From positions 32,001-96,000 of the forward strand of contig JBHLNS010000001.1 of assembly GCA_048941285.1 (NCBI GenBank): a DNA stretch of 64,000 nt. The letters are read 5' to 3'. Below are positions 1 to 64,000 of this stretch, piece after piece. A program made the translations under genes and the position numbers. Below the pieces are notes generated by a model. It was not told the origin of the DNA. It worked only from the letters and a program-made list of their open reading frames with translations, and did no database searches. Numbering within the stretch: position 1 is the stretch's first letter; every line of letters starts with the position of its first letter. Source of the DNA: Promethearchaeota archaeon. Lineage in GTDB: Archaea > Asgardarchaeota > Lokiarchaeia > Sigyniarchaeales > SOKP01.

Positions 1-612
1 CCTGAAATTCATTCTTATAGTATCAATGAATTTCAAATGGATCAAAAGATATCCATCTTTTATGGTAGAAACTTAGTCTTTTCCTTTAATGTGTCTGATA
101 TTGAGGGAGTGGCATACGTCAAGGTTGGTCTTTTAAACGAAAATGATGAATGGTTTAATATCACACGTAATTATATCGGAGAAGACACTGAAATTACGAT
201 AAGAACTTTTGATTTAATTGATGGGATCTGGTATGTATATATCTATGTTATAGATTCAGATGGAGCGATTGTAAGTCTTACTGATGACTATGATAAAGCA
301 CCTCAGGGAATAAGAATAATCCCAGATGTTGTGAGTTATTACTTACCATGGATTTTATTTTTCGGTGGAATCACGTTCGGACTCCTTTTAGGTATAGTTG
401 TGGCCTATAGTTATATGAAATCGAGAAGAGACACTCAAAAAATTACACCTAAAAAGAAAGAAATACCTGCTAAAAAGCAAATTGCTCAAAAAAGATTAAA
501 AACAAAATCTAGTATACAAGAACCTGAGAAAAAAGCAACTGAAGAATTCACTAAAGAGAAGGAAAAAGAAAAAGAAGAGTTTCCTCAAAGAAAAATAAAA
601 AGAAAATTATGA
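1..612 (+). CDS. C-terminal part of a single-pass membrane/surface protein (partial, frame open from the window start)
   Basis: Frame 1 is open from base 1; beta-rich segment, one TM helix (YYLPWILFFGGITFGLLLGIVVAYSY), then a Lys/Glu-rich tail. Confidence 0.7.
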   Translation, partial: PEIHSYSINEFQMDQKISIFYGRNLVFSFNVSDIEGVAYVKVGLLNENDEWFNITRNYIGEDTEITIRTFDLIDGIWYVYIYVIDSDGAIVSLTDDYDKAPQGIRIIPDVVSYYLPWILFFGGITFGLLLGIVVAYSYMKSRRDTQKITPKKKEIPAKKQIAQKRLKTKSSIQEPEKKATEEFTKEKEKEKEEFPQRKIKRKL

Positions 613-639
613 ATTATTGATTTAAGTATTTTTTTATTT

Positions 640-1554
640 TTATAAATTTAAAATATCGTAGAGTCTATATTGGAATTTTCCAAGTGTTCCCCCATAATTA
701 CCTGCAGATATACGATTTATCCCCGGGACTTTTACTGCTGCTTCAATTCCTAGTTTTAGTGCTTTCTTAACAGCTTCTTCAGTAGCACCATCTAGAACAA
801 TTTCATAAACACAGTTATCTTCTTCTCTTAATTCTGAATCTTCTATTTTTGTTTTCAGAGTTGGGCAATATTTTTGATTAGTAGAAGCTCGCATAAATTC
901 ATATTTTGAACCAACCTTGGATCCAGAACGCACAATCCCTCCTGGGAATGGTGCAATTACATTAGGAATATCTTTAATTGCTTCAATTGCCTTTTCAGCA
1001 GCTTCTAATGCAGAATCTTGATCTTTGCCAATAATTAAAAAATTACCACCTGCTATTCCTTTTCCTACTTTAAAAGAATTTTGAACAATAAATTCCCCTT
1101 CCATAACGGGAATTTTAAACGCTTCAAACATATAAACACCCGTTAGTTTTTCTTGGAATCCATCGCCAAAAAATTTTAAATTATTACCAGATTTTATTTC
1201 AAATTCTTTAGAGGGATCAAGAGAGGTATCTAAAGCATCGAAGCATGCAGTAGTAGGGCAGGTTAAAACACATTCACCAATTCGATGTGTTAAAACCATA
1301 CTCATTTCATCTTTTTTGTTCTTAAAAAACATTAATATAACCCCTGGGCGACTGTCAGGAGTATTTTCTGCATTAACAAAAATATCAATTCCTGCTTCAG
1401 CATCACAACCAATTGTTGATGTACCATACCCAGTTGCTTCTTGAGCTGCTATGGTTGCCCATTTCTTGTTCTTTGCTGTCACTAAAACTCGAGTAAAAAC
1501 AGTTCCAAAAGCCTCACAAAAAGTATCTTCAATCTCCACACCATTTAACTCCAT
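640..1554 (-). CDS. ftr: Formylmethanofuran--tetrahydromethanopterin N-formyltransferase
   Basis: MELNGVEIEDTFCEAF start, TSTIGCDAEAG, GGNF, PFPGGIVRSGSKVGSKY, ISAGNYGG motifs; AGGTG SD upstream. Confidence 0.95.
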   Translation of the reverse strand: MELNGVEIEDTFCEAFGTVFTRVLVTAKNKKWATIAAQEATGYGTSTIGCDAEAGIDIFVNAENTPDSRPGVILMFFKNKKDEMSMVLTHRIGECVLTCPTTACFDALDTSLDPSKEFEIKSGNNLKFFGDGFQEKLTGVYMFEAFKIPVMEGEFIVQNSFKVGKGIAGGNFLIIGKDQDSALEAAEKAIEAIKDIPNVIAPFPGGIVRSGSKVGSKYEFMRASTNQKYCPTLKTKIEDSELREEDNCVYEIVLDGATEEAVKKALKLGIEAAVKVPGINRISAGNYGGTLGKFQYRLYDILNL

Positions 1555-1715
1555 TTTGAATATTACACCTTAAATTTGTTATTTACCTTATTTTTATGTT
1601 ATTTGTATTTACTAATAGAGTTCCCTATTTTATAAAATTTAAAAAAAAAAAAATAAAAATATTAAAAAATTGTAAGGTTACATAACTCATATTTAAAATT
1701 TAAATAATAAAAAAC

Positions 1716-2567
1716 TTGTTAAAAATGAGCATAGAAGAGAAAATACTTAAAATCGGTATTCTTAAAAATGGAACAATTGGTTCTTCTTTATTACTTGCTT
1801 TCTTAATGGATGAAAGAGCAGAAGCTACACGAATCAATGTAAGAGAAGTTACTTCTGGTGCTAAAATGCATCCTCCAGAACATTGTATAGATACAATGAA
1901 AAAACTATTAGAATTTAACCCAGAATTAATAATAATGTCTAGCCCAAATGCATCATTACCTGGGCCAAAAGCAGTTAGAGAAATGGCAGGAAACATCCCT
2001 ACTATAGTAATTTCTGATTCTCCTGCCAAAAAATCTATTGATGAAATAAAAGAAAAGAATATGGGGTATATATTAGTAGATTGTGATAGTATGATAGGAG
2101 CACGTAGACCTTTTCTCGATCCTATTGAAATGAGTATATTTAACTCAGATTTACTAAAGGTGTTAGCTATTACTGGTGCCCTACAAGTAATATCAGAAGA
2201 ATTAAATAATGTTATTATGGATATGCTTGATGGTAGAATCACTAGTTTACCTCAAATAATAATTGATGCAAACAGGGCAACTGAGGCTGCTAATTTTTCT
2301 AATCCTTATGCTAGAGCTAAAGCAATAGCTGCTTTTGAACTTGCTGCTTCAGTATCTAAGATTACTGCAAAAGCTTGTTTCCAATTAAAAGAAAGAGAGG
2401 ATTATATGCCACTTTTAGCTGCAGCTCATGAGATGATGAGGACAGCAGCCTTTATGTGTGATAAAGCAAGAGAAATTGAAAAATTTAATGATTCAGTTAT
2501 CAGACGGCCGCATCACGCCAAACAGCATTTCCTTAGTAAAATTGGCTTATATGATAAAGAGCAATAA
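1716..2567 (+). CDS. mtd: F420-dependent methylene-H4MPT dehydrogenase (likely start ATG 1725)
   Basis: KIGILKNGTIGSS, DERAE, SGAKM, SPNASLPGP, MIGARRPFLDPIEM, NPYARAKA, AAAHEMMR motifs. Confidence 0.92.
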   Translation: MLKMSIEEKILKIGILKNGTIGSSLLLAFLMDERAEATRINVREVTSGAKMHPPEHCIDTMKKLLEFNPELIIMSSPNASLPGPKAVREMAGNIPTIVISDSPAKKSIDEIKEKNMGYILVDCDSMIGARRPFLDPIEMSIFNSDLLKVLAITGALQVISEELNNVIMDMLDGRITSLPQIIIDANRATEAANFSNPYARAKAIAAFELAASVSKITAKACFQLKEREDYMPLLAAAHEMMRTAAFMCDKAREIEKFNDSVIRRPHHAKQHFLSKIGLYDKEQ

Positions 2568-2605
2568 AATTATTTAAACTCAATTTTTATTTTCAATTTT
2601 ATAAA

Positions 2606-3562
2606 TTAAAATTCAGAAGATTTCAAATAAAGTTTTAAATTTTTGAACACATCACCAGTAAATGCATTCATTACACTTGAAAATACTTCAGGTTGTTTAT
2701 TTTTTGTTACAGCCATTAATACAGCCCCATTACTAACTTCTTTTACTAAAATCCAGCAATTATCTGACTCATAGACAACACTTGACAATGATAAAGGAGA
2801 TAGATTTGAAACATTTTGAAGTTCCATAATATGCTGATAAATACTATAAATATTAGAATCTAAGGTTCCTATTTCAAATTTCATAAATTTTAATGGCTTT
2901 GATTCAAACTTACCGAATGTAGAAGAAATTAATAATCCATCGGGTTGGTTAAATAAGAGATATTCAGATAAGGTATTCAATTTTAACTCATCTAATAAAT
3001 GACGGATTTTTCCTAAACGTTGCATAGAAAGAGTATTCTTTTGGATTTCATAATCGAGGATTTCAATTAATCTATGTTGAGCACTTCCTTCTTTTACAGA
3101 TACAGGAGTAAATGAGAGTTTTGACAGTAAACCATCATTCATATCTTGTGTTAAAATTTCATAAAATTCATCTTCTTTTGATTCTTTTAGATCAATTTTA
3201 TTTAGTAATACATAAACCATTTCAATCTTAGGAGAGAATTCAAAAATAAACTTTAAGAATTTATCAAAAATATGTCGCACTTCAGGATCGACTGCACTAG
3301 AATCGACCATGAAAACAGCTGTGGTTGCTTCTGAAAATATTAATTCACGTTGAGATTCTGAGAAGTAACGCTCCATATAGCGTTCTTGACCTCCAAGGTC
3401 CCAAACATTAAGTTCCATTATACCACGAAAAATAAAATTTTCTCGAGAAACGCCTTTAGTAGGTTTAAGATTTAAAACCTTCATAAAATTATACCCGAGA
3501 CACGTGGTACGCATTAATGATGTTTTACCAGCACCAGCAGGACCGAACAATAATATTTTCAT
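2606..3562 (-). CDS. Rag/Gtr1-like GTPase with C-terminal roadblock-like domain
   Basis: KILLFGPAGAGKTS, PT, LNVWDLGGQERYMERYF...IFS, NKID; C-terminal YLLFNQPDGLLISST roadblock-like pattern. Confidence 0.8.
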   Translation of the reverse strand: MKILLFGPAGAGKTSLMRTTCLGYNFMKVLNLKPTKGVSRENFIFRGIMELNVWDLGGQERYMERYFSESQRELIFSEATTAVFMVDSSAVDPEVRHIFDKFLKFIFEFSPKIEMVYVLLNKIDLKESKEDEFYEILTQDMNDGLLSKLSFTPVSVKEGSAQHRLIEILDYEIQKNTLSMQRLGKIRHLLDELKLNTLSEYLLFNQPDGLLISSTFGKFESKPLKFMKFEIGTLDSNIYSIYQHIMELQNVSNLSPLSLSSVVYESDNCWILVKEVSNGAVLMAVTKNKQPEVFSSVMNAFTGDVFKNLKLYLKSSEF

Positions 3563-3697
3563 TTAAATAAAACCCAATTTACAATTAGTTTTTTATTTAT
3601 TTTCAATATATTTTTTATACTTTAATTTTTATTTAATTTTTTCTAATTATCAAAAGAAAATTAGTTTTTGAATGAATTTGAATTTATTTCTAATTAA

Positions 3698-3739
3698 TCA
3701 TTTTTAATTATCATTTTTAATTATCATTTTTAATTATCA
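3698..3739. repeat. 13-bp tandem repeat TCATTTTTAATTA x3 (+TCA)
   Basis: Exact copies at 3698, 3711 and 3724 in the divergent Rag-GTPase/apt intergenic region. Confidence 0.85.
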
Positions 3740-3785
3740 AATTTATGCATATACATCGTAAACTTAAAAAATAAAATGAATTGAA

Positions 3786-4313
3786 ATGAATTTAGAGGAT
3801 TATATAAGGAACGTACCTGATTTCCCGGTTAAAGGTATTCAGTTTAAAGATATTACAACTTTAGCGCAAAATTACTCAGCTTTTAAAGAATCCTGTGATA
3901 GAATTATTAATTATTATAGAGATAAAGAAATATCTAAAGTAGCAGCTATTGAGGCTCGTGGATATGTATGGGGTGGGGTATTAGCATACCATTTGGGAGC
4001 CGGATTTATTTTAATGAGAAAACCAGGCAAATTACCATACAAAACTCTAAAAGAAACATATGAACTTGAGTATGGTACAGATAGTATTGAAATGCATATT
4101 GATGCAGTTAATAATGGAGATCGAGTATTAGTTTTTGATGATTTATTAGCTACTGGAGGCACTGCTAAAGCGGCATGTAAGTTAATAGAGAAGGCTGGGG
4201 GTGTAGTTATAGGGATTGCTTTTGTAATTGAATTGACAGGAAGTTTACATGGCAGGGAAAAACTAAAAAACTATGACGTTCTTTCTTTATTAGAAATTCC
4301 AGTTGAAGAATAA
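3786..4313 (+). CDS. apt: Adenine phosphoribosyltransferase
   Basis: PDFPVKGIQFKDIT, IEARG, RKPGKLP, LEYG, DDLLATGGT PRPP motif. Confidence 0.95.
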   Translation: MNLEDYIRNVPDFPVKGIQFKDITTLAQNYSAFKESCDRIINYYRDKEISKVAAIEARGYVWGGVLAYHLGAGFILMRKPGKLPYKTLKETYELEYGTDSIEMHIDAVNNGDRVLVFDDLLATGGTAKAACKLIEKAGGVVIGIAFVIELTGSLHGREKLKNYDVLSLLEIPVEE

Positions 4314-4365
4314 AATTGCCTTTAAAACAAATTGTTAAGGATATTTTAAAAACATATATTTTTTT

Positions 4366-5364
4366 TTATATTCCTTCCAATTCTGGCGGAATGTAGCCAA
4401 ACGTATTTAAGAACCGTTCTCTTACCATTAAAATATTAAAAATTTGAGTTTGAGCTCCAGTTGTTTCAACTACAAATGATCCGATTATTGCTCCTAATCT
4501 ACATGAATCCAATAGGGTCATATCTAAAGTTAAACCAGTTAATATCCCAGCGCGGTATCCGTCCCCTGCACCAGTAGTATCTACTATTTTATCTGCAGTA
4601 GCAATAGGAATATGAATTTTAAAGATTTTCTTTTTACGATCTTTATAAATTAAATCAGAGCCCTTAGAACCTTGAGTTATGATAATTGCATTAAGAAACT
4701 CAAGAATTTGATCTTCAGTTAACTCAGATTTCTCTTTTATTTGAGAAATTTCATGATTATTACCAATCAATATTTCCGATTTCATGAGTAATTCAAGTAG
4801 GTTATCTTTTTTGAAAAGTGGGGTCACTTGACCAGGATCAAATATTGTAGGGATCTTTAAATCACTTAACTGATGCGCAAAATTAGTCATAGCCTCTATA
4901 CTTTGAGTAGAATTTATGGCATAAATGAATTCTTCTGGATTCGAAATTCTCTCTTTTAAATTAATATCCTTACACTTATCTAAAGCCCCACCATGAAAAA
5001 TAATCATTTGATTAGATTTAATATCATTCACGATATAACATGCAGCAGTAAAAAGATCTTCATGCACATCAAGGAGTAATTCCACGTTTCTAAATTGCTT
5101 TATATGCTCCATATATCCCAATCTTTCAAAATCATCTCCTACCGAACCAAATATAGAAACATTTGCAATATTTAAAAGTCCTAAGTTATAAGCAATATTA
5201 CCAGCCGTTCCTCCAAAAAATTGATAACGACTGTCTGCTGTAACAGTACTTTGATATTCCTCCTTATCGTGATTAATAGAAACCGCTTTAATAAAGCTTT
5301 CTTTAAAACCCATTATATAATCAAAAGCTAATGAACCAAGAACTAGAACTTTGTTTTTTACCAT
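4366..5364 (-). CDS. PfkB-family nucleoside/carbohydrate kinase (adenosine kinase-like)
   Basis: GSLAFD, GGTAGNIAY, FDPGQ, DTTGAGDGYRAG. Confidence 0.88.
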   Translation of the reverse strand: MVKNKVLVLGSLAFDYIMGFKESFIKAVSINHDKEEYQSTVTADSRYQFFGGTAGNIAYNLGLLNIANVSIFGSVGDDFERLGYMEHIKQFRNVELLLDVHEDLFTAACYIVNDIKSNQMIIFHGGALDKCKDINLKERISNPEEFIYAINSTQSIEAMTNFAHQLSDLKIPTIFDPGQVTPLFKKDNLLELLMKSEILIGNNHEISQIKEKSELTEDQILEFLNAIIITQGSKGSDLIYKDRKKKIFKIHIPIATADKIVDTTGAGDGYRAGILTGLTLDMTLLDSCRLGAIIGSFVVETTGAQTQIFNILMVRERFLNTFGYIPPELEGI

Positions 5365-5497
5365 GAAATAATCTAATAAATTTTAGAAGTATATTTTAAA
5401 TTAATCTGTATTATGTTTAAAATTTATAGAATTTGGCAGCGACGACTAAGTTTAATAACAAATAATTTAAAAAATTTTAAATTTAATACTTTAAATA

Positions 5498-6265
5498 TTG
5501 CATAAGTTGAAAAATATGGTAAAAATAGGAATAATTGGTGGATCAGGATTAGATAACCCTGAAATTCTAAAAGGCGTCATGGATATAGAGGTTGATACAG
5601 AGTATGGAAAACCTAGTTCCCCTTTAAAGGTTGGAAAAATTAATGATATTGACGTAATACTCATAGCTAGACACGGAAGACAACATACTATTCCTCCTAC
5701 GCAAGTAAATTATAGAGCTAACATACAAGCATTAAAAGATCAAGGGTGTTCACATATACTCGCTACAACAGCTTGCGGTAGTTTAAGAGAGGAAATAGAG
5801 CGAGGTGATCTAGTAATTCTTGATCAATTTATAGATTTCACTCGTCTCAGAAAAATATCCTTTTTTGAAGAATTTGCTCCTGGTGATATGAAGCATACAC
5901 CAATGGCAGATCCCTATTCAAAAAAATTAAGAGAAATACTCATTAAAACTGCTAAGGAATTGAATCTTAAGCATCATGAGACTGGAACCGTTGTTACCAT
6001 TGAAGGCCCTAGATTTTCTACAAGAGCAGAATCAAATATGTTTCGGATATGGGGTGCTGATGTAATAAATATGAGCATTGCTCCTGAGACTATTTTGGCT
6101 AATGAAATTGGTATTCCATACGCTGCTGTTGCAATGTCTACGGATTATGACTGTTGGAAAGAAGATGAAACTCCAGTGACATGGGAAGAGATCTTGAAAA
6201 TTTTTGGCAAGAATGTTAATAATGTTATTGCTTTATTAGTAAATGCAATAAATAAAATACAATAA
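5498..6265 (+). CDS. mtnP: S-methyl-5'-thioadenosine phosphorylase (likely start ATG 5516)
   Basis: IGIIGGSG, ARHGRQH, NYRANI, EGPRFSTRAES, TDYDCW. Confidence 0.92.
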   Translation: MHKLKNMVKIGIIGGSGLDNPEILKGVMDIEVDTEYGKPSSPLKVGKINDIDVILIARHGRQHTIPPTQVNYRANIQALKDQGCSHILATTACGSLREEIERGDLVILDQFIDFTRLRKISFFEEFAPGDMKHTPMADPYSKKLREILIKTAKELNLKHHETGTVVTIEGPRFSTRAESNMFRIWGADVINMSIAPETILANEIGIPYAAVAMSTDYDCWKEDETPVTWEEILKIFGKNVNNVIALLVNAINKIQ

Positions 6266-6450
6266 ATCTTAACTACCGAGTTAATTCTTTATTCTTTTTT
6301 TTCTTCTTAAACCAAATATTATTTAACAAGATGAAAGTCGATTTTTTAGAGGATTTTTTATGTTTTTTTTAAAAAAGTTGATATTTCTTAATGGTTTTTC
6401 TTAAATAATATATTTTTATGATATTTAGAGCTAGTTTTTATTTTTGAAAT

Positions 6451-7758
6451 ATGACAAAAATATCATTCCTAGGAGGTTGCAGAGAAATTGGACGCTCATG
6501 TATTTTGGTTGAATCAAATAATGGTTCCAAATGCCTGTTAGACTATGGTATAGGATTCAATAGCGATGATAGATTACCGCTAGAAACAGATTTTACTAAC
6601 TTAAGATCAGTTGCGCTTACTCACAGTCATGTGGATCATTCAGGAGCGTTACCGTTTATATATTCAAAATGCAAAGTTCCATTCTTCACCAATTCAATTT
6701 CACTTGAAATTACTGAGCTGTTAATAAGAGATATGATACAGATTTCAAAATATCCATACCCCTTTGGATTTAGGGAATTAGATAGTTTAAGACAAAATTC
6801 ATATTTCTTGAAGAATGGTACTCGTCAAAAGATAGGGAATAATTTTCATATAACTTTTATTGATGCAGGGCATATTCCTGGAAGTGTTTCAATTTTACTT
6901 GAAGTTGATAATAAGCGAATACTTTATTCTGGAGATATTAATACTCAAAATACTAATTTGATTCACCCTGCTGATTACTTAAATGTACCCAAATTAGATG
7001 TATTGATTGTTGAGTCTACATATGCCTTAAAAGAGCACCCCCCCAGAGAATTATTGGAGGAAAAATTCATAGATAAAATTATTGATGTTACTCAAAATGG
7101 GGGTAAAGTTTTAATTCCTGCTTTTGGTGTTGCACGTTCACAAGAAGCATTGTTAATTTTAGAAAAATATAATTATTCGGGTAAAATTTTTGTAGATGGA
7201 TTAGCTAGAAAAGTATCTAGCATCTATTTAGAGTATCCAGAGTTTATTAAAGATATAAAAGCGTTTAAACAAGTTCTAAAAAAAAGTGAATTCATTTCAA
7301 AGAAAAAAGATAGACTTCATGTAAAAAAATCAAATGGAGTGATTATATCTCCTTCTGGTATGCTTAAAGGAGGTGCTGCTATAGATTATGTAGAAACAAT
7401 TTTAAACGATCCAGCATCTGCAATTTATTTAGTAGGATATCAAGTTGAAGGTAGCCCAGGAAGAGGATTACTAGATGATGGAATTTTTGAATTTAAGGAA
7501 TCTCGTAAGAAGAAAAAGATGTATCATAATCTTCAGATCAAAGCGAAATGTGATTATGATTATTTTGATTTTTCGAGTCATGCAGATAGTATACATCTGT
7601 ATAATTATATCGAAAATTTAGAATTTCGAAATAAAAATCATAATAATATATTTTGTATCCATGGTGATAATAAATCAACAACAACCTTTGCTAGTGAATT
7701 AGTAAAGAAAGGTTACAATTCTGTTGCTCCTGAAATTGGAGAAATTTATAGAATATAG
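6451..7758 (+). CDS. MBL-fold beta-CASP ribonuclease (CPSF-like)
   Basis: LGGCREIGRS, THSHVDHSG, AGHIPGS, SGD, ESTY, PAFGVARSQE, SSHAD, IHG. Confidence 0.9.
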   Translation: MTKISFLGGCREIGRSCILVESNNGSKCLLDYGIGFNSDDRLPLETDFTNLRSVALTHSHVDHSGALPFIYSKCKVPFFTNSISLEITELLIRDMIQISKYPYPFGFRELDSLRQNSYFLKNGTRQKIGNNFHITFIDAGHIPGSVSILLEVDNKRILYSGDINTQNTNLIHPADYLNVPKLDVLIVESTYALKEHPPRELLEEKFIDKIIDVTQNGGKVLIPAFGVARSQEALLILEKYNYSGKIFVDGLARKVSSIYLEYPEFIKDIKAFKQVLKKSEFISKKKDRLHVKKSNGVIISPSGMLKGGAAIDYVETILNDPASAIYLVGYQVEGSPGRGLLDDGIFEFKESRKKKKMYHNLQIKAKCDYDYFDFSSHADSIHLYNYIENLEFRNKNHNNIFCIHGDNKSTTTFASELVKKGYNSVAPEIGEIYRI

Positions 7759-7770
7759 ATCGGTAAATTT

Positions 7771-9309
7771 TTATTTTCCATGCAATTGCTTCCTAATTAC
7801 CAGATTACAATTTTCTAAAAAACTATCTACTCTATCTAGTGGAATTTTTGTGCCAGCAGCGGGAGGATGGCCTCCACCTAATACATCTAAACCAGTTTGC
7901 TCACAAGCTTCTCTAATTGCTTTTGAGAGATTAACACCTCTATTTACAATCATTTTATGTGCCCTCCCAGAAACTTTATAGACATCCTCATTTTCTCTTT
8001 TGGCTAAACCAAATATAGGTTTAGTTTTATCAAATCCTTCACTACTTTCAAAAATTATCATTGAAGCAATTGTACCAACCATTGTCTCAGGAATAATTTC
8101 TTCAGCGAAAAAATATTGAATATATTCCTTTTGTTGAATTTTATCATTATCTTTAAGCCATGTTAAACTCTTTAATAATGTTTTCTTGTAATTTATAAGA
8201 ATCTCTTGAGATTTTTGATAAGAATTTCTTCTATCTCCCATCGCTATTGCGATCCCTAAAGAACCATGATTTAATCTACCACAAGCATTTAAAAGATTGG
8301 AAAAATCTCCAACATCGTATAAATCCGTACCTACTTTTTCATTTTTCAATAAAAATCTATTTATGATTAATTTCTCAATAATATCACTCGGTTCAATATC
8401 AAGTTTTAGGGAACCATATTCAATGATAGCAGCAGAAATCTTTTGCTTTTCATCTTTATTAAGTTCGGTTAGAGATTTTATGTCTCCTTTTGAATTTTCC
8501 ATTAGTATCCCTAATGTCTTTAAAAATATTAAGGTTCTATTGACATCGCCAGTTAGTCCAGGTAACTCAATTTCATTAGAATAAGCAATTGCTTCATTTA
8601 AAGGTTTTATTGAAGAAAAATTCAAATCACTTATTATTTCAATCAATCCTAAATTCTTCGCATCCTCTAAAATCAGTGAATTTAAACCTAAAAATGATTT
8701 ATTCGGACCTTGATTTTGAATATCTCCCATGGCCCCAATAATCGCATTACAGGATAAATCGACATTATTCTCATTTAAGATTTTCGCAAAATAATAGCAT
8801 AATCCTGCACCAGATACTTCTAAACTTCCATCAAATCCAAAAAAATACGGATTCAAATGCCACTGACATGTTTTATTAAAAATTTCACTAATTAGATCAT
8901 CCTGTTCTTTAGTGGATACCTTCTGTGGAAGATGATGATCTAATATGATAAAGGAATTAAAATCTTCTTTCTCAATCAATTCATTTTGAAGTTCAAGATA
9001 TTGGCCACTTCCAAAATCTGTAAAAAATAAAAATTTATTAAAACTCTTTACATCTTTAGAGATATTTCTAATTATTTCCTTTTCTAACTGTTTTAAAACA
9101 GTAATTTGAAATGGTAGATTTTCTCTGATTAGAGCTCTGCCTAAAATAGCACCTCCACTTAATCCGTCAGCGTCTAAGTGAGTATATATATGAACTGATG
9201 ATTTATTTTTCTGAATAGACGTAGTAAAATTATTTTTTAAAATCTCTAGAGCATTATAGAATTTATCAAATTTATTTGTCAAGTTCTTCATTTTATATAG
9301 AAGTAGCAA
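7771..9309 (-). CDS. DHH-family phosphoesterase, archaeal RecJ/Cdc45-like
   Basis: HLDADG, TDFGSG, LDHH, GAMGDIQ, LLNACGR, SGR, GGGHPPAAG (DHHA1). Confidence 0.88.
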   Translation of the reverse strand: MLLLYKMKNLTNKFDKFYNALEILKNNFTTSIQKNKSSVHIYTHLDADGLSGGAILGRALIRENLPFQITVLKQLEKEIIRNISKDVKSFNKFLFFTDFGSGQYLELQNELIEKEDFNSFIILDHHLPQKVSTKEQDDLISEIFNKTCQWHLNPYFFGFDGSLEVSGAGLCYYFAKILNENNVDLSCNAIIGAMGDIQNQGPNKSFLGLNSLILEDAKNLGLIEIISDLNFSSIKPLNEAIAYSNEIELPGLTGDVNRTLIFLKTLGILMENSKGDIKSLTELNKDEKQKISAAIIEYGSLKLDIEPSDIIEKLIINRFLLKNEKVGTDLYDVGDFSNLLNACGRLNHGSLGIAIAMGDRRNSYQKSQEILINYKKTLLKSLTWLKDNDKIQQKEYIQYFFAEEIIPETMVGTIASMIIFESSEGFDKTKPIFGLAKRENEDVYKVSGRAHKMIVNRGVNLSKAIREACEQTGLDVLGGGHPPAAGTKIPLDRVDSFLENCNLVIRKQLHGK

Positions 9310-9391
9310 AATTAATAATCTATTATATTAAATTATCAAATTAATAATATATACTCAATCAAAAAAAGTAAATTTAATGAAGTGAAAAGAA

Positions 9392-10387
9392 GTGCATCAT
9401 GTAAAAATAAATGAACTAGGAAGGCAAATAATTGAAGCTATCATAGATAATAGAGATTATTATAATGCAGAGGTCCATAAATTAGATAATGGGTCGACCG
9501 TTCTTGATATGTCCAAAGCATCATGGATTGGAGGCAAACTAGTGGGAGAAATTTGTATGGGAGGATTAGGGACAATTGAATTTTCTTCATATAATTTAGA
9601 GAGATATTTCATACCTAGCGTTAATGTTTATACTTCGGAACCAGTTATATCGTGTATGGCTTCCCAATTAGCAGGATGGAGCGTTAAATTAAAAAAAGAA
9701 GTAGAAAAAGAGGGGCAAATAAAGAAAAAAGTAGTTTTTCAATCTTTAGGTTCTGGACCCGCTCGGGCTAAAAGTAAAGTGGAGAAGATATTTGATGCAT
9801 TGGATTATACTGATGAATCAAATTGCGCAGTAATTGTTTTTGAGACTCCAAAATTGCCAAATGAAGAAGTTATGGATCTTGTAGCTAGAAAATGTGGTGT
9901 TGATTCAAATGAAACTTATGCTGTTTGTGCTCCGACAGCTAGTTTAGTTGGATCTATTCAAGTAGCTGCTAGAATTGTAGAAACTGGAATCCATAAACTG
10001 CATGAGATTAAATTTCCTATAAACTTAATATGTGACGGTTTTGGTACTGCCCCCATTGCTCCTATTGCTCAAGATGATCTTGGTGCTATGGGTCGTACAA
10101 ACGATTCAATAAATGCCGCTGGTTTAACATATTATAATGTTAAAATTGAAAAAGAAAAAGAAGTAGAATTATTTGAACTTCTTAAAAAAGCACCTGCTAG
10201 TACATCCTCTAGCTACGGAAAACCCTTTTTGGAAACATTTAAAGCTGCAGATTATAATTTCTATAATATAGATCCCGGATTATTTGCTCCAGCAATATAT
10301 ACTGTCACCAATATCATAACTGGTAAATGCATTACTGTTGGAAAAATAAATAATGAACTTTTAAAACAATCTTACGGATTGGATTAA
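9392..10387 (+). CDS. mch: Methenyl-H4MPT cyclohydrolase
   Basis: EICMGGLG, SQLAGW, GSGPARA, APTASLVGSIQVAARIVETG, MGRTND, YGKPF, IDPGLFAPA. Confidence 0.93.
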   Translation: MHHVKINELGRQIIEAIIDNRDYYNAEVHKLDNGSTVLDMSKASWIGGKLVGEICMGGLGTIEFSSYNLERYFIPSVNVYTSEPVISCMASQLAGWSVKLKKEVEKEGQIKKKVVFQSLGSGPARAKSKVEKIFDALDYTDESNCAVIVFETPKLPNEEVMDLVARKCGVDSNETYAVCAPTASLVGSIQVAARIVETGIHKLHEIKFPINLICDGFGTAPIAPIAQDDLGAMGRTNDSINAAGLTYYNVKIEKEKEVELFELLKKAPASTSSSYGKPFLETFKAADYNFYNIDPGLFAPAIYTVTNIITGKCITVGKINNELLKQSYGLD

Positions 10388-10470
10388 AAATAAGCAAAAA
10401 AGTTTAAAGAAAATATAATCATTTTATTTATTTCTTAATTTTCAAGATTCTTAATGAATAAAGAAACAAA

Positions 10471-11538
10471 TTACATGTTCATGAGTTCTTCTTCATATTT
10501 AATAATTTCATCATTAGAGATATCTCTGTCAAATTTTATCTTTTTATGAATCCCTAAATATGCACATGCAAGTTTAGCTGCAGCAGCAACTTCTGCTTTC
10601 TTAAGTGTTATTGAGTATTCATCTTGTTGAATAGGATCTTCTTGATAAAGATTTTCTTGGAAATTTTTATCATGAATTCGAAGAGTTCTTTCATTTTTCA
10701 TTTTATATAACAATGAAGCCATTTTATTTGCGACTTTAAAAGGTAATTGATTTTTAACTACCAATCGTATAATATTATTTACATCAAAATAATTGAGAGT
10801 CTCAAATTTAGCCCTCAGAAAGCTTTTAAGATTTTCGGAATTTCTTTCACATTCAATTTCCATCCAGTCATGTATAGCAAGTTTTCTTCTGAAAAATATT
10901 AATTCCCAATCTATATTCAATTCTTTTAATAACTCAAAAATCATATCATCATTTGATTTTCTTGATTCGATGATCATATAAAGCTGAAGTCCATAGTACT
11001 TATGTTCTTGTTGAAGAAAAAACCCTCTCTGTTGCATAGAAGAGAGGATTAAGACCTTTATAGAATAAACATTTTCTGAGAGATTCTTTTTCCCACAATT
11101 AAGATATATAACATTACCCTCTTCACTAATAAATTCACTATCTAAAAAACCTAAAATTCCCTCTTTGTTATCCTTGATGAAATCCCTTAATCCACTAAGC
11201 GTTGGTTTCACATCAAATTTAATCAAATCATTTTCTCCAACGGTCACATAATCATGGAAATTACTCCCAATTGCTAGTTTGATTGAATTCAGTTTCAGTT
11301 CTTTGTCACTGCCAAATACTCTCTGAAATGCATCATTTATCGGGAAAATCTCTTCTTCTAGTATTTTGATTTCTGCTATGGAACTCTCATAAGGTTCCGG
11401 TTCATTTAGCAATTTATTCAATATTGGTGCTTCAGAAGCATCCACTTCGATTTCATAGGATTTTGCTAGATCTTTACGAATAATAAAGAAAGCTCTATTC
11501 TTTTTATTATAAATTGACAGCGATAGGTGATCATTCAA
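10471..11538 (-). CDS. Hypothetical protein (frame stays open upstream to about 11610)
   Basis: 355-aa ORF with typical composition; no family recognised. Confidence 0.7.
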   Translation of the reverse strand: MNDHLSLSIYNKKNRAFFIIRKDLAKSYEIEVDASEAPILNKLLNEPEPYESSIAEIKILEEEIFPINDAFQRVFGSDKELKLNSIKLAIGSNFHDYVTVGENDLIKFDVKPTLSGLRDFIKDNKEGILGFLDSEFISEEGNVIYLNCGKKNLSENVYSIKVLILSSMQQRGFFLQQEHKYYGLQLYMIIESRKSNDDMIFELLKELNIDWELIFFRRKLAIHDWMEIECERNSENLKSFLRAKFETLNYFDVNNIIRLVVKNQLPFKVANKMASLLYKMKNERTLRIHDKNFQENLYQEDPIQQDEYSITLKKAEVAAAAKLACAYLGIHKKIKFDRDISNDEIIKYEEELMNM

Positions 11539-11794
11539 TACTGCACGGAATTTTTCTATAAATTTACTTTCTGTATTATCAGACCCAATCCTTCTTCTTC
11601 GAATTATATATCATCTAAAAGTTGTTAAAACTATCTTATCTATATTAATTAATTTATAAACTTTTTATCTTAAATTCTTATCTAAAATGTATTATAAGAT
11701 TTTTAATTATTTATTAATAAATAAAACACATTGAAGGGAAAGTAATTTTTTAAGATAAAATCAATTTTTAAACATAATTAAAATCATACACATA

Positions 11795-11971
11795 TTATAT
11801 TTCTTCTTCTAAATAATAAAAGTCTCTCTTCTTAACATATATGATTGTAGAACCAAAGTTATTACGGATAGTGTATTTATCTCCTTGAACATCTAAAATT
11901 TCTATAGAATAAGATAATCTTCTTTGTTTCATTATGTCCTCAATAATTTTTTTTTCTTCTTTTGCGTCCAT
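11795..11971 (-). CDS. Small hypothetical protein, 58 aa (not in the ORF track)
   Basis: ATG 11971 to TAA 11795: MDAKEEKKIIEDIMKQRRLSYSIEILDVQGDKYTIRNNFGSTIIYVKKRDFYYLEEEI; globular-looking composition within a 1-kb gap. Confidence 0.7.
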   Translation of the reverse strand: MDAKEEKKIIEDIMKQRRLSYSIEILDVQGDKYTIRNNFGSTIIYVKKRDFYYLEEEI

Positions 11972-12534
11972 GATTTTGAGTTATTAAACACTGCAAAAAA
12001 AATTTATCGTTTTAATTGGTAATAAAAAAATGATTTGATACATATATCAGCGTTATGGTTTGATATAAATTAATAATGGATATCAAATTAAAATTATAAG
12101 ATTATTTTAGGTATACTTAATAATTGTCAATTAATATTCAATAAAAAAAGGGAGTAAATTATTGAAAAGGGAACCAAAGGATCGAAGGATGGTTGGTTAC
12201 ACACATCTCTTACTCATTTTTAATATAAAAGAAGATTAAATTATCCGATTTATCCTTTGAAGTATTAATATATAATCTTGAAAAATGTGTGACGAAAAGC
12301 TCGTTCAGTCAAAATCTATTTATTTATTTCAACTTTGGGTATTTTTAAATTTATACAATATGGTTTAAAGTTAATAATTTCAATTTTATGGTTTATTTAC
12401 CTTATTAAAAAATCGAATTTTTTTTATTAAATCATACATATTTTTATATATTAAAAAACATGTTTATATAAAACACATGTTTCTTTAACTAAAAGAATCA
12501 TCTCAAAGCCTTATTCTTTTATGTCTGATATAAT

Positions 12535-13785
12535 ATGGTTAAACAGAAATTAGATATTGGTTTTTTCACTTCAATGTATTCACAGGTTAATGGTACCGCC
12601 ATTGCGTGTAGAAATCTTGCTGAAGGAATAGCAAAATATACAGGACATAATGTTCATGTTTTCGCACCCGGTATTCAAAAACCTAAAATCAAACCAAATA
12701 ATCTACATCTCTACAATTTTTTTGGAGCTAAAATTGGTCCCAAAACTGGTTTTGTATTAAGTTTTCCGATACACAGATATTTTTTCTGTTCCCATGATTA
12801 TCTAGATATGGCACATATCCATACACACGCCAGTTATGGATCTATGGCAATTAATTGGGCAAAATATCTGGGAATCCCGATGGTTGGAACTCACAATTCT
12901 CCTCTTAGCTTTTATACAGCGCAATATATTCCTGTTTTTGGTAAACTTCTTTCAAGAATGGATTGGGTATGGCGCTATGAAAGACATATATTAGATAAAT
13001 ATGATCTTGTCTCGGTTCCAACAAGATCTAAAAAAGATTTACTACGGGAACAAAGATTTAAAGAGCCAATAATATGTTTAACCAATGGTATTTCAGATTT
13101 ATATTTTAAAGACGTTAAAGAAAATGGAATAAGAGATAAATATAATTTAGATAGTAAAAAAATTCTTTTATATGCATCTAGGTTATCTCCTGAGAAACAT
13201 CAATTAAGTATTATTAAAACATTTAGAAAAATTCAAAAAGAAGTTCCCGATACTCATTTGGTTCTTGTTGGAAGTGATGGGCCTTCCAGTTCCCATGTTA
13301 AAAAATTAATAAAGAAGAGATACTATAATGATAGTGTTTCATACTTAGGTCGTGTACCTTTCATAGATTTATTAAAATTGTATAATACAGCTGATTTAGC
13401 CTGCCTTTGGTCATGGATTGAAGCGGAAGGATTAGTTTTAATCGAGGCTATGGCACAAGGAACACCTTGCATAGGGGCAAATGCTGTTGGAATTTCAAAT
13501 GTAATTAGACATGGTAAAACAGGATACCTTGCCAATGATCTTGATGATTTTAAGAATAAAGCGATAGGTTTATTTAAGGATGACGATTTACGAGCAGAAA
13601 TGGGAATGAATTCAAAAATGCTTGCACAAAACTATAGAATTAGCAAAGTTGCTAAAACTTGGGTTAAGCTTTATAAATTTATAATAAATGAACTTTACCC
13701 CTTACGTTATTATAAAAAAGAAAGAAAAGAAAGAGTTGAGCTGGTAAAAGAATTTATTCACAAATTACCTATCGTATCATTCTAA
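12535..13785 (+). CDS. Glycosyltransferase family 4 (GT-B)
   Basis: QVNGTA, HIHT, SRLSPEK, EAEGLVLIEAMAQGTP. Confidence 0.9.
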   Translation: MVKQKLDIGFFTSMYSQVNGTAIACRNLAEGIAKYTGHNVHVFAPGIQKPKIKPNNLHLYNFFGAKIGPKTGFVLSFPIHRYFFCSHDYLDMAHIHTHASYGSMAINWAKYLGIPMVGTHNSPLSFYTAQYIPVFGKLLSRMDWVWRYERHILDKYDLVSVPTRSKKDLLREQRFKEPIICLTNGISDLYFKDVKENGIRDKYNLDSKKILLYASRLSPEKHQLSIIKTFRKIQKEVPDTHLVLVGSDGPSSSHVKKLIKKRYYNDSVSYLGRVPFIDLLKLYNTADLACLWSWIEAEGLVLIEAMAQGTPCIGANAVGISNVIRHGKTGYLANDLDDFKNKAIGLFKDDDLRAEMGMNSKMLAQNYRISKVAKTWVKLYKFIINELYPLRYYKKERKERVELVKEFIHKLPIVSF

Positions 13786-13791
13786 CTACTC

Positions 13792-14538
13792 TTAGAAATT
13801 ATATTGTACTCTAATCTGTTCAAATTTTAATTTGCAATTATCGCAAAAATCAAATGATTTTTTGTCAATATTATTTATATGATGAGAAAATGTCATAACA
13901 CATGAATCTGTTTGACAATGATCTGGACCTAATATTATGTGTCCAATTTCATGAATAACCTCTTTTATAACACGTAACTCAAAAATTTCAAAATTTGGCA
14001 TTTTATTATAAAATTCTTCTTTTAGCTTTAATGACGAAACAACACAACAGCGATGTTTCAAATGTGTTTCTCCAAATAAGAATATAATATTATCATCATT
14101 ACTAGAATATAAAGGAAGATCAGTAACTGCAACAACCATACCAAGGTTTTCTTCTATTCTTTTGTTGATTAAAATCTGGTAAAACTTATTAGTAGGATGT
14201 ATTTTAATTTTGCCTGAAGACCTTTTCATTTCCTTAAATTCTGTCTTAACACCTTTAGAAACTAGATCTAAAGAAAATTTATAATTTCCAAGATTTCTAA
14301 TAGAAAAAAAAAATGAATCATATACTTGATTTAAAAAATATTTTATTTGTTCAAAAAGAGCTTTGTTATAGTCTCCAAAAAAAAGAAAACCTATATGGCA
14401 TGGCAATGAAAACTTCTCTGGTATCTCATTATTTAATTCAAATTCGCTATTATAAGATATTCCTATTCTTGTAATTAAATTTTTTAATTTATCTTTATAT
14501 TTGCGAATTTTTTGCTCATATTTTTGAAAGCTTGGCAT
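13792..14538 (-). CDS. Archaemetzincin-family Zn metalloprotease
   Basis: KEVIHEIGHIILGPDHC...CVM...FCDNC (HExxH plus Cys4 Zn site). Confidence 0.85.
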   Translation of the reverse strand: MPSFQKYEQKIRKYKDKLKNLITRIGISYNSEFELNNEIPEKFSLPCHIGFLFFGDYNKALFEQIKYFLNQVYDSFFFSIRNLGNYKFSLDLVSKGVKTEFKEMKRSSGKIKIHPTNKFYQILINKRIEENLGMVVAVTDLPLYSSNDDNIIFLFGETHLKHRCCVVSSLKLKEEFYNKMPNFEIFELRVIKEVIHEIGHIILGPDHCQTDSCVMTFSHHINNIDKKSFDFCDNCKLKFEQIRVQYNF

Positions 14539-14690
14539 TACTAGACTTTTAAAAGATTCTTTCTATAAGAATTTTCTTTCATTCAACAAAACTGAAATAG
14601 TGGGTTTAAAATTATTATTAATAGGTATTTAAGTTATAGATTCTATTATAAATTAGGATAATTATTTTTTAAAATCAATTTTATGTAGAT

Positions 14691-15740
14691 ATGACAGATC
14701 TAATAGACAATTCAGAGATAAATGACCAAAAAAAAGAATATTCTAAAAATTCTGAAAATAACCTAGAAGATGATAAAGAGGTTATTCAAAAAGATTTCAT
14801 TCCTCACTTTTTTCCAACTTATAGAATTAAAAGAAATTTTTACCCTATACCAATAATTCTCGTAATTGCTATCTCTGCAATACTAGCTTATTTAACATAT
14901 GTTGAAGCTGGAATTCAAATAGATGGAGGATACATTCCAGAAAGTGAATATGGTGTTCTAGGAGGAATTTTAAATGGCTTAATTTACACGGCATTAGCGG
15001 GAATTTCTGCTTTTATAATAGTTTTCATAATTAAGAAGAAAGGTATTGGTGTATTAATGTATATTTTTGGTTTTAGTTTTGGGTTAATAGGATTTTTCCA
15101 AACATGGTTTTTTGGCCAAATTATTATATATTTATTGTTTTTAAATTCACCAAATTTATTCTACTTATTTTATTATGAATTGATTTTCCTAGCAGCTTTT
15201 TTTACAATTCTTATGTTATATTTATATTTTACTTCAAAATCGATTAAAACAAAAAATTTTATAGTTTTATATATAGGGTTATTAATTGGAGCATCTATGG
15301 GGGTTTTAATGCCCCTTTGGACTACAATGGCCATTTTAATTGGAATTTCCTGCTGGGATATTTTCGCTGTGTTATATAAACACGGGCCAATCAAACAATT
15401 AATAGATATTGCATCAAGTCCAGAAGAAGAAGCTGTTTTCTCAGAACAAGAATTACAGCAAAAGATAAAAACAGGAGAATATAAGTATGATACTTCAAAA
15501 TTAGAAATTGGAATAGGAGATTTAGCATTTTATAGCATGCTAACTTCTAGTGCCCTAATTCAGACTAATAATTTAATAGTTATGATTCTAACTGCATTTG
15601 CTACAATTTTGGGTACCGGAATTACTATTTCCGGGTTAAAGCGAAATAAAATTCTCCCTGGGCTACCCATTTCGATTTTTTTAGGAATTGGAACTATGCT
15701 ACTTTCATGGTTTATAATTTCAACTTTTCCCTTTAGTTAA
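14691..15740 (+). CDS. Presenilin-family intramembrane aspartyl protease
   Basis: About 9 TM segments, WDIFAVL...GP, IGIGDLAFYSML (GxGD), LPGLPISI (PAL-like). Confidence 0.88.
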   Translation: MTDLIDNSEINDQKKEYSKNSENNLEDDKEVIQKDFIPHFFPTYRIKRNFYPIPIILVIAISAILAYLTYVEAGIQIDGGYIPESEYGVLGGILNGLIYTALAGISAFIIVFIIKKKGIGVLMYIFGFSFGLIGFFQTWFFGQIIIYLLFLNSPNLFYLFYYELIFLAAFFTILMLYLYFTSKSIKTKNFIVLYIGLLIGASMGVLMPLWTTMAILIGISCWDIFAVLYKHGPIKQLIDIASSPEEEAVFSEQELQQKIKTGEYKYDTSKLEIGIGDLAFYSMLTSSALIQTNNLIVMILTAFATILGTGITISGLKRNKILPGLPISIFLGIGTMLLSWFIISTFPFS

Positions 15741-15766
15741 AATTATATTTTTTTTTATAAATTACC

Positions 15767-17005
15767 TTGAATTTATACTTAATAGAATTTAATACAGTAA
15801 AAGTGATTCGAAAGATGAATTTTTCCACCCTCAATATTGATAAAATTGCTGTGATTGGAGCTGGAACTATGGGCCATGAAATTGCTCAAGTAGCTTTAAT
15901 GGGAGGATTCAAATCTGTTATACTAAATGATTTAAGTAGTGAAATACTCAAAAATGCCGTAAAGAAAATTCAAAGTGGTTTGCAGAAATTAGAAACTAGA
16001 GGGCAGTTAAAAGAAGAATATTCAACTTCCTCTCTTATGCAAAATCTTAAACCAGAAATAGATCTAAAGAAAACCGTTTCTCATGCTGATTTTATTTTTG
16101 AAGCAATTCCCGAAAAAATGAATATCAAACAAGATCTTTTCCAAAAATTAGGAAATTTTTCTCCTAAACACGCAATTTTAGCAACAAATACGTCAACTAT
16201 GAGCATAACTAACATTGCATCTTTATCAGGAAGACCAGATAAAGTTATCGGTTGCCATTTTTTTACTCCAATAGTAGTACTTAGATTAATTGAAATCATA
16301 AAAGGGAGAGATACTTCAGAAGAAACCGTTGAAATTACTAAAAATGTTTGTTACCAATTACCAGCTATCAAAGGAAGAAGATTATTACCAGTACTTCAAA
16401 AGGAGAGTCCAGGATTTATTGTAAATCGGTTAATGTTAGGAACAAGTGCTTATATAAATTGGCTTCTTGATTATGCGATAAAGGAAGGCATACCCCTAGA
16501 AAATTTAGATGCTGATGTAAAAGAAGTAATGAAGATTGGCCCAATAGCTAAATGGGATTATTTAGGTCTAGACGTGATTTATAACACTTTAAAATATTTT
16601 GAAACCGTTGTTTCTACGGACTTTGCTCCAGGAAAAACTCTTTCAAAATTAGTAAATGAAGGAAAATTAGGTAGAAAAACTGGAGAAGGCCTTTTTAGAT
16701 GGATTGGAGGTAAACCAAAAATAAATTTAGATACTAAAGCAGGAATTCTTGATTTAGAACTTTTTATGGCAATTCAATTGAATGAGGGATGTAAACTTTT
16801 AGAGGAGGGAATTGTATCGGGATATAAAATTATTGATGATACAATGCTAGCTGGAATGGATTTGCCTGGACCATTTAGTATGGGGAAAAAGAAATATGAA
16901 AAATGGGTTAAATTACTGGAAGACTTTGTTAAGCAGTCAAATTTACTTTATCTTAAGCCTTGCAATTTAATGAAATCTGGAAAATTCATTCAAATGCGAA
17001 AATAA
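15767..17005 (+). CDS. 3-hydroxyacyl-CoA dehydrogenase family (likely start ATG 15815)
   Basis: VIGAGTMGHEIA, EAIPE, ATNTS, HFF, PGFIVNR, GRKTGEG. Confidence 0.9.
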   Translation: MNLYLIEFNTVKVIRKMNFSTLNIDKIAVIGAGTMGHEIAQVALMGGFKSVILNDLSSEILKNAVKKIQSGLQKLETRGQLKEEYSTSSLMQNLKPEIDLKKTVSHADFIFEAIPEKMNIKQDLFQKLGNFSPKHAILATNTSTMSITNIASLSGRPDKVIGCHFFTPIVVLRLIEIIKGRDTSEETVEITKNVCYQLPAIKGRRLLPVLQKESPGFIVNRLMLGTSAYINWLLDYAIKEGIPLENLDADVKEVMKIGPIAKWDYLGLDVIYNTLKYFETVVSTDFAPGKTLSKLVNEGKLGRKTGEGLFRWIGGKPKINLDTKAGILDLELFMAIQLNEGCKLLEEGIVSGYKIIDDTMLAGMDLPGPFSMGKKKYEKWVKLLEDFVKQSNLLYLKPCNLMKSGKFIQMRK

Positions 17006-17150
17006 GAGCAAACTATTTTACTTTGATTATATATATTTTATAATTATCTATTCAGATATGACCCTATATAACAAATAATTTTAAATTATAACAGTGTTTA
17101 ATCTATATATTAGATTTATAGCATAAGCGTAAAGTGTAAAGAAAAACCTC

Positions 17151-17429
17151 ATGCCTGAAGAATGTGATAGCCCTAAATCGGGTTTTGATAAAATTATTGA
17201 TTATTTTAATAATTCACTTAAAATAAATCATCCGGTTGCTATTGCAGAAATTGTAGAGGAAACTGGGTTTTCTTGGAGTTTTGTGAAAAAAACTTTAAGT
17301 AAAATAAGTGAAAAATATGATGGATTCCATTTTGAAAAATCAGGTAGTACGTGGATCACTTGGAAAGATCGTGATCATTTGATAAAAAAACTTGATAATA
17401 CTTGTTCTCGGTTATTAGATGAAAGTTAG
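17151..17429 (+). CDS. Small putative winged-HTH protein
   Basis: IAEIVEETGFSWSFVKKTL helix-turn-helix followed by a beta wing. Confidence 0.65.
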   Translation: MPEECDSPKSGFDKIIDYFNNSLKINHPVAIAEIVEETGFSWSFVKKTLSKISEKYDGFHFEKSGSTWITWKDRDHLIKKLDNTCSRLLDES

Positions 17430-17710
17430 AAATAAATAACTTCCAATTTTTGCGCTCAAATCTCTTTAATTTTATGAAAAAAGGATTTTATCAGTTTAAT
17501 TCCACTAAATTTACCTTAAAGATTAATCAAATGAGTAGATGGACTGAAATAATAATAAATGATTATAAGAGGAACTGATTTAGCTATTTAGGAATCTTTA
17601 AAACAAAGTTCATAAAATCGGAAAGAAATTTTTAAGGAAGAAGAAAATTTTAAAGTTGTTATCATTTATACAAATTTAGAATAATTAAGTTTATTTGGCA
17701 AAAGGGATTT

Positions 17711-18970
17711 ATGAAAAAAATAAAAAATATCTTATTTATTGTTGTAGATTGCTTAAGAGCGGATTATATTTATGATCCGAACAAAACTCATATTCCTAAC
17801 ATAAATGAACTCAAAACCAATGGCTTTTACTTTTTGAACACTATAACAACTACTTCTACAACAACACCCTCATTTTCTAGCTTACTGACAGGTCTCTATC
17901 CTTTTGAAAGTGGGGTGAGGAGTCACTCTGGTTATGCTTTAAATAAAAATGTCATTCCCTATCCTAAAATTTTAAAAAATAATGGATACTATACTTATGC
18001 TGAAGTAACCGGACCAGTAATTCAGAAAATTGGGTTGGATAAAGGTTTTGACGAATTTAATTACCGTGATAAAAATGAAACAATTCATAAGAATTGGGGA
18101 AAATTACTAATAAAGAAATTTATTTCTGAATACAAAGAACCATGGTTTGTTCTATTGCATATTTGGGCCCTCCATGAGCCTAGAATGGTTTTAACTCCTT
18201 TTAATAATGAAAAATATGGAGACACACTTTATGCTAGATCGATAGCTAGTATAGATAAATATTTAGGGGAACTTTTTAACGTTTTGAAAGAAAATACTCT
18301 AATAATTTTAACAGGCGACCATGGTGAACAAATTGAACATTCAATTATCGAAAGAAGAGTAAAAAGAACTATAGAGAAATTCATAAAAACCTTTAAAACC
18401 AATAATATTTTAAAAATTCCATATTCTAAAATAATCAGACCATTTCATATCGGTCATGGATATAGTATTTATGACGTATTAGTTAAAGTTCCATTAATAT
18501 TTTATGATAAAGAAACTATTCCTCATGGACAATCAAACGTACAAATAAGACACATTGATGTTTTTCCAACAATTTTAGATTTAGTTGAAATAAAGACCAA
18601 TAATGAAGTGTCTGGAAAAAGTTTAATCCCAATAATAGAAGGAAAAGATCTTTCACATAGGGATGCCTATCTAGAGGCGGTAGGGATAAATATTCCCAAA
18701 AAAGAAGATTGGTTAGTTGGGCTCCGTATTGCTAATAAATATAAATTTATCATGGCTCCATTTCTAAAAAATTTTAAAGAAGAATTATATTTATTAGAAA
18801 AAGATCCTCTTGAAAAACGAAATGTTGCTAACTATTACCCTCAATTAATTGAAAAGTTTAAAAAGAAAATTGAAAACTTAAAATATAAAGAATTAATTGG
18901 AGAAAGGTTGAAAAAAGAAGAGCAGGATAAAATTATCGATAGGTTAAGATCTTTAGGATATGTTGATTAA
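17711..18970 (+). CDS. Sulfatase/alkaline-phosphatase superfamily hydrolase
   Basis: VVDCLRAD, TTPSFSSLLTGLYP, HEP, TGDHGE, HG, DVFPTILD, LRSLGYVD. Confidence 0.88.
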   Translation: MKKIKNILFIVVDCLRADYIYDPNKTHIPNINELKTNGFYFLNTITTTSTTTPSFSSLLTGLYPFESGVRSHSGYALNKNVIPYPKILKNNGYYTYAEVTGPVIQKIGLDKGFDEFNYRDKNETIHKNWGKLLIKKFISEYKEPWFVLLHIWALHEPRMVLTPFNNEKYGDTLYARSIASIDKYLGELFNVLKENTLIILTGDHGEQIEHSIIERRVKRTIEKFIKTFKTNNILKIPYSKIIRPFHIGHGYSIYDVLVKVPLIFYDKETIPHGQSNVQIRHIDVFPTILDLVEIKTNNEVSGKSLIPIIEGKDLSHRDAYLEAVGINIPKKEDWLVGLRIANKYKFIMAPFLKNFKEELYLLEKDPLEKRNVANYYPQLIEKFKKKIENLKYKELIGERLKKEEQDKIIDRLRSLGYVD

Positions 18971-19189
18971 TTAATATCAATTAATTTCTCTATAGTTTTC
19001 AAATTTACATTTGAATTTACTTTTAAATCTTGAAAATCATTAAATTTATTTCAAATCTCCTTAATTGCAAAATCATTATTATAGATCTCAATAATTTGAA
19101 GAGTGTGAAATTTCATCCTATAATTATAACATCTTTAAATGACATGTATAATTCTATAATTCATTAATTAAAACAATACAATCAATTAC

Positions 19190-20161
19190 TTGCCTGTTAA
19201 ATTTGTGATAAATAGCATGAAAATTGAAAAATCAAGTCAAGATCTCGAAAATGAAGTAATTTATGCAGGACTTTGTATTCATTGTGGTTCTTGCAATGCA
19301 TTCTGTCCACATATGGACTTTAATCTTGACACGGGAGAAGCTTATGTAGTGGATGAGTGTGCTGAAACTGTTGGACTCTGTTACAATGCTTGTCCAAGAA
19401 CATTTTTGCCTATATCGGAAATTGAGACGAAAATGTTCGGAAAAACTCGTATAGATTTAGCTGTTGGAGTTTATAAAGATATAATTCAAGTAAAATCAAA
19501 AAATAAGGATGATATATTATATAATCTAGTAGTGGCGGGTTTTGAAACAGGAATTGTAAAACATATGGTTCTAAGCGAAGTTAAAAGTAAAAAACCTCCT
19601 GTGGCATTTCCAGTTGTAGTGGATAATGCAAAAAATGCAAAAAAATTTATACCTAAAGCTACAATGGAGAACGCAGGGCCTTTAATTACGGGAATTGGTA
19701 AAGCCTACAAGGATTATAAACGAGATATTGGCATTATAGGTAATCCTTGCCATCTTCAAGGTCTTGCAAAAATTCTTACATCAGATTTCAACACTGGAGC
19801 AGAACGCACAACTTTAAAAATAGCCTATGCTTGTTCTTCAGGAGGAATGACTGGTTGTAAATATTGTACTGACTTCTCAGGAGAATTTTCAGACATTTCA
19901 TACTCCCCTTGGGGTGCTCCAAAAGGTTCTGGCGAAGCATTCCTTATAATTAGAACTGATATCGGCCAAAAATTAGTTGATTACGCAGTTAAAAAAAAAT
20001 TAATTGAAATCACTAATCCAAACCCTGATTTATCTGAGATGAAGAAGTTTTTAAATAAAAAACGCAAAAAAAATTTCTTAACTCTTTTAAGTAAGGATTT
20101 AATAAAAGCTAAATACTTAAATCTTAATGTTGACGAGTTAAAGGATATTCTGGAAGATTAA
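19190..20161 (+). CDS. Coenzyme F420 hydrogenase/dehydrogenase beta subunit family (FrhB/FdhB) with N-terminal ferredoxin motifs (likely start ATG 19217)
   Basis: CIHCGSCNAFCP, CYNACPR, GNPCH, GCKYCTDFSGEFSDIS, IIRTDIG. Confidence 0.82.
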   Translation: MPVKFVINSMKIEKSSQDLENEVIYAGLCIHCGSCNAFCPHMDFNLDTGEAYVVDECAETVGLCYNACPRTFLPISEIETKMFGKTRIDLAVGVYKDIIQVKSKNKDDILYNLVVAGFETGIVKHMVLSEVKSKKPPVAFPVVVDNAKNAKKFIPKATMENAGPLITGIGKAYKDYKRDIGIIGNPCHLQGLAKILTSDFNTGAERTTLKIAYACSSGGMTGCKYCTDFSGEFSDISYSPWGAPKGSGEAFLIIRTDIGQKLVDYAVKKKLIEITNPNPDLSEMKKFLNKKRKKNFLTLLSKDLIKAKYLNLNVDELKDILED

Positions 20162-20349
20162 TCCTTTCTTTTTTATTTTTTTATATTCTTTTTGCTAATT
20201 AAAACCCTTTTTTTTCCCAAAAGTGATAATTTAATTATCATTCGCAAATTAAATATAAAAGCAGTTCAATCTATTATTTATAGAAAAAAAATTAATTACG
20301 ATTAAAATTTATTATATTAATAGTAATTTTTTAATACAAGTCAAATAGA

Positions 20350-20883
20350 ATGTTAACGCGCAAATTACTTTTTAAAATTGTCGTAGTGGGAGATGGAGGA
20401 GTAGGAAAAAGTACTATGGTACAAAGATTAATCACAGGACAGTTTATTCCTCAAAAAATTACTATTGGGACAGATCTCGCGATCCATAGGATTAAAATCA
20501 ATAAAGAGATCTCAACCAATCTCCAGATCTGGGATTTTGCAGGAGAACGACGTTTCAGAATTTTTTTACCTAATTATTCTCGAGGAGCAACAGGATGTTT
20601 ATTATGTTATGATATTACAAGGCAAAGTAGTTTTGATAATCTAGAAGAATGGTATCAAATCGTCAATAATAATGCTGACAATCCTGTATTTATTTTAGTG
20701 GGTGAAAAAGCAGACTTAGGGGATATCAGGAGAAGTGTTGACCATGAACAAGCAGAAGAATTTAAAGCAAAATACAATATTGATTACTTTGTAGAGACTT
20801 CTTCTAAAAGCGGAGAAAATAATCAAAAAATATTTGAAATCTTAACACGTTCGATTTTAAAAAAAAGGGGTCATATAGATTAG
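20350..20883 (+). CDS. Rab-like small GTPase
   Basis: GDGGVGKS, TIG, WDFAGE, EKAD, ETSSK. Confidence 0.9.
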   Translation: MLTRKLLFKIVVVGDGGVGKSTMVQRLITGQFIPQKITIGTDLAIHRIKINKEISTNLQIWDFAGERRFRIFLPNYSRGATGCLLCYDITRQSSFDNLEEWYQIVNNNADNPVFILVGEKADLGDIRRSVDHEQAEEFKAKYNIDYFVETSSKSGENNQKIFEILTRSILKKRGHID

Positions 20884-20918
20884 GATTTTATAAAAACTTA
20901 ATTGGCAAATAAATTCTT

Positions 20919-21791
20919 TCATTCTCTATTTAATTGTTCTTTAATTCTTTTATTCAATGATTTAAGATTTTCAATTATTTTAATTTGAAAGGGTCTAGGC
21001 AAGGGTTCTAGAATTTCATCCAATTTTTCTTTGCTAATTCTATTAATATTTTTATAACTCCTCATCAGAAAAAAAATCGTTAAACTTGGTGAAATAAAGA
21101 GAAATCCAAAGAAAAAGTAAGAAATTGTTATAAGCTGAGAACCAGGTAGGAATAATTGAATTCCAAGATTACCATCATTTATGAAAAAAAGAATTATGAT
21201 ATTCAGTATGTTTAAACCAATAAAAACCAGGAATGTGATATAATTAATTATTCTAATATTATTCAATGGAAGATATGAAATTATCTTTTTTACATCCTGA
21301 GAAAATGGAACAGTTGATTTTCCTTTAGAAATATCCATTAGGATTTCTATCCTCGTGTATTTCCATGAATCAATAAAAATCCAAAAGAAACTAAATGTAT
21401 ACAAAAAGATAAAAAATCCCAAAAAGTACGAGAAATAATTATCGACTAAGTGAGAATTATATAGCGACTCTCCACCAATCCAAAAAATTAAAATTAACTG
21501 GAAGAGTGAGCAATAAAATAACCTATCTGCATGTTTTCTTTCAAAACCTAAAGGATTATAAATAATAGAACTGTTCTTAAATTCCGTTTTCATCTTATTA
21601 GTACTAATAATTCTAAAAAACAATGAAAATATAAACGTTATTAAAGGAAATAATAATAAGAATATATTTTGCCATCCTTGACCTATGATTAAGATGAATA
21701 AAAACGTAAACAAAATCAAATCTCTTAAAAGACTCTCAGAGATAATGTTTTTCAATGACAAATAATCATTACTATTATTTTTTTCTTTCAT
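20919..21791 (-). CDS. Hypothetical multi-pass membrane protein
   Basis: About 6 hydrophobic segments; no family recognised. Confidence 0.7.
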   Translation of the reverse strand: MKEKNNSNDYLSLKNIISESLLRDLILFTFLFILIIGQGWQNIFLLLFPLITFIFSLFFRIISTNKMKTEFKNSSIIYNPLGFERKHADRLFYCSLFQLILIFWIGGESLYNSHLVDNYFSYFLGFFIFLYTFSFFWIFIDSWKYTRIEILMDISKGKSTVPFSQDVKKIISYLPLNNIRIINYITFLVFIGLNILNIIILFFINDGNLGIQLFLPGSQLITISYFFFGFLFISPSLTIFFLMRSYKNINRISKEKLDEILEPLPRPFQIKIIENLKSLNKRIKEQLNRE

Positions 21792-21889
21792 TTTCTTTAT
21801 TAAAAATACTTAATAAATAAATTTTTATGATTTCTACTATTCCATAATATAACTCAAACACATTTGGACTGTAATTTTGTGTAGAAATT

Positions 21890-22987
21890 ATGAATGCTAA
21901 ACTAATAGAAGATAAAAAAACTCCTCTCTACGAGACTCATTTAAGCCATGGTGCGCGTATGATCAGTTTTGCTGGATGGATGATGCCAGTTCAATATGAG
22001 AGCATTGTAAAAGAACATGAAGCAGTTCGTTCTAATGTTGGTGTTTTTGACATATCACATATGGGAGAATTTCTTCTTGAAGGTGAAGATGTAACTGATT
22101 TTCTTCAGTATATAATGATAAATGATCTTAATTTATTAGAACCATCTAAAGGACAATATTCTTGTATGTGCTATGAAAATGGAACCGTTGTAGATGATCT
22201 CGTTTATTATGAGGAAAATGCAAAAAGGTTTAGAATGATTGTCAACGCAATTAATATCGAAAAAGATCTACAATGGTTGAATGATCATATTGATAAAAGA
22301 GACGTAAAAATAATAAATCTTTCAGAAAAAAGGACTCGTTTAGCTTTTCAAGGCCCCAAGGCAGATAAATTACTTCAACACTTAGTGAATGTAGATTTGT
22401 CAAAAATCAACCGATTCTATTTTTCCCATTGCACTATCAACAACAATCCTGTGTTTCTAGCAAGAACCGGCTATACGGGGGAAAGAGGATTTGAAATTTC
22501 TTTTGAAAATAGATATGCTGAAAGAATATGGAATGATTTAATAGAGATTGGAGCTACTCCTGTAGGATTAGGTGCAAGAGATTCTTTAAGATTAGAAGCT
22601 TGTTATTCACTTTATGGGCACGAGATAAGCGATTCTATTACTCCTATTGAGGCAGGTCTTTTTTGGTTAGTGAAACCAAAAGAGGGAATTAATTATATAG
22701 GAAAAGAAGTTTTATTGAAGCAAAAATCTGAAGGAACAGAAAGAGTATTAGTAGGTTTAGGTCTAATTGATAAGGGAATTATCAGAGAGAAATATAAAAT
22801 CTTTAAGGATGGAACTGAAATTGGATTTGTTACATCTGGGGGATATTCACCAACGCTTAAAAAGACTATCGGTTTAGGATTTGTAAAAAAACAGTTTAAC
22901 GCACTAGGTACTGAAATCGACATTGAAATTCGCAATAAATTCTCAAGAGGAGAAATCATACCTACACCATTTTACCGCAATGTGTAA
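21890..22987 (+). CDS. gcvT: Glycine cleavage system T protein (aminomethyltransferase)
   Basis: KTPLYETH, FDISHMGE, RTGYTGERGFE, GLGARDSLRLEA, LYGHE. Confidence 0.96.
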   Translation: MNAKLIEDKKTPLYETHLSHGARMISFAGWMMPVQYESIVKEHEAVRSNVGVFDISHMGEFLLEGEDVTDFLQYIMINDLNLLEPSKGQYSCMCYENGTVVDDLVYYEENAKRFRMIVNAINIEKDLQWLNDHIDKRDVKIINLSEKRTRLAFQGPKADKLLQHLVNVDLSKINRFYFSHCTINNNPVFLARTGYTGERGFEISFENRYAERIWNDLIEIGATPVGLGARDSLRLEACYSLYGHEISDSITPIEAGLFWLVKPKEGINYIGKEVLLKQKSEGTERVLVGLGLIDKGIIREKYKIFKDGTEIGFVTSGGYSPTLKKTIGLGFVKKQFNALGTEIDIEIRNKFSRGEIIPTPFYRNV

Positions 22988-23022
22988 TAATCAAAAAATT
23001 TAGCAAAAAAAGGTGCAAATTA

Positions 23023-23418
23023 ATGGATTATGAATTTCCTAATGAATTAAAATATGCCTTAACTCATGAATGGATTAAGATTGAGGATTCAGTAGCAACA
23101 GTTGGAATTACTGATTATGCTCAAAAACAATTAGGTGATATTGTATTTGTTGAACTTCCTGAAATTGGAATGGTGTTTGAAAAAGGAAGTAATGCTGTAG
23201 AAATTGAATCCGTAAAAGCTGTTGGGGATTTAATCATGCCACTATCAGGTGAAATCATAGCTACAAACGAACATCTAGCTGATAATCCTGAAATTGTTAA
23301 TTCCTCCCCCTATGAAAAGGGATGGATGATTAAAATCAAATTTTCTCACCCAAGTGAAATAGATGAGCTTTTATCTATAGAAGAATATAAAAATATAATC
23401 CAAAAGGAAAAACATTAA
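23023..23418 (+). CDS. gcvH: Glycine cleavage system H protein
   Basis: HEW, VGITDYAQKQLGD, lipoyl motif ESVKA, PYEKGW; AGGTG SD 7 nt before ATG. Confidence 0.96.
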   Translation: MDYEFPNELKYALTHEWIKIEDSVATVGITDYAQKQLGDIVFVELPEIGMVFEKGSNAVEIESVKAVGDLIMPLSGEIIATNEHLADNPEIVNSSPYEKGWMIKIKFSHPSEIDELLSIEEYKNIIQKEKH

Positions 23419-23448
23419 AAATTTTTTCTTTATAGTTTTATTTAATTT

Positions 23449-24819
23449 TTGAATAATTTATTAATTGAGTTGTTTAAATTGGATTTTGTACCTCATGATG
23501 ATAAAACAATTGGAGAAATGTTAAATGTAATAGGTGTTAAATCTTTACAAGAACTATTTTTAGATGTCCCTAGTGATCTAATTATCGAAAATCTTAAAAT
23601 ATCATCCGGATTATCTGAACCAGATCTTATAAGACAGATAAAAAAAATTGTTCAGAAAAATAAAGTATATACAAATTCTTTTTTAGGAGCTGGTTGTTAT
23701 TTTCATTATATCCCCTCCTTAGTTGATTTTGTAACTTCTCGATCAGAATTCTATACCGCTTATACACCATATCAAGCTGAAGCAAGTCAAGGATATTTAC
23801 AAGCTATTTATGAATTTCAAACAATAATTTCAAGATTAACTCAAATGGATGTTGCTAATGCAAGTATGTATGATGGATCAACCGCTCTTGCAGAAGCAGC
23901 AATAATGTCAACCAATATTACAAATAAAAGTTCTGTAATTTTACTTGAAGGAATTCATCCCGAATATTTAGATGTTATTAAAACCTATTGTTGGGGGCAA
24001 AGTATAAATCTAGAATTTGCCAATGAACAAACTCTGATTGAATTATTATCAAATGATAGTGCCGCATTAATATTTCAAAGTCCTAACTTCTTCGGTGATA
24101 TTGAAGATGTTAATAAAATTGTAAAAAATGTTAAAGATAAATATCCGAATTGTTTAATTATTCAAGTTATGACAGATCCAACATGTCTGGGAATATTAGA
24201 AACACCAGGTGCCAATGATATTGACATTTTTATTGCTGAAGGTCAATCTTTTGGCATAACTCCTTCTTTTGGTGGTCCAGGATTAGGAATATTTACTTCT
24301 AAACAAAAATATCTAAGAAAGATGCCAGGAAGACTTATTGGTAAAACAAAAGAAATAAATGGTGAAAAGTTAGGCTTTATTTTAACACTACAAGCACGTG
24401 AACAGCATATACGACGAGAAAAAGCAAGCTCAAATATATGCACAAACCAAGCATTGTGTTCATTAGCAGCATTAACATATCTTTTAGCATTAGGAAGAAC
24501 CGGTTTGAAAGAAATTGCTAATCAAAACATTCAAAAAACACATTATTTAAAGCAAGAACTTAGTAAAATCCCTGGATATAAAATATTAAATAAGAAACCA
24601 ACATATAATGAATTTTTACTCAAGTGTCCTAATATTGAATCCTTAATCGATTATTGTATAAAAAAAGAACTATTACCTCCCTTAAAAATTTCAAATTATT
24701 ATCCTAAAATGAAAAATGTTGCTTTAGTGTGTGTAACAGAAATGAATTCAAGACAATCAATGAATAATTTCCTTGAAGCGGCTCGTTCTGCTTCGAAAAA
24801 TAACAGGGAGGGATCATAA
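23449..24819 (+). CDS. gcvPA: Glycine dehydrogenase subunit 1 (likely start TTG 23479)
   Basis: FLGAG, EFYTAYTPYQAE, NASMYDG, REQHIRREKASSNICTN. Confidence 0.95.
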   Translation: MNNLLIELFKLDFVPHDDKTIGEMLNVIGVKSLQELFLDVPSDLIIENLKISSGLSEPDLIRQIKKIVQKNKVYTNSFLGAGCYFHYIPSLVDFVTSRSEFYTAYTPYQAEASQGYLQAIYEFQTIISRLTQMDVANASMYDGSTALAEAAIMSTNITNKSSVILLEGIHPEYLDVIKTYCWGQSINLEFANEQTLIELLSNDSAALIFQSPNFFGDIEDVNKIVKNVKDKYPNCLIIQVMTDPTCLGILETPGANDIDIFIAEGQSFGITPSFGGPGLGIFTSKQKYLRKMPGRLIGKTKEINGEKLGFILTLQAREQHIRREKASSNICTNQALCSLAALTYLLALGRTGLKEIANQNIQKTHYLKQELSKIPGYKILNKKPTYNEFLLKCPNIESLIDYCIKKELLPPLKISNYYPKMKNVALVCVTEMNSRQSMNNFLEAARSASKNNREGS

Positions 24820-24821
24820 TC

Positions 24822-26258
24822 ATATTTTCTAATATTGAATTAATTTTTGAAAAAGAAATTGAGAATGAACTCAATAATTTTGTTCCTCAAATAGATATTG
24901 AAGAAGTTGATATCAATGAAATTTTACCAAAAAATCTACAAAGAAAAGAGTTACCAATACCAAATATTCCAGAAATTGAAATAGTTCGTCACTTCATCAA
25001 TTTAAGTTACAGAAATTATGGTGTAGATACAGGAATATATCCATTAGGCTCCTGTACCATGAAATATAATCCTAAAATAAATGAAAATATCGTAAGATTG
25101 CCTGAGATTACTCATATTCACCCTTTACAAGAAGAAAATAGCGGTTGTCTTGAATTAATTCATCATATCTCCAAATTATTGGGAGAAATAACTGGTATGG
25201 ATGGATTTACAATGCAACCAGCAGCAGGAGCTCATGGAGAGTTAGTTGGTTTATTAATAATAAAAAAATATTTTGAGAGAAAAGGTATTAAAAAAGATAA
25301 AATTATAGTACCCGACTCTGCTCATGGAACTAATCCTGCTTCAGCAAAAATGGCTGGATTTTCAATTATTGAAATACAGTCAAATGAACACGGAGAAGTT
25401 CCATTAGATAAATTAAAGTTTGCTATGGAAGAAGGTGATGTTGCTGGTATTATGCTTACCAATCCAAATACACTTGGGGTTTTTGATAGACAAATTAAGC
25501 AGATCACAAGAATTGTTCATGAAAATGGAGGTTTATGCTACTACGACGGAGCAAATTTAAATCCAATGTTGGGAATATGTCGTCCTAGAGATATGGGATT
25601 TGATATTATTCATTTAAATTTACATAAAACCTTTTCCACTCCACATGGTGGTGGTGGTCCAGGATCAGGCCCTGTTGGGGTTGTAGATGAGCTTATTCCT
25701 TTTCTTCCCGAACCATGCTTAATTTCAACTCAAAAAGGGATTATTTGTAAAGAAAAAAGTGATAAGTCAATAGGCAGAATTAAAGCCTTTTGGGGTAATT
25801 TTGGGGTAATCGTTAGAGCTTATGCCTATATTTTAGCCTTAGGGGCTGAAGGCTTGAAAAGAGTAGGTCAAATCTCTGTTTTAAATGCTAATTATTTAAG
25901 AGTTCTTTTACAAGAGAAATACGATCTTCCTTTTCACCGAATGTGCCAACATGAATTTATTCTCTCAGATCGGTCAATGCCGAATGAAATTACAACAGAA
26001 GATATAGCAAAACGTATTCTCGATTATGGAATATATGCTCCCACTATATATTTTCCATTGATAATTTCTGGTGCTTTAATGATAGAACCCACTGAAACTG
26101 AATCAAAAAAATCATTAGATTATTTTGTAGAAGTAATGAATAAAATTTACGAAGAAGCTAAGAAAAATCCTGAAATTCTGAAAAAAGCGCCCCAAAATAT
26201 GCCTGTAAAACGTTTAGATGCTGTCTTAGCTGCTAGAAAACCTATATTACATGATTAA
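24822..26258 (+). CDS. gcvPB: Glycine dehydrogenase subunit 2; true start lies upstream of the ORF-track ATG, probably a non-canonical ATA/ATC at 24816-24822
   Basis: In-frame upstream of 25059: LIFEK...EIEIVRHFINLSYRNYGVDTGIYPLGSCT-MKYNP; HGTNPAS, HLNLHKTFSTPHGGGGPG. Confidence 0.92.
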   Translation: MFSNIELIFEKEIENELNNFVPQIDIEEVDINEILPKNLQRKELPIPNIPEIEIVRHFINLSYRNYGVDTGIYPLGSCTMKYNPKINENIVRLPEITHIHPLQEENSGCLELIHHISKLLGEITGMDGFTMQPAAGAHGELVGLLIIKKYFERKGIKKDKIIVPDSAHGTNPASAKMAGFSIIEIQSNEHGEVPLDKLKFAMEEGDVAGIMLTNPNTLGVFDRQIKQITRIVHENGGLCYYDGANLNPMLGICRPRDMGFDIIHLNLHKTFSTPHGGGGPGSGPVGVVDELIPFLPEPCLISTQKGIICKEKSDKSIGRIKAFWGNFGVIVRAYAYILALGAEGLKRVGQISVLNANYLRVLLQEKYDLPFHRMCQHEFILSDRSMPNEITTEDIAKRILDYGIYAPTIYFPLIISGALMIEPTETESKKSLDYFVEVMNKIYEEAKKNPEILKKAPQNMPVKRLDAVLAARKPILHD

Positions 26259-26346
26259 CAGTATAAATTTTTAAATTTTTAAAGTCTATAGCAATATAAA
26301 TTCTAAATTAGTATGAAAATTATAAATTAGATTTTGGTGTACAAAA

Positions 26347-28323
26347 ATAAATTATTTATCTTTTTTCCCTTACGATAAATTCAGAGAAAATCAGGAAAAA
26401 ATCATTAAACAGATTGAAGAAAGTTCAAGATCTAAAAAACTAATTCTATTATTAGCTCCTAATGGTACAGGAAAGACAATTATTGCTTTATCTAGCCTAC
26501 TTCCTTTGGCTTTTGAGAAAAACCTAAAAATTGTTTATATGTGTCGGACACACTCTCAAAATCGGAGAGTAATAAAAGAATTGATAAAAATTTCAAATAA
26601 GATTGCTAAAGAGGATGTTAATTTCAAACTTAATGCGCTCTCAATTAGAGGCAGAAATGAGATGTGTTTAAATACAACATTATTATCTCTTAAATTAAAT
26701 CCAAGGGAAGCTATGTCCGTTTGTAGTGATTTAAGAAAAAATAGAAATTGTATTTATTTTCTAAATTTATTAAAAAAAAGGGGTCAAATTGAAAATCCAT
26801 TATCAATCGCGCCAGAATTATTTAATAAACCAATTGATGCTGAAGATTTGATAATATTCTGTAAAGAACATAAATTTTGTCCTTACTTCTTGAGTAAATT
26901 CTTACTTGAAGAAATGAAAGTTATCATTTGTAATTATCAATGGATTTTTAATCCTTTTATTCGTGAATCTTTTTTAGAATTCATTGGAAAAGAACTTCAA
27001 AATTGTATCTTAGTATTAGATGAATGTCATAATATAATTGACATTGCAACAGAAATTAATTCAAAAAAAATTACACCTTACTCATTAAGATTATGTTTAA
27101 AGGATCTTGAAATGTATAGATCGCCAGTTCTAATGCAGAGTTTCGCACAAATATTATTAAATCAACTACAAGTAAAAAAAAAGAATTTAAGAGTAAGAGA
27201 AAAAGCAATACAACCAGATAAGTTTTTAATATCAATTTGTAGAAAATTAGGATTTTCTGACCTAAATGGATTTAAGAATTTTATTGAAGAGCTTCATGAT
27301 TTCAGTGTATCAATTCATGAGGAAAAAATGGCAAATGGGGAAATATCTAGAGATTTTGTTGGTTCATTGGCAGAATTTTGGTTAAAGTGGTTAGACACAT
27401 TTTCGCTTGAAAATTATTTCTTCTGTTATAACGTTAAAGAGAATAAAGGAAAAAGTTTAATCTCACTTGAAATTGTAGCCTTAGACCCTAGAGAAATTGC
27501 TATTCCTATATTGAAAAAAAGTTTTACTTGCTTAAATCTCTCTGGAACAGTAAATCCTTTTGTTTATAATAATTTAATGGGACTGAATGAGTGTGGTAAG
27601 AGTTATAAGGGAATTATTGCTGATTCACCATTTAGTAATAAAAACATTAAGGCTATTATAACAGAAGGAGTAGATACTAAACGAGATAGTAGGAATCCGA
27701 CTATGTTCAAAAAAATGATAGATAAAATTGATGAAGTTTTGCAAAGCACTCCTGCAAATATTGGAATTTTTTGTGCATCATATAAAATCCTTAAGGGATT
27801 GTTAACAAATGGACTTGAAAATATCATAATTAAAAATAAAAAAAAATTATTTATTGAGGAATCTGGATTGTCAGCCTCAGAAAATGCTTTATTAGTTGAT
27901 GATTTCAAAAATATGGCTTCAAATGGCGGTGCTGTCTTATTAGGTGTCTGTGGAGGTAGAAATTCAGAAGGAGAGGACTATCCTGGAGATTTTATGAACG
28001 CAGTAATAATTGCAGGATTTCCATATCATTTACCAACCCCTAGAGTAGATGCAAAAATAAAATATTATGATAAAGTGTTTAAAAGACAAGGTTGGAATTT
28101 CGCTTACTTGTATCCCGCTGTGCAGAGAGCAAATCAAGCTTCTGGAAGACCTATAAGAAAAATTTCTGATAAAGGGGTGATAGTTTTCATGGATAGCAGA
28201 TTTAAATCAAAACATAAATGGATTTCTGATTGGATAAGGAAAGAAATAGAAATAATTCCTGATATCCCAAATGTTATATTTCAGAACTTATCCAGTTTCT
28301 GGAAGGTTAAGAAACCTGTTTAG
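26347..28323 (+). CDS. xpd: XPD/Rad3-type Fe-S DNA helicase; Walker A lies upstream of the ORF-track start, probable ATA start at 26347
   Basis: In-frame FFPYDKFRENQ...APNGTGKT, RTHSQ, four Fe-S Cys, DECH, LSGT, SEGED, QASGRPIR. Confidence 0.9.
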   Translation: MNYLSFFPYDKFRENQEKIIKQIEESSRSKKLILLLAPNGTGKTIIALSSLLPLAFEKNLKIVYMCRTHSQNRRVIKELIKISNKIAKEDVNFKLNALSIRGRNEMCLNTTLLSLKLNPREAMSVCSDLRKNRNCIYFLNLLKKRGQIENPLSIAPELFNKPIDAEDLIIFCKEHKFCPYFLSKFLLEEMKVIICNYQWIFNPFIRESFLEFIGKELQNCILVLDECHNIIDIATEINSKKITPYSLRLCLKDLEMYRSPVLMQSFAQILLNQLQVKKKNLRVREKAIQPDKFLISICRKLGFSDLNGFKNFIEELHDFSVSIHEEKMANGEISRDFVGSLAEFWLKWLDTFSLENYFFCYNVKENKGKSLISLEIVALDPREIAIPILKKSFTCLNLSGTVNPFVYNNLMGLNECGKSYKGIIADSPFSNKNIKAIITEGVDTKRDSRNPTMFKKMIDKIDEVLQSTPANIGIFCASYKILKGLLTNGLENIIIKNKKKLFIEESGLSASENALLVDDFKNMASNGGAVLLGVCGGRNSEGEDYPGDFMNAVIIAGFPYHLPTPRVDAKIKYYDKVFKRQGWNFAYLYPAVQRANQASGRPIRKISDKGVIVFMDSRFKSKHKWISDWIRKEIEIIPDIPNVIFQNLSSFWKVKKPV

Positions 28324-29491
28324 GAATTTTGAATTTCAAAAATATGATTAAAGTTGAAATTAGGGGAAAAATAATCAAAAAATACATAGAAAGGTAAAAG
28401 TCTCTATTAGTAAGTGTTAATAATAAACTGAAAAAAAGACCTCCCAAAAAACTACCAGAGAAAACACTTGTATTTGCATAACCCATATAACGTCCTTTAT
28501 TTTTTGGTGTTGTATTTTGAGCAATGTAAATTGTGGTAGCTACCCAATGAGTAGAGTAACTGAAAGACACTAAAACTTGAAAGAATAAATAGCTCCAGAA
28601 ATTATTAGATACAATATATCCAAAAATAGAAATTGCACTTAATAAATAACCAGTTATTATAAAAAATTTGAGATTTTTGATTGATATCACGTGCCCTATT
28701 AATAACATCTGAAAAAATTGTAATAAAAAGTTAATCCCAATCAAAAATCCGATTTCAATATAATTGCCTATATGAAAACTCATAATAACTGCTAAATTAG
28801 GCATAATTGGTTTAATACTAAAATTTCTAAAAAATAAACCATAGAAAATTGATAGAGAAATTGCACTTATAACTTTTGGGTTATTAAAAGATAGATCATT
28901 ATTACTTTTTCCCATCTTTGCATTATATCTCTCTATTATCAATGACCTATTTTCCCTAATAAATGCAACAAAAAGTATTGCTGGTAATGAAATTATTAAA
29001 ATAAGTAAGAAAATGTTTTCAATACCATAGATATCAATAAAAATACCACCAGATTGAGCTCCAAGAAACCAACCCCCCACAATGGCAGCATTAAAATAGG
29101 ACATTAGTTTTTTGTCATCTTCAACCAGTTCAGCAAATAAGGTCATCAACAAATTTGAAGATGCCATAAAAAATCCAAAAATAAATAGGAAAATAATCAT
29201 TAAAATCAGATCCTTAAATACAAATAAAAAAAGAAATGAGAAATTTAAACCAATTGTACCAAATATGATAAATATAAACCTATTTTGAATTTTATCAGAT
29301 AAATGACCATATAATGGGGGAAAAATAAAAGCCATTAAAGGAAATATAGTAATAATCAACTGTGTTAAGGCTGGGTCTACTCCTAAATTTAAAAGATATT
29401 TTGGAACATAGGTATAAACAATTATACCCGCAGTGTTTAAAACAAAAACTAAAATTAAAATAAGAATAACAGATTTTTTTGATAATATCAT
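28307..29491 (-). CDS. MFS transporter
   Basis: About 12 TM segments, GHLSDKIQNR motif A. Confidence 0.88.
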   Translation of the reverse strand: MILSKKSVILILILVFVLNTAGIIVYTYVPKYLLNLGVDPALTQLIITIFPLMAFIFPPLYGHLSDKIQNRFIFIIFGTIGLNFSFLFLFVFKDLILMIIFLFIFGFFMASSNLLMTLFAELVEDDKKLMSYFNAAIVGGWFLGAQSGGIFIDIYGIENIFLLILIISLPAILFVAFIRENRSLIIERYNAKMGKSNNDLSFNNPKVISAISLSIFYGLFFRNFSIKPIMPNLAVIMSFHIGNYIEIGFLIGINFLLQFFQMLLIGHVISIKNLKFFIITGYLLSAISIFGYIVSNNFWSYLFFQVLVSFSYSTHWVATTIYIAQNTTPKNKGRYMGYANTSVFSGSFLGGLFFSLLLTLTNRDFYLSMYFLIIFPLISTLIIFLKFKIPKQVS

Positions 29492-29502
29492 GACATAAAC
29501 CT

Positions 29503-31302
29503 CTAATTGTTTGACAAGTGAAGATTCTTTATAGCATTATACAACTCAATTAATTTTTTGGAGACAATATTCCATCGGAAGTTATTTTCTACTCTTCTAT
29601 AACAGTTTTCTTTAATTTTAATGTAATATTTAGGATCCAATAGCACAATTGACTCTAAAATTTTATCAGGGATCTGATTAACTAGTTGGAAATTTTCAAT
29701 TTCATAAATATCGTCCTTACTTTTTACTTTTTCAGAAATTTCCTTTAATTTGAATAGAGAAATTAAAGCATCTGCAAATTGTTTTGGATTATCCTTATCA
29801 ATTAAAATACCTGTACCTATTTCTGGAAAATTTCTGATATCTATTATTGATTCTTGAAATCCTCCTACTTTTGTTGCAATTACAGGCAATTTTATAGACA
29901 TTGCTTCTAAAGCTATAATACCGAATGGTTCCCATCTAGAAAGAGCGCAATAAACATCAGAAGCAAAATGTGCAAGATGAAATATGTCTGTAGCTACTCC
30001 AAAAATGATTCTTAAGTTGTTAGGATACATTTTAACATATTGAGCATAAATTCGAATTTCATTTAAACTATAATCAGTAGGTAATATAAGAAATATAAAT
30101 TTAGCATTTGGGATAACTTTAAGTACTATAGGAATAGCTTCAAAGATAGTCTCAAATCCTTTTTGTGGAGATATTCTACCAGTTGTAATTACTAAAGGAC
30201 CAGATTGGTTAAAAGCCTTAATATATCCGTTTTTGACGAATCCAGTTCCATTTGAGATCTCATTAATAACTTTCAATACTTTCTCTGATTGAATTAATGG
30301 ACTCCTGTCCAAATGCGATAACTTATAGGTCAATAAATAATTCTTCATGTCTAATAAGGTTAAGTCCTTTTCATATGATATATGTAAAACATCTCTTATT
30401 TCTTGCTCATGATTTTTTAACACTTGTTTATAGATTTCATTATAATCCCAATCACAACCATCCCAGACGAAATTGGATTTGAATTCAATTAACTCCTTCC
30501 CACAATTCGGTATGATATCTGACTTTAAATAGGATTGGCTAACTGTTGTTACTAAATCACTAATAAATGCCCCTATTTGTTCTACAGTAGGTGGTCGATA
30601 CTCTCCACTTATTTTCTCAGATATTGAAAAAATTTCGTTTATGTTTAGTGATTTAATACCCTCTTTAAAATAGATAGTAATTGGAGTTTGATCAATCCCA
30701 CATGCTCGATAAAATTCTATTGGATATCTCGGCCAAGTTAGTAAATGGATTGTGATTATTGAAGCAACATCTAGTCCATTTTTAATTAAAATTTGTTTTA
30801 TTCCAATAAATGGGATAACAGCATGATAATCATGAATATGAATTATGTCAGGTAAAAAATTTTTGCAGTTATCAATTAAATAATCAATATAGCAACACAT
30901 TCCTATACTAAACAAGCAAATCTTTCCGCTAAGTGTATCTGGATTATAAACGGTTCTATCATCTAAAAATTTATTAGTAAATGGATTTTCACCATGTAAT
31001 AAAATAACATTTACATTATTTATCTGTGATCTGTAAAATGCAATGTTATATGTCGATTCTGGTTCATTTATTCCGAACTGAGATGGACTAATTTGTCCTA
31101 CACAGTTAAATGGTAATTTTTGCCATTGAAGTGATCTTTCTAGCTTGGTTAATTGACCGTGTGAAGGAATAAACACAGTGATATTATAATCATTAGATAA
31201 ATGTTTAGCTTGATTAGCAGGTACTTCTCCAAGCCCACCTACTTTAATAATTCCCGCGTATTCAAAAGTAAATATCCAAATATTATCTTTATTTTTTATC
31301 AA
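29503..31302 (-). CDS. glgA: Glycogen/starch synthase (GT5)
   Basis: KVGGLG ADP-glucose motif, HIHDYH, TVSQSY, GRISPQKG, SRWEPFG. Confidence 0.88.
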   Translation of the reverse strand: MIKNKDNIWIFTFEYAGIIKVGGLGEVPANQAKHLSNDYNITVFIPSHGQLTKLERSLQWQKLPFNCVGQISPSQFGINEPESTYNIAFYRSQINNVNVILLHGENPFTNKFLDDRTVYNPDTLSGKICLFSIGMCCYIDYLIDNCKNFLPDIIHIHDYHAVIPFIGIKQILIKNGLDVASIITIHLLTWPRYPIEFYRACGIDQTPITIYFKEGIKSLNINEIFSISEKISGEYRPPTVEQIGAFISDLVTTVSQSYLKSDIIPNCGKELIEFKSNFVWDGCDWDYNEIYKQVLKNHEQEIRDVLHISYEKDLTLLDMKNYLLTYKLSHLDRSPLIQSEKVLKVINEISNGTGFVKNGYIKAFNQSGPLVITTGRISPQKGFETIFEAIPIVLKVIPNAKFIFLILPTDYSLNEIRIYAQYVKMYPNNLRIIFGVATDIFHLAHFASDVYCALSRWEPFGIIALEAMSIKLPVIATKVGGFQESIIDIRNFPEIGTGILIDKDNPKQFADALISLFKLKEISEKVKSKDDIYEIENFQLVNQIPDKILESIVLLDPKYYIKIKENCYRRVENNFRWNIVSKKLIELYNAIKNLHLSNN

Positions 31303-31541
31303 GATATTTCAATCTTATTAGAACGCATTTAATGATTTAAAAACAAAAAATTGAGTACATCTTTAATAGTAATGAAGTCTAATTCGTTAAAAAAAGAATT
31401 TTATTAAAAGTTAATTAAATTTTGATATGTTTGACTCAATTACGACAAAAAGTAAATTTAATAATTATGGATTAATCGTAATATCAATAAAAATATCAAA
31501 TAACTGTAAATAAAAAAAGAATATTTTTGGTGATAATTTGG

Positions 31542-31916
31542 ATGGTAGATTTTGAAGTAATTGATTCTGGTATTCCAGCAGCTGGACCTTATAGTTCTGG
31601 GATAAAAGCCGGTAATCTAATCTTTGTTTCAGGGCAAGTTCCTAGTCCAGAAGCAAGAAATATTAAAGAACAAACATTAGCTGTACTAGAAAAAATTAAG
31701 AAAGTATTAAAAGCCGCTGGAGCGAGTATCTCGAGTATTGTAAAAGTTTCTATCTTTCTGAAAAATATAAGTGATTTCAAAGAGATGAATCTAACATATA
31801 AAAAGTTTTTTGAAGAAAATGGGGTATCTAATAAATTTCCTGCAAGAACTACAATTGAGGCGAATTGTCCACTTCCAAATGCTTTAATTGAAATTGATGC
31901 TATAGCAGTATTATAG
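31542..31916 (+). CDS. ridA: RidA/YjgF family enamine/imine deaminase
   Basis: GPYS, VSGQ, FPARTT, IEIDAIA; GGTGA SD before ATG 31542. Confidence 0.9.
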   Translation: MVDFEVIDSGIPAAGPYSSGIKAGNLIFVSGQVPSPEARNIKEQTLAVLEKIKKVLKAAGASISSIVKVSIFLKNISDFKEMNLTYKKFFEENGVSNKFPARTTIEANCPLPNALIEIDAIAVL

Positions 31917-32020
31917 AAAATTTTAAAGTTATTTATAATAAAAATTCTTATTTCTCTTAAAATTAAATTATAAATAGGATTTCATTTTAACCTAAATAAT
32001 AATAAATGGACTTTCAAATT

Positions 32021-33226
32021 ATGTGTGACACTTACGTAAGTTTAGGCACTTGGTCTAAAAATGGCGATGTGATTTTTGGTAAAAATAGTGATAGACCTGA
32101 ATCGGAAGCGCAATTAATAACATATTCTCCACGAAAGACTTATTCTAATGGAGACGAATTAAAATGTACTCATATTTCAATACCACAAGTAAGACAAACA
32201 GCTGAAGTTATTTTAAGTCAACCTTTTTGGATGTGGGGTGCAGAAATGGGGGCAAATGAGTATGGAGTAGTTATTGGAAATGAATCAATACAAACTAGAG
32301 AACCTTTAAAAGATACCGGGCTTACCGGTATGGATCTTCTAAGATTGGGACTGGAGCGAGGAAAAACTGCAATGGAAGCTTTGAATGCTATTATTGGGTT
32401 ATTAGAAAGCCATGGTCAAGGTGGTTATCACAGCTTATCACAATATAATTATCATAATTCATATCTTATCGCAGATCCAAATGAAGCTTATGTACTAGAA
32501 ACTGCAGGTGATTGGTGGATTGTAGAAATTGTAAAAGAATTTCGCTCAATTTCTAACCACATATCAATAAGATTTAAAGGAGATATGAGAAGGAAAGGTA
32601 TAATCCAACATGCTATTGAAAAGGGCTATTGTACGGATGATAACGAATTTGATTTCAAAATGAACTTTTCACTTTCCCGACTCCCAGAAAAGTTTCCGAT
32701 AACTGATAGAGATGGATTTTCTTTAAATCAATTATCTTCAAATAAAGGAATAGTTACTGTTCCTATGATGATGGATTTTTTAAGAGCACATGAAGTTGAA
32801 ATATGTAGACATCTTAGAAAAGACCAATCGGTAGGTTCTCAAATTTCTCTTTTGAGAAAAAACCCTAAGAAATCAATTCACTGGTTTACGGGTAGTACGA
32901 TTCCATGTCTAAGTATTTATAAACCGTATGTTTTCCCAGTACAGGAGCAAAAAGTCATGGAATCAAAACCTTACACCTCTATAGATTCAAGCTGGTTTTG
33001 GATAAAGCATTTTAATTTTATAAATAAATATAAAAAACATCCAAAAAGAGATCTTCCTGAAAGAAATGAATATTATAAAAAACTAAGAAATATAGAAATC
33101 GAATTATTGAGAAGTGTAGATGCAATACTTAGTAAAGAAGAGAATATTTCAGAAAGTGAGTTTAATGAAATGATTAAGGTTATTAATGATGATGGATGGA
33201 AAAAATCAGAGGAATTAATCACATAA
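32021..33226 (+). CDS. Peptidase C69/secernin-family Ntn hydrolase (copy 1)
   Basis: MCDT N-terminal Cys, FGKNSDRP, WMWGAEMGANEYGVVIGNE, GMDLLRLGLERG. Confidence 0.9.
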   Translation: MCDTYVSLGTWSKNGDVIFGKNSDRPESEAQLITYSPRKTYSNGDELKCTHISIPQVRQTAEVILSQPFWMWGAEMGANEYGVVIGNESIQTREPLKDTGLTGMDLLRLGLERGKTAMEALNAIIGLLESHGQGGYHSLSQYNYHNSYLIADPNEAYVLETAGDWWIVEIVKEFRSISNHISIRFKGDMRRKGIIQHAIEKGYCTDDNEFDFKMNFSLSRLPEKFPITDRDGFSLNQLSSNKGIVTVPMMMDFLRAHEVEICRHLRKDQSVGSQISLLRKNPKKSIHWFTGSTIPCLSIYKPYVFPVQEQKVMESKPYTSIDSSWFWIKHFNFINKYKKHPKRDLPERNEYYKKLRNIEIELLRSVDAILSKEENISESEFNEMIKVINDDGWKKSEELIT

Positions 33227-34393
33227 ATGTGTGACACTCTTGTAGCTCTTGGAAATTCGACTAAAGATGGAACAGTAATTTTCGGTAAAAATTCGGATCG
33301 CCCTTTCAACGAAGCCCAATTAATATCTTATTCTCCTAAAACAAGGTATAAGAAAGGCGATAAATTGAAATGTACATATTTAGAAATTCTTCAAGTTCCT
33401 GTGACATATGCAATATTGTTGAGCCAACCTTTTTGGATGTGGGGCGCAGAAATGGGGACTAATGAGTATGGAGTGGTGATTGGAAATGAAGCCATACATA
33501 CAAAAGAACCACTAAGAAGTATAGGACTATTAGGTATGGATTTGTTAAGGTTAGGTCTTGAGAGAGGAAGAACCGCAGAAGAAGCAAAAGATATAATTAT
33601 CGATTTATTAGAAAAATATGGGCAAGGAGGTGGTTGTGCATATGATGACCCGAGTTGGATGTATCATAATTCATTTATAATTGCAGACCCTAAGGAAGCA
33701 TTTGTTTTAGAGACTGCTGATAAATGGTGGATCGTAGAAAACATCAAAAGTATACGGTCAATTTCAAACAGTCTTAGTATCCGGGGCATAGGAGACTACA
33801 GAAAGAAAGGTATAATTCAACATGCAATTAATAAAGGATACTGTAAAGATGACGATGAATTTGATTTTGCATTAAACTTTTCTGAATCCTCTTTCTCGGT
33901 TACACCTTCACCATATTCCAGAGGAGGGAAAACTAATTTACTACTTAACGAGAATAGAGGCAGAATCACACCAAGTTTAATGATGGAATTTCTAAGGGAA
34001 CATCAAGCAGGAATTTGTATGCATGGTGGTTTTGAATCAACTGGGTCTCAAGTTTCACACTTAAGGAATCATAAAGAATCAATTCACTGGTTTACAGGAA
34101 CAAATCTTCCCTGTGTAAGTATTTATAAACCATATAGTTTTCCTATTAAAGGTCAAAAAGTTTATAAGCCCGGGCCTTATGACCAGGTAGACCCTGAATG
34201 GTTCTGGTGTAAACATACAAAATCTAAACCAATAAATAAGAATATAGAACTCTTAAATATCGAAAAATCTATTATGTTCAAAATTCAGGATTTAATAAAT
34301 CAAGATAACAAAATTTCAGAAGAAAAACTCAATGAACAAATCTTAAAGTTAAATCTAAAAGCTTGGAATAAGTCTTATGAATTGTTAAGTTAA
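33227..34393 (+). CDS. Peptidase C69/secernin-family Ntn hydrolase (copy 2)
   Basis: MCDT, FGKNSDRP, WMWGAEMG, ICMHG; starts immediately after the stop of copy 1. Confidence 0.9.
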   Translation: MCDTLVALGNSTKDGTVIFGKNSDRPFNEAQLISYSPKTRYKKGDKLKCTYLEILQVPVTYAILLSQPFWMWGAEMGTNEYGVVIGNEAIHTKEPLRSIGLLGMDLLRLGLERGRTAEEAKDIIIDLLEKYGQGGGCAYDDPSWMYHNSFIIADPKEAFVLETADKWWIVENIKSIRSISNSLSIRGIGDYRKKGIIQHAINKGYCKDDDEFDFALNFSESSFSVTPSPYSRGGKTNLLLNENRGRITPSLMMEFLREHQAGICMHGGFESTGSQVSHLRNHKESIHWFTGTNLPCVSIYKPYSFPIKGQKVYKPGPYDQVDPEWFWCKHTKSKPINKNIELLNIEKSIMFKIQDLINQDNKISEEKLNEQILKLNLKAWNKSYELLS

Positions 34394-34497
34394 TTTCAAG
34401 AATTTTTGAAGATTTAGTGATAATCAAAAAAACTTAATAGTTTTGGAATATTTTTCCTATTAATTTATTTTAAATAAAGGCTATTTAAGATTCAATA

Positions 34498-34791
34498 ATG
34501 TCATTGAATAAATTGGATATTTTAGGTATGGAAGGAGTTATTTCAAATTATAAACGAGGACGTCATACAGTACACCAGAAACACTGTATTATTGTATTTT
34601 CTAATATAACAACAAGAAAAGCTGCAAACAAACTTATTGGAAGAACTGTTGTTTGGAATACACCTACAGGTAAGGAATTAAAAGGAGTAATTACTCGGGC
34701 ACATGGAAATAACGGTGCTGTAAGAGCCCACTTTAAAAAAGCTGGAGTCCCTGGGCAAGCTTTAGGGAAAAAGGTAAAAATTATTAAGTAG
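34498..34791 (+). CDS. rpl35ae: 50S ribosomal protein L35Ae (eL33); likely start ATG 34528
   Basis: GVISNYKRGRH, LIGRTVVW, GVITRAHGNNGAVRAHF, PGQALG. Confidence 0.93.
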   Translation: MSLNKLDILGMEGVISNYKRGRHTVHQKHCIIVFSNITTRKAANKLIGRTVVWNTPTGKELKGVITRAHGNNGAVRAHFKKAGVPGQALGKKVKIIK

Positions 34792-34933
34792 CCGTCTCGT
34801 TATTCTAGCTATTTTTTTTTCCTATCAATACCTAGATATTACATGATACTAGAATAATATAGCTTTTTTTATGTTTTGGATTTTCTTATTCTTCTGATAA
34901 AGCGATAATAAAGGTAAATAATATCTTATTTGG

Positions 34934-36925
34934 TTGGGTTTAAGCATTAACATGACAGAGCAAGTATGTAGATTTTGTCACAGATATGTAAAGTTAGCTT
35001 ATTATTGTGAAGAGTGCGGTTCTAGTTGTTGTTCTGAATGCCTACACGAAAAAAAAGTAGATTTCTTTATTTGTCAAGAATGTAAATCTAAAAATATAGA
35101 TTTTTCAAACTCTGAAAATAAGAAAATCTGTAAAGACTGTGGAGCAGAAAATGTAACTAAAGTAAATCAACGCTTAAAATCCTGCCCAAAATGCGACTCT
35201 CATCAAATTATTAACATTTATGAAAAAAAAGAAGAATTAGAAAAGAATTTTTTGGAGTTAATTAAAAATACGCGTTTATTTATTGAACCTTTAAAAGAGA
35301 TTCTTGAGAAATTGTATTTATTTCAGTCAAGAATCAAGGAAGTAAGAGATCCTCCGAATAAATATTATCATTTTCCTAAAATGGAATCAGATTTATTGGC
35401 TCTTTTTAAATTATTCAATTATATTCAAAACACCTTATTCGAAAAAATTAATATTCATTTTCATCAAGTAAATCAAAGCAAAGAATATTTTTTTGATATC
35501 TACGCCCAACCTAACTCAAATATAAATATTATTGAGGGGATTTTTGAAAACCTTTGTAGAAGTTACAGTTCAATAGAAGAATTCATTAAAATCAATTTAG
35601 AAACATTTATTGATGGCTTTGAAATATTTCATAAAAATCTGGAATTTATAGCTAAAGTTAGTCACTATTTTAAATCCTATAATAAAATTCTTAGACTAGC
35701 AGAAGGTGAAAAACCTGTTTATGCCATTCATGCTAAATTAACAAATGGTTTAAATTCACATGATAAATATAAGAAAGATAAGGGGATTTTGTTTATTACT
35801 AATTTTGATCTTTCATTTATACATAAATATGGAGTAAAGAAAAAAAAAAAGGAATTAATCTTTAAAGCTCCTGTTCAAGATTTAACAAGATTGAATGAAA
35901 AAGGTAAAGTCTTCAAGAAATTATATATCGAATTCACCTACGGAAAATATGAATTTACATTACCCAATAAAGCGGTGTCTAGAGTGATTGAATATATTCT
36001 TTTAGCAAGGTCATTTGATGAAACGACGATTTATGATGAAAAAACTGCAAAAAAACTTCAAAATATTGATTTGGATTTAAATGAATTTACTAATTTTATT
36101 GAGGAGAGTATTAACTCTTTTTTTAGTATAAAATGTCAATTTAATAAGAGTTTTGAAAATTCATACAATCAAAATAGGGATTCAAGCTATTTCTTTGGTG
36201 TTCAACCCAACCAATTGCAAAACAGTATGTCTCGAACACCTTCTCAATTTTTTAATCCTCAAAATAATGCTCAACCTTGGCTGAGCTATCCTTTAAATTC
36301 AAACTTAAATCAAAGGGTTAACAGGATTCCTTACTCACCCCCTAATCCTGGTCAATCATCTCCACTTATGAATAATCCTCAAACGCCAAATTATGATAAG
36401 AATAATGTCTTCTTACAAAATCTCTATAATTCCAATCAATACCAAAATTATGATTCACAAAGAATAAATTCAAATAATCCCTTAAATAACCACTTAAATC
36501 AACAGATCAATAACCCGATGATAAATGATCTTTATAATGTGAATGATTATTTCTTAAATAAGGAAGACATTTTCCAGGATTATAATAGAAATCATCTATC
36601 TAATTTGTTTGATACAGAGTATCCTTCTCAAGATAATTCATATAGGTATAAACAAAAATTGTTCAAATTAGATAAAGAAAAACATAAGAAAATGCTTGAA
36701 TTAGATAAAGAGAGGTATAGCTTGCAAGAAACGTTGAAAAAACTTGACAATAAATTTGATCAAGGTATTATTTCTGAAGTAGATTATTTTAAGACCTTCA
36801 AAAACCTTCAAAAAGAGATTTATCTAATTGAAAAAAAAATTAAAAATCTACAAGAAAACATGGAAGAGATTGAATCTCTCAGAAGAAGTAGCAGAAATTT
36901 TGATAAAAGGCGCTTTTACACCTAA
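34934..36925 (+). CDS. Multidomain protein: Zn fingers, helical region, PH-like domain, Asn/Pro/Gln-rich linker, C-terminal steadiness-box-like helices (Vps23/37-like); likely start ATG 34952
   Basis: CRFCH..CEEC..CCSEC, three more CxxC; KGILFITNFDLSF PH/GRAM-like strand; LQETLKKLDNKFDQGIISEVDYFKTFKNLQKEIY. Confidence 0.6.
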   Translation: MGLSINMTEQVCRFCHRYVKLAYYCEECGSSCCSECLHEKKVDFFICQECKSKNIDFSNSENKKICKDCGAENVTKVNQRLKSCPKCDSHQIINIYEKKEELEKNFLELIKNTRLFIEPLKEILEKLYLFQSRIKEVRDPPNKYYHFPKMESDLLALFKLFNYIQNTLFEKINIHFHQVNQSKEYFFDIYAQPNSNINIIEGIFENLCRSYSSIEEFIKINLETFIDGFEIFHKNLEFIAKVSHYFKSYNKILRLAEGEKPVYAIHAKLTNGLNSHDKYKKDKGILFITNFDLSFIHKYGVKKKKKELIFKAPVQDLTRLNEKGKVFKKLYIEFTYGKYEFTLPNKAVSRVIEYILLARSFDETTIYDEKTAKKLQNIDLDLNEFTNFIEESINSFFSIKCQFNKSFENSYNQNRDSSYFFGVQPNQLQNSMSRTPSQFFNPQNNAQPWLSYPLNSNLNQRVNRIPYSPPNPGQSSPLMNNPQTPNYDKNNVFLQNLYNSNQYQNYDSQRINSNNPLNNHLNQQINNPMINDLYNVNDYFLNKEDIFQDYNRNHLSNLFDTEYPSQDNSYRYKQKLFKLDKEKHKKMLELDKERYSLQETLKKLDNKFDQGIISEVDYFKTFKNLQKEIYLIEKKIKNLQENMEEIESLRRSSRNFDKRRFYT

Positions 36926-37006
36926 AAAGTAAATTTCGAATTTTTTCATAGAATCTATATTTTTTTTATCTTATATTTATATTTTTATTATGATATTATA
37001 AATCAT

Positions 37007-38026
37007 ATGGATAAAGTGGATGGATTATTTACTACTTTAGTAGGAAGTTGGCCTTTAAATAATACATATAACAACATGGTAAAGGTATTCACTGATTTAA
37101 TCCAAATAGGCATCGATTTTCCATGCTACCCGCAACTTTTATCTATGAATTATCAATTCCTATCACCATTATCTAGAATTATACCTCCATTAAAAGAAGT
37201 TGATGATAAATTTTATTTATATGAGGATTTTGAGATACCAAAGGAACCAGTTGCTCTCGAATATGGGAAATTTATAATAGACTATTTTAATGAACATCAA
37301 GATCTTAAAAAATGTATTAGTGGTACAAAAGCTTGTTTAACTGGTCCATTTACTTTAACATTCGAAACTATATTAAAAAACTCTATTGCTAAAGGCTTAA
37401 AACCATTAATTTTCGAAGAACCACGAGCAGTGATGGTCGATTGGATCGTGGATAAATTTGCTGAAATTATAAAGCAAATTGGAGCTGCTTATAGTGAAAT
37501 GAAAATAGATATAGTTTCTTGTGATGAGCCAATTCTAGGATTGTTAGTAGGGAGGAAAGTTTTGTTTCACTCAGAAGACTTTATCATTAAAACTATCAAT
37601 AAGGCAATATCTGGAATAAAAGGATTACCGTCAATACACGTCTGTGGTAGAATAAGTCCCTATCTAAGAGATATTCTTTTAAATACAAATGTGAAAATTT
37701 TAGACCATGAGTTTTGTACGAACGAAGAAAATTTTAAAGTTTTTGAGAAAAAACATTTCGAAGGAACTGATAAATTCTTAGCAATGGGAACTGTTCAATC
37801 AAAGTTTGTGCCAATTAAAAATAAAAAAATTAATGATTATGTAGAAAAAGTTGATTTTCTTAAAAGTTATATAAAAAGAGGAATAGATCAATATGGAAAA
37901 GAGAATTTAATAATCAAACCAGATTGTGGGTTCTATCCTTTGAAAGTTTTCGGAGAAAATGATGGTTATAAAATAGCAATCGAAAAAGTGAAAAATATGG
38001 TACTCGCTTTGAAAGCGTTAAAGTAA
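37007..38026 (+). CDS. Cobalamin-independent methionine synthase C-terminal/URO-D-like methyltransferase
   Basis: TTLVGSWP, KACLTGPFTL, DEP, HVCG and PDCG Zn ligands. Confidence 0.8.
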   Translation: MDKVDGLFTTLVGSWPLNNTYNNMVKVFTDLIQIGIDFPCYPQLLSMNYQFLSPLSRIIPPLKEVDDKFYLYEDFEIPKEPVALEYGKFIIDYFNEHQDLKKCISGTKACLTGPFTLTFETILKNSIAKGLKPLIFEEPRAVMVDWIVDKFAEIIKQIGAAYSEMKIDIVSCDEPILGLLVGRKVLFHSEDFIIKTINKAISGIKGLPSIHVCGRISPYLRDILLNTNVKILDHEFCTNEENFKVFEKKHFEGTDKFLAMGTVQSKFVPIKNKKINDYVEKVDFLKSYIKRGIDQYGKENLIIKPDCGFYPLKVFGENDGYKIAIEKVKNMVLALKALK

Positions 38027-38078
38027 TCATTTTTAAAATAAAGTAGCAGTAAAAGTAAAAGAAATTTATAAAAAAGAT

Positions 38079-38729
38079 TTATCCTTCCAGTTCTTTACGA
38101 AGCTTATCAATCTCATCTTTTAGTTGATCTTTTGATTTAATTTCAGCTTCTTCTTCTTCAAGATCGTATTCTGGTATATATTGGAGATCATCTGCAGGAA
38201 TTTCAGGCATGGCTCCTCCTTGTTCTAGAAGCATTTCTGTCTCAAGTTGATTTAATTCATCAGTAACATCAATTGCAAGATCAATTTCTGGGTCACCTGC
38301 TAAAATTTCTGCGGCTTCTTCAATCTCTGAGACATATGCCTCAGAATCCTCTGCAATTTCAGCAACTTTTGTAGGGGATGCCTTTGTAGCAATATATTCT
38401 AACTCATCTCTAATCCCTCCCATTACATCCCCCGTTTGAGAAATTAACATTCCTTCTTCTATCGCTTGAATTTGTCTTTCAATCTTTAGTCGGATGTTAT
38501 TACTTCGGTCAACTTTCGCCTGATATGCTTTATATTGTACTAAATATGATTTTGCGCGATCTTTTTCACCTCTTTTTAATGCAATTTTTGCATTTTTCCT
38601 ACTAATCTCAGCACGTTTATTATAATTTTTGTTCATCATGTTCAATTTATGGATATGTCCTTTAGCTTTTGCGACCAAATCATCTTTTTCTTTACTTTTT
38701 CGTGGAAAGAGTTTCTTTTTTAACCCCAT
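38079..38729 (-). CDS. Snf7-family ESCRT-III protein (Vps20/32/60-like)
   Basis: Basic N-half (AKIALKRGEKDRAKSYL), acidic C-half, ELNQLE...MPEIP MIM2-like motif. Confidence 0.85.
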   Translation of the reverse strand: MGLKKKLFPRKSKEKDDLVAKAKGHIHKLNMMNKNYNKRAEISRKNAKIALKRGEKDRAKSYLVQYKAYQAKVDRSNNIRLKIERQIQAIEEGMLISQTGDVMGGIRDELEYIATKASPTKVAEIAEDSEAYVSEIEEAAEILAGDPEIDLAIDVTDELNQLETEMLLEQGGAMPEIPADDLQYIPEYDLEEEEAEIKSKDQLKDEIDKLRKELEG

Positions 38730-38880
38730 TTTATCATTACACCATTTAGAACTTTAATTTATTATTATCTGATTTTATGAATTAAATAATGTTTCTAACT
38801 TAAAAATTTAATATTATTTGATATAATATAATAAAATAATTCTCATCAAAAAAGTTTAGCTAGACCAAAATTTAAGTATT

Positions 38881-39996
38881 ATGAAAAAAATTATTTTAGA
38901 CTTCGAATCTCAGACCTATCTATTAAAAGAATTATTACAAGAAGCCTTAAACAGAGATATTTTACATTTTTTAGTCTCTCAAGAGACATATAAGGAATTT
39001 GAAAACATTGAAAGGATAAACCTTTATTCTAAAAATCCTAAACTCCCTATAAAAAGTTTGGTTTATGAAGATGAAAAAATTATAGAAGAAAATATAGCTT
39101 TAAACACAATAACCGATAAAGAGATTGGTTATTTTACTGAATTAAAGTCTAAAAAAGATGAAGATAATATTGTAAGATTATCAAACACAAAATTTGTGGA
39201 TTTTATTATTGTATCAGCTAAGGATTGGAAGATAATACCTTTTGAAAATCTTATTGCCAATATGCATAAAAATGATACAGATTTAATAGCAATGGTTGAA
39301 TCAGTAAAGGAAGCGGAGCTCATGTTAAAAACGTTAGAAATAGGAGTTGATGGTATTTTAATAAAACCAAAAAGCGTCAAAGATATTATTGAATTAAGAA
39401 ATCTCTTTCTAACAAAGTTCAAGCTAAAATTAATTAAAGCGACTGTTAAAAAAATTCAAAATATTCCAGAGAGTGAAAGAGTATGTGTGGACACTACTTC
39501 CCTTTTAAATGTAGGTGAGGGATTTTTGGTGGGATCAACAGCTAAAGGATTTTGTCTTATTCATTCTGAGACATTTGAAACCCAATTCATCTCATCAAGG
39601 CCATTTCGAGTAAATGCGGGAGATGTTTCAGCATATATATTAGTTCCTGATAAAAATTCACAATATCTTTATCAAACGAAGTATCTCAGTGAATTAAAGG
39701 GCGGAGATCGAGTACTTGCTATTAATTTTAAAGGAGAAGTTAGGATTGTGTCTGTAGGAAGAGTTAAAATCGAAACTCGTCCAATGCTTCGATTTGAATT
39801 AGAAGCAATGGAGGGTAATAGAATAATTCTACTAAGTTGTGTTTGCCAAAATGCTGAAACTGTTCGATTGGTTGAATCGGATGGAAAAGCAAAATCAGTC
39901 GTTGATATACGGGTTGGAGATGAATTTCTTGTTCATATAGGCCCTGAAGCTTTGCATTTTGGAACTATAATTAAAGAAACCATATTAGAAAAATAA
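38881..39996 (+). CDS. 3-dehydroquinate synthase II (archaeal AroB')
   Basis: DWKIIPFENLIA, LEIGVDG, RVCVDT, RPFRVNAG, GRVKIETRP, QNAET. Confidence 0.92.
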   Translation: MKKIILDFESQTYLLKELLQEALNRDILHFLVSQETYKEFENIERINLYSKNPKLPIKSLVYEDEKIIEENIALNTITDKEIGYFTELKSKKDEDNIVRLSNTKFVDFIIVSAKDWKIIPFENLIANMHKNDTDLIAMVESVKEAELMLKTLEIGVDGILIKPKSVKDIIELRNLFLTKFKLKLIKATVKKIQNIPESERVCVDTTSLLNVGEGFLVGSTAKGFCLIHSETFETQFISSRPFRVNAGDVSAYILVPDKNSQYLYQTKYLSELKGGDRVLAINFKGEVRIVSVGRVKIETRPMLRFELEAMEGNRIILLSCVCQNAETVRLVESDGKAKSVVDIRVGDEFLVHIGPEALHFGTIIKETILEK

Positions 39997-40346
39997 TTCT
40001 GACATTTATTTCAAAGCTTAGAATTCTGTCACACTTTTAAAATTTGCTCGATGGTGCTTTGCTTCTATCATCTCCGAACCAATTTTGAACAAACTAAGCT
40101 GAAACATGCTCGAAAGTTGTTTTAATGAGATTTTTGATACTTTTCGAAATGGTTAAAAAAAGCGACTACAGCATCCTTTTTGCATTTTCACTATTATTTT
40201 CAATGGATTTTAAATAAACTTCTGAGCTTTTCATAATCATCAAATGTATATGATATCCTAGAAATTATGTAAAGCTTATAATTGTATTTTTTATATAATT
40301 ATATTAAAAATTAAATTATGAATATTAAAAACTGAGATGTATTGAT

Positions 40347-41603
40347 TTGACAACCTACTGGGCACCTTTACTTCACGTATATCAACCACCTACTCAAGAA
40401 ATTAAAATCTTAAAAAATATTGATAAGGAGTGTTATAAAGCACTGTTTTCCTTACTTGAAGAGCAAGAGACTGCAAAATTTTCTTTGAACATAAACGGTG
40501 TTCTTATCGAGTTATTAAATGAATATGGTTTAAATGATACAATTGAATTATTGAAGAATTTAGTGTCTGAAAACAAAATTGAAATTGTAGGAACAGCAAA
40601 ATTCCATCCAATCCTTCCTTTAATCCCCAAAAAAGAAGCACAACGTCAAATTCAGATGAATGAGGAAACAAATAGAAAAGAATTTGGCCGTTGGGATAAA
40701 AATGGTTTTTTTCCACCTGAGTTGGCAATTTCAGGAGCGGTTGCTAAAATAATTCGTCAATTAGGTTACAAATGGGTTATAATGAGTGGAATTGCGTGTC
40801 CTATAGATTGGCCATATGATAAAATTTATACATCTCCTAATGGACTTCAACTATTTTTTCGCGACGATATTCTTAGCAATAAAATCGCTTTTAAGAGTAT
40901 TGCAGCAACAGATTTTGTTAAAGATATTAAAATCATGCATAAAAACAAAGAAAAAGTTAATCCAACATATATTATAACTGCACTAGATGGAGAAACTTTT
41001 GGGCATCATATTAAAAATTATGAAAAGACTTTTTTAGGTAAAGTTTTTGAATTAATTGGCGAGATAGATGAGATCAAAACTATTTTTATTTCAGATCTTG
41101 ATCATCATTTTCCCATCGCAAAAAAAAAAATCATTCCACGAGAATCAAGTTGGAGTACAACTTATGAAGATCTTAAAGTTAATATTCCATATCCCCTCTG
41201 GAATCATCCCGATAATAGCGTCCATAAGTATTATTGGAAATTAATGAAAAGTTTGAATAATCTTATGAGTTTAATGGAAAAATTAGATCTAACAAAAGAT
41301 TGGGAAATAGAAAATTACTATAACACTGCTCGATATTTTTATGATCGTGGAATTTATTCTTGCCCAACATGGTGGGCTAATCCACCTAATAAAACTTGGT
41401 CTCCAAATTTAATTTATAAAGGAGTTGAAATATTAATGAGAGCTGCATTAAATGCTCAATTAGCATTAATTCATAGTGGTAAATCAGAGTTAGGAGAAGG
41501 ATATTTTGATTCAATTTCTTATTATCACGGGCTTTTATTAATGGAATTGAGTAACGTTACGAGAAAAAATTTCAAATTGTTGAGTAATAACAAAAACGAA
41601 TAA
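40347..41603 (+). CDS. Glycoside hydrolase family 57
   Basis: HVYQP, HPILPL, FPPELA nucleophile, DGETFGHH, SSW. Confidence 0.9.
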   Translation: MTTYWAPLLHVYQPPTQEIKILKNIDKECYKALFSLLEEQETAKFSLNINGVLIELLNEYGLNDTIELLKNLVSENKIEIVGTAKFHPILPLIPKKEAQRQIQMNEETNRKEFGRWDKNGFFPPELAISGAVAKIIRQLGYKWVIMSGIACPIDWPYDKIYTSPNGLQLFFRDDILSNKIAFKSIAATDFVKDIKIMHKNKEKVNPTYIITALDGETFGHHIKNYEKTFLGKVFELIGEIDEIKTIFISDLDHHFPIAKKKIIPRESSWSTTYEDLKVNIPYPLWNHPDNSVHKYYWKLMKSLNNLMSLMEKLDLTKDWEIENYYNTARYFYDRGIYSCPTWWANPPNKTWSPNLIYKGVEILMRAALNAQLALIHSGKSELGEGYFDSISYYHGLLLMELSNVTRKNFKLLSNNKNE

Positions 41604-41606
41604 ACT

Positions 41607-42044
41607 TTATTTATTTTTTAAAATTAATCTGTTAAGCATTTTATTCCAATCCTCTAATTTTCGTACATACCAAGCAGCTGAGTCAATTTCTCCATTTTCA
41701 TGAGTAAATATAACCTTTAACAACGGCCTAAACACTGATCTGTGCATATGTGATTTTGGATTTGTAACCTGAAGAATAGATTTTATAGGAATTGATAACT
41801 CTTTCTTAGGTTTCCACATTCCAAAAAATAGTTCTACTTCTGTAAGTAACAATACACCATTTCCGCGAACTTTCCAAATTCCTGATGATTCTAATCCAAA
41901 GAAATTGGATATATCATCTGAGAGCAAAATGTTTTTATCGTTATATTTTTCATGTATTTCATTAATTCTTTTACTAAAAAATTTTTTAAGCATAAGATAA
42001 TCAATTGAAAATGATATCCAACTAATTGAATAAAATGTAAGCAA
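41607..42044 (-). CDS. Hypothetical PH-fold-like protein (likely start ATG at MLKKF)
   Basis: RGNGVLLLTEVELFF...IPIKSI...AAWYV...W C-terminal helix pattern. Confidence 0.6.
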   Translation of the reverse strand: MLTFYSISWISFSIDYLMLKKFFSKRINEIHEKYNDKNILLSDDISNFFGLESSGIWKVRGNGVLLLTEVELFFGMWKPKKELSIPIKSILQVTNPKSHMHRSVFRPLLKVIFTHENGEIDSAAWYVRKLEDWNKMLNRLILKNK

Positions 42045-42118
42045 AAATTATATAATTTCTAATTTATTTATTTTACAAGATAATATTATTAAAAAGACTT
42101 TTATTTAAGAACAGAGTA

Positions 42119-43177
42119 ATGTCAAAAGATAGCGATAAAAAGATTAAATATTGTGTCTTCTGTGGAGCTGATATTGCAGAAAGTAAGACTTATTGTCCTA
42201 ATTGTGGTAAATTAGTTATTAAGATTGAATCTGTGAAAAAAATATCCAAACCAAAATCAATCTCTAGGGTGGATATTTCAAGAAAGTGTCCTAAATGTGG
42301 TTCTATAATAACATCTAATATTTTAGATCAATGTCCTATATGCAATACAGAATTAGAAAAGATTTCTGAAATCAAAAAAACGATTGTCCAAAAGAAGCCT
42401 GGTTTAATTTTTACTAATAAAAAACTTGAACCTGAACAAAAATTTATTTTAAGGAAAGACACATGGAACCTAAAAGAAGGATTAAATGTTTTTGGAACCT
42501 GCTTTTATATATTAATGATTGCCTTTTTTTTACTAGCGACTTTTTCATACCAATTTGAATCAGCTCCGTTAAGTATTGAAGAAATTCTATTGACTCAAAT
42601 CCCTCTTTTACTCTTCGGCATATATCCAATATGGTATATTTATAGTAAAAAGCATAGCTTTACGAAATTAGGATTTCACTCTGAATCTAAAAAGATTGGT
42701 ATAGCAATTTTAATTGGTATTTTAGGTTCATTAATGTTGCTGCTATTTAACTTCTTTTCTGATTCAATAATTTATTTCATGTCAAATTTAGATCTAGATG
42801 TGTTTAATTTAACATCAGTTATTGAAGAATATAATCAACTCATTAGAAATTCTGATTTAACTTGGATTATACTTCTAATAATAACCTTATGTGCAAGAAC
42901 TTTATCAACAGAAATTGCATTTCGGGGTGTTTTACACAATACTTTAAAACAAAGATTTAAAAATAATTATATAGTCATTATCATCGTTGCTTTTGCTTAT
43001 TCTATTCTATTATTATTTTTTACAATTCCTTATGGAATTTACTATTTTATATTTAATTTTCTAGCATACATTGTACTTGGATTTCTATACGAGATCAATC
43101 AAAACATTTATAATACAATATTGGCTAGTGTTTTGTACAATATTACTTTAATTATCCTTACTTCTCTTGTATTTTAA
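42119..43177 (+). CDS. Zinc-ribbon + CPBP/Abi-family membrane protein (degenerate catalytic motifs)
   Basis: Four CxxC; multiple TM; STEIAFRG in place of EExxFRG; expected His residues appear as Tyr. Confidence 0.75.
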   Translation: MSKDSDKKIKYCVFCGADIAESKTYCPNCGKLVIKIESVKKISKPKSISRVDISRKCPKCGSIITSNILDQCPICNTELEKISEIKKTIVQKKPGLIFTNKKLEPEQKFILRKDTWNLKEGLNVFGTCFYILMIAFFLLATFSYQFESAPLSIEEILLTQIPLLLFGIYPIWYIYSKKHSFTKLGFHSESKKIGIAILIGILGSLMLLLFNFFSDSIIYFMSNLDLDVFNLTSVIEEYNQLIRNSDLTWIILLIITLCARTLSTEIAFRGVLHNTLKQRFKNNYIVIIIVAFAYSILLLFFTIPYGIYYFIFNFLAYIVLGFLYEINQNIYNTILASVLYNITLIILTSLVF

Positions 43178-43304
43178 CTTTTCATTACCCCCTCAATATA
43201 AAATTTAATAAAATATAGTAAATCAATAATCTCTAGATTTATTTTTTATTTTAACCATAGTTTTATTATTACGATTTAATCTAATAGGTTTGGAGTAAAA
43301 AATT

Positions 43305-44021
43305 TTGGGTAAACAAATTTATAGGAATAAGGGAAGTAAGGACAATATTATTATCTCTATCGCGGGAGTACACGGTGTTGGAAAAACTACAATTTTTAAT
43401 CTTCTTAAAAAAGATAAAAAAGTAAAAGAGAATAAAAAATTCAAATTTTTTCCTGAAAGGTATGTAAAAAAACCTCCTTTTCCTTTTGGTTCCTCGGATA
43501 AACAAATTGGTTTTAGGAGTGAACTTCACTTTCTTCAACAACTTATTAGACGAAATCAAAATATTGTAAATTTCGATAATAAATATAATGGTAGAATCAT
43601 AATTTTAGATAGAACTCCATTATGTGTTTTAATTTACTCTAAGAGTTTAAATTTAAAAGAGAAAGATTACAATCTTATTTTAGACACATATAATTCTATT
43701 GAATGGAAAGAGAATTATATTTTCTACTTACATGCTACACCAAATACAATTATGAAACGAATAGTTCAGAGGGGGTCCTTAGAAAAAATGAGAAGGGAAT
43801 GGAATGAAGACGATAAGGATTATTTGTTAAAAATCCTTTCATATTATAAACAATTCCTTTCAAGTAAAGAAGGAGTTTTTATTATCAATACAGAAGATTT
43901 AACTCCAGAAGCTGTTGTAATTGAAATGAAAGAACTTATAACCCAGTTATCAGGATATTCCTTCGACAAATTTGAACGATTATTATCAACTCAAATGAAT
44001 TTATTGAAATTTTTAAAATAA
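43305..44021 (+). CDS. P-loop deoxynucleoside/thymidylate kinase-like protein
   Basis: GVHGVGKTT, LDRT, YLHA..IMKRIVQRG; GGAG SD before TTG. Confidence 0.78.
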   Translation: MGKQIYRNKGSKDNIIISIAGVHGVGKTTIFNLLKKDKKVKENKKFKFFPERYVKKPPFPFGSSDKQIGFRSELHFLQQLIRRNQNIVNFDNKYNGRIIILDRTPLCVLIYSKSLNLKEKDYNLILDTYNSIEWKENYIFYLHATPNTIMKRIVQRGSLEKMRREWNEDDKDYLLKILSYYKQFLSSKEGVFIINTEDLTPEAVVIEMKELITQLSGYSFDKFERLLSTQMNLLKFLK

Positions 44022-44120
44022 ACTAATAATAAAATATATTAAAATAGGCTTTCTATTTATACTTAAATTTAAGCTAAAAAAACATATAGAATCTAAATTG
44101 CAGTAAGATAGGTAATATAA

Positions 44121-45104
44121 ATGTCTACAATTGCAGAAGATATCCGTAAGAATATGATGCTTGTTTTAAAAGAGGAAGAAGAAAAAACTGATTTAGAAAA
44201 TCTCGCGGTTTTATCTCGAGTAGGAATGAAAGTAGCAAGCTCTACATCTTCAGAATTAGATGCTGATGCTACTTCTGCCTCTAGTACTGCATTAATAGAT
44301 TTAGGATTAAGGTTGAACCAAGCAACAGTTCATGGAGCATTAACTGAAATTATTTTGCATAATACATCGGGATATAGTATTTTGATGGCTATTAACGACG
44401 AATATATTGTATTTGGAGGGCTTTCTCGAATTCATAGCATTGGTTATTATTTAGGATATTTAAGAGAATTAGCAAGAAAATTAAATAGGCTTATTTCAGG
44501 AGATCAGTTAACTGAGATGATGCTTTCACTTGAAGAATCTGAAATAGAAAAGATCAAACAACAAACCTTAGAAGAAGAGGTTAAACCAATAATAAAACCC
44601 ACTATTAATCAAGATAAAGCTGCTTTAGACGATTTATTAGGATTTTTAGATGAATGGGAAAAAGGAGATGAAGAATTTGAAGAACTTGAACCAACAACCG
44701 AGAGTGGCATTGTGTCTATTCCAAAATCAGTAGGATTAGGACTTGAAAAAGAAGTAAAAGCAGTAGCGGTAACTCCCACCTCACAACTTGCAGAAACTTT
44801 ATCTACTGAAACTAAATTTAAAGTATATGAAGATGAAATCCCCCCAATCCCCCTTAATGACTATACTCCCATGGAAATAGATGAAGAGCGAACACCCAAA
44901 GAGAAACCATCTGTTTCAAAAAAACCATTACCAACTGAAAAGCAACCAATACTTGAAGAATTACCTTCCTTTGAAGAATTAAAACCTCCAGATTTTGAAT
45001 CCGAAGTTTCTGCTTCTGAATATGATACTGAATTTGTTTTAGAAGAAGAATCAGAGGCTTTAGGGTCCGTACTTCGTGATCTTGGATGGGAAGAAGAAGA
45101 CTAA
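44121..45104 (+). CDS. Roadblock/LC7-domain protein with long acidic disordered tail
   Basis: LAVLSRVGMKVASS...SASSTALIDLG...EIILHNTSGYSILMAI; Glu/Pro-rich C-half. Confidence 0.75.
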   Translation: MSTIAEDIRKNMMLVLKEEEEKTDLENLAVLSRVGMKVASSTSSELDADATSASSTALIDLGLRLNQATVHGALTEIILHNTSGYSILMAINDEYIVFGGLSRIHSIGYYLGYLRELARKLNRLISGDQLTEMMLSLEESEIEKIKQQTLEEEVKPIIKPTINQDKAALDDLLGFLDEWEKGDEEFEELEPTTESGIVSIPKSVGLGLEKEVKAVAVTPTSQLAETLSTETKFKVYEDEIPPIPLNDYTPMEIDEERTPKEKPSVSKKPLPTEKQPILEELPSFEELKPPDFESEVSASEYDTEFVLEEESEALGSVLRDLGWEEED

Positions 45105-45238
45105 AATTTTTGATTTCTTAAATCCCTTCATTTACTAATTTGAATCAAAATTACTTAATTTTAATAAACTTTTAAATACTTTTGTCTCTAATATTTATCT
45201 AAAATTAAGATTGATTCAGATATCTTTAAGAATTTAGC

Positions 45239-46567
45239 ATGACTGATATTCAAATAGCCCAAAAAGAACCAACTAAATTGAAAAAATTTATACTTTTTGG
45301 GACCCCTAGACTTGGCACTAATATACTTTTAACAATTGTTGATTTTGCCTTATTAACGCTATATAGTACTGGTTTTGAATTACCTGCGTGGCAAACTTTC
45401 TTAGCTACTAGTTTAGGAAAACTTAGTATAGCACTCTCTCAGTTTCTTTTAGGTTGGCTGAGCGATGCTAAATATACTAAATGGGGAAGAAGAAAGCCAT
45501 ATATAGTAATATTAAGTCCATTGCTAGGAATATCATTTATATTATTACTTATCCCTAATCGTTTTTTACCAATTTCAAATCAAACAGCTTTGTTCACCTG
45601 GTTATTAGTTTGGGATTTAATTTTTCAAGCGAGTTATGGGATCACATCAGTTCATAGTTCTTGGATGGCTGAACAGTTTAATGTTGGTGATCGACCTAAA
45701 GCTTCACAGTTCATAAACCTATTTATTTATCTCGGTGCAGGTGTGGGTCAAATTTTTACTCTGTTAGTATTAACTGATTTTGCCTCTAAAATAGAATCAA
45801 ATCCAAGCTCAGTACCTACTGAGTTCTTACTTGGTGTCTTAATTTTTGGAATAATTACAATTCAATTATTTTATATTATTGCATTATTGATGCCAACAGA
45901 ACCATATTATAAAATAGAATCAAATCTAGTTAGTAATTTAAAAGCTATTGTGAAAAATAAAAATTATTTATCATTTAATTTTATGGAAGGGTTTGCTAGT
46001 ATTGCGTGGTCCATTGTGACTCCAACAATGTTAGCTTTTTTAACAGTTGTTCTAACTTTTAGAGGATTGCAATTTATAATTGGAGGTTCAATAATTATAT
46101 TTGGCGTTCTATTATTCTTGTACCTTTGGAGAAAAGTTATCGAAAAGCTAGGCAAGAAAAAGAGCTTGTTATACTTGTTTCTTTTTGCAATAATAGTCTT
46201 ACCTTTTACTTTAATAAGCATTATTCCTATGGAGTCATATTTAATATATGGAATTATATTTATAATTGGTGTAGTTGCCTCTATTGGAGGATGGAATCTA
46301 TTCCCTTATATAATTTATGCAGATCTTGCAGAAGATGATGAAAAATCTACTGGGGAGTTGAAAGCAGGTTTGTATCGAGGGTTTTCTAGTATAATTCTAA
46401 ATATATTTCAAGCATTAGGCTTACTTTTTTCATCGTTTATAAGTTTTATTATAGGGGATTACCTATTTTATATCTGGTGGGGCCCTATTTGCTCTCTAAT
46501 ATTAATTGGAGCTTATTTCTTTTCTAGAAAGTTTATTAAAATTGATTTTGATTGGGAGAAAAAATAA
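45239..46567 (+). CDS. MFS transporter, glycoside-pentoside-hexuronide-like
   Basis: GWLSDAKYTKWGRRKPY, ADLAEDDE...AGLY; about 11-12 TM segments. Confidence 0.88.
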   Translation: MTDIQIAQKEPTKLKKFILFGTPRLGTNILLTIVDFALLTLYSTGFELPAWQTFLATSLGKLSIALSQFLLGWLSDAKYTKWGRRKPYIVILSPLLGISFILLLIPNRFLPISNQTALFTWLLVWDLIFQASYGITSVHSSWMAEQFNVGDRPKASQFINLFIYLGAGVGQIFTLLVLTDFASKIESNPSSVPTEFLLGVLIFGIITIQLFYIIALLMPTEPYYKIESNLVSNLKAIVKNKNYLSFNFMEGFASIAWSIVTPTMLAFLTVVLTFRGLQFIIGGSIIIFGVLLFLYLWRKVIEKLGKKKSLLYLFLFAIIVLPFTLISIIPMESYLIYGIIFIIGVVASIGGWNLFPYIIYADLAEDDEKSTGELKAGLYRGFSSIILNIFQALGLLFSSFISFIIGDYLFYIWWGPICSLILIGAYFFSRKFIKIDFDWEKK

Positions 46568-46719
46568 CAGTAGAATGATTCAGATAATTCTTTTAATTTG
46601 ATTTATGTGCAATAATCAGAACATTTTATTAGTCTAAATATTTGGAATTTTTACACTCAATTAAATAATATAAAAATGAAAATTCACATTTTATATAAAT
46701 AACTCTAATTAATCTCTCC

Positions 46720-47784
46720 TTGAGTTTGGATAGAATGTCTCTTCAAGAATTAGGAATCTCCCATAAAAAGATTAAAAAGAAATACGTGGAATACTTTAAT
46801 TTTAGAGGTGAAATTAAAGATATTCCTTCTAAGATCGAGGAATTGTATCAAAAATACAATAATCTTGCTGGTAAATCAGTAATTGCTGTTATTGATTTTG
46901 GAGTATACAGTGAAGGCGGAAAGGATATAGATCTTTGCTTTAATCTTAGTGACCATAAGAGACTTAATGATCTGGAAATCAAGTATCTTAATGAAAGTGA
47001 AGTATTATCAATAACTCATTATGGTACAATAAACACTGTAAATGAAACACTCCAAGTAATTAGAAGTTATTTACAAGATCATTTAGTATCTGGAACTAGC
47101 ACCCTAAGGCTTGTTTTCCATAAATATAATAATGTGAACCTCGAAGAAAATCAAATTGAGATTCAATACCAATTACATAAATGGGATAATAGATTAGAAA
47201 AAAGTATAGATAAAGTTCTAGGTAAAAAAACTAGAAATGAAATTATGAAAGATAGAGAGATACTATTCGCCGTTAACTCTTCTGCTGAGCAAAGATTACA
47301 ATGGCTTAAAGATACATTAATCCGAATTGATAATATAGCAGATGATTATAAAAAATATGAAATTATTTCTAGATGTGCTCATGATTTTTCTCAAAAACGT
47401 ATTAACTATATGAAAAGCATTTATCAAAAAAAGAGAGATATTGATGATGTTATAGAAGAAATGAATAAAGATTATACTTGGTATGAAAAACTCAAACGAG
47501 AGGGTAATATTATATATGTGAGTAAGATCCCTGTAAATCCAGAAGAATATGAAAAAGCTGAAAACATAGAGGAAAAAAAGAAAAATTATTGTCATTGTCG
47601 ATTCATCAATAATAATTTAGATAAGGGCATTTCTCCAACTTTTTGTTATTGCGGTACTGGTTGGTATAGACAACAGTGGGAAGGGATACTTGAAAAACCA
47701 GTTCGAATAGAGATCCTAAAATCTCTTTTAAAAGGGGATGATTTTTGCCAAGTAGCAATCCATCTCCCTCTAGATGACAATTAA
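46720..47784 (+). CDS. GyrI-like effector-binding domain fused to a Cys-rich V4R/DUF6144-like domain
   Basis: ITHYGT GyrI-like motif; CAH, YCHC, FCYCGTGW, SLLKGDDFC. Confidence 0.65.
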   Translation: MSLDRMSLQELGISHKKIKKKYVEYFNFRGEIKDIPSKIEELYQKYNNLAGKSVIAVIDFGVYSEGGKDIDLCFNLSDHKRLNDLEIKYLNESEVLSITHYGTINTVNETLQVIRSYLQDHLVSGTSTLRLVFHKYNNVNLEENQIEIQYQLHKWDNRLEKSIDKVLGKKTRNEIMKDREILFAVNSSAEQRLQWLKDTLIRIDNIADDYKKYEIISRCAHDFSQKRINYMKSIYQKKRDIDDVIEEMNKDYTWYEKLKREGNIIYVSKIPVNPEEYEKAENIEEKKKNYCHCRFINNNLDKGISPTFCYCGTGWYRQQWEGILEKPVRIEILKSLLKGDDFCQVAIHLPLDDN

Positions 47785-47845
47785 ACCTAGATAATTATAA
47801 AATAAAAAGAGATAAAAAATATAAACATTATACACCAATCAAAAT

Positions 47846-48085
47846 CTAATATCGTCTATCTTTTGAAATAATTTTCACATTTAAAGCTTCAGGACCCTTT
47901 CCTTTATTTGAGTCTTTAATCTCAAACTCAACTTCATCTCCAATATCCAATTTTTTGAAACCAGTCATATCAATATTCGAAAAATGAACAAAAACATCTT
48001 CTTGATCTGCAACACTTATAAAACCAAATCCTTTTTTTGCATCAAACCACTTAACAAACCCTTGATTCTTCTTCTTTTTTGCCAT
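47846..48085 (-). CDS. Cold-shock domain protein
   Basis: [15 protein letters not shown] (RNP1), DVFVHFS (RNP2), KGPEALNV. Confidence 0.93.
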
Positions 48086-48260
48086 GTATAACTCTCTTCT
48101 TTTTAATATAAAAATAAAAAAAATAAAACTTCTCTTGTTTTATTAACTGCAATATTATTAAAATTATATAAAAAAAGAAATTTTTATTTTAAAATTTTTT
48201 TAAACACCTTCTCTTCTTAGATAAAATCAATAAATAACAATATACTTAATTTATTTAAGT

Positions 48261-49619
48261 ATGATTTTCGATAAAGTTCTAGAAATATATCAGAAATATT
48301 ATATTTGCATTCATTGTCTTGGTAGAATGTTTTCTCTTTTAGGTACTAATACAACAAACTATGAAAGAGGTAGCTCTTTATTGCTATCGATCACGATGGA
48401 AAATCATAAAAATTATCTATCAGGAAATGAAGTTATTCAGAAAGAAGCAATTAATAATTTAAAATTATTAGCCAATAAGGCTTATTTTAAGCCAGCTCAA
48501 AAGGTTCTGGATAATGAAGGATTAGCAGAATTAAAAAACAATTCAAATCAAGAGTGTTATTTATGTCATGATATTTTTTCAAATATTAAAAATTATACTG
48601 CGAAACCAATCCAAATACTTAAAGAAATTGAATTTAATAGTTTTTTAATTGGATCAAAAATAGAGCCTCAAATCATTAACCAGGAAGATAAATTTAAATC
48701 TCAATTTAGCCTATTAGAAGCAGAATCTTTTAAAAGTCACTTTAATCGAGTATTAGGAAAACAATTAACTTTAATTTTAAATAAAAATCCTGAATTTTCA
48801 AATCCAGATGTATTAATGATATACTCCCTTGATTATGAAAATTATTCGATTGAGTTAATATTAAAATCCATCTTTATTTATGGGAAATATAATAAATTAA
48901 TAAGAGGAATCCCACAAACTCATTGGTTTTGCAAGAATTGCTCAGGAGCTGGATGTGAGCGTTGTAATTATACTGGAAAACAGTATGTGACAAGTGTTGA
49001 GGATCTAATAAGCCCAGAGTTTATTAATGAATCAAAGGCATCTGATTTGAAGTTCCATGGCGCTGGAAGAGAGGATATTGATGTAAGAATGCTAGGTTCT
49101 GGCAGACCATTTATTATCGAATTAAGAAATCCTAAAATTAGAAAATTAAACTTAGCTAATATACAAAAAAAAGTCAATAAAAACAATAAAAAGAAAGTAA
49201 GAATTTATAATTTAAAATATAGTAGCAAAAAGGAAGTAATAAGGCTTAAAAAGGAAGCTAAAAATACAAAAAAAGTATACAAAGCCATTATAAAATCTGA
49301 AAGTAAATTAAATAAAGAGGAATTTGACCAAAAAGTAATTCTTTTAAAACAAGTATTTGAAAACAAAAAAATACGTCAAAGAACACCTTACAGAGTATCT
49401 CATCGTCGATCTGATAAAGTGAGACAAAAATTAATTTATAATATTGAAGGAAAATTAATAAAACCAAAATTATATGAGTTCATGATAGAAACTCAGGGTG
49501 GAACTTATATAAAAGAGCTTATCAATGGTGATAATGGACGTACTTCACCATCTTTTTCGGAAATTTTTAATACTCCTTTAGAATGCAAAGAATTAGATGT
49601 TTTAGAAATTAATATTTAA
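48261..49619 (+). CDS. pus10: tRNA pseudouridine(54/55) synthase Pus10
   Basis: CIHCLGR, GIPQT, HGAGREDIDVRMLGSGRPF, QRTPYRVSHRR, GGTYIKELI. Confidence 0.95.
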   Translation: MIFDKVLEIYQKYYICIHCLGRMFSLLGTNTTNYERGSSLLLSITMENHKNYLSGNEVIQKEAINNLKLLANKAYFKPAQKVLDNEGLAELKNNSNQECYLCHDIFSNIKNYTAKPIQILKEIEFNSFLIGSKIEPQIINQEDKFKSQFSLLEAESFKSHFNRVLGKQLTLILNKNPEFSNPDVLMIYSLDYENYSIELILKSIFIYGKYNKLIRGIPQTHWFCKNCSGAGCERCNYTGKQYVTSVEDLISPEFINESKASDLKFHGAGREDIDVRMLGSGRPFIIELRNPKIRKLNLANIQKKVNKNNKKKVRIYNLKYSSKKEVIRLKKEAKNTKKVYKAIIKSESKLNKEEFDQKVILLKQVFENKKIRQRTPYRVSHRRSDKVRQKLIYNIEGKLIKPKLYEFMIETQGGTYIKELINGDNGRTSPSFSEIFNTPLECKELDVLEINI

Positions 49620-49731
49620 TAATATCTCTATTTAAATTAATTTAGCTAAAATCATAAAATAAATAAATTATAATGCATAATTCTACTAAATCAATTTATT
49701 ACTTTTATAATAATCTAAAAGGTGTGTTGCG

Positions 49732-50037
49732 ATAGTAAAACACCACGGTTATCGTAAGAAAACGAGACATAAGCACAGGAAAAATGTTCGTAAGAGAGGT
49801 TTAGGTTCAGTTGAGAAATATCTAATTGATTATGATACAAATGATAAAGTGGATATAATTACTGATTCTTCACATCATAAACGAGGAATGCCTCATTCCA
49901 GATATCATGGACGTACTGGAACAATAGTTGGTCAAAGAGGACGCTGTTATTTAGTTGAAGTGAAATTAGGAAATTCTAAGAAGACATTAATAATTGGAAA
50001 GGAGCATCTTAGATTGAATTCTGTTTCTATAAAATGA
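49732..50037 (+). CDS. rpl21e: 50S ribosomal protein L21e, probable ATA start
   Basis: In-frame (M)VKHHGYRKKTRHKHRK... upstream of GMPHSRYHGRTG; syntenic pus10-rpl21e-rpoF. Confidence 0.93.
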   Translation: MVKHHGYRKKTRHKHRKNVRKRGLGSVEKYLIDYDTNDKVDIITDSSHHKRGMPHSRYHGRTGTIVGQRGRCYLVEVKLGNSKKTLIIGKEHLRLNSVSIK

Positions 50038-50062
50038 AAAAGAAAAAAAGATATGATTTAGA

Positions 50063-50428
50063 ATGTCTGGCCGAAAAAAAGAAGAAAAAAGTGTTTCTAT
50101 TCCTGAAGTTAAGGAAATAATGGAAAATTTAAAAGATCAATTATTAGAAATTGATGCTGAAGAAGGAATGTCCCATTTTCAAGAAATTACTTATAATTAT
50201 GTGAATAAATTTGCGAAATATGATGCAAAAACTGCGAAAAAAGTAAAGAAATTATTAACCGACAGCTATGAAATTGAAGAAATTTATGCAATTAACATTA
50301 TTAACATTGATCCAAAAACAATTTTTGAGTTAAGAACGATGTTAGAAAAAAGCTTTACTGGTAAAACTTTAACAGATGACCAACTTTTAAAACTTCTCTC
50401 TCAGATTGAAGAACTAAAATCCTCTTGA
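50063..50428 (+). CDS. rpoF: RNA polymerase subunit Rpo4/F
   Basis: VSIPEVKEI, TYNYVNKFAK, IINIDPKT..ELR; conserved position after rpl21e. Confidence 0.85.
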   Translation: MSGRKKEEKSVSIPEVKEIMENLKDQLLEIDAEEGMSHFQEITYNYVNKFAKYDAKTAKKVKKLLTDSYEIEEIYAINIINIDPKTIFELRTMLEKSFTGKTLTDDQLLKLLSQIEELKSS

Positions 50429-50595
50429 ATTTAACAGTCTTAATTATGAAATGTTGATTGTTGGTTATTAGATCCGTTAAACTTATAAATTTAAATTATT
50501 TTAAATTCAATGAACAATCCCATCTAATTATGTAGTTTATCACAATGAAAATTTTGAAATGGTAATCGGAAAAGTTAAAAATAAAATATTCAGTA

Positions 50596-51240
50596 ATGAT
50601 GGAAAGAAGAGAGCGATACAGAGGTCCTCCACGCAGAAGAGATTATCGTGGTGGTCCGAAGAAGAAAAAGCAATTTATAAAAAAGTTTCGGGAAGTTATT
50701 ATCTTAGATATATTAATGCATGGGCATCCCGAAGAAGATAAACCTAGCTGGGCAAAGACCCCTATAGCTCAAGTCCTTACTTTTCCGGATTTCGTCCTTT
50801 ATGAGGTTAAGGTTAATAAAAATTCTAACATTGAAGTTCAAGAACATAAAACTTATGAAGAATTTTTGAACGAGGATAAATTAAGAGATGTCTTAAAAAA
50901 GATAGATTATGATGATTTAACAAATACTTCAAAAGCATTAATCCTGCCAATTCTTGAAAAAGAGGCAATGAAATATGAAGAAGAATTCATCAATTTCTTT
51001 AATAATTCTACATCTATTACTCCAAGAATGCATGCTTTAAAATTGTTACCAGGAATCGGGCAAAAACATATGTGGGAAATTCTTGAAGCAAGAGAGAGAC
51101 AGAAATTCGGAACATTTCAAGATATTGCCGATAGAACCAGTATTTCTAATCCTGCTAGATTAATTGCACAGAGAATAATAAAAGAACTTCAAAGAGACGT
51201 AAAGTATTATCTTTTTAGTAAGACTCAAAAATACGAATAA
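50596..51240 (+). CDS. DUF655 family RNA-binding HhH protein
   Basis: ILDIL..G, FFN, ITPRMHALKLLPGIGQK, RIIKEL..KY; conserved operon position. Confidence 0.88.
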   Translation: MMERRERYRGPPRRRDYRGGPKKKKQFIKKFREVIILDILMHGHPEEDKPSWAKTPIAQVLTFPDFVLYEVKVNKNSNIEVQEHKTYEEFLNEDKLRDVLKKIDYDDLTNTSKALILPILEKEAMKYEEEFINFFNNSTSITPRMHALKLLPGIGQKHMWEILEARERQKFGTFQDIADRTSISNPARLIAQRIIKELQRDVKYYLFSKTQKYE

Positions 51241-51245
51241 ACATT

Positions 51246-52085
51246 ATGAATAATAAAGAAGTACAACTAATTTTAAAGCAATTAAATATAAAACCTAGTA
51301 AAAAATTAGGTCAGAATTTTATAATTGATAGTAATACAATAAACAAGATTATCAATGTTTCTGAAATATCTCAGAATGATGTAATTTTAGAAATTGGACC
51401 TGGTTTAGGAGGGATAACCGGAGAATTAGTAAATATAGCAAAAAAAATATATGCTATCGAAATAGATCACCGGTTATACTCTTATTTGAATGATAAGTTC
51501 TCCGTATACAATAATGTAGAAATAATTCAAGGAGATATACTTAAAGTTGAAGTTCCTAACCATAATAAAGTTATTTCTAATATTCCTTATACTATTACGG
51601 GACCAATTATGGAGAAGATGTTTTTCAGAAGATTTTCAAATGTAGGAATATTAGTCATTGAGAAAAGTATTGCTGATCGAATAGTTTTATTAACAGATTA
51701 TAAAAATTTCTCAAGAATAAGTGTAAGTGTAAATACATTCATGAAACCTATTTTAAAATTAGATATTTCTAGGAATAGCTTTTATCCTATTCCCAAAATC
51801 GCATTATCTCTGATAAAACTTATTCCTAGGGATGATATTAATCATTCCTTCTTAGATAAGGAATTTACTGAATTTTTTTTGAGATTTATTAGTGGGATTA
51901 TGCCTTATAAGAATAGAAATATTGCTAATGCTATTGAACTATTTTTTAAGACTCAAAAAAATGTTCAATTTATAAAGGAAGATATTCTTATGATTTTACA
52001 GAATAACAATATTGATAATAAAAAAGTATTCACCTTTGATATTGATGATTACACTAAAATAAGTAAATTGTTTTATCTAGAATAA
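51246..52085 (+). CDS. rsmA: 16S rRNA m6,2A dimethyltransferase
   Basis: KKLGQNF, LEIGPGLG, IEID, SNIPYTIT. Confidence 0.93.
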   Translation: MNNKEVQLILKQLNIKPSKKLGQNFIIDSNTINKIINVSEISQNDVILEIGPGLGGITGELVNIAKKIYAIEIDHRLYSYLNDKFSVYNNVEIIQGDILKVEVPNHNKVISNIPYTITGPIMEKMFFRRFSNVGILVIEKSIADRIVLLTDYKNFSRISVSVNTFMKPILKLDISRNSFYPIPKIALSLIKLIPRDDINHSFLDKEFTEFFLRFISGIMPYKNRNIANAIELFFKTQKNVQFIKEDILMILQNNNIDNKKVFTFDIDDYTKISKLFYLE

Positions 52086-52107
52086 GAATTAAAAATTTGT
52101 AATAATT

Positions 52108-52791
52108 ATGGCTCTTTTTACTGATCCAATAATTAATTGTGAATCTAAAAATGTTTATACTCCTTCTGATGATACATATCTATTATTAGATTATTTCAAA
52201 TCCCATATTGATTCTTTATCTTTTGATGGAATAAGGATAAGTGAGATTAAAAATATTCTTGATATGGGCACGGGAACTGGAATAATTGCGATTTTCTTTC
52301 AGTTAATAAAAATGGAATACCTAAACTTTGATCCAAAAATTTATGCTTCAGATATTTTAGATGAAGCAATAAAGTGTGCAGAATTGAATCAGAAATTAAA
52401 TGGAATTAATCATGAGTTAATTTTCCTACATTCAAATTTATTTAATTCTTTCCCAGATACTTTAAAGCATTCCTTTAATATAATTGTATTTAATCCCCCC
52501 TACTTACCATCTTCGAAATTAATCAAAGCGGGAGAAAAAAAAGATATTGATTATAGTTGGGATGGGGGAATTAAGGGATATGAAGTATTAATTAATTTTC
52601 TCAAGAGTGCTAAATTCTTTTTAACTTTGAAAAAAGAGCATTATATTTATTGTATTACTTCAAGTAGTTCAAATTCAAAAGGCATAGAAAAAAGAATCGC
52701 AGATTTAGGTTATAAAAACGAAATTGCAGAAGAAAAACATTTTTTCTTTGAAGATCTCTACTTGAATAGACTAAGATATAAGAAATACTAA
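52108..52791 (+). CDS. HemK2/Mtq2-like protein methyltransferase
   Basis: VYTPSDDTYLL, LDMGTGTG, FNPPYLP, WDGG. Confidence 0.88.
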   Translation: MALFTDPIINCESKNVYTPSDDTYLLLDYFKSHIDSLSFDGIRISEIKNILDMGTGTGIIAIFFQLIKMEYLNFDPKIYASDILDEAIKCAELNQKLNGINHELIFLHSNLFNSFPDTLKHSFNIIVFNPPYLPSSKLIKAGEKKDIDYSWDGGIKGYEVLINFLKSAKFFLTLKKEHYIYCITSSSSNSKGIEKRIADLGYKNEIAEEKHFFFEDLYLNRLRYKKY

Positions 52792-54068
52792 AAAGGTCGT
52801 CGATTTCGTCTTTTTTCTAATAAAGAAATGCCATGAGCATTAAGGCTCCTGGTTAAATTGTTAAATAATATATTAACTTCTGAGGATTTAAATACAGCTC
52901 TTCTATGTGCTTCAATTTGGGGGATTGGTAAACCATAATGTTCATTCAAACTTGATATTGGTAATAGAATCGAAGTAATTAAATCTGCTATCTCTGTAGC
53001 CTTTTTATATGAATGTTTTTCATCCATAAAAAATTCAATTCTACAAGGTGCATCATTTCGAGCTGTTTTAAGATAGAAAGCATAAAAGGACAGAGGGAAA
53101 TAATATGGAATTTCTTTTTTGATCCCTGTATCTCGTATTTTATCAATTTCTCTTTTACAATTAAAAATGCAGCTTCTTTCGGATTTATTCATTATTCTAT
53201 TAAATAAATCTAGATCTGAAAAATATTCCATTACTTTTCGATAATCTACTTTAATAAAATCAGTTAATCTTGAGTAATTAGGCTTTAATAACTGGATAGA
53301 TTCTCTTAATAGATGGCACAATGCAGAAGTCCTTGTATCCTTAATCGAACCAATTAATAATATCCCTTTTTCTTTACAATTTAAATATAATTTGTGATAT
53401 TCTCTTAATAATCTGTCATAGTTTTTAGAAATTTCAGGATCTTTAGAAAATACTAAATTTATTGGCATAATAACAATAGAACCATCAATTATTATCATAT
53501 CAATATCAGAGGATTTTTCAATCATATTATTTAAAAGGTTGATTTCCATGAATGTCATATCAATAGAGATTTTATTTTCAACGGCTATGTCGTCTTGATT
53601 AAATAAATTGCCTTGAACTAAATAATTATTAAAACCATTAAGATCAGGATAATATGCAATATTTGCAATATGATTTTTTTTAAAATAATATTTTACTGCA
53701 ATAGCCTTTAAGAATGAGAAATCTACATTTGCATATTTCTTTGTTACAGAACTTCCATCTACACTTACTACGTTTAAACCCCTAATATTTGCAGATTGAC
53801 CAACCTTTTTCAAAAATTCTTCTTTTATATAAAATTTGGGAAAATTAATAAATTGAGTAAAATCTAACTCATTCAAATTTTTAAGAATTATTTTAACAAA
53901 TGAATTCTTTATTTTTTCAAGTGCTAAATATTCTTCTACAATTAATTTAAGGTGATTATGGAGAAGTTGCTCTTTTGTTAAACCAACATTATTAATAGCT
54001 TTATTATCATGAGAGAAATTTTCTAGCTTTGTATTTTCTAAACTAATATACTTATCCCTAATTGTCAT
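52788..54068 (-). CDS. nurA: NurA-family DNA double-strand break repair nuclease
   Basis: VDGS, ME, IIDGSI, IKD, RIEF, YGLPIPQIEAHRRA. Confidence 0.82.
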   Translation of the reverse strand: MTIRDKYISLENTKLENFSHDNKAINNVGLTKEQLLHNHLKLIVEEYLALEKIKNSFVKIILKNLNELDFTQFINFPKFYIKEEFLKKVGQSANIRGLNVVSVDGSSVTKKYANVDFSFLKAIAVKYYFKKNHIANIAYYPDLNGFNNYLVQGNLFNQDDIAVENKISIDMTFMEINLLNNMIEKSSDIDMIIIDGSIVIMPINLVFSKDPEISKNYDRLLREYHKLYLNCKEKGILLIGSIKDTRTSALCHLLRESIQLLKPNYSRLTDFIKVDYRKVMEYFSDLDLFNRIMNKSERSCIFNCKREIDKIRDTGIKKEIPYYFPLSFYAFYLKTARNDAPCRIEFFMDEKHSYKKATEIADLITSILLPISSLNEHYGLPIPQIEAHRRAVFKSSEVNILFNNLTRSLNAHGISLLEKRRNRRPF

Positions 54069-54161
54069 AAACCTACAAAAAATAGAATTAATAATAATTA
54101 TAATGAGATCTTTAATTTTTTGATTTTTAAGTATTAAATTTCAAATAAAATATTTCATAAA

Positions 54162-54803
54162 ATGACTCTAAAATTAGGAGAAAATACTTGGATTTTAATC
54201 GGCTTAATGTTCTTAGAGGTTTCTTTTGTTGTTTTCCCTGCTTTAGTTTCCAGTAAATTGATGAAGACATCCTTTATAAATGAAATAAATGAGATGGGTT
54301 TTCAAAAAAATAAGAAACTGTTTATAAAAATAATCTCGGGTTTAGCTTTTGGTCTTTTATTTTTCTTTTTAAGTGGTGTTATCATCACTTTTTTTAGAGA
54401 TTTTATTGTAAGAAATTTATTCGGCAACGAATTTGTTGAGCTTGCTGAAATAGGAGCTATTGACACAGCACCTATTCAACCTAACCTAATGCAATTGGTT
54501 ATCTTAATAATTATCCAAATGATCATAACTGGGCCATGTGAAGAAGCCTTCTTCAGGGGATTTCTCATTAAAAAATTTAACCTCAAATTAAAATCTACCT
54601 ACTCAATTTTAATTTCATCCATTTTTTTTTCTCTGTATCATGTTCCACCGTTTTTAGTACCTTTACCGACGATTATAATGTTTTTTGGATATTATTTTAC
54701 TTTCGGACTTTTATTATCGTCTATTTTCATAATTTTCAATTATTCAATAATACCATGCTCTATTGCCCATTCCTTTTTTAATATCTTATTAATATTAATT
54801 TGA
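54162..54803 (+). CDS. CPBP/Abi-family intramembrane metalloprotease
   Basis: EEAFFRG, FSLYH, AHSFFN motifs intact. Confidence 0.88.
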   Translation: MTLKLGENTWILIGLMFLEVSFVVFPALVSSKLMKTSFINEINEMGFQKNKKLFIKIISGLAFGLLFFFLSGVIITFFRDFIVRNLFGNEFVELAEIGAIDTAPIQPNLMQLVILIIIQMIITGPCEEAFFRGFLIKKFNLKLKSTYSILISSIFFSLYHVPPFLVPLPTIIMFFGYYFTFGLLLSSIFIIFNYSIIPCSIAHSFFNILLILI

Positions 54804-54954
54804 TTTCAAGCAAGAAATTAAAATTTTTAAATTAGACAAAAATTAATTAATATTAGGTATATTAATATCATAAAATAAAATTTAATCTGCCTTAATACAA
54901 AATTTTAATCAATCTGCGTAGCTAACGAATAAAAACCGTAAAAATAATAAAATA

Positions 54955-55494
54955 TTGATTAGATTGACACAATACGATTACACGTTTAAAGTATTAATGT
55001 TAGGAGATGCTTCTGTAGGTAAAACATCTCTTACAATAAGATATATTTCGGGTTTTTTCCAAGAAGACTTGAAATTAACGATCGGAGTGGATTTCTATTC
55101 AAAGACAACTAATTTCAAAGATAAAAAAGTAAAACTGCAAATATGGGATTTTGGAGGGGAAGAACGATTTCGATTTTTACTCTCTCAATATTGTAAAGGT
55201 GCTAATGGTGCTTTTTTTTTGTATGATATTACTAATCAATTATCATTAAATCACCTTCCTGATTGGACACAAGTTATTAGAGAGCATTCAGGAGATATTC
55301 CAATAATGCTAATTGGCTCTAAGGTAGATCTTGATGAATTTAGAGTAGTTCCTAGAGATGACGGCATACTAGCAGCAAAAAAGTATAATCTCGCTTCATT
55401 TGTAGAATTATCATCGAAAACAGGAGCCAATGTTGAAAAAACTTTTAATGTAATGACTGAAATTCTTTTGAAAAAGTTTTCAAACGAGTTTTAA
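54955..55494 (+). CDS. Rab-like small GTPase
   Basis: YDYTFKVLMLGDASVGKTS, TIGVDF, WDFGGE, SKVD, SSKTG. Confidence 0.92.
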   Translation: MIRLTQYDYTFKVLMLGDASVGKTSLTIRYISGFFQEDLKLTIGVDFYSKTTNFKDKKVKLQIWDFGGEERFRFLLSQYCKGANGAFFLYDITNQLSLNHLPDWTQVIREHSGDIPIMLIGSKVDLDEFRVVPRDDGILAAKKYNLASFVELSSKTGANVEKTFNVMTEILLKKFSNEF

Positions 55495-55600
55495 ATCTTA
55501 TTTCTTTATCGCTATTCATATTATTATTTATTAATTAATAGACACATCTTTATAATACATAAGTTCATTAAATAACTATAAATAAATAGAGATAATACAT

Positions 55601-56134
55601 ATGGGAGATCCTAACAAAGAAGAACCTCCAAGACCTAAAGGATTGAATATAAACACCCAGGCACCATTGTTCGATACTATGGATATTTATGAAAATCCTT
55701 TGAATCTAAATGATCTTCTCAAGATTTATGATGGAGTTATGATAGACTTTTTCAGAGGAAATTGGTGAAGTCATTGTAAAAAACACTTAAAACTGCTGAC
55801 TGAAAATATATCTGAGTTTCAAAAAAGAAAAATTAAGTTAATCTCTATTGCCAGTGATAGTGTAAGGCTTTTAAGGAAATTCAAAGAAGAAAATAATTTT
55901 GATGTTGATATGATTTCTGATAGAGGTGCTAAAATAGCAAAACAATATGATGTTTACTGGTTTGCACCTGGTGGAGGAAAAGATTATAAAATAAAACAAG
56001 CAGTTCCCAGTAAATTCTTAATCGATAAAACAAACAAAATTATTTGGAAACATATAGGAAAAGATAAAACAGACAGACCTTCAATTGAAATGATGACCAA
56101 TATAATTGATAAATATATTAAAAATCCCCATTAA
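55601..56134 (+). CDS. Peroxiredoxin-like (AhpC/TSA, thioredoxin fold) selenoprotein, Sec at codon 56
   Basis: ATG 55601; FFRGNW-TGA(55766-55768)-SHC = UxxC; coding continues in frame (LISIASD, MISD, PSKFLIDK) to TAA 56134; SECIS follows. Confidence 0.9.
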
Positions 56135-56189
56135 GAATGATTTAAGTGTTAAAAAGTGAGACACTCAAGGACAACCTTGCGCGGGTTTT
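56122..56189 (+). promoter_or_regulatory. Eukaryote-type SECIS element in the 3' UTR
   Basis: AUGA 56137-40; stem UUUAAGUGUU (56141-50) with GACACUCAAG (56160-69), one mismatch; loop begins AAAAA; GA 56170-71 completes the kink-turn core; imperfect lower stem. Confidence 0.82.
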
Positions 56190-56285
56190 GGGATATTATA
56201 TTTTTTTTAATAAGATTAAAAATTTATAAAACTTCATTTTTGGAGAGTTAATTTATTAAAATTAAATGTTTTTTTAAAAACCATA

Positions 56286-56939
56286 ATGAAAATTTCATGA
56301 TTACAACCAGAAATAATAAGAGGAGATCTGCAGCATAATGTGAAAAAGATTCAAAATTTAATAAATAAAAGTAAAGGAGATTTGTTGGTATTACCAGAAT
56401 ATGTATTAACTGGGTCACTTGTAATGGATAGTAAAGCTAATGTTATAGAGTGGAGTAAAAAATCTGAATACGCAAAAAGTAACCTTAAAGTTCCTAATGG
56501 TAAAATTCTTTTACTGAATTTTTTAAAAAGGATAAATAATAGACTTTATAATATAATTGAGCTATTTCCAACAAGTGATTACCAAATAAAAGTCTACCCT
56601 GATGATATTGAAAAAAAAAATGGAATAAAATCTGGTAAAGAACATAAAATATTTGAATTCTTTAATAAAAAATTTAAAATTTTAATCTGTATGGATTTTA
56701 AATTTATTGATACTATTCCAATTGATAATATTGATTTTTTTATATGGATTTATCATTTTACAGAGGAAAATTATCCAAGAATGCTGAAATTATTAAAGTA
56801 TTATGTTAAAAATAAGAATATACCAATATTAGCAAGTAGCTTAGTAAGTGATAAAAACTGTGGATTTAGTACTTATATTGATAATAAGAAGGTTGTTACT
56901 TTATCTAATTTTGAAGGTATACTTGAAATAGAATTGTAA
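56286..56939 (+). CDS. Carbon-nitrogen hydrolase (nitrilase superfamily) with in-frame TGA at codon 5 (recoded or pseudogene)
   Basis: ATG AAA ATT TCA TGA TTA CAA CCA = MKIS*LQP..GDLQHN; triad E (LPEY), K (KVYP), C (LICMD). Confidence 0.72.
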
Positions 56940-56954
56940 GAATTTTATATTAAG

Positions 56955-57137
56955 CTAATGATTAAATCTTACATATTTAATGTGCTTTTTGATTAAATTA
57001 TTATACCGAAATCCTGTTTCATATTTATTACCACACTTAGAGCAATAATATTGAGTGCAATTTAAACAGTTTTCACGATGTACAATATAGTCACTCATAA
57101 GATCTCCACACTTCTCACATTTTGTGCTTGATGACAT
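56955..57137 (-). CDS. Small Zn-finger protein
   Basis: CEKC, CLNC, CSKC in 60 aa. Confidence 0.6.
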   Translation of the reverse strand: MSSSTKCEKCGDLMSDYIVHRENCLNCTQYYCSKCGNKYETGFRYNNLIKKHIKYVRFNH

Positions 57138-57229
57138 AAGATAAAACTATGATCTAAAATCTATTTAAAATAAATAGGTAAGATGATTTTGTAATAAAAC
57201 AAAAAGTGGTTTTGGTAATTTTTATTTAC

Positions 57230-58075
57230 CTAAATCCTTCCTTGCTCAACTTTTACATAGCTAGCTTCCATATAAAATCCAAGAAAAATGACACCGAATA
57301 TGATTAAATCAATTACTTCTACTACATTTATATAAGATGTATTTTCCCCTAGAACACGTTGAAAAACAGGCCTTAATATCTGGGATAGTAAATATGCAGC
57401 AAACCCAATCATCAATATAAGAGAATTTACCTGAGAAAGGCGCTTGTTTTTATGTGAAAAAGCAAAAAGCCATACAATTACCAACAAAGAAGGGATTACT
57501 ACTGCAGGTAATAGAAAACTTATTGACAGTGTATTAGGAACTATTATTACAGCAGTGGATTCAACGATAACAACAATTATGACTATTAGTAAACTTGTTT
57601 TGTTTCTAGATGATTCGTCCCTAAGATTTTGAAACCTATCTCGTAATGAGAGCGAGAATAAGATCATTGTAATACTTAAATAAATCAATGAGAGTACTGT
57701 AAAAATGATAATAAAATACCTAATCTTAATAACAAATAAATTCAGTGGTTCTGTAAAGTATAAATAGGTGAAGTCAAAGAATAAATCAATCATTTTCCCA
57801 AACGTTAAAAGAATAAAAAAGATCGCAAACAAAAAAGGAAGATCTGAGAGAAATTGTGTCTCTTGTTTAAACCATTTGTAAAACATATACATTGAACTTC
57901 CCAGCAAAATCAGAATTCTGACTAAGACAATAATAACGACTAACTCCATTCCTTGAATTTCATTATAAGCTTGAATTATGATCGGGAGATTCAGAAAATA
58001 AAGCATAAAAATCAATATAAAACCTATTAAAGACCCTAATGAAAGCGCTAACTTGTACCAATTACTTTTTTTCAT
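57230..58075 (-). CDS. Hypothetical multi-pass membrane protein
   Basis: About 8 TM segments; GAGG SD upstream. Confidence 0.72.
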   Translation of the reverse strand: MKKSNWYKLALSLGSLIGFILIFMLYFLNLPIIIQAYNEIQGMELVVIIVLVRILILLGSSMYMFYKWFKQETQFLSDLPFLFAIFFILLTFGKMIDLFFDFTYLYFTEPLNLFVIKIRYFIIIFTVLSLIYLSITMILFSLSLRDRFQNLRDESSRNKTSLLIVIIVVIVESTAVIIVPNTLSISFLLPAVVIPSLLVIVWLFAFSHKNKRLSQVNSLILMIGFAAYLLSQILRPVFQRVLGENTSYINVVEVIDLIIFGVIFLGFYMEASYVKVEQGRI

Positions 58076-58250
58076 TTAAATTAACCTCTTTTTAAAACTA
58101 AATTTAATCACCAGTTTTTTCTAAATTATTAATAAAAAGTAATCTCTTTTTTCATCAATCTATCACAAACTATCTTCGAGAAAAAGACCTAAACTCATAC
58201 AACGGATAAAAAAAAAAAAATTAGATTATTAAGAAAATATAATTTTTTCC

Positions 58251-58796
58251 TCACTTCTTAATTCTTTTAATTATAAGAACAACTAATCCAACTAAAAAAT
58301 ATGCTATGGCCGCAAATAAAAAACTAAACTTAAATAAAGCACAAAATGACGCCATAAAAGAGTTAATAACCGAAATTGAGGTCGGAGTCCCTAACATTGT
58401 TAATAAATTAGTATTTTCGATAACATCTAAAATCCCTGTTAAAAATGGTGTTAATGCAAAATACAAACCTATAGATTGGAGTTTACCCTCTGATTTCCTT
58501 AATACGAGTGTTATTAAACCGAATGACAAGGAAACATAACCCACTATAAATAAGAAATCCCAACATATAGCTATAAACTGACTTGCAATTCCTGCAACTC
58601 CCCATGTTAAAAATATTAACTCAACTTTATCTGGATTCCAAGCGAATTCGAAATCAAGAATCCCATATGTTAGTAAGCCAAATTCGATAGGAATAAAAAT
58701 TAGTAAATAGATTAATAACACCATCACTAAACCTATTATAACCATTAAAATCGCATATTTGTCTTTTGGAGACTTTTTAAGCCTGTTTAAAAACAT
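58251..58796 (-). CDS. Hypothetical membrane protein
   Basis: 4 TM segments with DFLFI..Y, DVIEN and K-in-helix motifs typical of a conserved small membrane family. Confidence 0.7.
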   Translation of the reverse strand: MFLNRLKKSPKDKYAILMVIIGLVMVLLIYLLIFIPIEFGLLTYGILDFEFAWNPDKVELIFLTWGVAGIASQFIAICWDFLFIVGYVSLSFGLITLVLRKSEGKLQSIGLYFALTPFLTGILDVIENTNLLTMLGTPTSISVINSFMASFCALFKFSFLFAAIAYFLVGLVVLIIKRIKK

Positions 58797-58962
58797 TTTC
58801 TCTTCACATTATTATTAATCATAATTATGAATATATTCTGTTAATAATTTTATTTAAAATTAGCAAAATTCTTCATAGAAGTTAATTAAATAAAAGATGA
58901 ATAAAAAAAATAAAAAAAGCTGAAAATATTAAAATCGCATAAATAAAATCAATCTGTATGAA

Positions 58963-59169
58963 TTAGATTAATCCAATAGCGATTTTCATATCTGCAGCAG
59001 TAACTTTCTTTCTACCGGAGTGTTTTGCAATATCAAGCGCGCAACCAGTTAAATTTTTAGCATATTCCTCTAAATAATCCATTAATTTATCAACTGCGGC
59101 TCGGCTTACGATTTCCGCTCCGGCTTTTTTCATTAGAGCCCGTAATGGACTCCATGCAAATGCAGCCAT
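58963..59169 (-). CDS. Archaeal histone (HMf-type, no tail)
   Basis: LRALMKKAGAEIVSRAA...AKHSGRKKVTAADM histone fold; GGAGG SD. Confidence 0.93.
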   Translation of the reverse strand: MAAFAWSPLRALMKKAGAEIVSRAAVDKLMDYLEEYAKNLTGCALDIAKHSGRKKVTAADMKIAIGLI

Positions 59170-59682
59170 TTTTTTTTTCCTCCACTATAATTATATTTGT
59201 TTTTTAAATCTTTTTTTTAAAATGTATTTAAATTTTAATTAGTATTTCTTATATTTAAATGTGTTGGTTGATCATCCTTAATTCGATACTTCTGATCAAT
59301 CAAATACAGTCGACAAAAAAAATTGACGAAAAAAACTTATAAATTTTTTACTAGTCTTTTCAAATAACTAGAAATGGTTAATTTTTGATTTCAGATAACA
59401 CAATTATGGGATCAATACAATTAACTTTATTATATTTTGGTTCAATATATTAACCAAATCATTATAAACATGATAATAGATAAAAGATCAGGTATATAAT
59501 CGAGCCGAAAATCTACATAATAATAATTGTGAAGTATTAATAATTACCTTTCAAAAATATTAGATTTTAATTATTAATTTTTTTTAAATAAATTTAAAAT
59601 TTTAAGAAACCTTCCTAATAATTTTATTATAATTTACTTTAATTAGATTTAAGTAAAAGATATCAAATTCAAGTATATAAAA

Positions 59683-60753
59683 ATGAGTGAAATTAAACCA
59701 ATAGTTTTAGTTGTGTCTGATATTCATTTAGGTTCTTTGGATTGCAGAAGGGATTTGTTTATTCAATTTTTAACTAAAATTACTAATGGAACATTTGGAA
59801 ATAAATTACAAGCACTTATTATATTGGGAGATTTTATTGATTTATGTACCGATATCCCTAAGACCCTATTAGAAAGGAAAAAAATCCAAATTATATTCTC
59901 GCTTTTAATGGAAATTAAAAAAAAAATAAATGTCATTTTCGTACTTGGAAATCATGAAATCCCAGTTACGGGAGATTATGATCTAAAATTTAAAAGTCGA
60001 AAAGATAAGTTTCTAAAAAGATTTGAGAGTAGCAATTTCAATGAATTATTTGACAGAGAGTTTTTCTGTCAATATTTAATACTAAAAAAATCCAATAATG
60101 AGGATCTGCTATTATTATATAATTCACGAGATCAAATTGAAGAAAATCCTATTAATAAAGTTAGAATTCATGGTTTAGAATTAGAGAATGATTATGAATG
60201 TTTTATGACACATGGTTATCAGTTTGACAGTGATATATATCGGTTTTTTATAGGGCATATATGGAAATCCTTAATAACTAATAATAAGTTTGAGATCAAA
60301 GAGACTTATGATTACTTCTGGAATGAAGTTATAAAGAATGAAAGAAAGATTAAACCGATCACTTTTGAAAACATGAAAATGGAATTAGCTAGGTTAAAAA
60401 ATAAATCTTTAGAATTCATAAATATGCTTTTTACTGAGTTAAGTTATTTAGAATTTAATTTAATTAAAGCAAATATGCGTGTATTGAAAAATTGGCATCG
60501 AGCAAGTAAACCGGATTATTATTTTGATGAAATAAAATCTTTTTTTGAAAATAAACATTATAATTTTTCAAAAATAAATCATATTATTTATGGACATACT
60601 CATCACAGTGGAATGGCTTATGGAAATATTAACAATCAGAGAGTAGAGATAATTAATGATGGTGCTTGGCAACATGTGATCCCTTCTTATGTAGAAATTC
60701 TCATAAAAGGAGATTTAATATTAAGATCTTTTTCAAATGCAATTAAATCATAA
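59683..60753 (+). CDS. Calcineurin-like metallophosphoesterase
   Basis: SDIHLG, GDFID, GNHE, THG, GHTH, NDGAW. Confidence 0.88.
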   Translation: MSEIKPIVLVVSDIHLGSLDCRRDLFIQFLTKITNGTFGNKLQALIILGDFIDLCTDIPKTLLERKKIQIIFSLLMEIKKKINVIFVLGNHEIPVTGDYDLKFKSRKDKFLKRFESSNFNELFDREFFCQYLILKKSNNEDLLLLYNSRDQIEENPINKVRIHGLELENDYECFMTHGYQFDSDIYRFFIGHIWKSLITNNKFEIKETYDYFWNEVIKNERKIKPITFENMKMELARLKNKSLEFINMLFTELSYLEFNLIKANMRVLKNWHRASKPDYYFDEIKSFFENKHYNFSKINHIIYGHTHHSGMAYGNINNQRVEIINDGAWQHVIPSYVEILIKGDLILRSFSNAIKS

Positions 60754-60798
60754 AAATTAAGAAAATTTTGAATCTTTTCAACTCTGATTTATTTTTAA

Positions 60799-61488
60799 AT
60801 GTTCAAAACCTATAAATCCAAGCTTTTATTTTTAAATAATAAGTTTATTTTTTTAAAGTATAATAAAACTATTAATCTCATGTCTGAGCAGATACGTACT
60901 CCTTCTGAGATAAATGATAAAGAAAAACCAGTTTATATTTTTAAAATCACAATTTTGGGTCAGGAACGAGTAGGGAAAACGTGTATTGCAAGAAGATTAT
61001 GTTTTAATACATTTGATGTAAATACAAAAGAGACACTAGGAATCGAATTCTATACAAAAGATCTTCCGATTATTGTTGATGGAGAAGAATCATTCATTCG
61101 ACTTAGTATATGGGATTTTGGAGGACGTGAACAATTCAAAAAATTATTTCCTTATTATATTAACGGCGCTAATGGATTATTTATGGTTTTTAATCTTATT
61201 GATCTCCAAACATTATTAAGATTAGACTGGTGGTATGAAAAGCTTTCAGAATATAATCATGCAAATACACCAAGAATGTGTATTGGTGCTAAGAATGATC
61301 TTGTGAAAACTGCAGATGAAAAATCTAAAGTAGATGATTTAGTAATTAAAAGGTTTATGGAAAGACATGAAGAGAATGATTTTTATAAAACTTCTTCGAA
61401 AGAGGATTATAATATCAAAGTAATTTTTAAAGAACTTGTCATAAAAATATTAGAAAGAAATAAACTTGACTATGATAGACTAATTTAA
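60799..61488 (+). CDS. Rab-like small GTPase (likely start ATG 60880)
   Basis: GQERVGKT, TLGIEF, WDFGGR, AKND, TSSK. Confidence 0.88.
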   Translation: MFKTYKSKLLFLNNKFIFLKYNKTINLMSEQIRTPSEINDKEKPVYIFKITILGQERVGKTCIARRLCFNTFDVNTKETLGIEFYTKDLPIIVDGEESFIRLSIWDFGGREQFKKLFPYYINGANGLFMVFNLIDLQTLLRLDWWYEKLSEYNHANTPRMCIGAKNDLVKTADEKSKVDDLVIKRFMERHEENDFYKTSSKEDYNIKVIFKELVIKILERNKLDYDRLI

Positions 61489-61547
61489 AGAACTTTATGG
61501 GCTAGTTTTTAAAAGATCTCATTTTTTATAATATCAATACAATTAAT

Positions 61548-62642
61548 TTGAGGATATTGAGAATGGTTGAGATATTTCATGAATTAGATGGAGATCTTTC
61601 AATTTTAAATGATAAAACTATTGCTATTATTGGTTATGGAAATCAAGGAAGAGCCCAGGCCCTTAACTTAAGAGATTCTGGTTTAAATATTATTGTAGGC
61701 AATATTGAGGATCAATACCGAGATATTGCTTTAAAAGATGATTTTTCAGTCTTTACAATAAAAGAAGCTACAAGAAAATCAGATATAATCTTTTTATTAC
61801 TCCCAGATGAAATTATGAATGATATTTTTGAAAATTATATTAAACCAAATTTAAAACCAAAATCTTCAATTGTATTTGCCAGTGGATATAATATCGGTTT
61901 CAAATTATTAAAACCACCTGATAATATAGATGTAATGCTAATTGCCCCTAGAATGATTGGAGTGGGAGTAAGAGAAAATTTTTTGAAAAAAACAGGCTTC
62001 TTTAGTTTTATTGCCATTGATCAAGATGCTTCAGGGCAAGCTAAACAAATTCTACTAGCATTAGCTAAGGCTATAGGGACATTAAAAAAAGGAGCAATAA
62101 TGCTGACTTTCAAGCAAGAAGCTGAATTAGATTTATTTAATGAACAAGCATTCGGACCTGCATTTGGAAGGGTTCTATTAACAAGTATTTACACACTGAT
62201 TGATGCGGGATATCCCCCAGAAGCAGTTTTAATTGAAATGTATTTGAGTAATGAGATGTCGTATACATATAAAAAGATGGCAGAAGTAGGATTAGTTAAA
62301 CAAGTAGACTTTCATTCTCAAACAAGTCAATATGGTGCTATGAGTAGAGGAATAAGATTTAGAAAGCTCCCCCTTAAAGATAAAATGGAGACAATTTTAA
62401 AAGAAATTCAAAATGGAGAATTTACCAGAGAATGGGAAAAAAAAATCACTAAGTTGAAATTTAAAATGATAAAATTTTTGGCAACTAGGCAGAAAATTAA
62501 TAAATTAGAGAAAAAAGTGAGAAAAAATCTTAAATTAAAACTCTATGATATTTATGAAGAAGACGCACCAACAGAAGCCGAACTTGCTGAAATTGAAAAG
62601 ATTTCAGAAGAATTAAAAATATTTGAAGAATATTATAAATGA
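61548..62642 (+). CDS. ilvC: Ketol-acid reductoisomerase (likely start ATG 61563)
   Basis: IIGYGNQGRAQALNLRDSG, LLPDE, DLFNEQ, SQTSQYG. Confidence 0.9.
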   Translation: MRILRMVEIFHELDGDLSILNDKTIAIIGYGNQGRAQALNLRDSGLNIIVGNIEDQYRDIALKDDFSVFTIKEATRKSDIIFLLLPDEIMNDIFENYIKPNLKPKSSIVFASGYNIGFKLLKPPDNIDVMLIAPRMIGVGVRENFLKKTGFFSFIAIDQDASGQAKQILLALAKAIGTLKKGAIMLTFKQEAELDLFNEQAFGPAFGRVLLTSIYTLIDAGYPPEAVLIEMYLSNEMSYTYKKMAEVGLVKQVDFHSQTSQYGAMSRGIRFRKLPLKDKMETILKEIQNGEFTREWEKKITKLKFKMIKFLATRQKINKLEKKVRKNLKLKLYDIYEEDAPTEAELAEIEKISEELKIFEEYYK

Positions 62643-62653
62643 TTATTTCTAAC

Positions 62654-63616
62654 TTATATTAAGATAATTATTACACCCAAAATTGTTAATATGACTCCTA
62701 TAAAACCAAACCTTGATATACTTTCCTTATTTACAAGATAAGTTAATGGAAGTGCAAATAATGGACTTGTACTAGCTATTAATGAAACTATATTTGCCCC
62801 AGCCAAATGTACGGATTCAGTATATAGATATGCACCTAATGAAGTCCCTATGATTGAAGCAATTAATAGATACATCCATGAATGTAATGACTTCTTCTTA
62901 TAAGATGCATTGTTATTTTTTTTTAAAAAATAATTTTCTCTTAATACCATTGAACCTAAAATCATTAATGCAAATGGAAATCTTATAAGATTTCCTATAA
63001 CAGAACTTAGTTCTTTAATATGAATAATTAGATCTATTTGTAGTGTAGCAAATTGAATTAAAACAGCACCAATAGCCCACCCTATAGATGCAGTAAAACA
63101 AAATCCCATTGCTTTTATGTATTTTTTGCCAAAAATTTCTTTTATGAATAGATCTGAACTTAGAGAACTTTGCTGCTTTTTCTCAAAAGGTTTTTTTGAC
63201 TTTCCGATAATTATTACGCCACTACCGATCATAATTAGAGATAAAACCAGATTCAATTTAAACGGTTGATTAAAAAAGAATAGAGATAATATAAAGGTAA
63301 ATAGAGGAAATGTCATTGAGATAGCAAGTGCAATAGTAGTTCCTAATTCCTTCTGTGCTATAAAATACGCAGTATCTCCAATTACTTGACCGAAAATAAA
63401 GCTTAAAATTAATAACAACCATATTTCCCAAGGTATCATAAATATCAAATTTAATTGATTTAAGAATAGCACAATAAAAAAGAATGTTAGAGTTCCTATT
63501 GCTGTTCGAAAAAAATTTATAAAAGTTGGACTTACCTCATTTTCGGTCTTACGAAAAATAACATTAGAGCTTACAAATGTTAGCACTGCTGAAATTGCGA
63601 TAAGTTCTCCTAACAT
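62654..63616 (-). CDS. DMT/EamA family transporter
   Basis: Two EamA repeats, about 10 TM segments. Confidence 0.87.
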   Translation of the reverse strand: MLGELIAISAVLTFVSSNVIFRKTENEVSPTFINFFRTAIGTLTFFFIVLFLNQLNLIFMIPWEIWLLLILSFIFGQVIGDTAYFIAQKELGTTIALAISMTFPLFTFILSLFFFNQPFKLNLVLSLIMIGSGVIIIGKSKKPFEKKQQSSLSSDLFIKEIFGKKYIKAMGFCFTASIGWAIGAVLIQFATLQIDLIIHIKELSSVIGNLIRFPFALMILGSMVLRENYFLKKNNNASYKKKSLHSWMYLLIASIIGTSLGAYLYTESVHLAGANIVSLIASTSPLFALPLTYLVNKESISRFGFIGVILTILGVIIILI

Positions 63617-63657
63617 TAATTACATAAAATAAAGAGAACATAAATTGTTTTGTATTA

Positions 63658-64000
63658 TTATTCTTTTTTACCCTTTTGATTTTCAATCTTTATTGTGAGT
63701 TCTGTATTACAATTATAACAAAATTTTGGGAGCGATTCAAACACAACTCCACATTTTGGGCAAATTAATTTTCCATCTTCAACAATGTCATTTAAATCTT
63801 CCAAATGTTGATTAGATTTAGATTCATGTATTTTTTTAATAATTAGAGAGAGGCTCGTCGAAAGAATAAATATTGTAACCCCAAGCAAAATTGTATGAAT
63901 TAAATGGAAACCAAAAAAAGAATTAAAATATATAGTTGAATATCTGGACAAAAAAATGTAAACAAAGAAATTAGGAAAGAAGAATGTTAATAAATTTATT
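63658..64000 (-). CDS. C-terminus of a membrane protein with zinc ribbon (partial, frame open to the window end)
   Basis: TM helix then CPKCG...FCYNC; no upstream in-frame stop within the window. Confidence 0.65.
   Translation of the reverse strand, partial: INLLTFFFPNFFVYIFLSRYSTIYFNSFFGFHLIHTILLGVTIFILSTSLSLIIKKIHESKSNQHLEDLNDIVEDGKLICPKCGVVFESLPKFCYNCNTELTIKIENQKGKKE

Follow-up and report, generated by a model that had tools for sequence, protein, structure and literature searches.

The window analysed here, a stretch of 64,000 nucleotides from a Promethearchaeota archaeon (GenBank assembly GCA_048941285.1, contig JBHLNS010000001.1, positions 32,001 to 96,000 of the forward strand), carries a gene that is best explained, with a probability of about 0.93, as encoding a 177-residue cytoplasmic selenoprotein of the PrxL family, in which a SECIS element would direct the insertion of selenocysteine (Sec) at the UGA at 55766-55768 and for which the redox role proposed below would apply. 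The PrxL coding sequence occupies 55601-56134 on the forward strand and consists of 177 codons and a TAA stop, with one in-frame UGA. This UGA is codon 56, the first position of a U-x-x-C redox box, as indicated by the conservation of its alignment column and by alignment with ResA and with a homologue from another Asgard family (G055); the second position of the box is Cys59, the sole Cys of the protein by translation and alignment, encoded by the TGT at 55775-55777.

Under Table 11 the frame is broken into an ORF of 55 residues (55601-55768) and another of 74 residues (55910-56134), and with TGA read as U it is open over all 177 residues, with F-F-R-G-N-W-U-S-H-C around codon 56. In both readings the frame shares the ATG at 55601, the TGA at 55766-55768 and the TAA at 56132-56134. 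The start, the UGA, the visible 74-residue ORF and the 177-residue read-through product given in a preliminary description of this DNA are all correct to the base, and its view that read-through yields a complete thioredoxin-fold protein agrees with a confident AlphaFold model (37 sequences, pLDDT 89.7, pTM 0.86) and with a single match to Pfam AhpC-TSA across the TGA (E 3e-22, residues 17-149 on positions 1-123 of the 124 of the profile). Given that one match spans the TGA, both halves belong to one domain and are not a chance juxtaposition. The nucleotides 55766-55768 are without variant in contigs from two DNA runs of two studies (X1 record 1 and X2 record 11) and from an RNA library (X16 record 9), which rules out an error in the assembly of this record as the origin of the TGA. 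Part of the PrxL stretch is present in one RNA run only, and there the cover is thin: the UGA is bridged by two contigs of 151 nt (depth 2) that come from a single oligo-dT library and may stem from carried-over DNA. The lack of RNA reads elsewhere in the gene and over the SECIS carries no weight.

Homologues were sought by comparing the read-through protein with 400 genomes of the same phylum (Asgard) at E <= 1e-10, stops being read through and counted. The query matched 97 of the 400 genomes, including 86 of the 134 in the same family and 42 of the 53 in the same genus. Among the matches listed, 121 of 129 contain one to three in-frame TGA codons, and of the 8 listed without TGA, 3 are partial and start after residue 56 and 5 are distant, with 25-29% identity, and come from other families. 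The best 30 loci provided a set of 37 genes, namely 30 UxxC genes and 7 tandem UxxU paralogues, and TGA is found at the identical alignment column in 37/37 of them; with 57-88% identity, these relatives are not one clonal sequence. The second column of the redox box (Cys, or Sec in the UxxU paralogues) is invariant in this alignment (A2). As the preliminary description had held, the UGA falls at the first Cys of a redox motif: U56 aligns with the first Cys of the W-C-x-x-C of ResA and with the Cys of the CxxC homologue in G055. Pairwise comparisons with the window gene (NG86) gave dN/dS values of 0.076-0.345 before the TGA, indicating purifying selection on the N-terminal 55 codons, and of 0.042-0.121 over the 121 codons after it, in 28 of 29 UxxC orthologues (dS was saturated in the remaining one). 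Since the values are lower beyond the TGA than before it, the region past the apparent stop is the most constrained part of the gene. Judged by these comparisons between genomes, the TGA of the PrxL gene is a selenocysteine codon and not a mutation.

The genome also encodes machinery for the use of Sec. A tRNA-Sec with the anticodon TCA (UCA) scores 59.4 bits against a cut-off of 47 and is located on another contig (C52:88261-88349), ARAGORN finding no tRNA within the 64-kb window. Adjoining the tRNA-Sec is a gene for SepSecS (472.6 bits, cut-off 224.85), and two tandem SelD genes on contig C39, with one in-frame TGA each, score 187.5 and 161.5 bits against a cut-off of 125. An EFSec candidate of 472 residues, 4 kb from the tRNA-Sec, reaches 240.1 bits with selB, for which the NCBIfam cut-off is 242.25, and the next family, EF-Tu, reaches 135; a PSTK candidate of 268 residues on contig C94 scores 154.2 bits over the whole of the archaeal selen_PSTK profile, the NCBIfam cut-off being 290.5. 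The search for the machinery that had been suggested with the preliminary description thus succeeded above the cut-offs for tRNA-Sec, SepSecS and SelD and fell below them for EFSec and PSTK, whose candidates we tentatively read as divergent but genuine.

Given that the frame is broken under Table 11, it is possible that the TGA represents a nonsense mutation or a sequencing error and that the locus is a pseudogene, and a genuine nonsense case does adjoin it, as the TGA at 56298-56300 in the downstream ORF is TTA in contigs of two other runs. However, the chance of this is negligible: the TGA is retained in 37/37 related genes and in 121/129 among the matches listed, the dN/dS downstream of it is 0.04-0.12, positions 55766-55768 are invariant in three runs and a covarying SECIS lies 3' of the gene. 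The conservation data in these alignments already refute a pseudogene, and the loss of the UGA in relatives that the preliminary description had named as the mark of a nonsense mutation is the opposite of what the 37 genes display. A different possibility is that a standard residue, Trp or another, is inserted at the UGA, through reassignment of the code or plain read-through, and W does stand at the site in 8/8 of the fetched public-collection relatives that span it, and at both positions in a UxxU form. These residues presumably come from gene callers that applied a table with TGA=W to short contigs. TGA terminates 211 of the 1686 ORFs of at least 250 residues in the genome, and is therefore still a normal stop there; among the 37 PrxL genes, 5 have it as their stop. 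Furthermore, a CxxC box has its catalytic Cys at this site, and Trp there would inactivate the protein; a dedicated SECIS and Sec machinery are present as well, so that a standard residue at codon 56 is very improbable.

It is just as improbable that translation yields only the sequence beyond the UGA, in the form of a 'redoxin domain' protein of 74 to about 115 residues. This is how GenBank annotates the relatives: those named by NCBI (P0045, P0056 and P0082) are proteins of 112-119 residues that start past the TGA, which is what the preliminary description had anticipated in stating that automated annotation would miss the gene. However, such a product would have neither the redox box nor the fold's first beta-alpha unit, the earliest ATG, GTG or TTG past the UGA in the window is at 55910, and the N-terminal 55 codons, which would not be translated, are under purifying selection with a dN/dS of 0.08-0.35.

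The putative SECIS element extends over 56123-56195 on the forward strand and consists of a lower helix, a k-turn core, an upper helix with its apical loop and a 3' mini-hairpin. The 5' half of the core, AUGA at 56137-56140, lies 2 nt past the stop and 371 nt downstream of the UGA, and is invariant in 37/37 related elements, and the 3' half, at 56170-56171, is GA in 36/37 of them and AA in 1/37. Between the two halves (56141-56169) the upper helix is formed by 56141-56149 and 56161-56169, as indicated by covariation, and encloses an apical loop of 11 nt (56150-56160) that is A-rich and ends in AG. In the window copy 8 of the 9 pairs form, with one A.C mismatch, and the loop begins with U, where relatives have A or G. 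All 37 PrxL genes have the same arrangement of AUGA, a 9-nt arm, a loop of 11 or 12 nt, a second 9-nt arm and GA or AA, with 7-9 pairs; 2 nt separate the stop from the AUGA in 31 genes, and in another 4 the AUGA overlaps with a stop that is UGA.

The upper helix is paired in 88% of the cells of the 37-element alignment, compared with 30-57% in slid controls. Changes on both sides occur at 8 of its 9 pairs, and the covariation score was reached by 0 of 500 shuffles, a control that overstates covariation because the relatives share ancestry, the slid control being the fairer one. Unguided, RNAalifold recovered 6 of the 9 pairs. The folding energy of the 3' UTR as a single sequence is no better than that of shuffles (z +0.42 and -1.01), and the structure thus rests on covariation and on the published model. 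According to the text of PMC4989117, the lokiSECIS comprises AUGA, a stem of 9 bp, a loop of 11 nt that is A-rich at its beginning and has G as its constant last nucleotide, and GA, close to the stop; all the features given there are present in the window element, with 8/9 stem pairs. The same text states that standard SECIS tools fail on Loki genes, and Rfam at its gathering thresholds gave no match in the whole window. With a relaxed SECIS pattern, 13 matches were found in the genome of 3.55 Mb and 1-2 in each of five block shuffles, and 7 of the 13 are located just 3' of TGA-containing ORFs, including two HdrA-like and two FlpD/MvhD genes.

The 3' strand of the lower helix is separated from the core GA by a mini-hairpin of 5 pairs (56173-56187), as indicated by covariation and constrained folds, with 89% of cells paired in the 37-element alignment and changes on both sides at 2 of the 5 pairs. 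The lower helix itself would form between 56124-56128, within the last sense codons, and 56190-56194, with 85% of cells paired, and its closing pair has changed on both sides in 2 sequences and on one side in 4; as the 5' strand doubles as coding sequence, little can be concluded from its conservation by itself. When the upper helix was constrained, 6 of 7 SECIS regions of the genome, from different gene families, folded into a common layout of three helices. With a hairpin on the non-bulged strand after the GA, this layout resembles a 'k-junction'. In the sections consulted, neither of the two published descriptions of Loki and Asgard SECIS elements makes mention of the mini-hairpin. In common with the eukaryotic type I SECIS, the Loki element has an AUGA...GA core, unpaired A's that open the apical loop and a location in the 3' UTR, but it differs in its shorter upper stem (9 bp), the fixed G at the end of the loop, its position against the stop codon and the small hairpin inserted 3' of the core. 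In bacterial selenoproteins, as described in the parts of the literature consulted, the SECIS lies within the coding sequence, immediately 3' of the UGA, and is read by SelB, in contrast to the k-turn element of the 3' UTR seen here.

Directly upstream of PrxL is a gene for a Ras-family GTPase (E 1.9e-46). The order of Rce1-like protease, Ras GTPase and PrxL, all on one strand, is kept for the two upstream genes in 26 and 27 of 29 related loci, and since this order is shared among close relatives no functional link is drawn from it. The downstream order is not kept, as each of the two downstream ORFs was matched in 1 of 29 loci. A reading of the ORF at 56340-56939 as a C-N hydrolase is unsupported, with no Pfam match at E <= 0.001. 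The ORF that begins the downstream region provides, 160 nt beyond PrxL, an example of a plain nonsense variant in its TGA at 56298-56300 (TTA in two other runs). After the SECIS, a run of eight T at 56201-56208 on the forward strand is a probable archaeal oligo-T terminator, and T-rich runs are also found 3' of the element in relatives (alignment columns 93-108). With this run and an A/T-rich upstream region, in a genome with a G+C content of 29.7%, the PrxL gene looks to be monocistronic.

The family to which the gene belongs has been described before. The text of Mariotti et al. 2016 (PMC4989117) reports from Lokiarchaeota a PrxL.2 whose redox box has Sec in place of its first Cys, with a lokiSECIS and no further Cys, and a PrxL.1 with two Sec. 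According to the text of a 2024 study (PMC11227280), 43.2% of the Asgard archaea that use Sec have Prx-like selenoproteins, for the most part accompanied by eSECIS-like elements of type I, and the corresponding sections of a 2026 review (PMC13188914) include 'Prx-like thiol:disulfide oxidoreductase, UxxC/UxxU' among archaeal families and name bin41 as a catalogued selenoproteome. The traits of PrxL are all found in the window gene: an AhpC/TSA fold, a U/C-x-x-C/U box instead of T/S-x-x-C, no Cys outside the box and a lokiSECIS. Compared by description and not by sequence, the PrxL.2 of PMC4989117 has the same fold, the single Sec at the first position, no other Cys and a lokiSECIS adjacent to the stop, and it does not differ from the window gene in any feature that the text describes. 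PrxL.1 (U-x-x-U) is of the same family and has the same SECIS, but the window gene has Cys as the second redox residue. A UxxU paralogue, 57-68% identical, is located about 200 nt downstream of the UxxC gene in 7 of 30 related loci; in the window's genome, which is 94% complete, the PrxL query gave one match at E <= 1e-10 and no UxxU copy was found. PF00578 and the UxxC/UxxU box are further shared with the bacterial Prx-like thiol:disulfide oxidoreductase selenoproteins as entered in Table 1 of PMC13188914.

In named records, the relatives belong to MAGs with Promethearchaeota, Promethearchaeia or Lokiarchaeota in the title, and those at 72-79% identity include the MAGs Loki_b32 and bin41. These titles, together with the adjoining Ras-family GTPase, are in keeping with the Lokiarchaeota lineage assumed in the preliminary description, whose remark that Prx-like selenoproteins had been reported from that group also proved right, PMC4989117 describing PrxL there. 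Given that every defining feature described in the text was tested and found, the finding is real but already known: on the features compared, the gene is a member of PrxL (Prx-like UxxC), a family known from Lokiarchaeota since 2016 and listed for Asgard archaea at large in 2024.

In the AlphaFold model, Sec56 and Cys59 lie between a strand (residues 45-50) and a helix (57-68), at the N-terminal end of the latter, where a thioredoxin fold has its CxxC. The best fold matches in the PDB are BCP/PrxQ peroxiredoxins, with TM 0.78/0.86 for 3hjp, and in an alignment with the PrxQ 2cx3 (E 5e-10) Cys59 corresponds to the peroxidatic Cys, Sec56 to the Ser of T/S-x-x-C, Arg52 to the Pro and Gln133 to the catalytic Arg. 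Thus PrxL shares the overall fold of BCP/PrxQ (3hjp, 2cx3 and 4gqf) and has Cys59 at the peroxidatic position, but P-x-x-x-T/S-x-x-C is changed to R-x-x-x-U-x-x-C and the catalytic Arg to Gln133, which is invariant in 37 sequences. Both hallmarks of a canonical peroxiredoxin, the active-site motif and the conserved Arg, are therefore replaced. The canonical Prx genes of other Asgard genomes retain S/T and Arg at these columns, and the form without Arg is common to the CxxC homologue (G055) and two Sec homologues, which come from another family of the same order. The G-N-W-U-S-H-C of PrxL aligns residue for residue with the G-T-W-C-K-P-C of ResA (PDB 4nmu). The W-C-x-x-C box of the ResA/TlpA oxidoreductases is thus matched, but their family score and extracytoplasmic anchor are not: the NCBIfam ResA profile gave 47.7 bits against a cut-off of 170, and the translation, read by eye, has no hydrophobic N-terminal anchor. 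Since the N-terminus is not hydrophobic, the product is probably cytoplasmic.

Given that the nearest folds are those of the BCP/PrxQ peroxiredoxins (3hjp, TM 0.78/0.86; 2cx3, E 5e-10), it may be asked whether PrxL, as a real selenoprotein, is a peroxidase and not a disulfide oxidoreductase, Sec56 then taking the peroxidatic role that Sec has in GPx or Sec-Prx. Sec reacts fast with peroxides, which would suit such a role. This is nevertheless unlikely, although to a far lesser degree than the readings that dispense with Sec: the Pro, Thr/Ser and Arg of peroxiredoxins are replaced by Arg52, Sec56 and Gln133, the box matches the W-C-x-x-C of ResA-type disulfide reductases, and Table 1 of PMC13188914, as far as its entry goes, lists the family as 'Prx-like thiol:disulfide oxidoreductase'. 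Given the absence of the peroxiredoxin catalytic set (Arg52, Sec56 and Gln133 standing in its place), Sec56 is most likely the attacking nucleophile. From these residue replacements, PrxL appears to be a Prx-fold protein with a Sec56-Cys59 selenenylsulfide, for which the role of a thiol/selenol oxidoreductase is more probable than that of a classical peroxiredoxin.

The sequence of events that we propose for this selenoprotein would begin with translation from the ATG at 55601. At the UGA at 55766-55768, the ribosome would insert Sec, a step made possible by the eukaryote-like SECIS that the mRNA carries 2 nt beyond the stop; the Sec would come from the tRNA-Sec with the anticodon UCA, which the Sec-specific elongation factor would bring. 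In the finished protein, Sec56 would attack as a nucleophile and form a selenenylsulfide with Cys59, a chemistry suggested by the alignment of these residues, and a thiol reductant would then resolve it. PrxL is accordingly predicted to be a selenol/thiol oxidoreductase that acts on disulfides or peroxides. Support for this scheme comes from the conserved UGA, the purifying selection downstream of it, the covariation within the SECIS, and a genome that contains tRNA-Sec, SepSecS and SelD; the insertion of Sec itself and the chemistry are the steps that we infer.

Three of the SECIS matches in the genome follow TGA-containing ORFs that belong to no Pfam or NCBIfam family. The ORF on contig C24 encodes a protein of about 157 residues with two adjacent Sec codons (the UU protein), which is found in 117 of the 135 genomes of the family and in 13/13 genera, with 2-3 TGA in every match among the matches listed. 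In 11/11 genes examined the UU pair occupies one alignment column and is accompanied by a SECIS of 8-9 stem pairs; the AlphaFold model of the protein is poor (pLDDT 53.6). Inspection by eye suggested a 'VhuU-like' protein, which is wrong, since neither Pfam nor NCBIfam matches this ORF and the gene that is VhuU-like lies on contig C88. On contig C65, a single-pass membrane protein of 77 residues with the motif G-G-x-G-U-G/A-C (small membrane family A) has relatives in 21 of the 135 genomes, with TGA in 20 of 21 matches, and U is at the same motif in 12/12 loci examined, with a SECIS next to the gene in 11. The ORF on contig C36 encodes a two-pass protein of 68 residues with the motif A-U-G (small membrane family B), found in 4 of the 135 genomes, with TGA in 8/8 matches, which are partly in tandem. 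None of the three is among the archaeal families entered in Table 1 of PMC13188914, and a literature search for Asgard transmembrane selenoproteins returned none on such proteins by title or abstract opening. The UU protein and the small membrane families A and B are candidate selenoprotein families, to be taken as leads and not as findings. Together with the fold common to the SECIS regions, they raise the possibility, put forward here tentatively and with somewhat less than even confidence, that the Loki-type SECIS of the PrxL gene is a three-helix junction and not a plain stem-loop, and that Lokiarchaeia have more selenoprotein families than the five to seven published so far.

To our knowledge, the PrxL family has never been characterised biochemically, and, as far as we know, the other four of the five selenoprotein families that are widespread in Asgard archaea are all linked to the hydrogenase/heterodisulfide reductase system. 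Being free of that link, PrxL is a natural test case for the use of Sec in Asgard redox defence. The value of the PrxL gene itself is one of curation: it is a documented selenoprotein that gene callers split, shorten to 112-119 residues or misread as containing Trp. A fuller SECIS model and the unlisted Sec-containing families could matter more, as they bear on the decoding of Sec in the archaeal relatives of eukaryotes.

The SECIS elements of the genome appear to be three-helix junctions, both in the copy that follows the gene of the 177-aa peroxiredoxin-like selenoprotein PrxL (window 56123-56195) and in those on contigs C4, C24, C36, C43, C65 and C67. In the proposed layout, the element is closed off at its base by a lower helix, and the core GA/AA is followed immediately on its 3' side by a small hairpin. 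This layout is backed by covariation in the PrxL set and was obtained in six of seven constrained folds of the SECIS regions of this genome, and no mention of it was found in the available sections of two SECIS papers (PMC4989117, PMC11227280).

Outside the window, three further ORFs with in-frame TGA codons were identified. The first encodes a UU protein of ~157 aa (C24:5603-6073, minus strand; loci L106 and L109), in which two adjacent TGA codons lie within an H-A-D-U-U-A-D motif and a Loki-type SECIS follows within about 11 nt. Homologues are present in 117 of the 135 genomes of the family and in all 13 genera (13/13), with 2-3 TGA codons per homologue in all matches listed. Pfam and NCBIfam searches gave no match, and the UU protein is absent from the archaeal selenoprotein list in the available sections of a 2026 review (PMC13188914). 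The ORF is distinct from VhuU, which is encoded at C88:19929-20042. The other two ORFs encode small membrane proteins. One, of 77 aa with a single predicted membrane helix (C65:271-501, minus strand; L083 and L085), carries its TGA in a Gly-rich U-G/A-C motif and has about 15 nt between stop and SECIS; it is matched in 21/135 genomes, with the TGA in 20 of the 21 matches, and inspection of 12 loci placed U at the same motif in 12/12 and a SECIS downstream in 11/12. The second, of 68 aa with two hydrophobic helices (C36:38450-38653, plus strand; L084 and L097), holds its TGA in an A-U-G-H/S/T motif and occurs in four of the 135 genomes, often as tandem copies; all eight matches have the TGA, and a SECIS with at least 7 stem pairs follows four of them.

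Upstream of PrxL and on the same (plus) strand lie genes for an Rce1-like CAAX protease and a Ras-family small GTPase (window 54162-55494), an order kept in 26/29 and 27/29 of the related loci. The ORF downstream (window 56286-56939, plus strand) starts at ATG 56286 and contains an in-frame TGA at 56298-56300, which breaks the frame and is the reason that the ORF track begins it at GTG 56340. Contigs from two other runs have TTA (Leu) at this codon; the TGA is put down to ordinary strain variation, a nonsense change or an error, and a Sec codon is rejected. A Pfam search with the 199-aa part of this ORF gave no match.

In the public protein collection (proteins P0001-P0120), PrxL relatives are present in two wrong forms: full-length proteins with Trp at the Sec position(s), seen in 8/8 fetched proteins spanning the site, and N-terminally truncated proteins of 112-119 aa, named 'redoxin domain-containing protein' or 'peroxiredoxin family protein'.

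The Sec machinery genes are clustered (C52:86888-93892 and C39:20541-22670). SepSecS directly adjoins tRNA-Sec on C52, with an EFSec candidate about 4 kb off, and SelD is encoded on C39 by two tandem genes, each with one in-frame TGA. Two in-frame TGA codons are also found in an HdrA-like gene (C67:9328-11361, minus strand; L108). HdrA is described, in the available sections of published work, as sharing the SECIS of a downstream VhuD/FrhD gene. The HdrA-like gene is followed by a SECIS of its own, 11 nt beyond the stop.

Follow-up and report, generated by a model that had tools for sequence, protein, structure and literature searches.

Does one SECIS element serve UGA codons in the genes on both of its sides? 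The question is raised by a locus in the genome of a Promethearchaeota archaeon (GenBank assembly GCA_048941285.1), in which the gene for a small predicted amidohydrolase, located behind a selenoprotein gene and its SECIS, is interrupted by an in-frame TGA at codon 5. The locus lies within a stretch of 64,000 nt of contig JBHLNS010000001.1 (from here: the window), to which the positions below refer unless another contig is named. A preliminary description had suggested that the SECIS might act on both UGAs and that the amidohydrolase might be a selenium-dependent enzyme. The analysis reported here leads to a different answer: the TGA at codon 5 is almost certainly an ordinary stop, due to one T-to-G difference at 56299 within the leucine codon TTA, and not a selenocysteine (Sec) codon, and the SECIS is unrelated to this gene.

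As a rule, the SECIS elements of archaea, including the Asgard group, sit within the 3′ untranslated region (UTR). An exception is a gene of the Methanococcales, reportedly fdhA. Its SECIS resides in the 5′ UTR, upstream of its UGA (Wilting et al. 1997, cited by PMC4989117). For Methanococcus, the portion of PMC9622424 dealing with this question reports that a SECIS in the 3′ UTR allowed UGAs engineered at three positions to be recoded, with no strict distance limits. In the HdrA-VhuD/FrhD gene pairs of Asgard archaea, one shared SECIS downstream of the second gene is the rule, according to the sections of PMC4989117 and PMC11227280 on these pairs. A literature search combining selenoprotein and nitrilase returned incidental mentions only, with neither term in any title or abstract found.

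The interrupted gene reads ATG AAA ATT TCA TGA TTA CAA CCA GAA from position 56286 of the forward strand, corresponding to the protein sequence MKIS-TGA-LQPEIIRG. Following the TGA, the frame is open up to the TAA at 56937-56939, and the read-through product consists of 217 residues. In the public annotation of this contig, the gene call (P0003) uses a TTG start at 56385 and comprises 184 aa, lacking the first β-strand of the predicted fold. Between the amidohydrolase stop (56939) and the end of the convergent gene (56955) there are only 15 nt. This 60-aa Cys-rich neighbour shares 53-56% identity with its counterparts in the genus genomes G001 and G098 and gave no NCBIfam match. The basic observations of the preliminary description were borne out: reading frame and alignment both confirmed an in-frame TGA in an otherwise intact gene of 217 codons, the tract of Us that it had placed near 56200 corresponds to eight Ts (T8), and the UGA, said to follow the SECIS core by about 125 nt, is found 127 nt past the 3′ GA of the element and 106 nt past its end. 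The features of the locus are compiled in Table 1.

Table 1. Features of the locus, given as positions in the window
Feature	Position	Strand	Remarks
Ras-family small GTPase gene	54955..55494	+	Pfam Ras, 158 bits
Peroxiredoxin-like (PrxL, AhpC/TSA) selenoprotein gene	55601..56134	+	Sec TGA at 55766-55768; motif W-U-S-H-C
Asgard/Loki-type SECIS of the PrxL gene	56126..56192	+	29-locus alignment, covariation, model R1
SECIS, AUGA	56137-56140		
SECIS, 3′ GA	56170-56171		
SECIS, main stem	56142-56149 with 56161-56168		
SECIS, apical loop	56150-56160		A-rich, ending AG
SECIS, side hairpin	56173-56178 with 56182-56187		
SECIS, outer helix	56126-56130 with 56188-56192		
T8 tract behind the SECIS	56201..56208	+	likely end of the PrxL transcript
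Small nitrilase/CN-hydrolase-superfamily gene ("predicted amidohydrolase")	56286..56939	+	217 codons, TGA at codon 5, otherwise intact
Codon-5 TGA, G at 56299	56298..56300	+	TTA (Leu) in every other copy examined
Longest table-11 open reading frame past the stop	56340..56939	+	GTG start, 199 aa, without strand β1
Convergent gene, 60-aa Cys-rich product (CxxC...CxxC, zinc-ribbon-like)	56955..57137	-	downstream neighbour conserved in G001 and G098

The genome, which has a GC content of 29.7%, possesses the machinery for Sec decoding, as judged from a tRNA-Sec with the anticodon TCA that ARAGORN detected on contig C52 and from the PrxL gene with its in-frame UGA and SECIS. At the same time, TGA closes 181 of the 1454 open frames of at least 300 codons and is therefore a working stop in this genome. 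A reassignment of the TGA codon was ruled out by this count together with the TTA read in the relatives. An overlap of the locus with a tRNA gene was likewise ruled out, as the tRNA-Sec maps to 88257-88349 of contig C52 and not to C1. The low GC content, the Ras-family GTPase gene and the Loki-type SECIS are together in keeping with an Asgard archaeon.

The gene upstream of the amidohydrolase, together with its SECIS, is an unexceptional selenoprotein unit of a kind already described for Asgard archaea. It matches the PrxL of Asgard archaea and Lokiarchaeota with its 3′-UTR "lokiSECIS" (Mariotti et al. 2016, PMC4989117; 2024, PMC11227280) in the characters given in the relevant parts of these papers, namely the AhpC/TSA fold, a redox motif that contains U, an AUGA almost at the stop codon, a short stem with an apical loop that is rich in A and ends in AG, and a 3′ GA. 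That system describes the neighbouring gene, and the amidohydrolase is no part of it. PrxL matches at E ≤ 1e-30 were obtained in 43 of the 54 genomes of the genus, with an in-frame TGA in every match listed.

Two side observations concern the PrxL genes. A second PrxL paralogue is situated directly downstream of the first in G007 (L026:2233-2775), G021, G074, G097, G073, G008, G078 and others. These second paralogues possess two in-frame TGAs; the one that was translated reads W-U-T-Y-U, so that both redox positions would be Sec (UxxU). The window's genome has only the PrxL copy with one TGA at E ≤ 1e-30. Furthermore, the RNA-library run X20 yielded two contigs of 151 nt that match the PrxL coding region at 55667-55949, Sec UGA included, with 0-1 differences; these may stem from DNA carry-over and hence are no proof of transcription. 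Over the whole locus, X20 contigs matched this segment only, leaving both the intergenic region and the amidohydrolase gene uncovered; as these are contigs and the word share of this run is small, the absence has no bearing on expression or co-transcription of the two genes.

The SECIS is genuine and belongs to the PrxL gene. For its characterization, the 3′ flanks of the best 30 PrxL loci were aligned after omission of one that was cut by a contig end, leaving 29. In this alignment, the AUGA just past the stop codon is invariant, and there is a stem of 8 bp whose apical loop is rich in A and ends in GAG; the 3′ GA, likewise invariant, has a C behind it, and a side hairpin and an outer CCC/GGG helix complete the element. 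Over the 29 loci 88% of the cells were paired, and changes on both sides were observed in 12 of the 19 pairs, a degree of covariation that none of 500 shuffles reached. In the main stem, compensatory changes affected seven of the eight pairs. When the 3′ partner was slid by 1-3 columns, pairing fell to 29-55%. The covariance model built from the element (R1) had one significant match in the window (56123-56203, 84.4 bits) and one match in the PrxL flank of G001. A single-sequence RNA fold of 56125-56215 was of no help (z-score 0.52), and the structure given here derives from the alignment. Rfam searches at gathering and permissive thresholds returned no SECIS family match in the window or in 55500-57200; evidently, the Loki-type SECIS reaches the threshold of no Rfam family. 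Outside the window, R1 had a second, weaker match in the genome at G000:C36:38679-38758 on the forward strand (39.4 bits, E 1.8e-5); this is presumably a SECIS that serves some other selenoprotein gene.

In archaea, oligo-T tracts act as transcription terminators. Behind the SECIS, the T8 tract has counterparts throughout the genus: a run of at least five Ts was present 55-110 nt past the AUGA in 29 of the 29 PrxL loci taken from the best 30. Hence, transcription of PrxL most likely stops at the T8 tract and would not extend into the amidohydrolase gene.

We then considered the interrupted gene itself. Against the Pfam family CN_hydrolase (PF00795), the read-through product scored 16.3 bits, below the gathering cut-off of 23.2 bits, and E ≤ 0.01 was reached by 16 of 59 family members; the amidohydrolase is thus a divergent member of the nitrilase superfamily, assigned at the superfamily level. 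Its AlphaFold2 (AF2) model had a pLDDT of 96.2 and a pTM of 0.92. A Foldseek search of the PDB with this model yielded 213 matches at E ≤ 0.001, of which the top-ranked were all nitrilase-superfamily structures (TMq 0.73-0.81, E about 1e-13), and model and matches agree in the four-layer α-β-β-α fold of this superfamily. The family profile also matched the glutaminase domain of NAD+ synthetase (5kha_A) with an E of 1.9e-5, aligning the Glu (PEY/PEL) and Cys (ICxD) motifs. Examples with a similar fold are 5kha, the N-carbamoylputrescine amidohydrolase 5h8i and the Nesterenkonia amidase 4izu. Compared with typical nitrilase/CN-hydrolase-superfamily members, the amidohydrolase is shorter by about 40 residues. 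Altogether, it is a new yet unremarkable member of the superfamily.

Conservation was evaluated in an alignment of 59 sequences, comprising the window product and 58 of 119 listed homologues chosen across the identity range. In agreement with the preliminary description, which had reported the E-K-C triad as intact, E38, K102 and C135 were invariant and constitute the predicted Glu-Lys-Cys triad; K102 was assigned from its invariance and motif position only, the HMMER alignment missing the template Lys. The window product retained 27 of the 27 invariant columns and departed from none of the 57 columns in which the other 58 sequences agree to 90% or more; among these sequences themselves, the median was 1 departure (range 0-6). 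Neither a frameshift nor the loss of a conserved residue was detected in its translation and in these 57 columns.

If the codon-5 TGA encoded Sec, the position would be expected to show a conserved UGA, or Cys in its place, and neither was found. The homologues comprised the best 120 of 142 matches, that is 119 once the window's own call was excluded, and 112 after seven N-terminally short entries had been dropped. Among these 112 listed homologues with a preserved N-terminus, residue 5 is Leu in 94, Val in 13, Ile in 4 and Met in 1, without a single Cys or any break. Of the earlier characterization of this position as usually small or hydrophobic and sometimes Cys, the mention of Cys is not borne out in this family. 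Residue 5 is placed within strand β1 (E2-7 of the AF2 model), and the predicted catalytic Cys is residue 135 and not residue 5. By the model and the aliphatic residues of the family, position 5 would belong to the hydrophobic core and be neither a redox nor a catalytic site, which is not where a Sec would be placed.

More direct evidence came from the closest relatives and from sequencing runs. All three copies of the same genus that retain codon 5 (L021, L022, L003) read TTA there; these are the intact orthologues in G089 and G098, with 68% and 65% identity, respectively, and a relic in G001. Three DNA runs from three studies were inspected as Logan contigs, in which rare variants are dropped and among which the source run of the assembly is perhaps not represented. 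In all three, T replaced G at 56299, at a depth of 12 of 12 in X1, 7.33 of 7.33 in X2 and 3.1 of 3.1 in X6, and G was found in none of them. The X1 contig of 1404 nt differed from the window over 55913-57140 by an A-to-T difference at 56200, one inserted T and the G-to-T difference at 56299, and by nothing else, while 56299 was the single difference in the X6 contig of 387 nt. A protein called on a Logan contig of 1404 nt (P0123, 217 aa) is identical to the read-through product at 216 of 217 residues and has Leu5. Only this assembly has a G at 56299. Since TTA, one base away from TGA, stands in every other copy examined, the codon-5 TGA is an ordinary nonsense change or a base-call error rather than a Sec site.

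As a separate observation, the T tract at 56200-56208, a homopolymer, also differs in the X1 and X2 contigs (56200 A>T, one or two extra Ts). Here the window again holds the private state, which bears on the occurrence of small local assembly errors.

The arrangement of SECIS and amidohydrolase gene is not kept in the relatives either. In G098, the intact amidohydrolase gene directly follows a Ras-like GTPase gene, with neither PrxL nor SECIS in between. In G089, PrxL is encoded on the same contig but 45 kb away from the intact gene, and in G001 another ORF, GNAT-like as read from its translation, separates PrxL from the relic. Model R1, which represents the PrxL type and may miss other forms, found no SECIS near the intact orthologues (loci L021 and L022). 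The amidohydrolase gene of the window lacks a 3′-UTR SECIS of its own as far as R1, again for the PrxL type only, and Rfam can tell. Among the genomes searched, the adjacency of SECIS and amidohydrolase gene is unique to the window's genome.

These results decide on the proposal that the PrxL SECIS extends its action, via a read-through transcript, to the UGA that follows 106 nt downstream, producing an enzyme with Sec in place of Leu5 (L5U). Several facts had made it attractive. The SECIS lying upstream is genuine, the Sec machinery exists and the amidohydrolase frame is otherwise intact; moreover, there are precedents, namely the Asgard HdrA-VhuD/FrhD genes (PMC4989117 and PMC11227280) for a single SECIS shared by the UGAs of two neighbouring ORFs, and the 5′-UTR SECIS of Wilting et al. 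(1997), as given by PMC4989117, for an upstream location. Yet, both precedents differ from the present case. The HdrA-VhuD SECIS lies downstream of both genes, whereas here it lies upstream, the adjacency exists in the window's genome only and the UGA is private to the assembly. In the Methanococcales, the UGA encodes a conserved catalytic Sec, whereas here a conserved Leu is replaced in one assembly only. Furthermore, PMC11227280, which describes the Asgard selenoproteome, mentions neither "nitrilase" nor "hydrolase" anywhere in the main text. Against the proposal also stand the absence of the TGA from all other copies, the lack of Cys among the listed homologues, the aliphatic β-strand position predicted for residue 5, the intact orthologues without a nearby SECIS and the run of Ts behind the SECIS at every locus aligned. 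We consider it extremely improbable that the two genes share the SECIS in this way. The relatives carry Leu TTA, which the preliminary description had itself named as the observation that would speak against its idea, and the idea is thereby refuted: the locus has no second Sec codon that the SECIS of the PrxL gene would serve. Where that description had asked for the codon-5 residue in orthologues and for conservation of the UGA and of gene order, the outcome was Leu TTA, no UGA and an order that is not kept. Its alternatives fared better, as a simple nonsense mutation agrees with the TTA in the relatives and in the near-identical runs, and an end of the upstream transcript at the U-tract agrees with the T runs of the genus.

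A weaker form of the idea is the accidental rescue of a fresh nonsense mutation. If the G allele were true and some transcripts passed through the T8 tract, the SECIS, then in a 5′ position, might direct the occasional insertion of Sec and give rise to some L5U enzyme. Given a real G and co-transcribed genes, some Sec insertion would be mechanistically possible in light of the Methanococcus experiments as presented in the pertinent part of PMC9622424. Such an accidental rescue has, in our judgement, hardly any chance of being correct. If true, it would provide a natural snapshot of the first capture of a gene by the Sec system through the SECIS of a neighbour.

Alternatively, the stop might be harmless. 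Translation could begin downstream of it, at the GTG at 56340, the TTG at 56385 or a non-canonical start such as the ATA at 56313, and give a working shorter enzyme, or low-level near-cognate read-through of the UGA could supply the complete one. In-frame starts do exist, the 184-aa form is the one called in the public annotation (P0003), the predicted catalytic residues E38, K102 and C135 are encoded downstream of all such starts, and a few database homologues among the matches listed are only 176-194 aa long. However, these short database entries may be cut or miscalled, and the N-terminus is kept in 112 of the 119 listed homologues. Any downstream start would remove strand β1, which spans residues 2-7, together with Q7, P8, I10, R12, G13 and N18, all of them invariant. 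We therefore regard a harmless stop as very unlikely. With an ordinary stop at codon 5, the copy as deposited would yield only a peptide of four residues or an N-terminally truncated protein without strand β1, and truncated products would probably be inactive because this strand and the six invariant residues are lost.

The ordinary stop can have arisen in two ways. It may be a true and very recent nonsense allele of this strain, and would then represent the first step of pseudogenisation, or it may be a consensus or base-call error of the assembly, in which case the organism's gene would be intact with Leu5; the preliminary description had not taken this second origin into account. We consider the two about equally probable. 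Open frames of at least 100 codons cover 86.4% of the genome, which gives no sign of pervasive assembly or frameshift error and weighs somewhat against the second possibility. Conversely, in each of the three differences between the X1 contig and the window, the private state is that of the window, and X2 lacks two of these states as well, so that the two observations point in opposite directions. In neither case is recoding involved.

The dispensability of the gene and its decay in sister species make a true nonsense allele plausible. At E ≤ 1e-12, it was found in 5 of the 135 genomes of the family, the window's own counted, and all five belong to one genus. Besides the window's copy, these are the intact copies in G089 and G098 and the relics in G001 and G002. 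The relic in G001 (L003:1501-1676) retains the first ~58 codons, followed by unrelated sequence, and adjoins the zinc-ribbon gene in the same place as in the window. In G002 (L002:~1630-1764) there is a C-terminal piece only, with the last ~45 codons in frame and four stops. A related-locus search of genome contigs gave no relative of the amidohydrolase, whereas the genome search did recover copies. With only five genomes of 135 carrying it, two of them as relics, the amidohydrolase gene is a patchy, dispensable accessory gene that is undergoing piecemeal loss in the genus.

The locus thereby resembles the incipient pseudogene of an accessory gene inactivated by a nonsense mutation, in that there is a single premature stop, absent from the functional orthologues, and that sister species have relics or no copy. 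It differs from such a case by having no second lesion or other further decay and by an allele that occurs in none of the three runs; the lesion is thus not proven in the organism, and a base-call error explains the data equally well.

For the annotation of this genome, it follows that the gene should be recorded as having 217 codons and encoding an amidohydrolase, with a note of the internal stop or possible sequencing error, and not as the 184-aa product currently listed. Beyond that, the locus constitutes a clean negative, in which an in-frame UGA beside a genuine SECIS mimics a new selenoprotein or a SECIS acting in both directions. Automated searches for selenoproteins in Asgard genomes should therefore demand conservation of the UGA, or of Cys in its place, before such calls are made.
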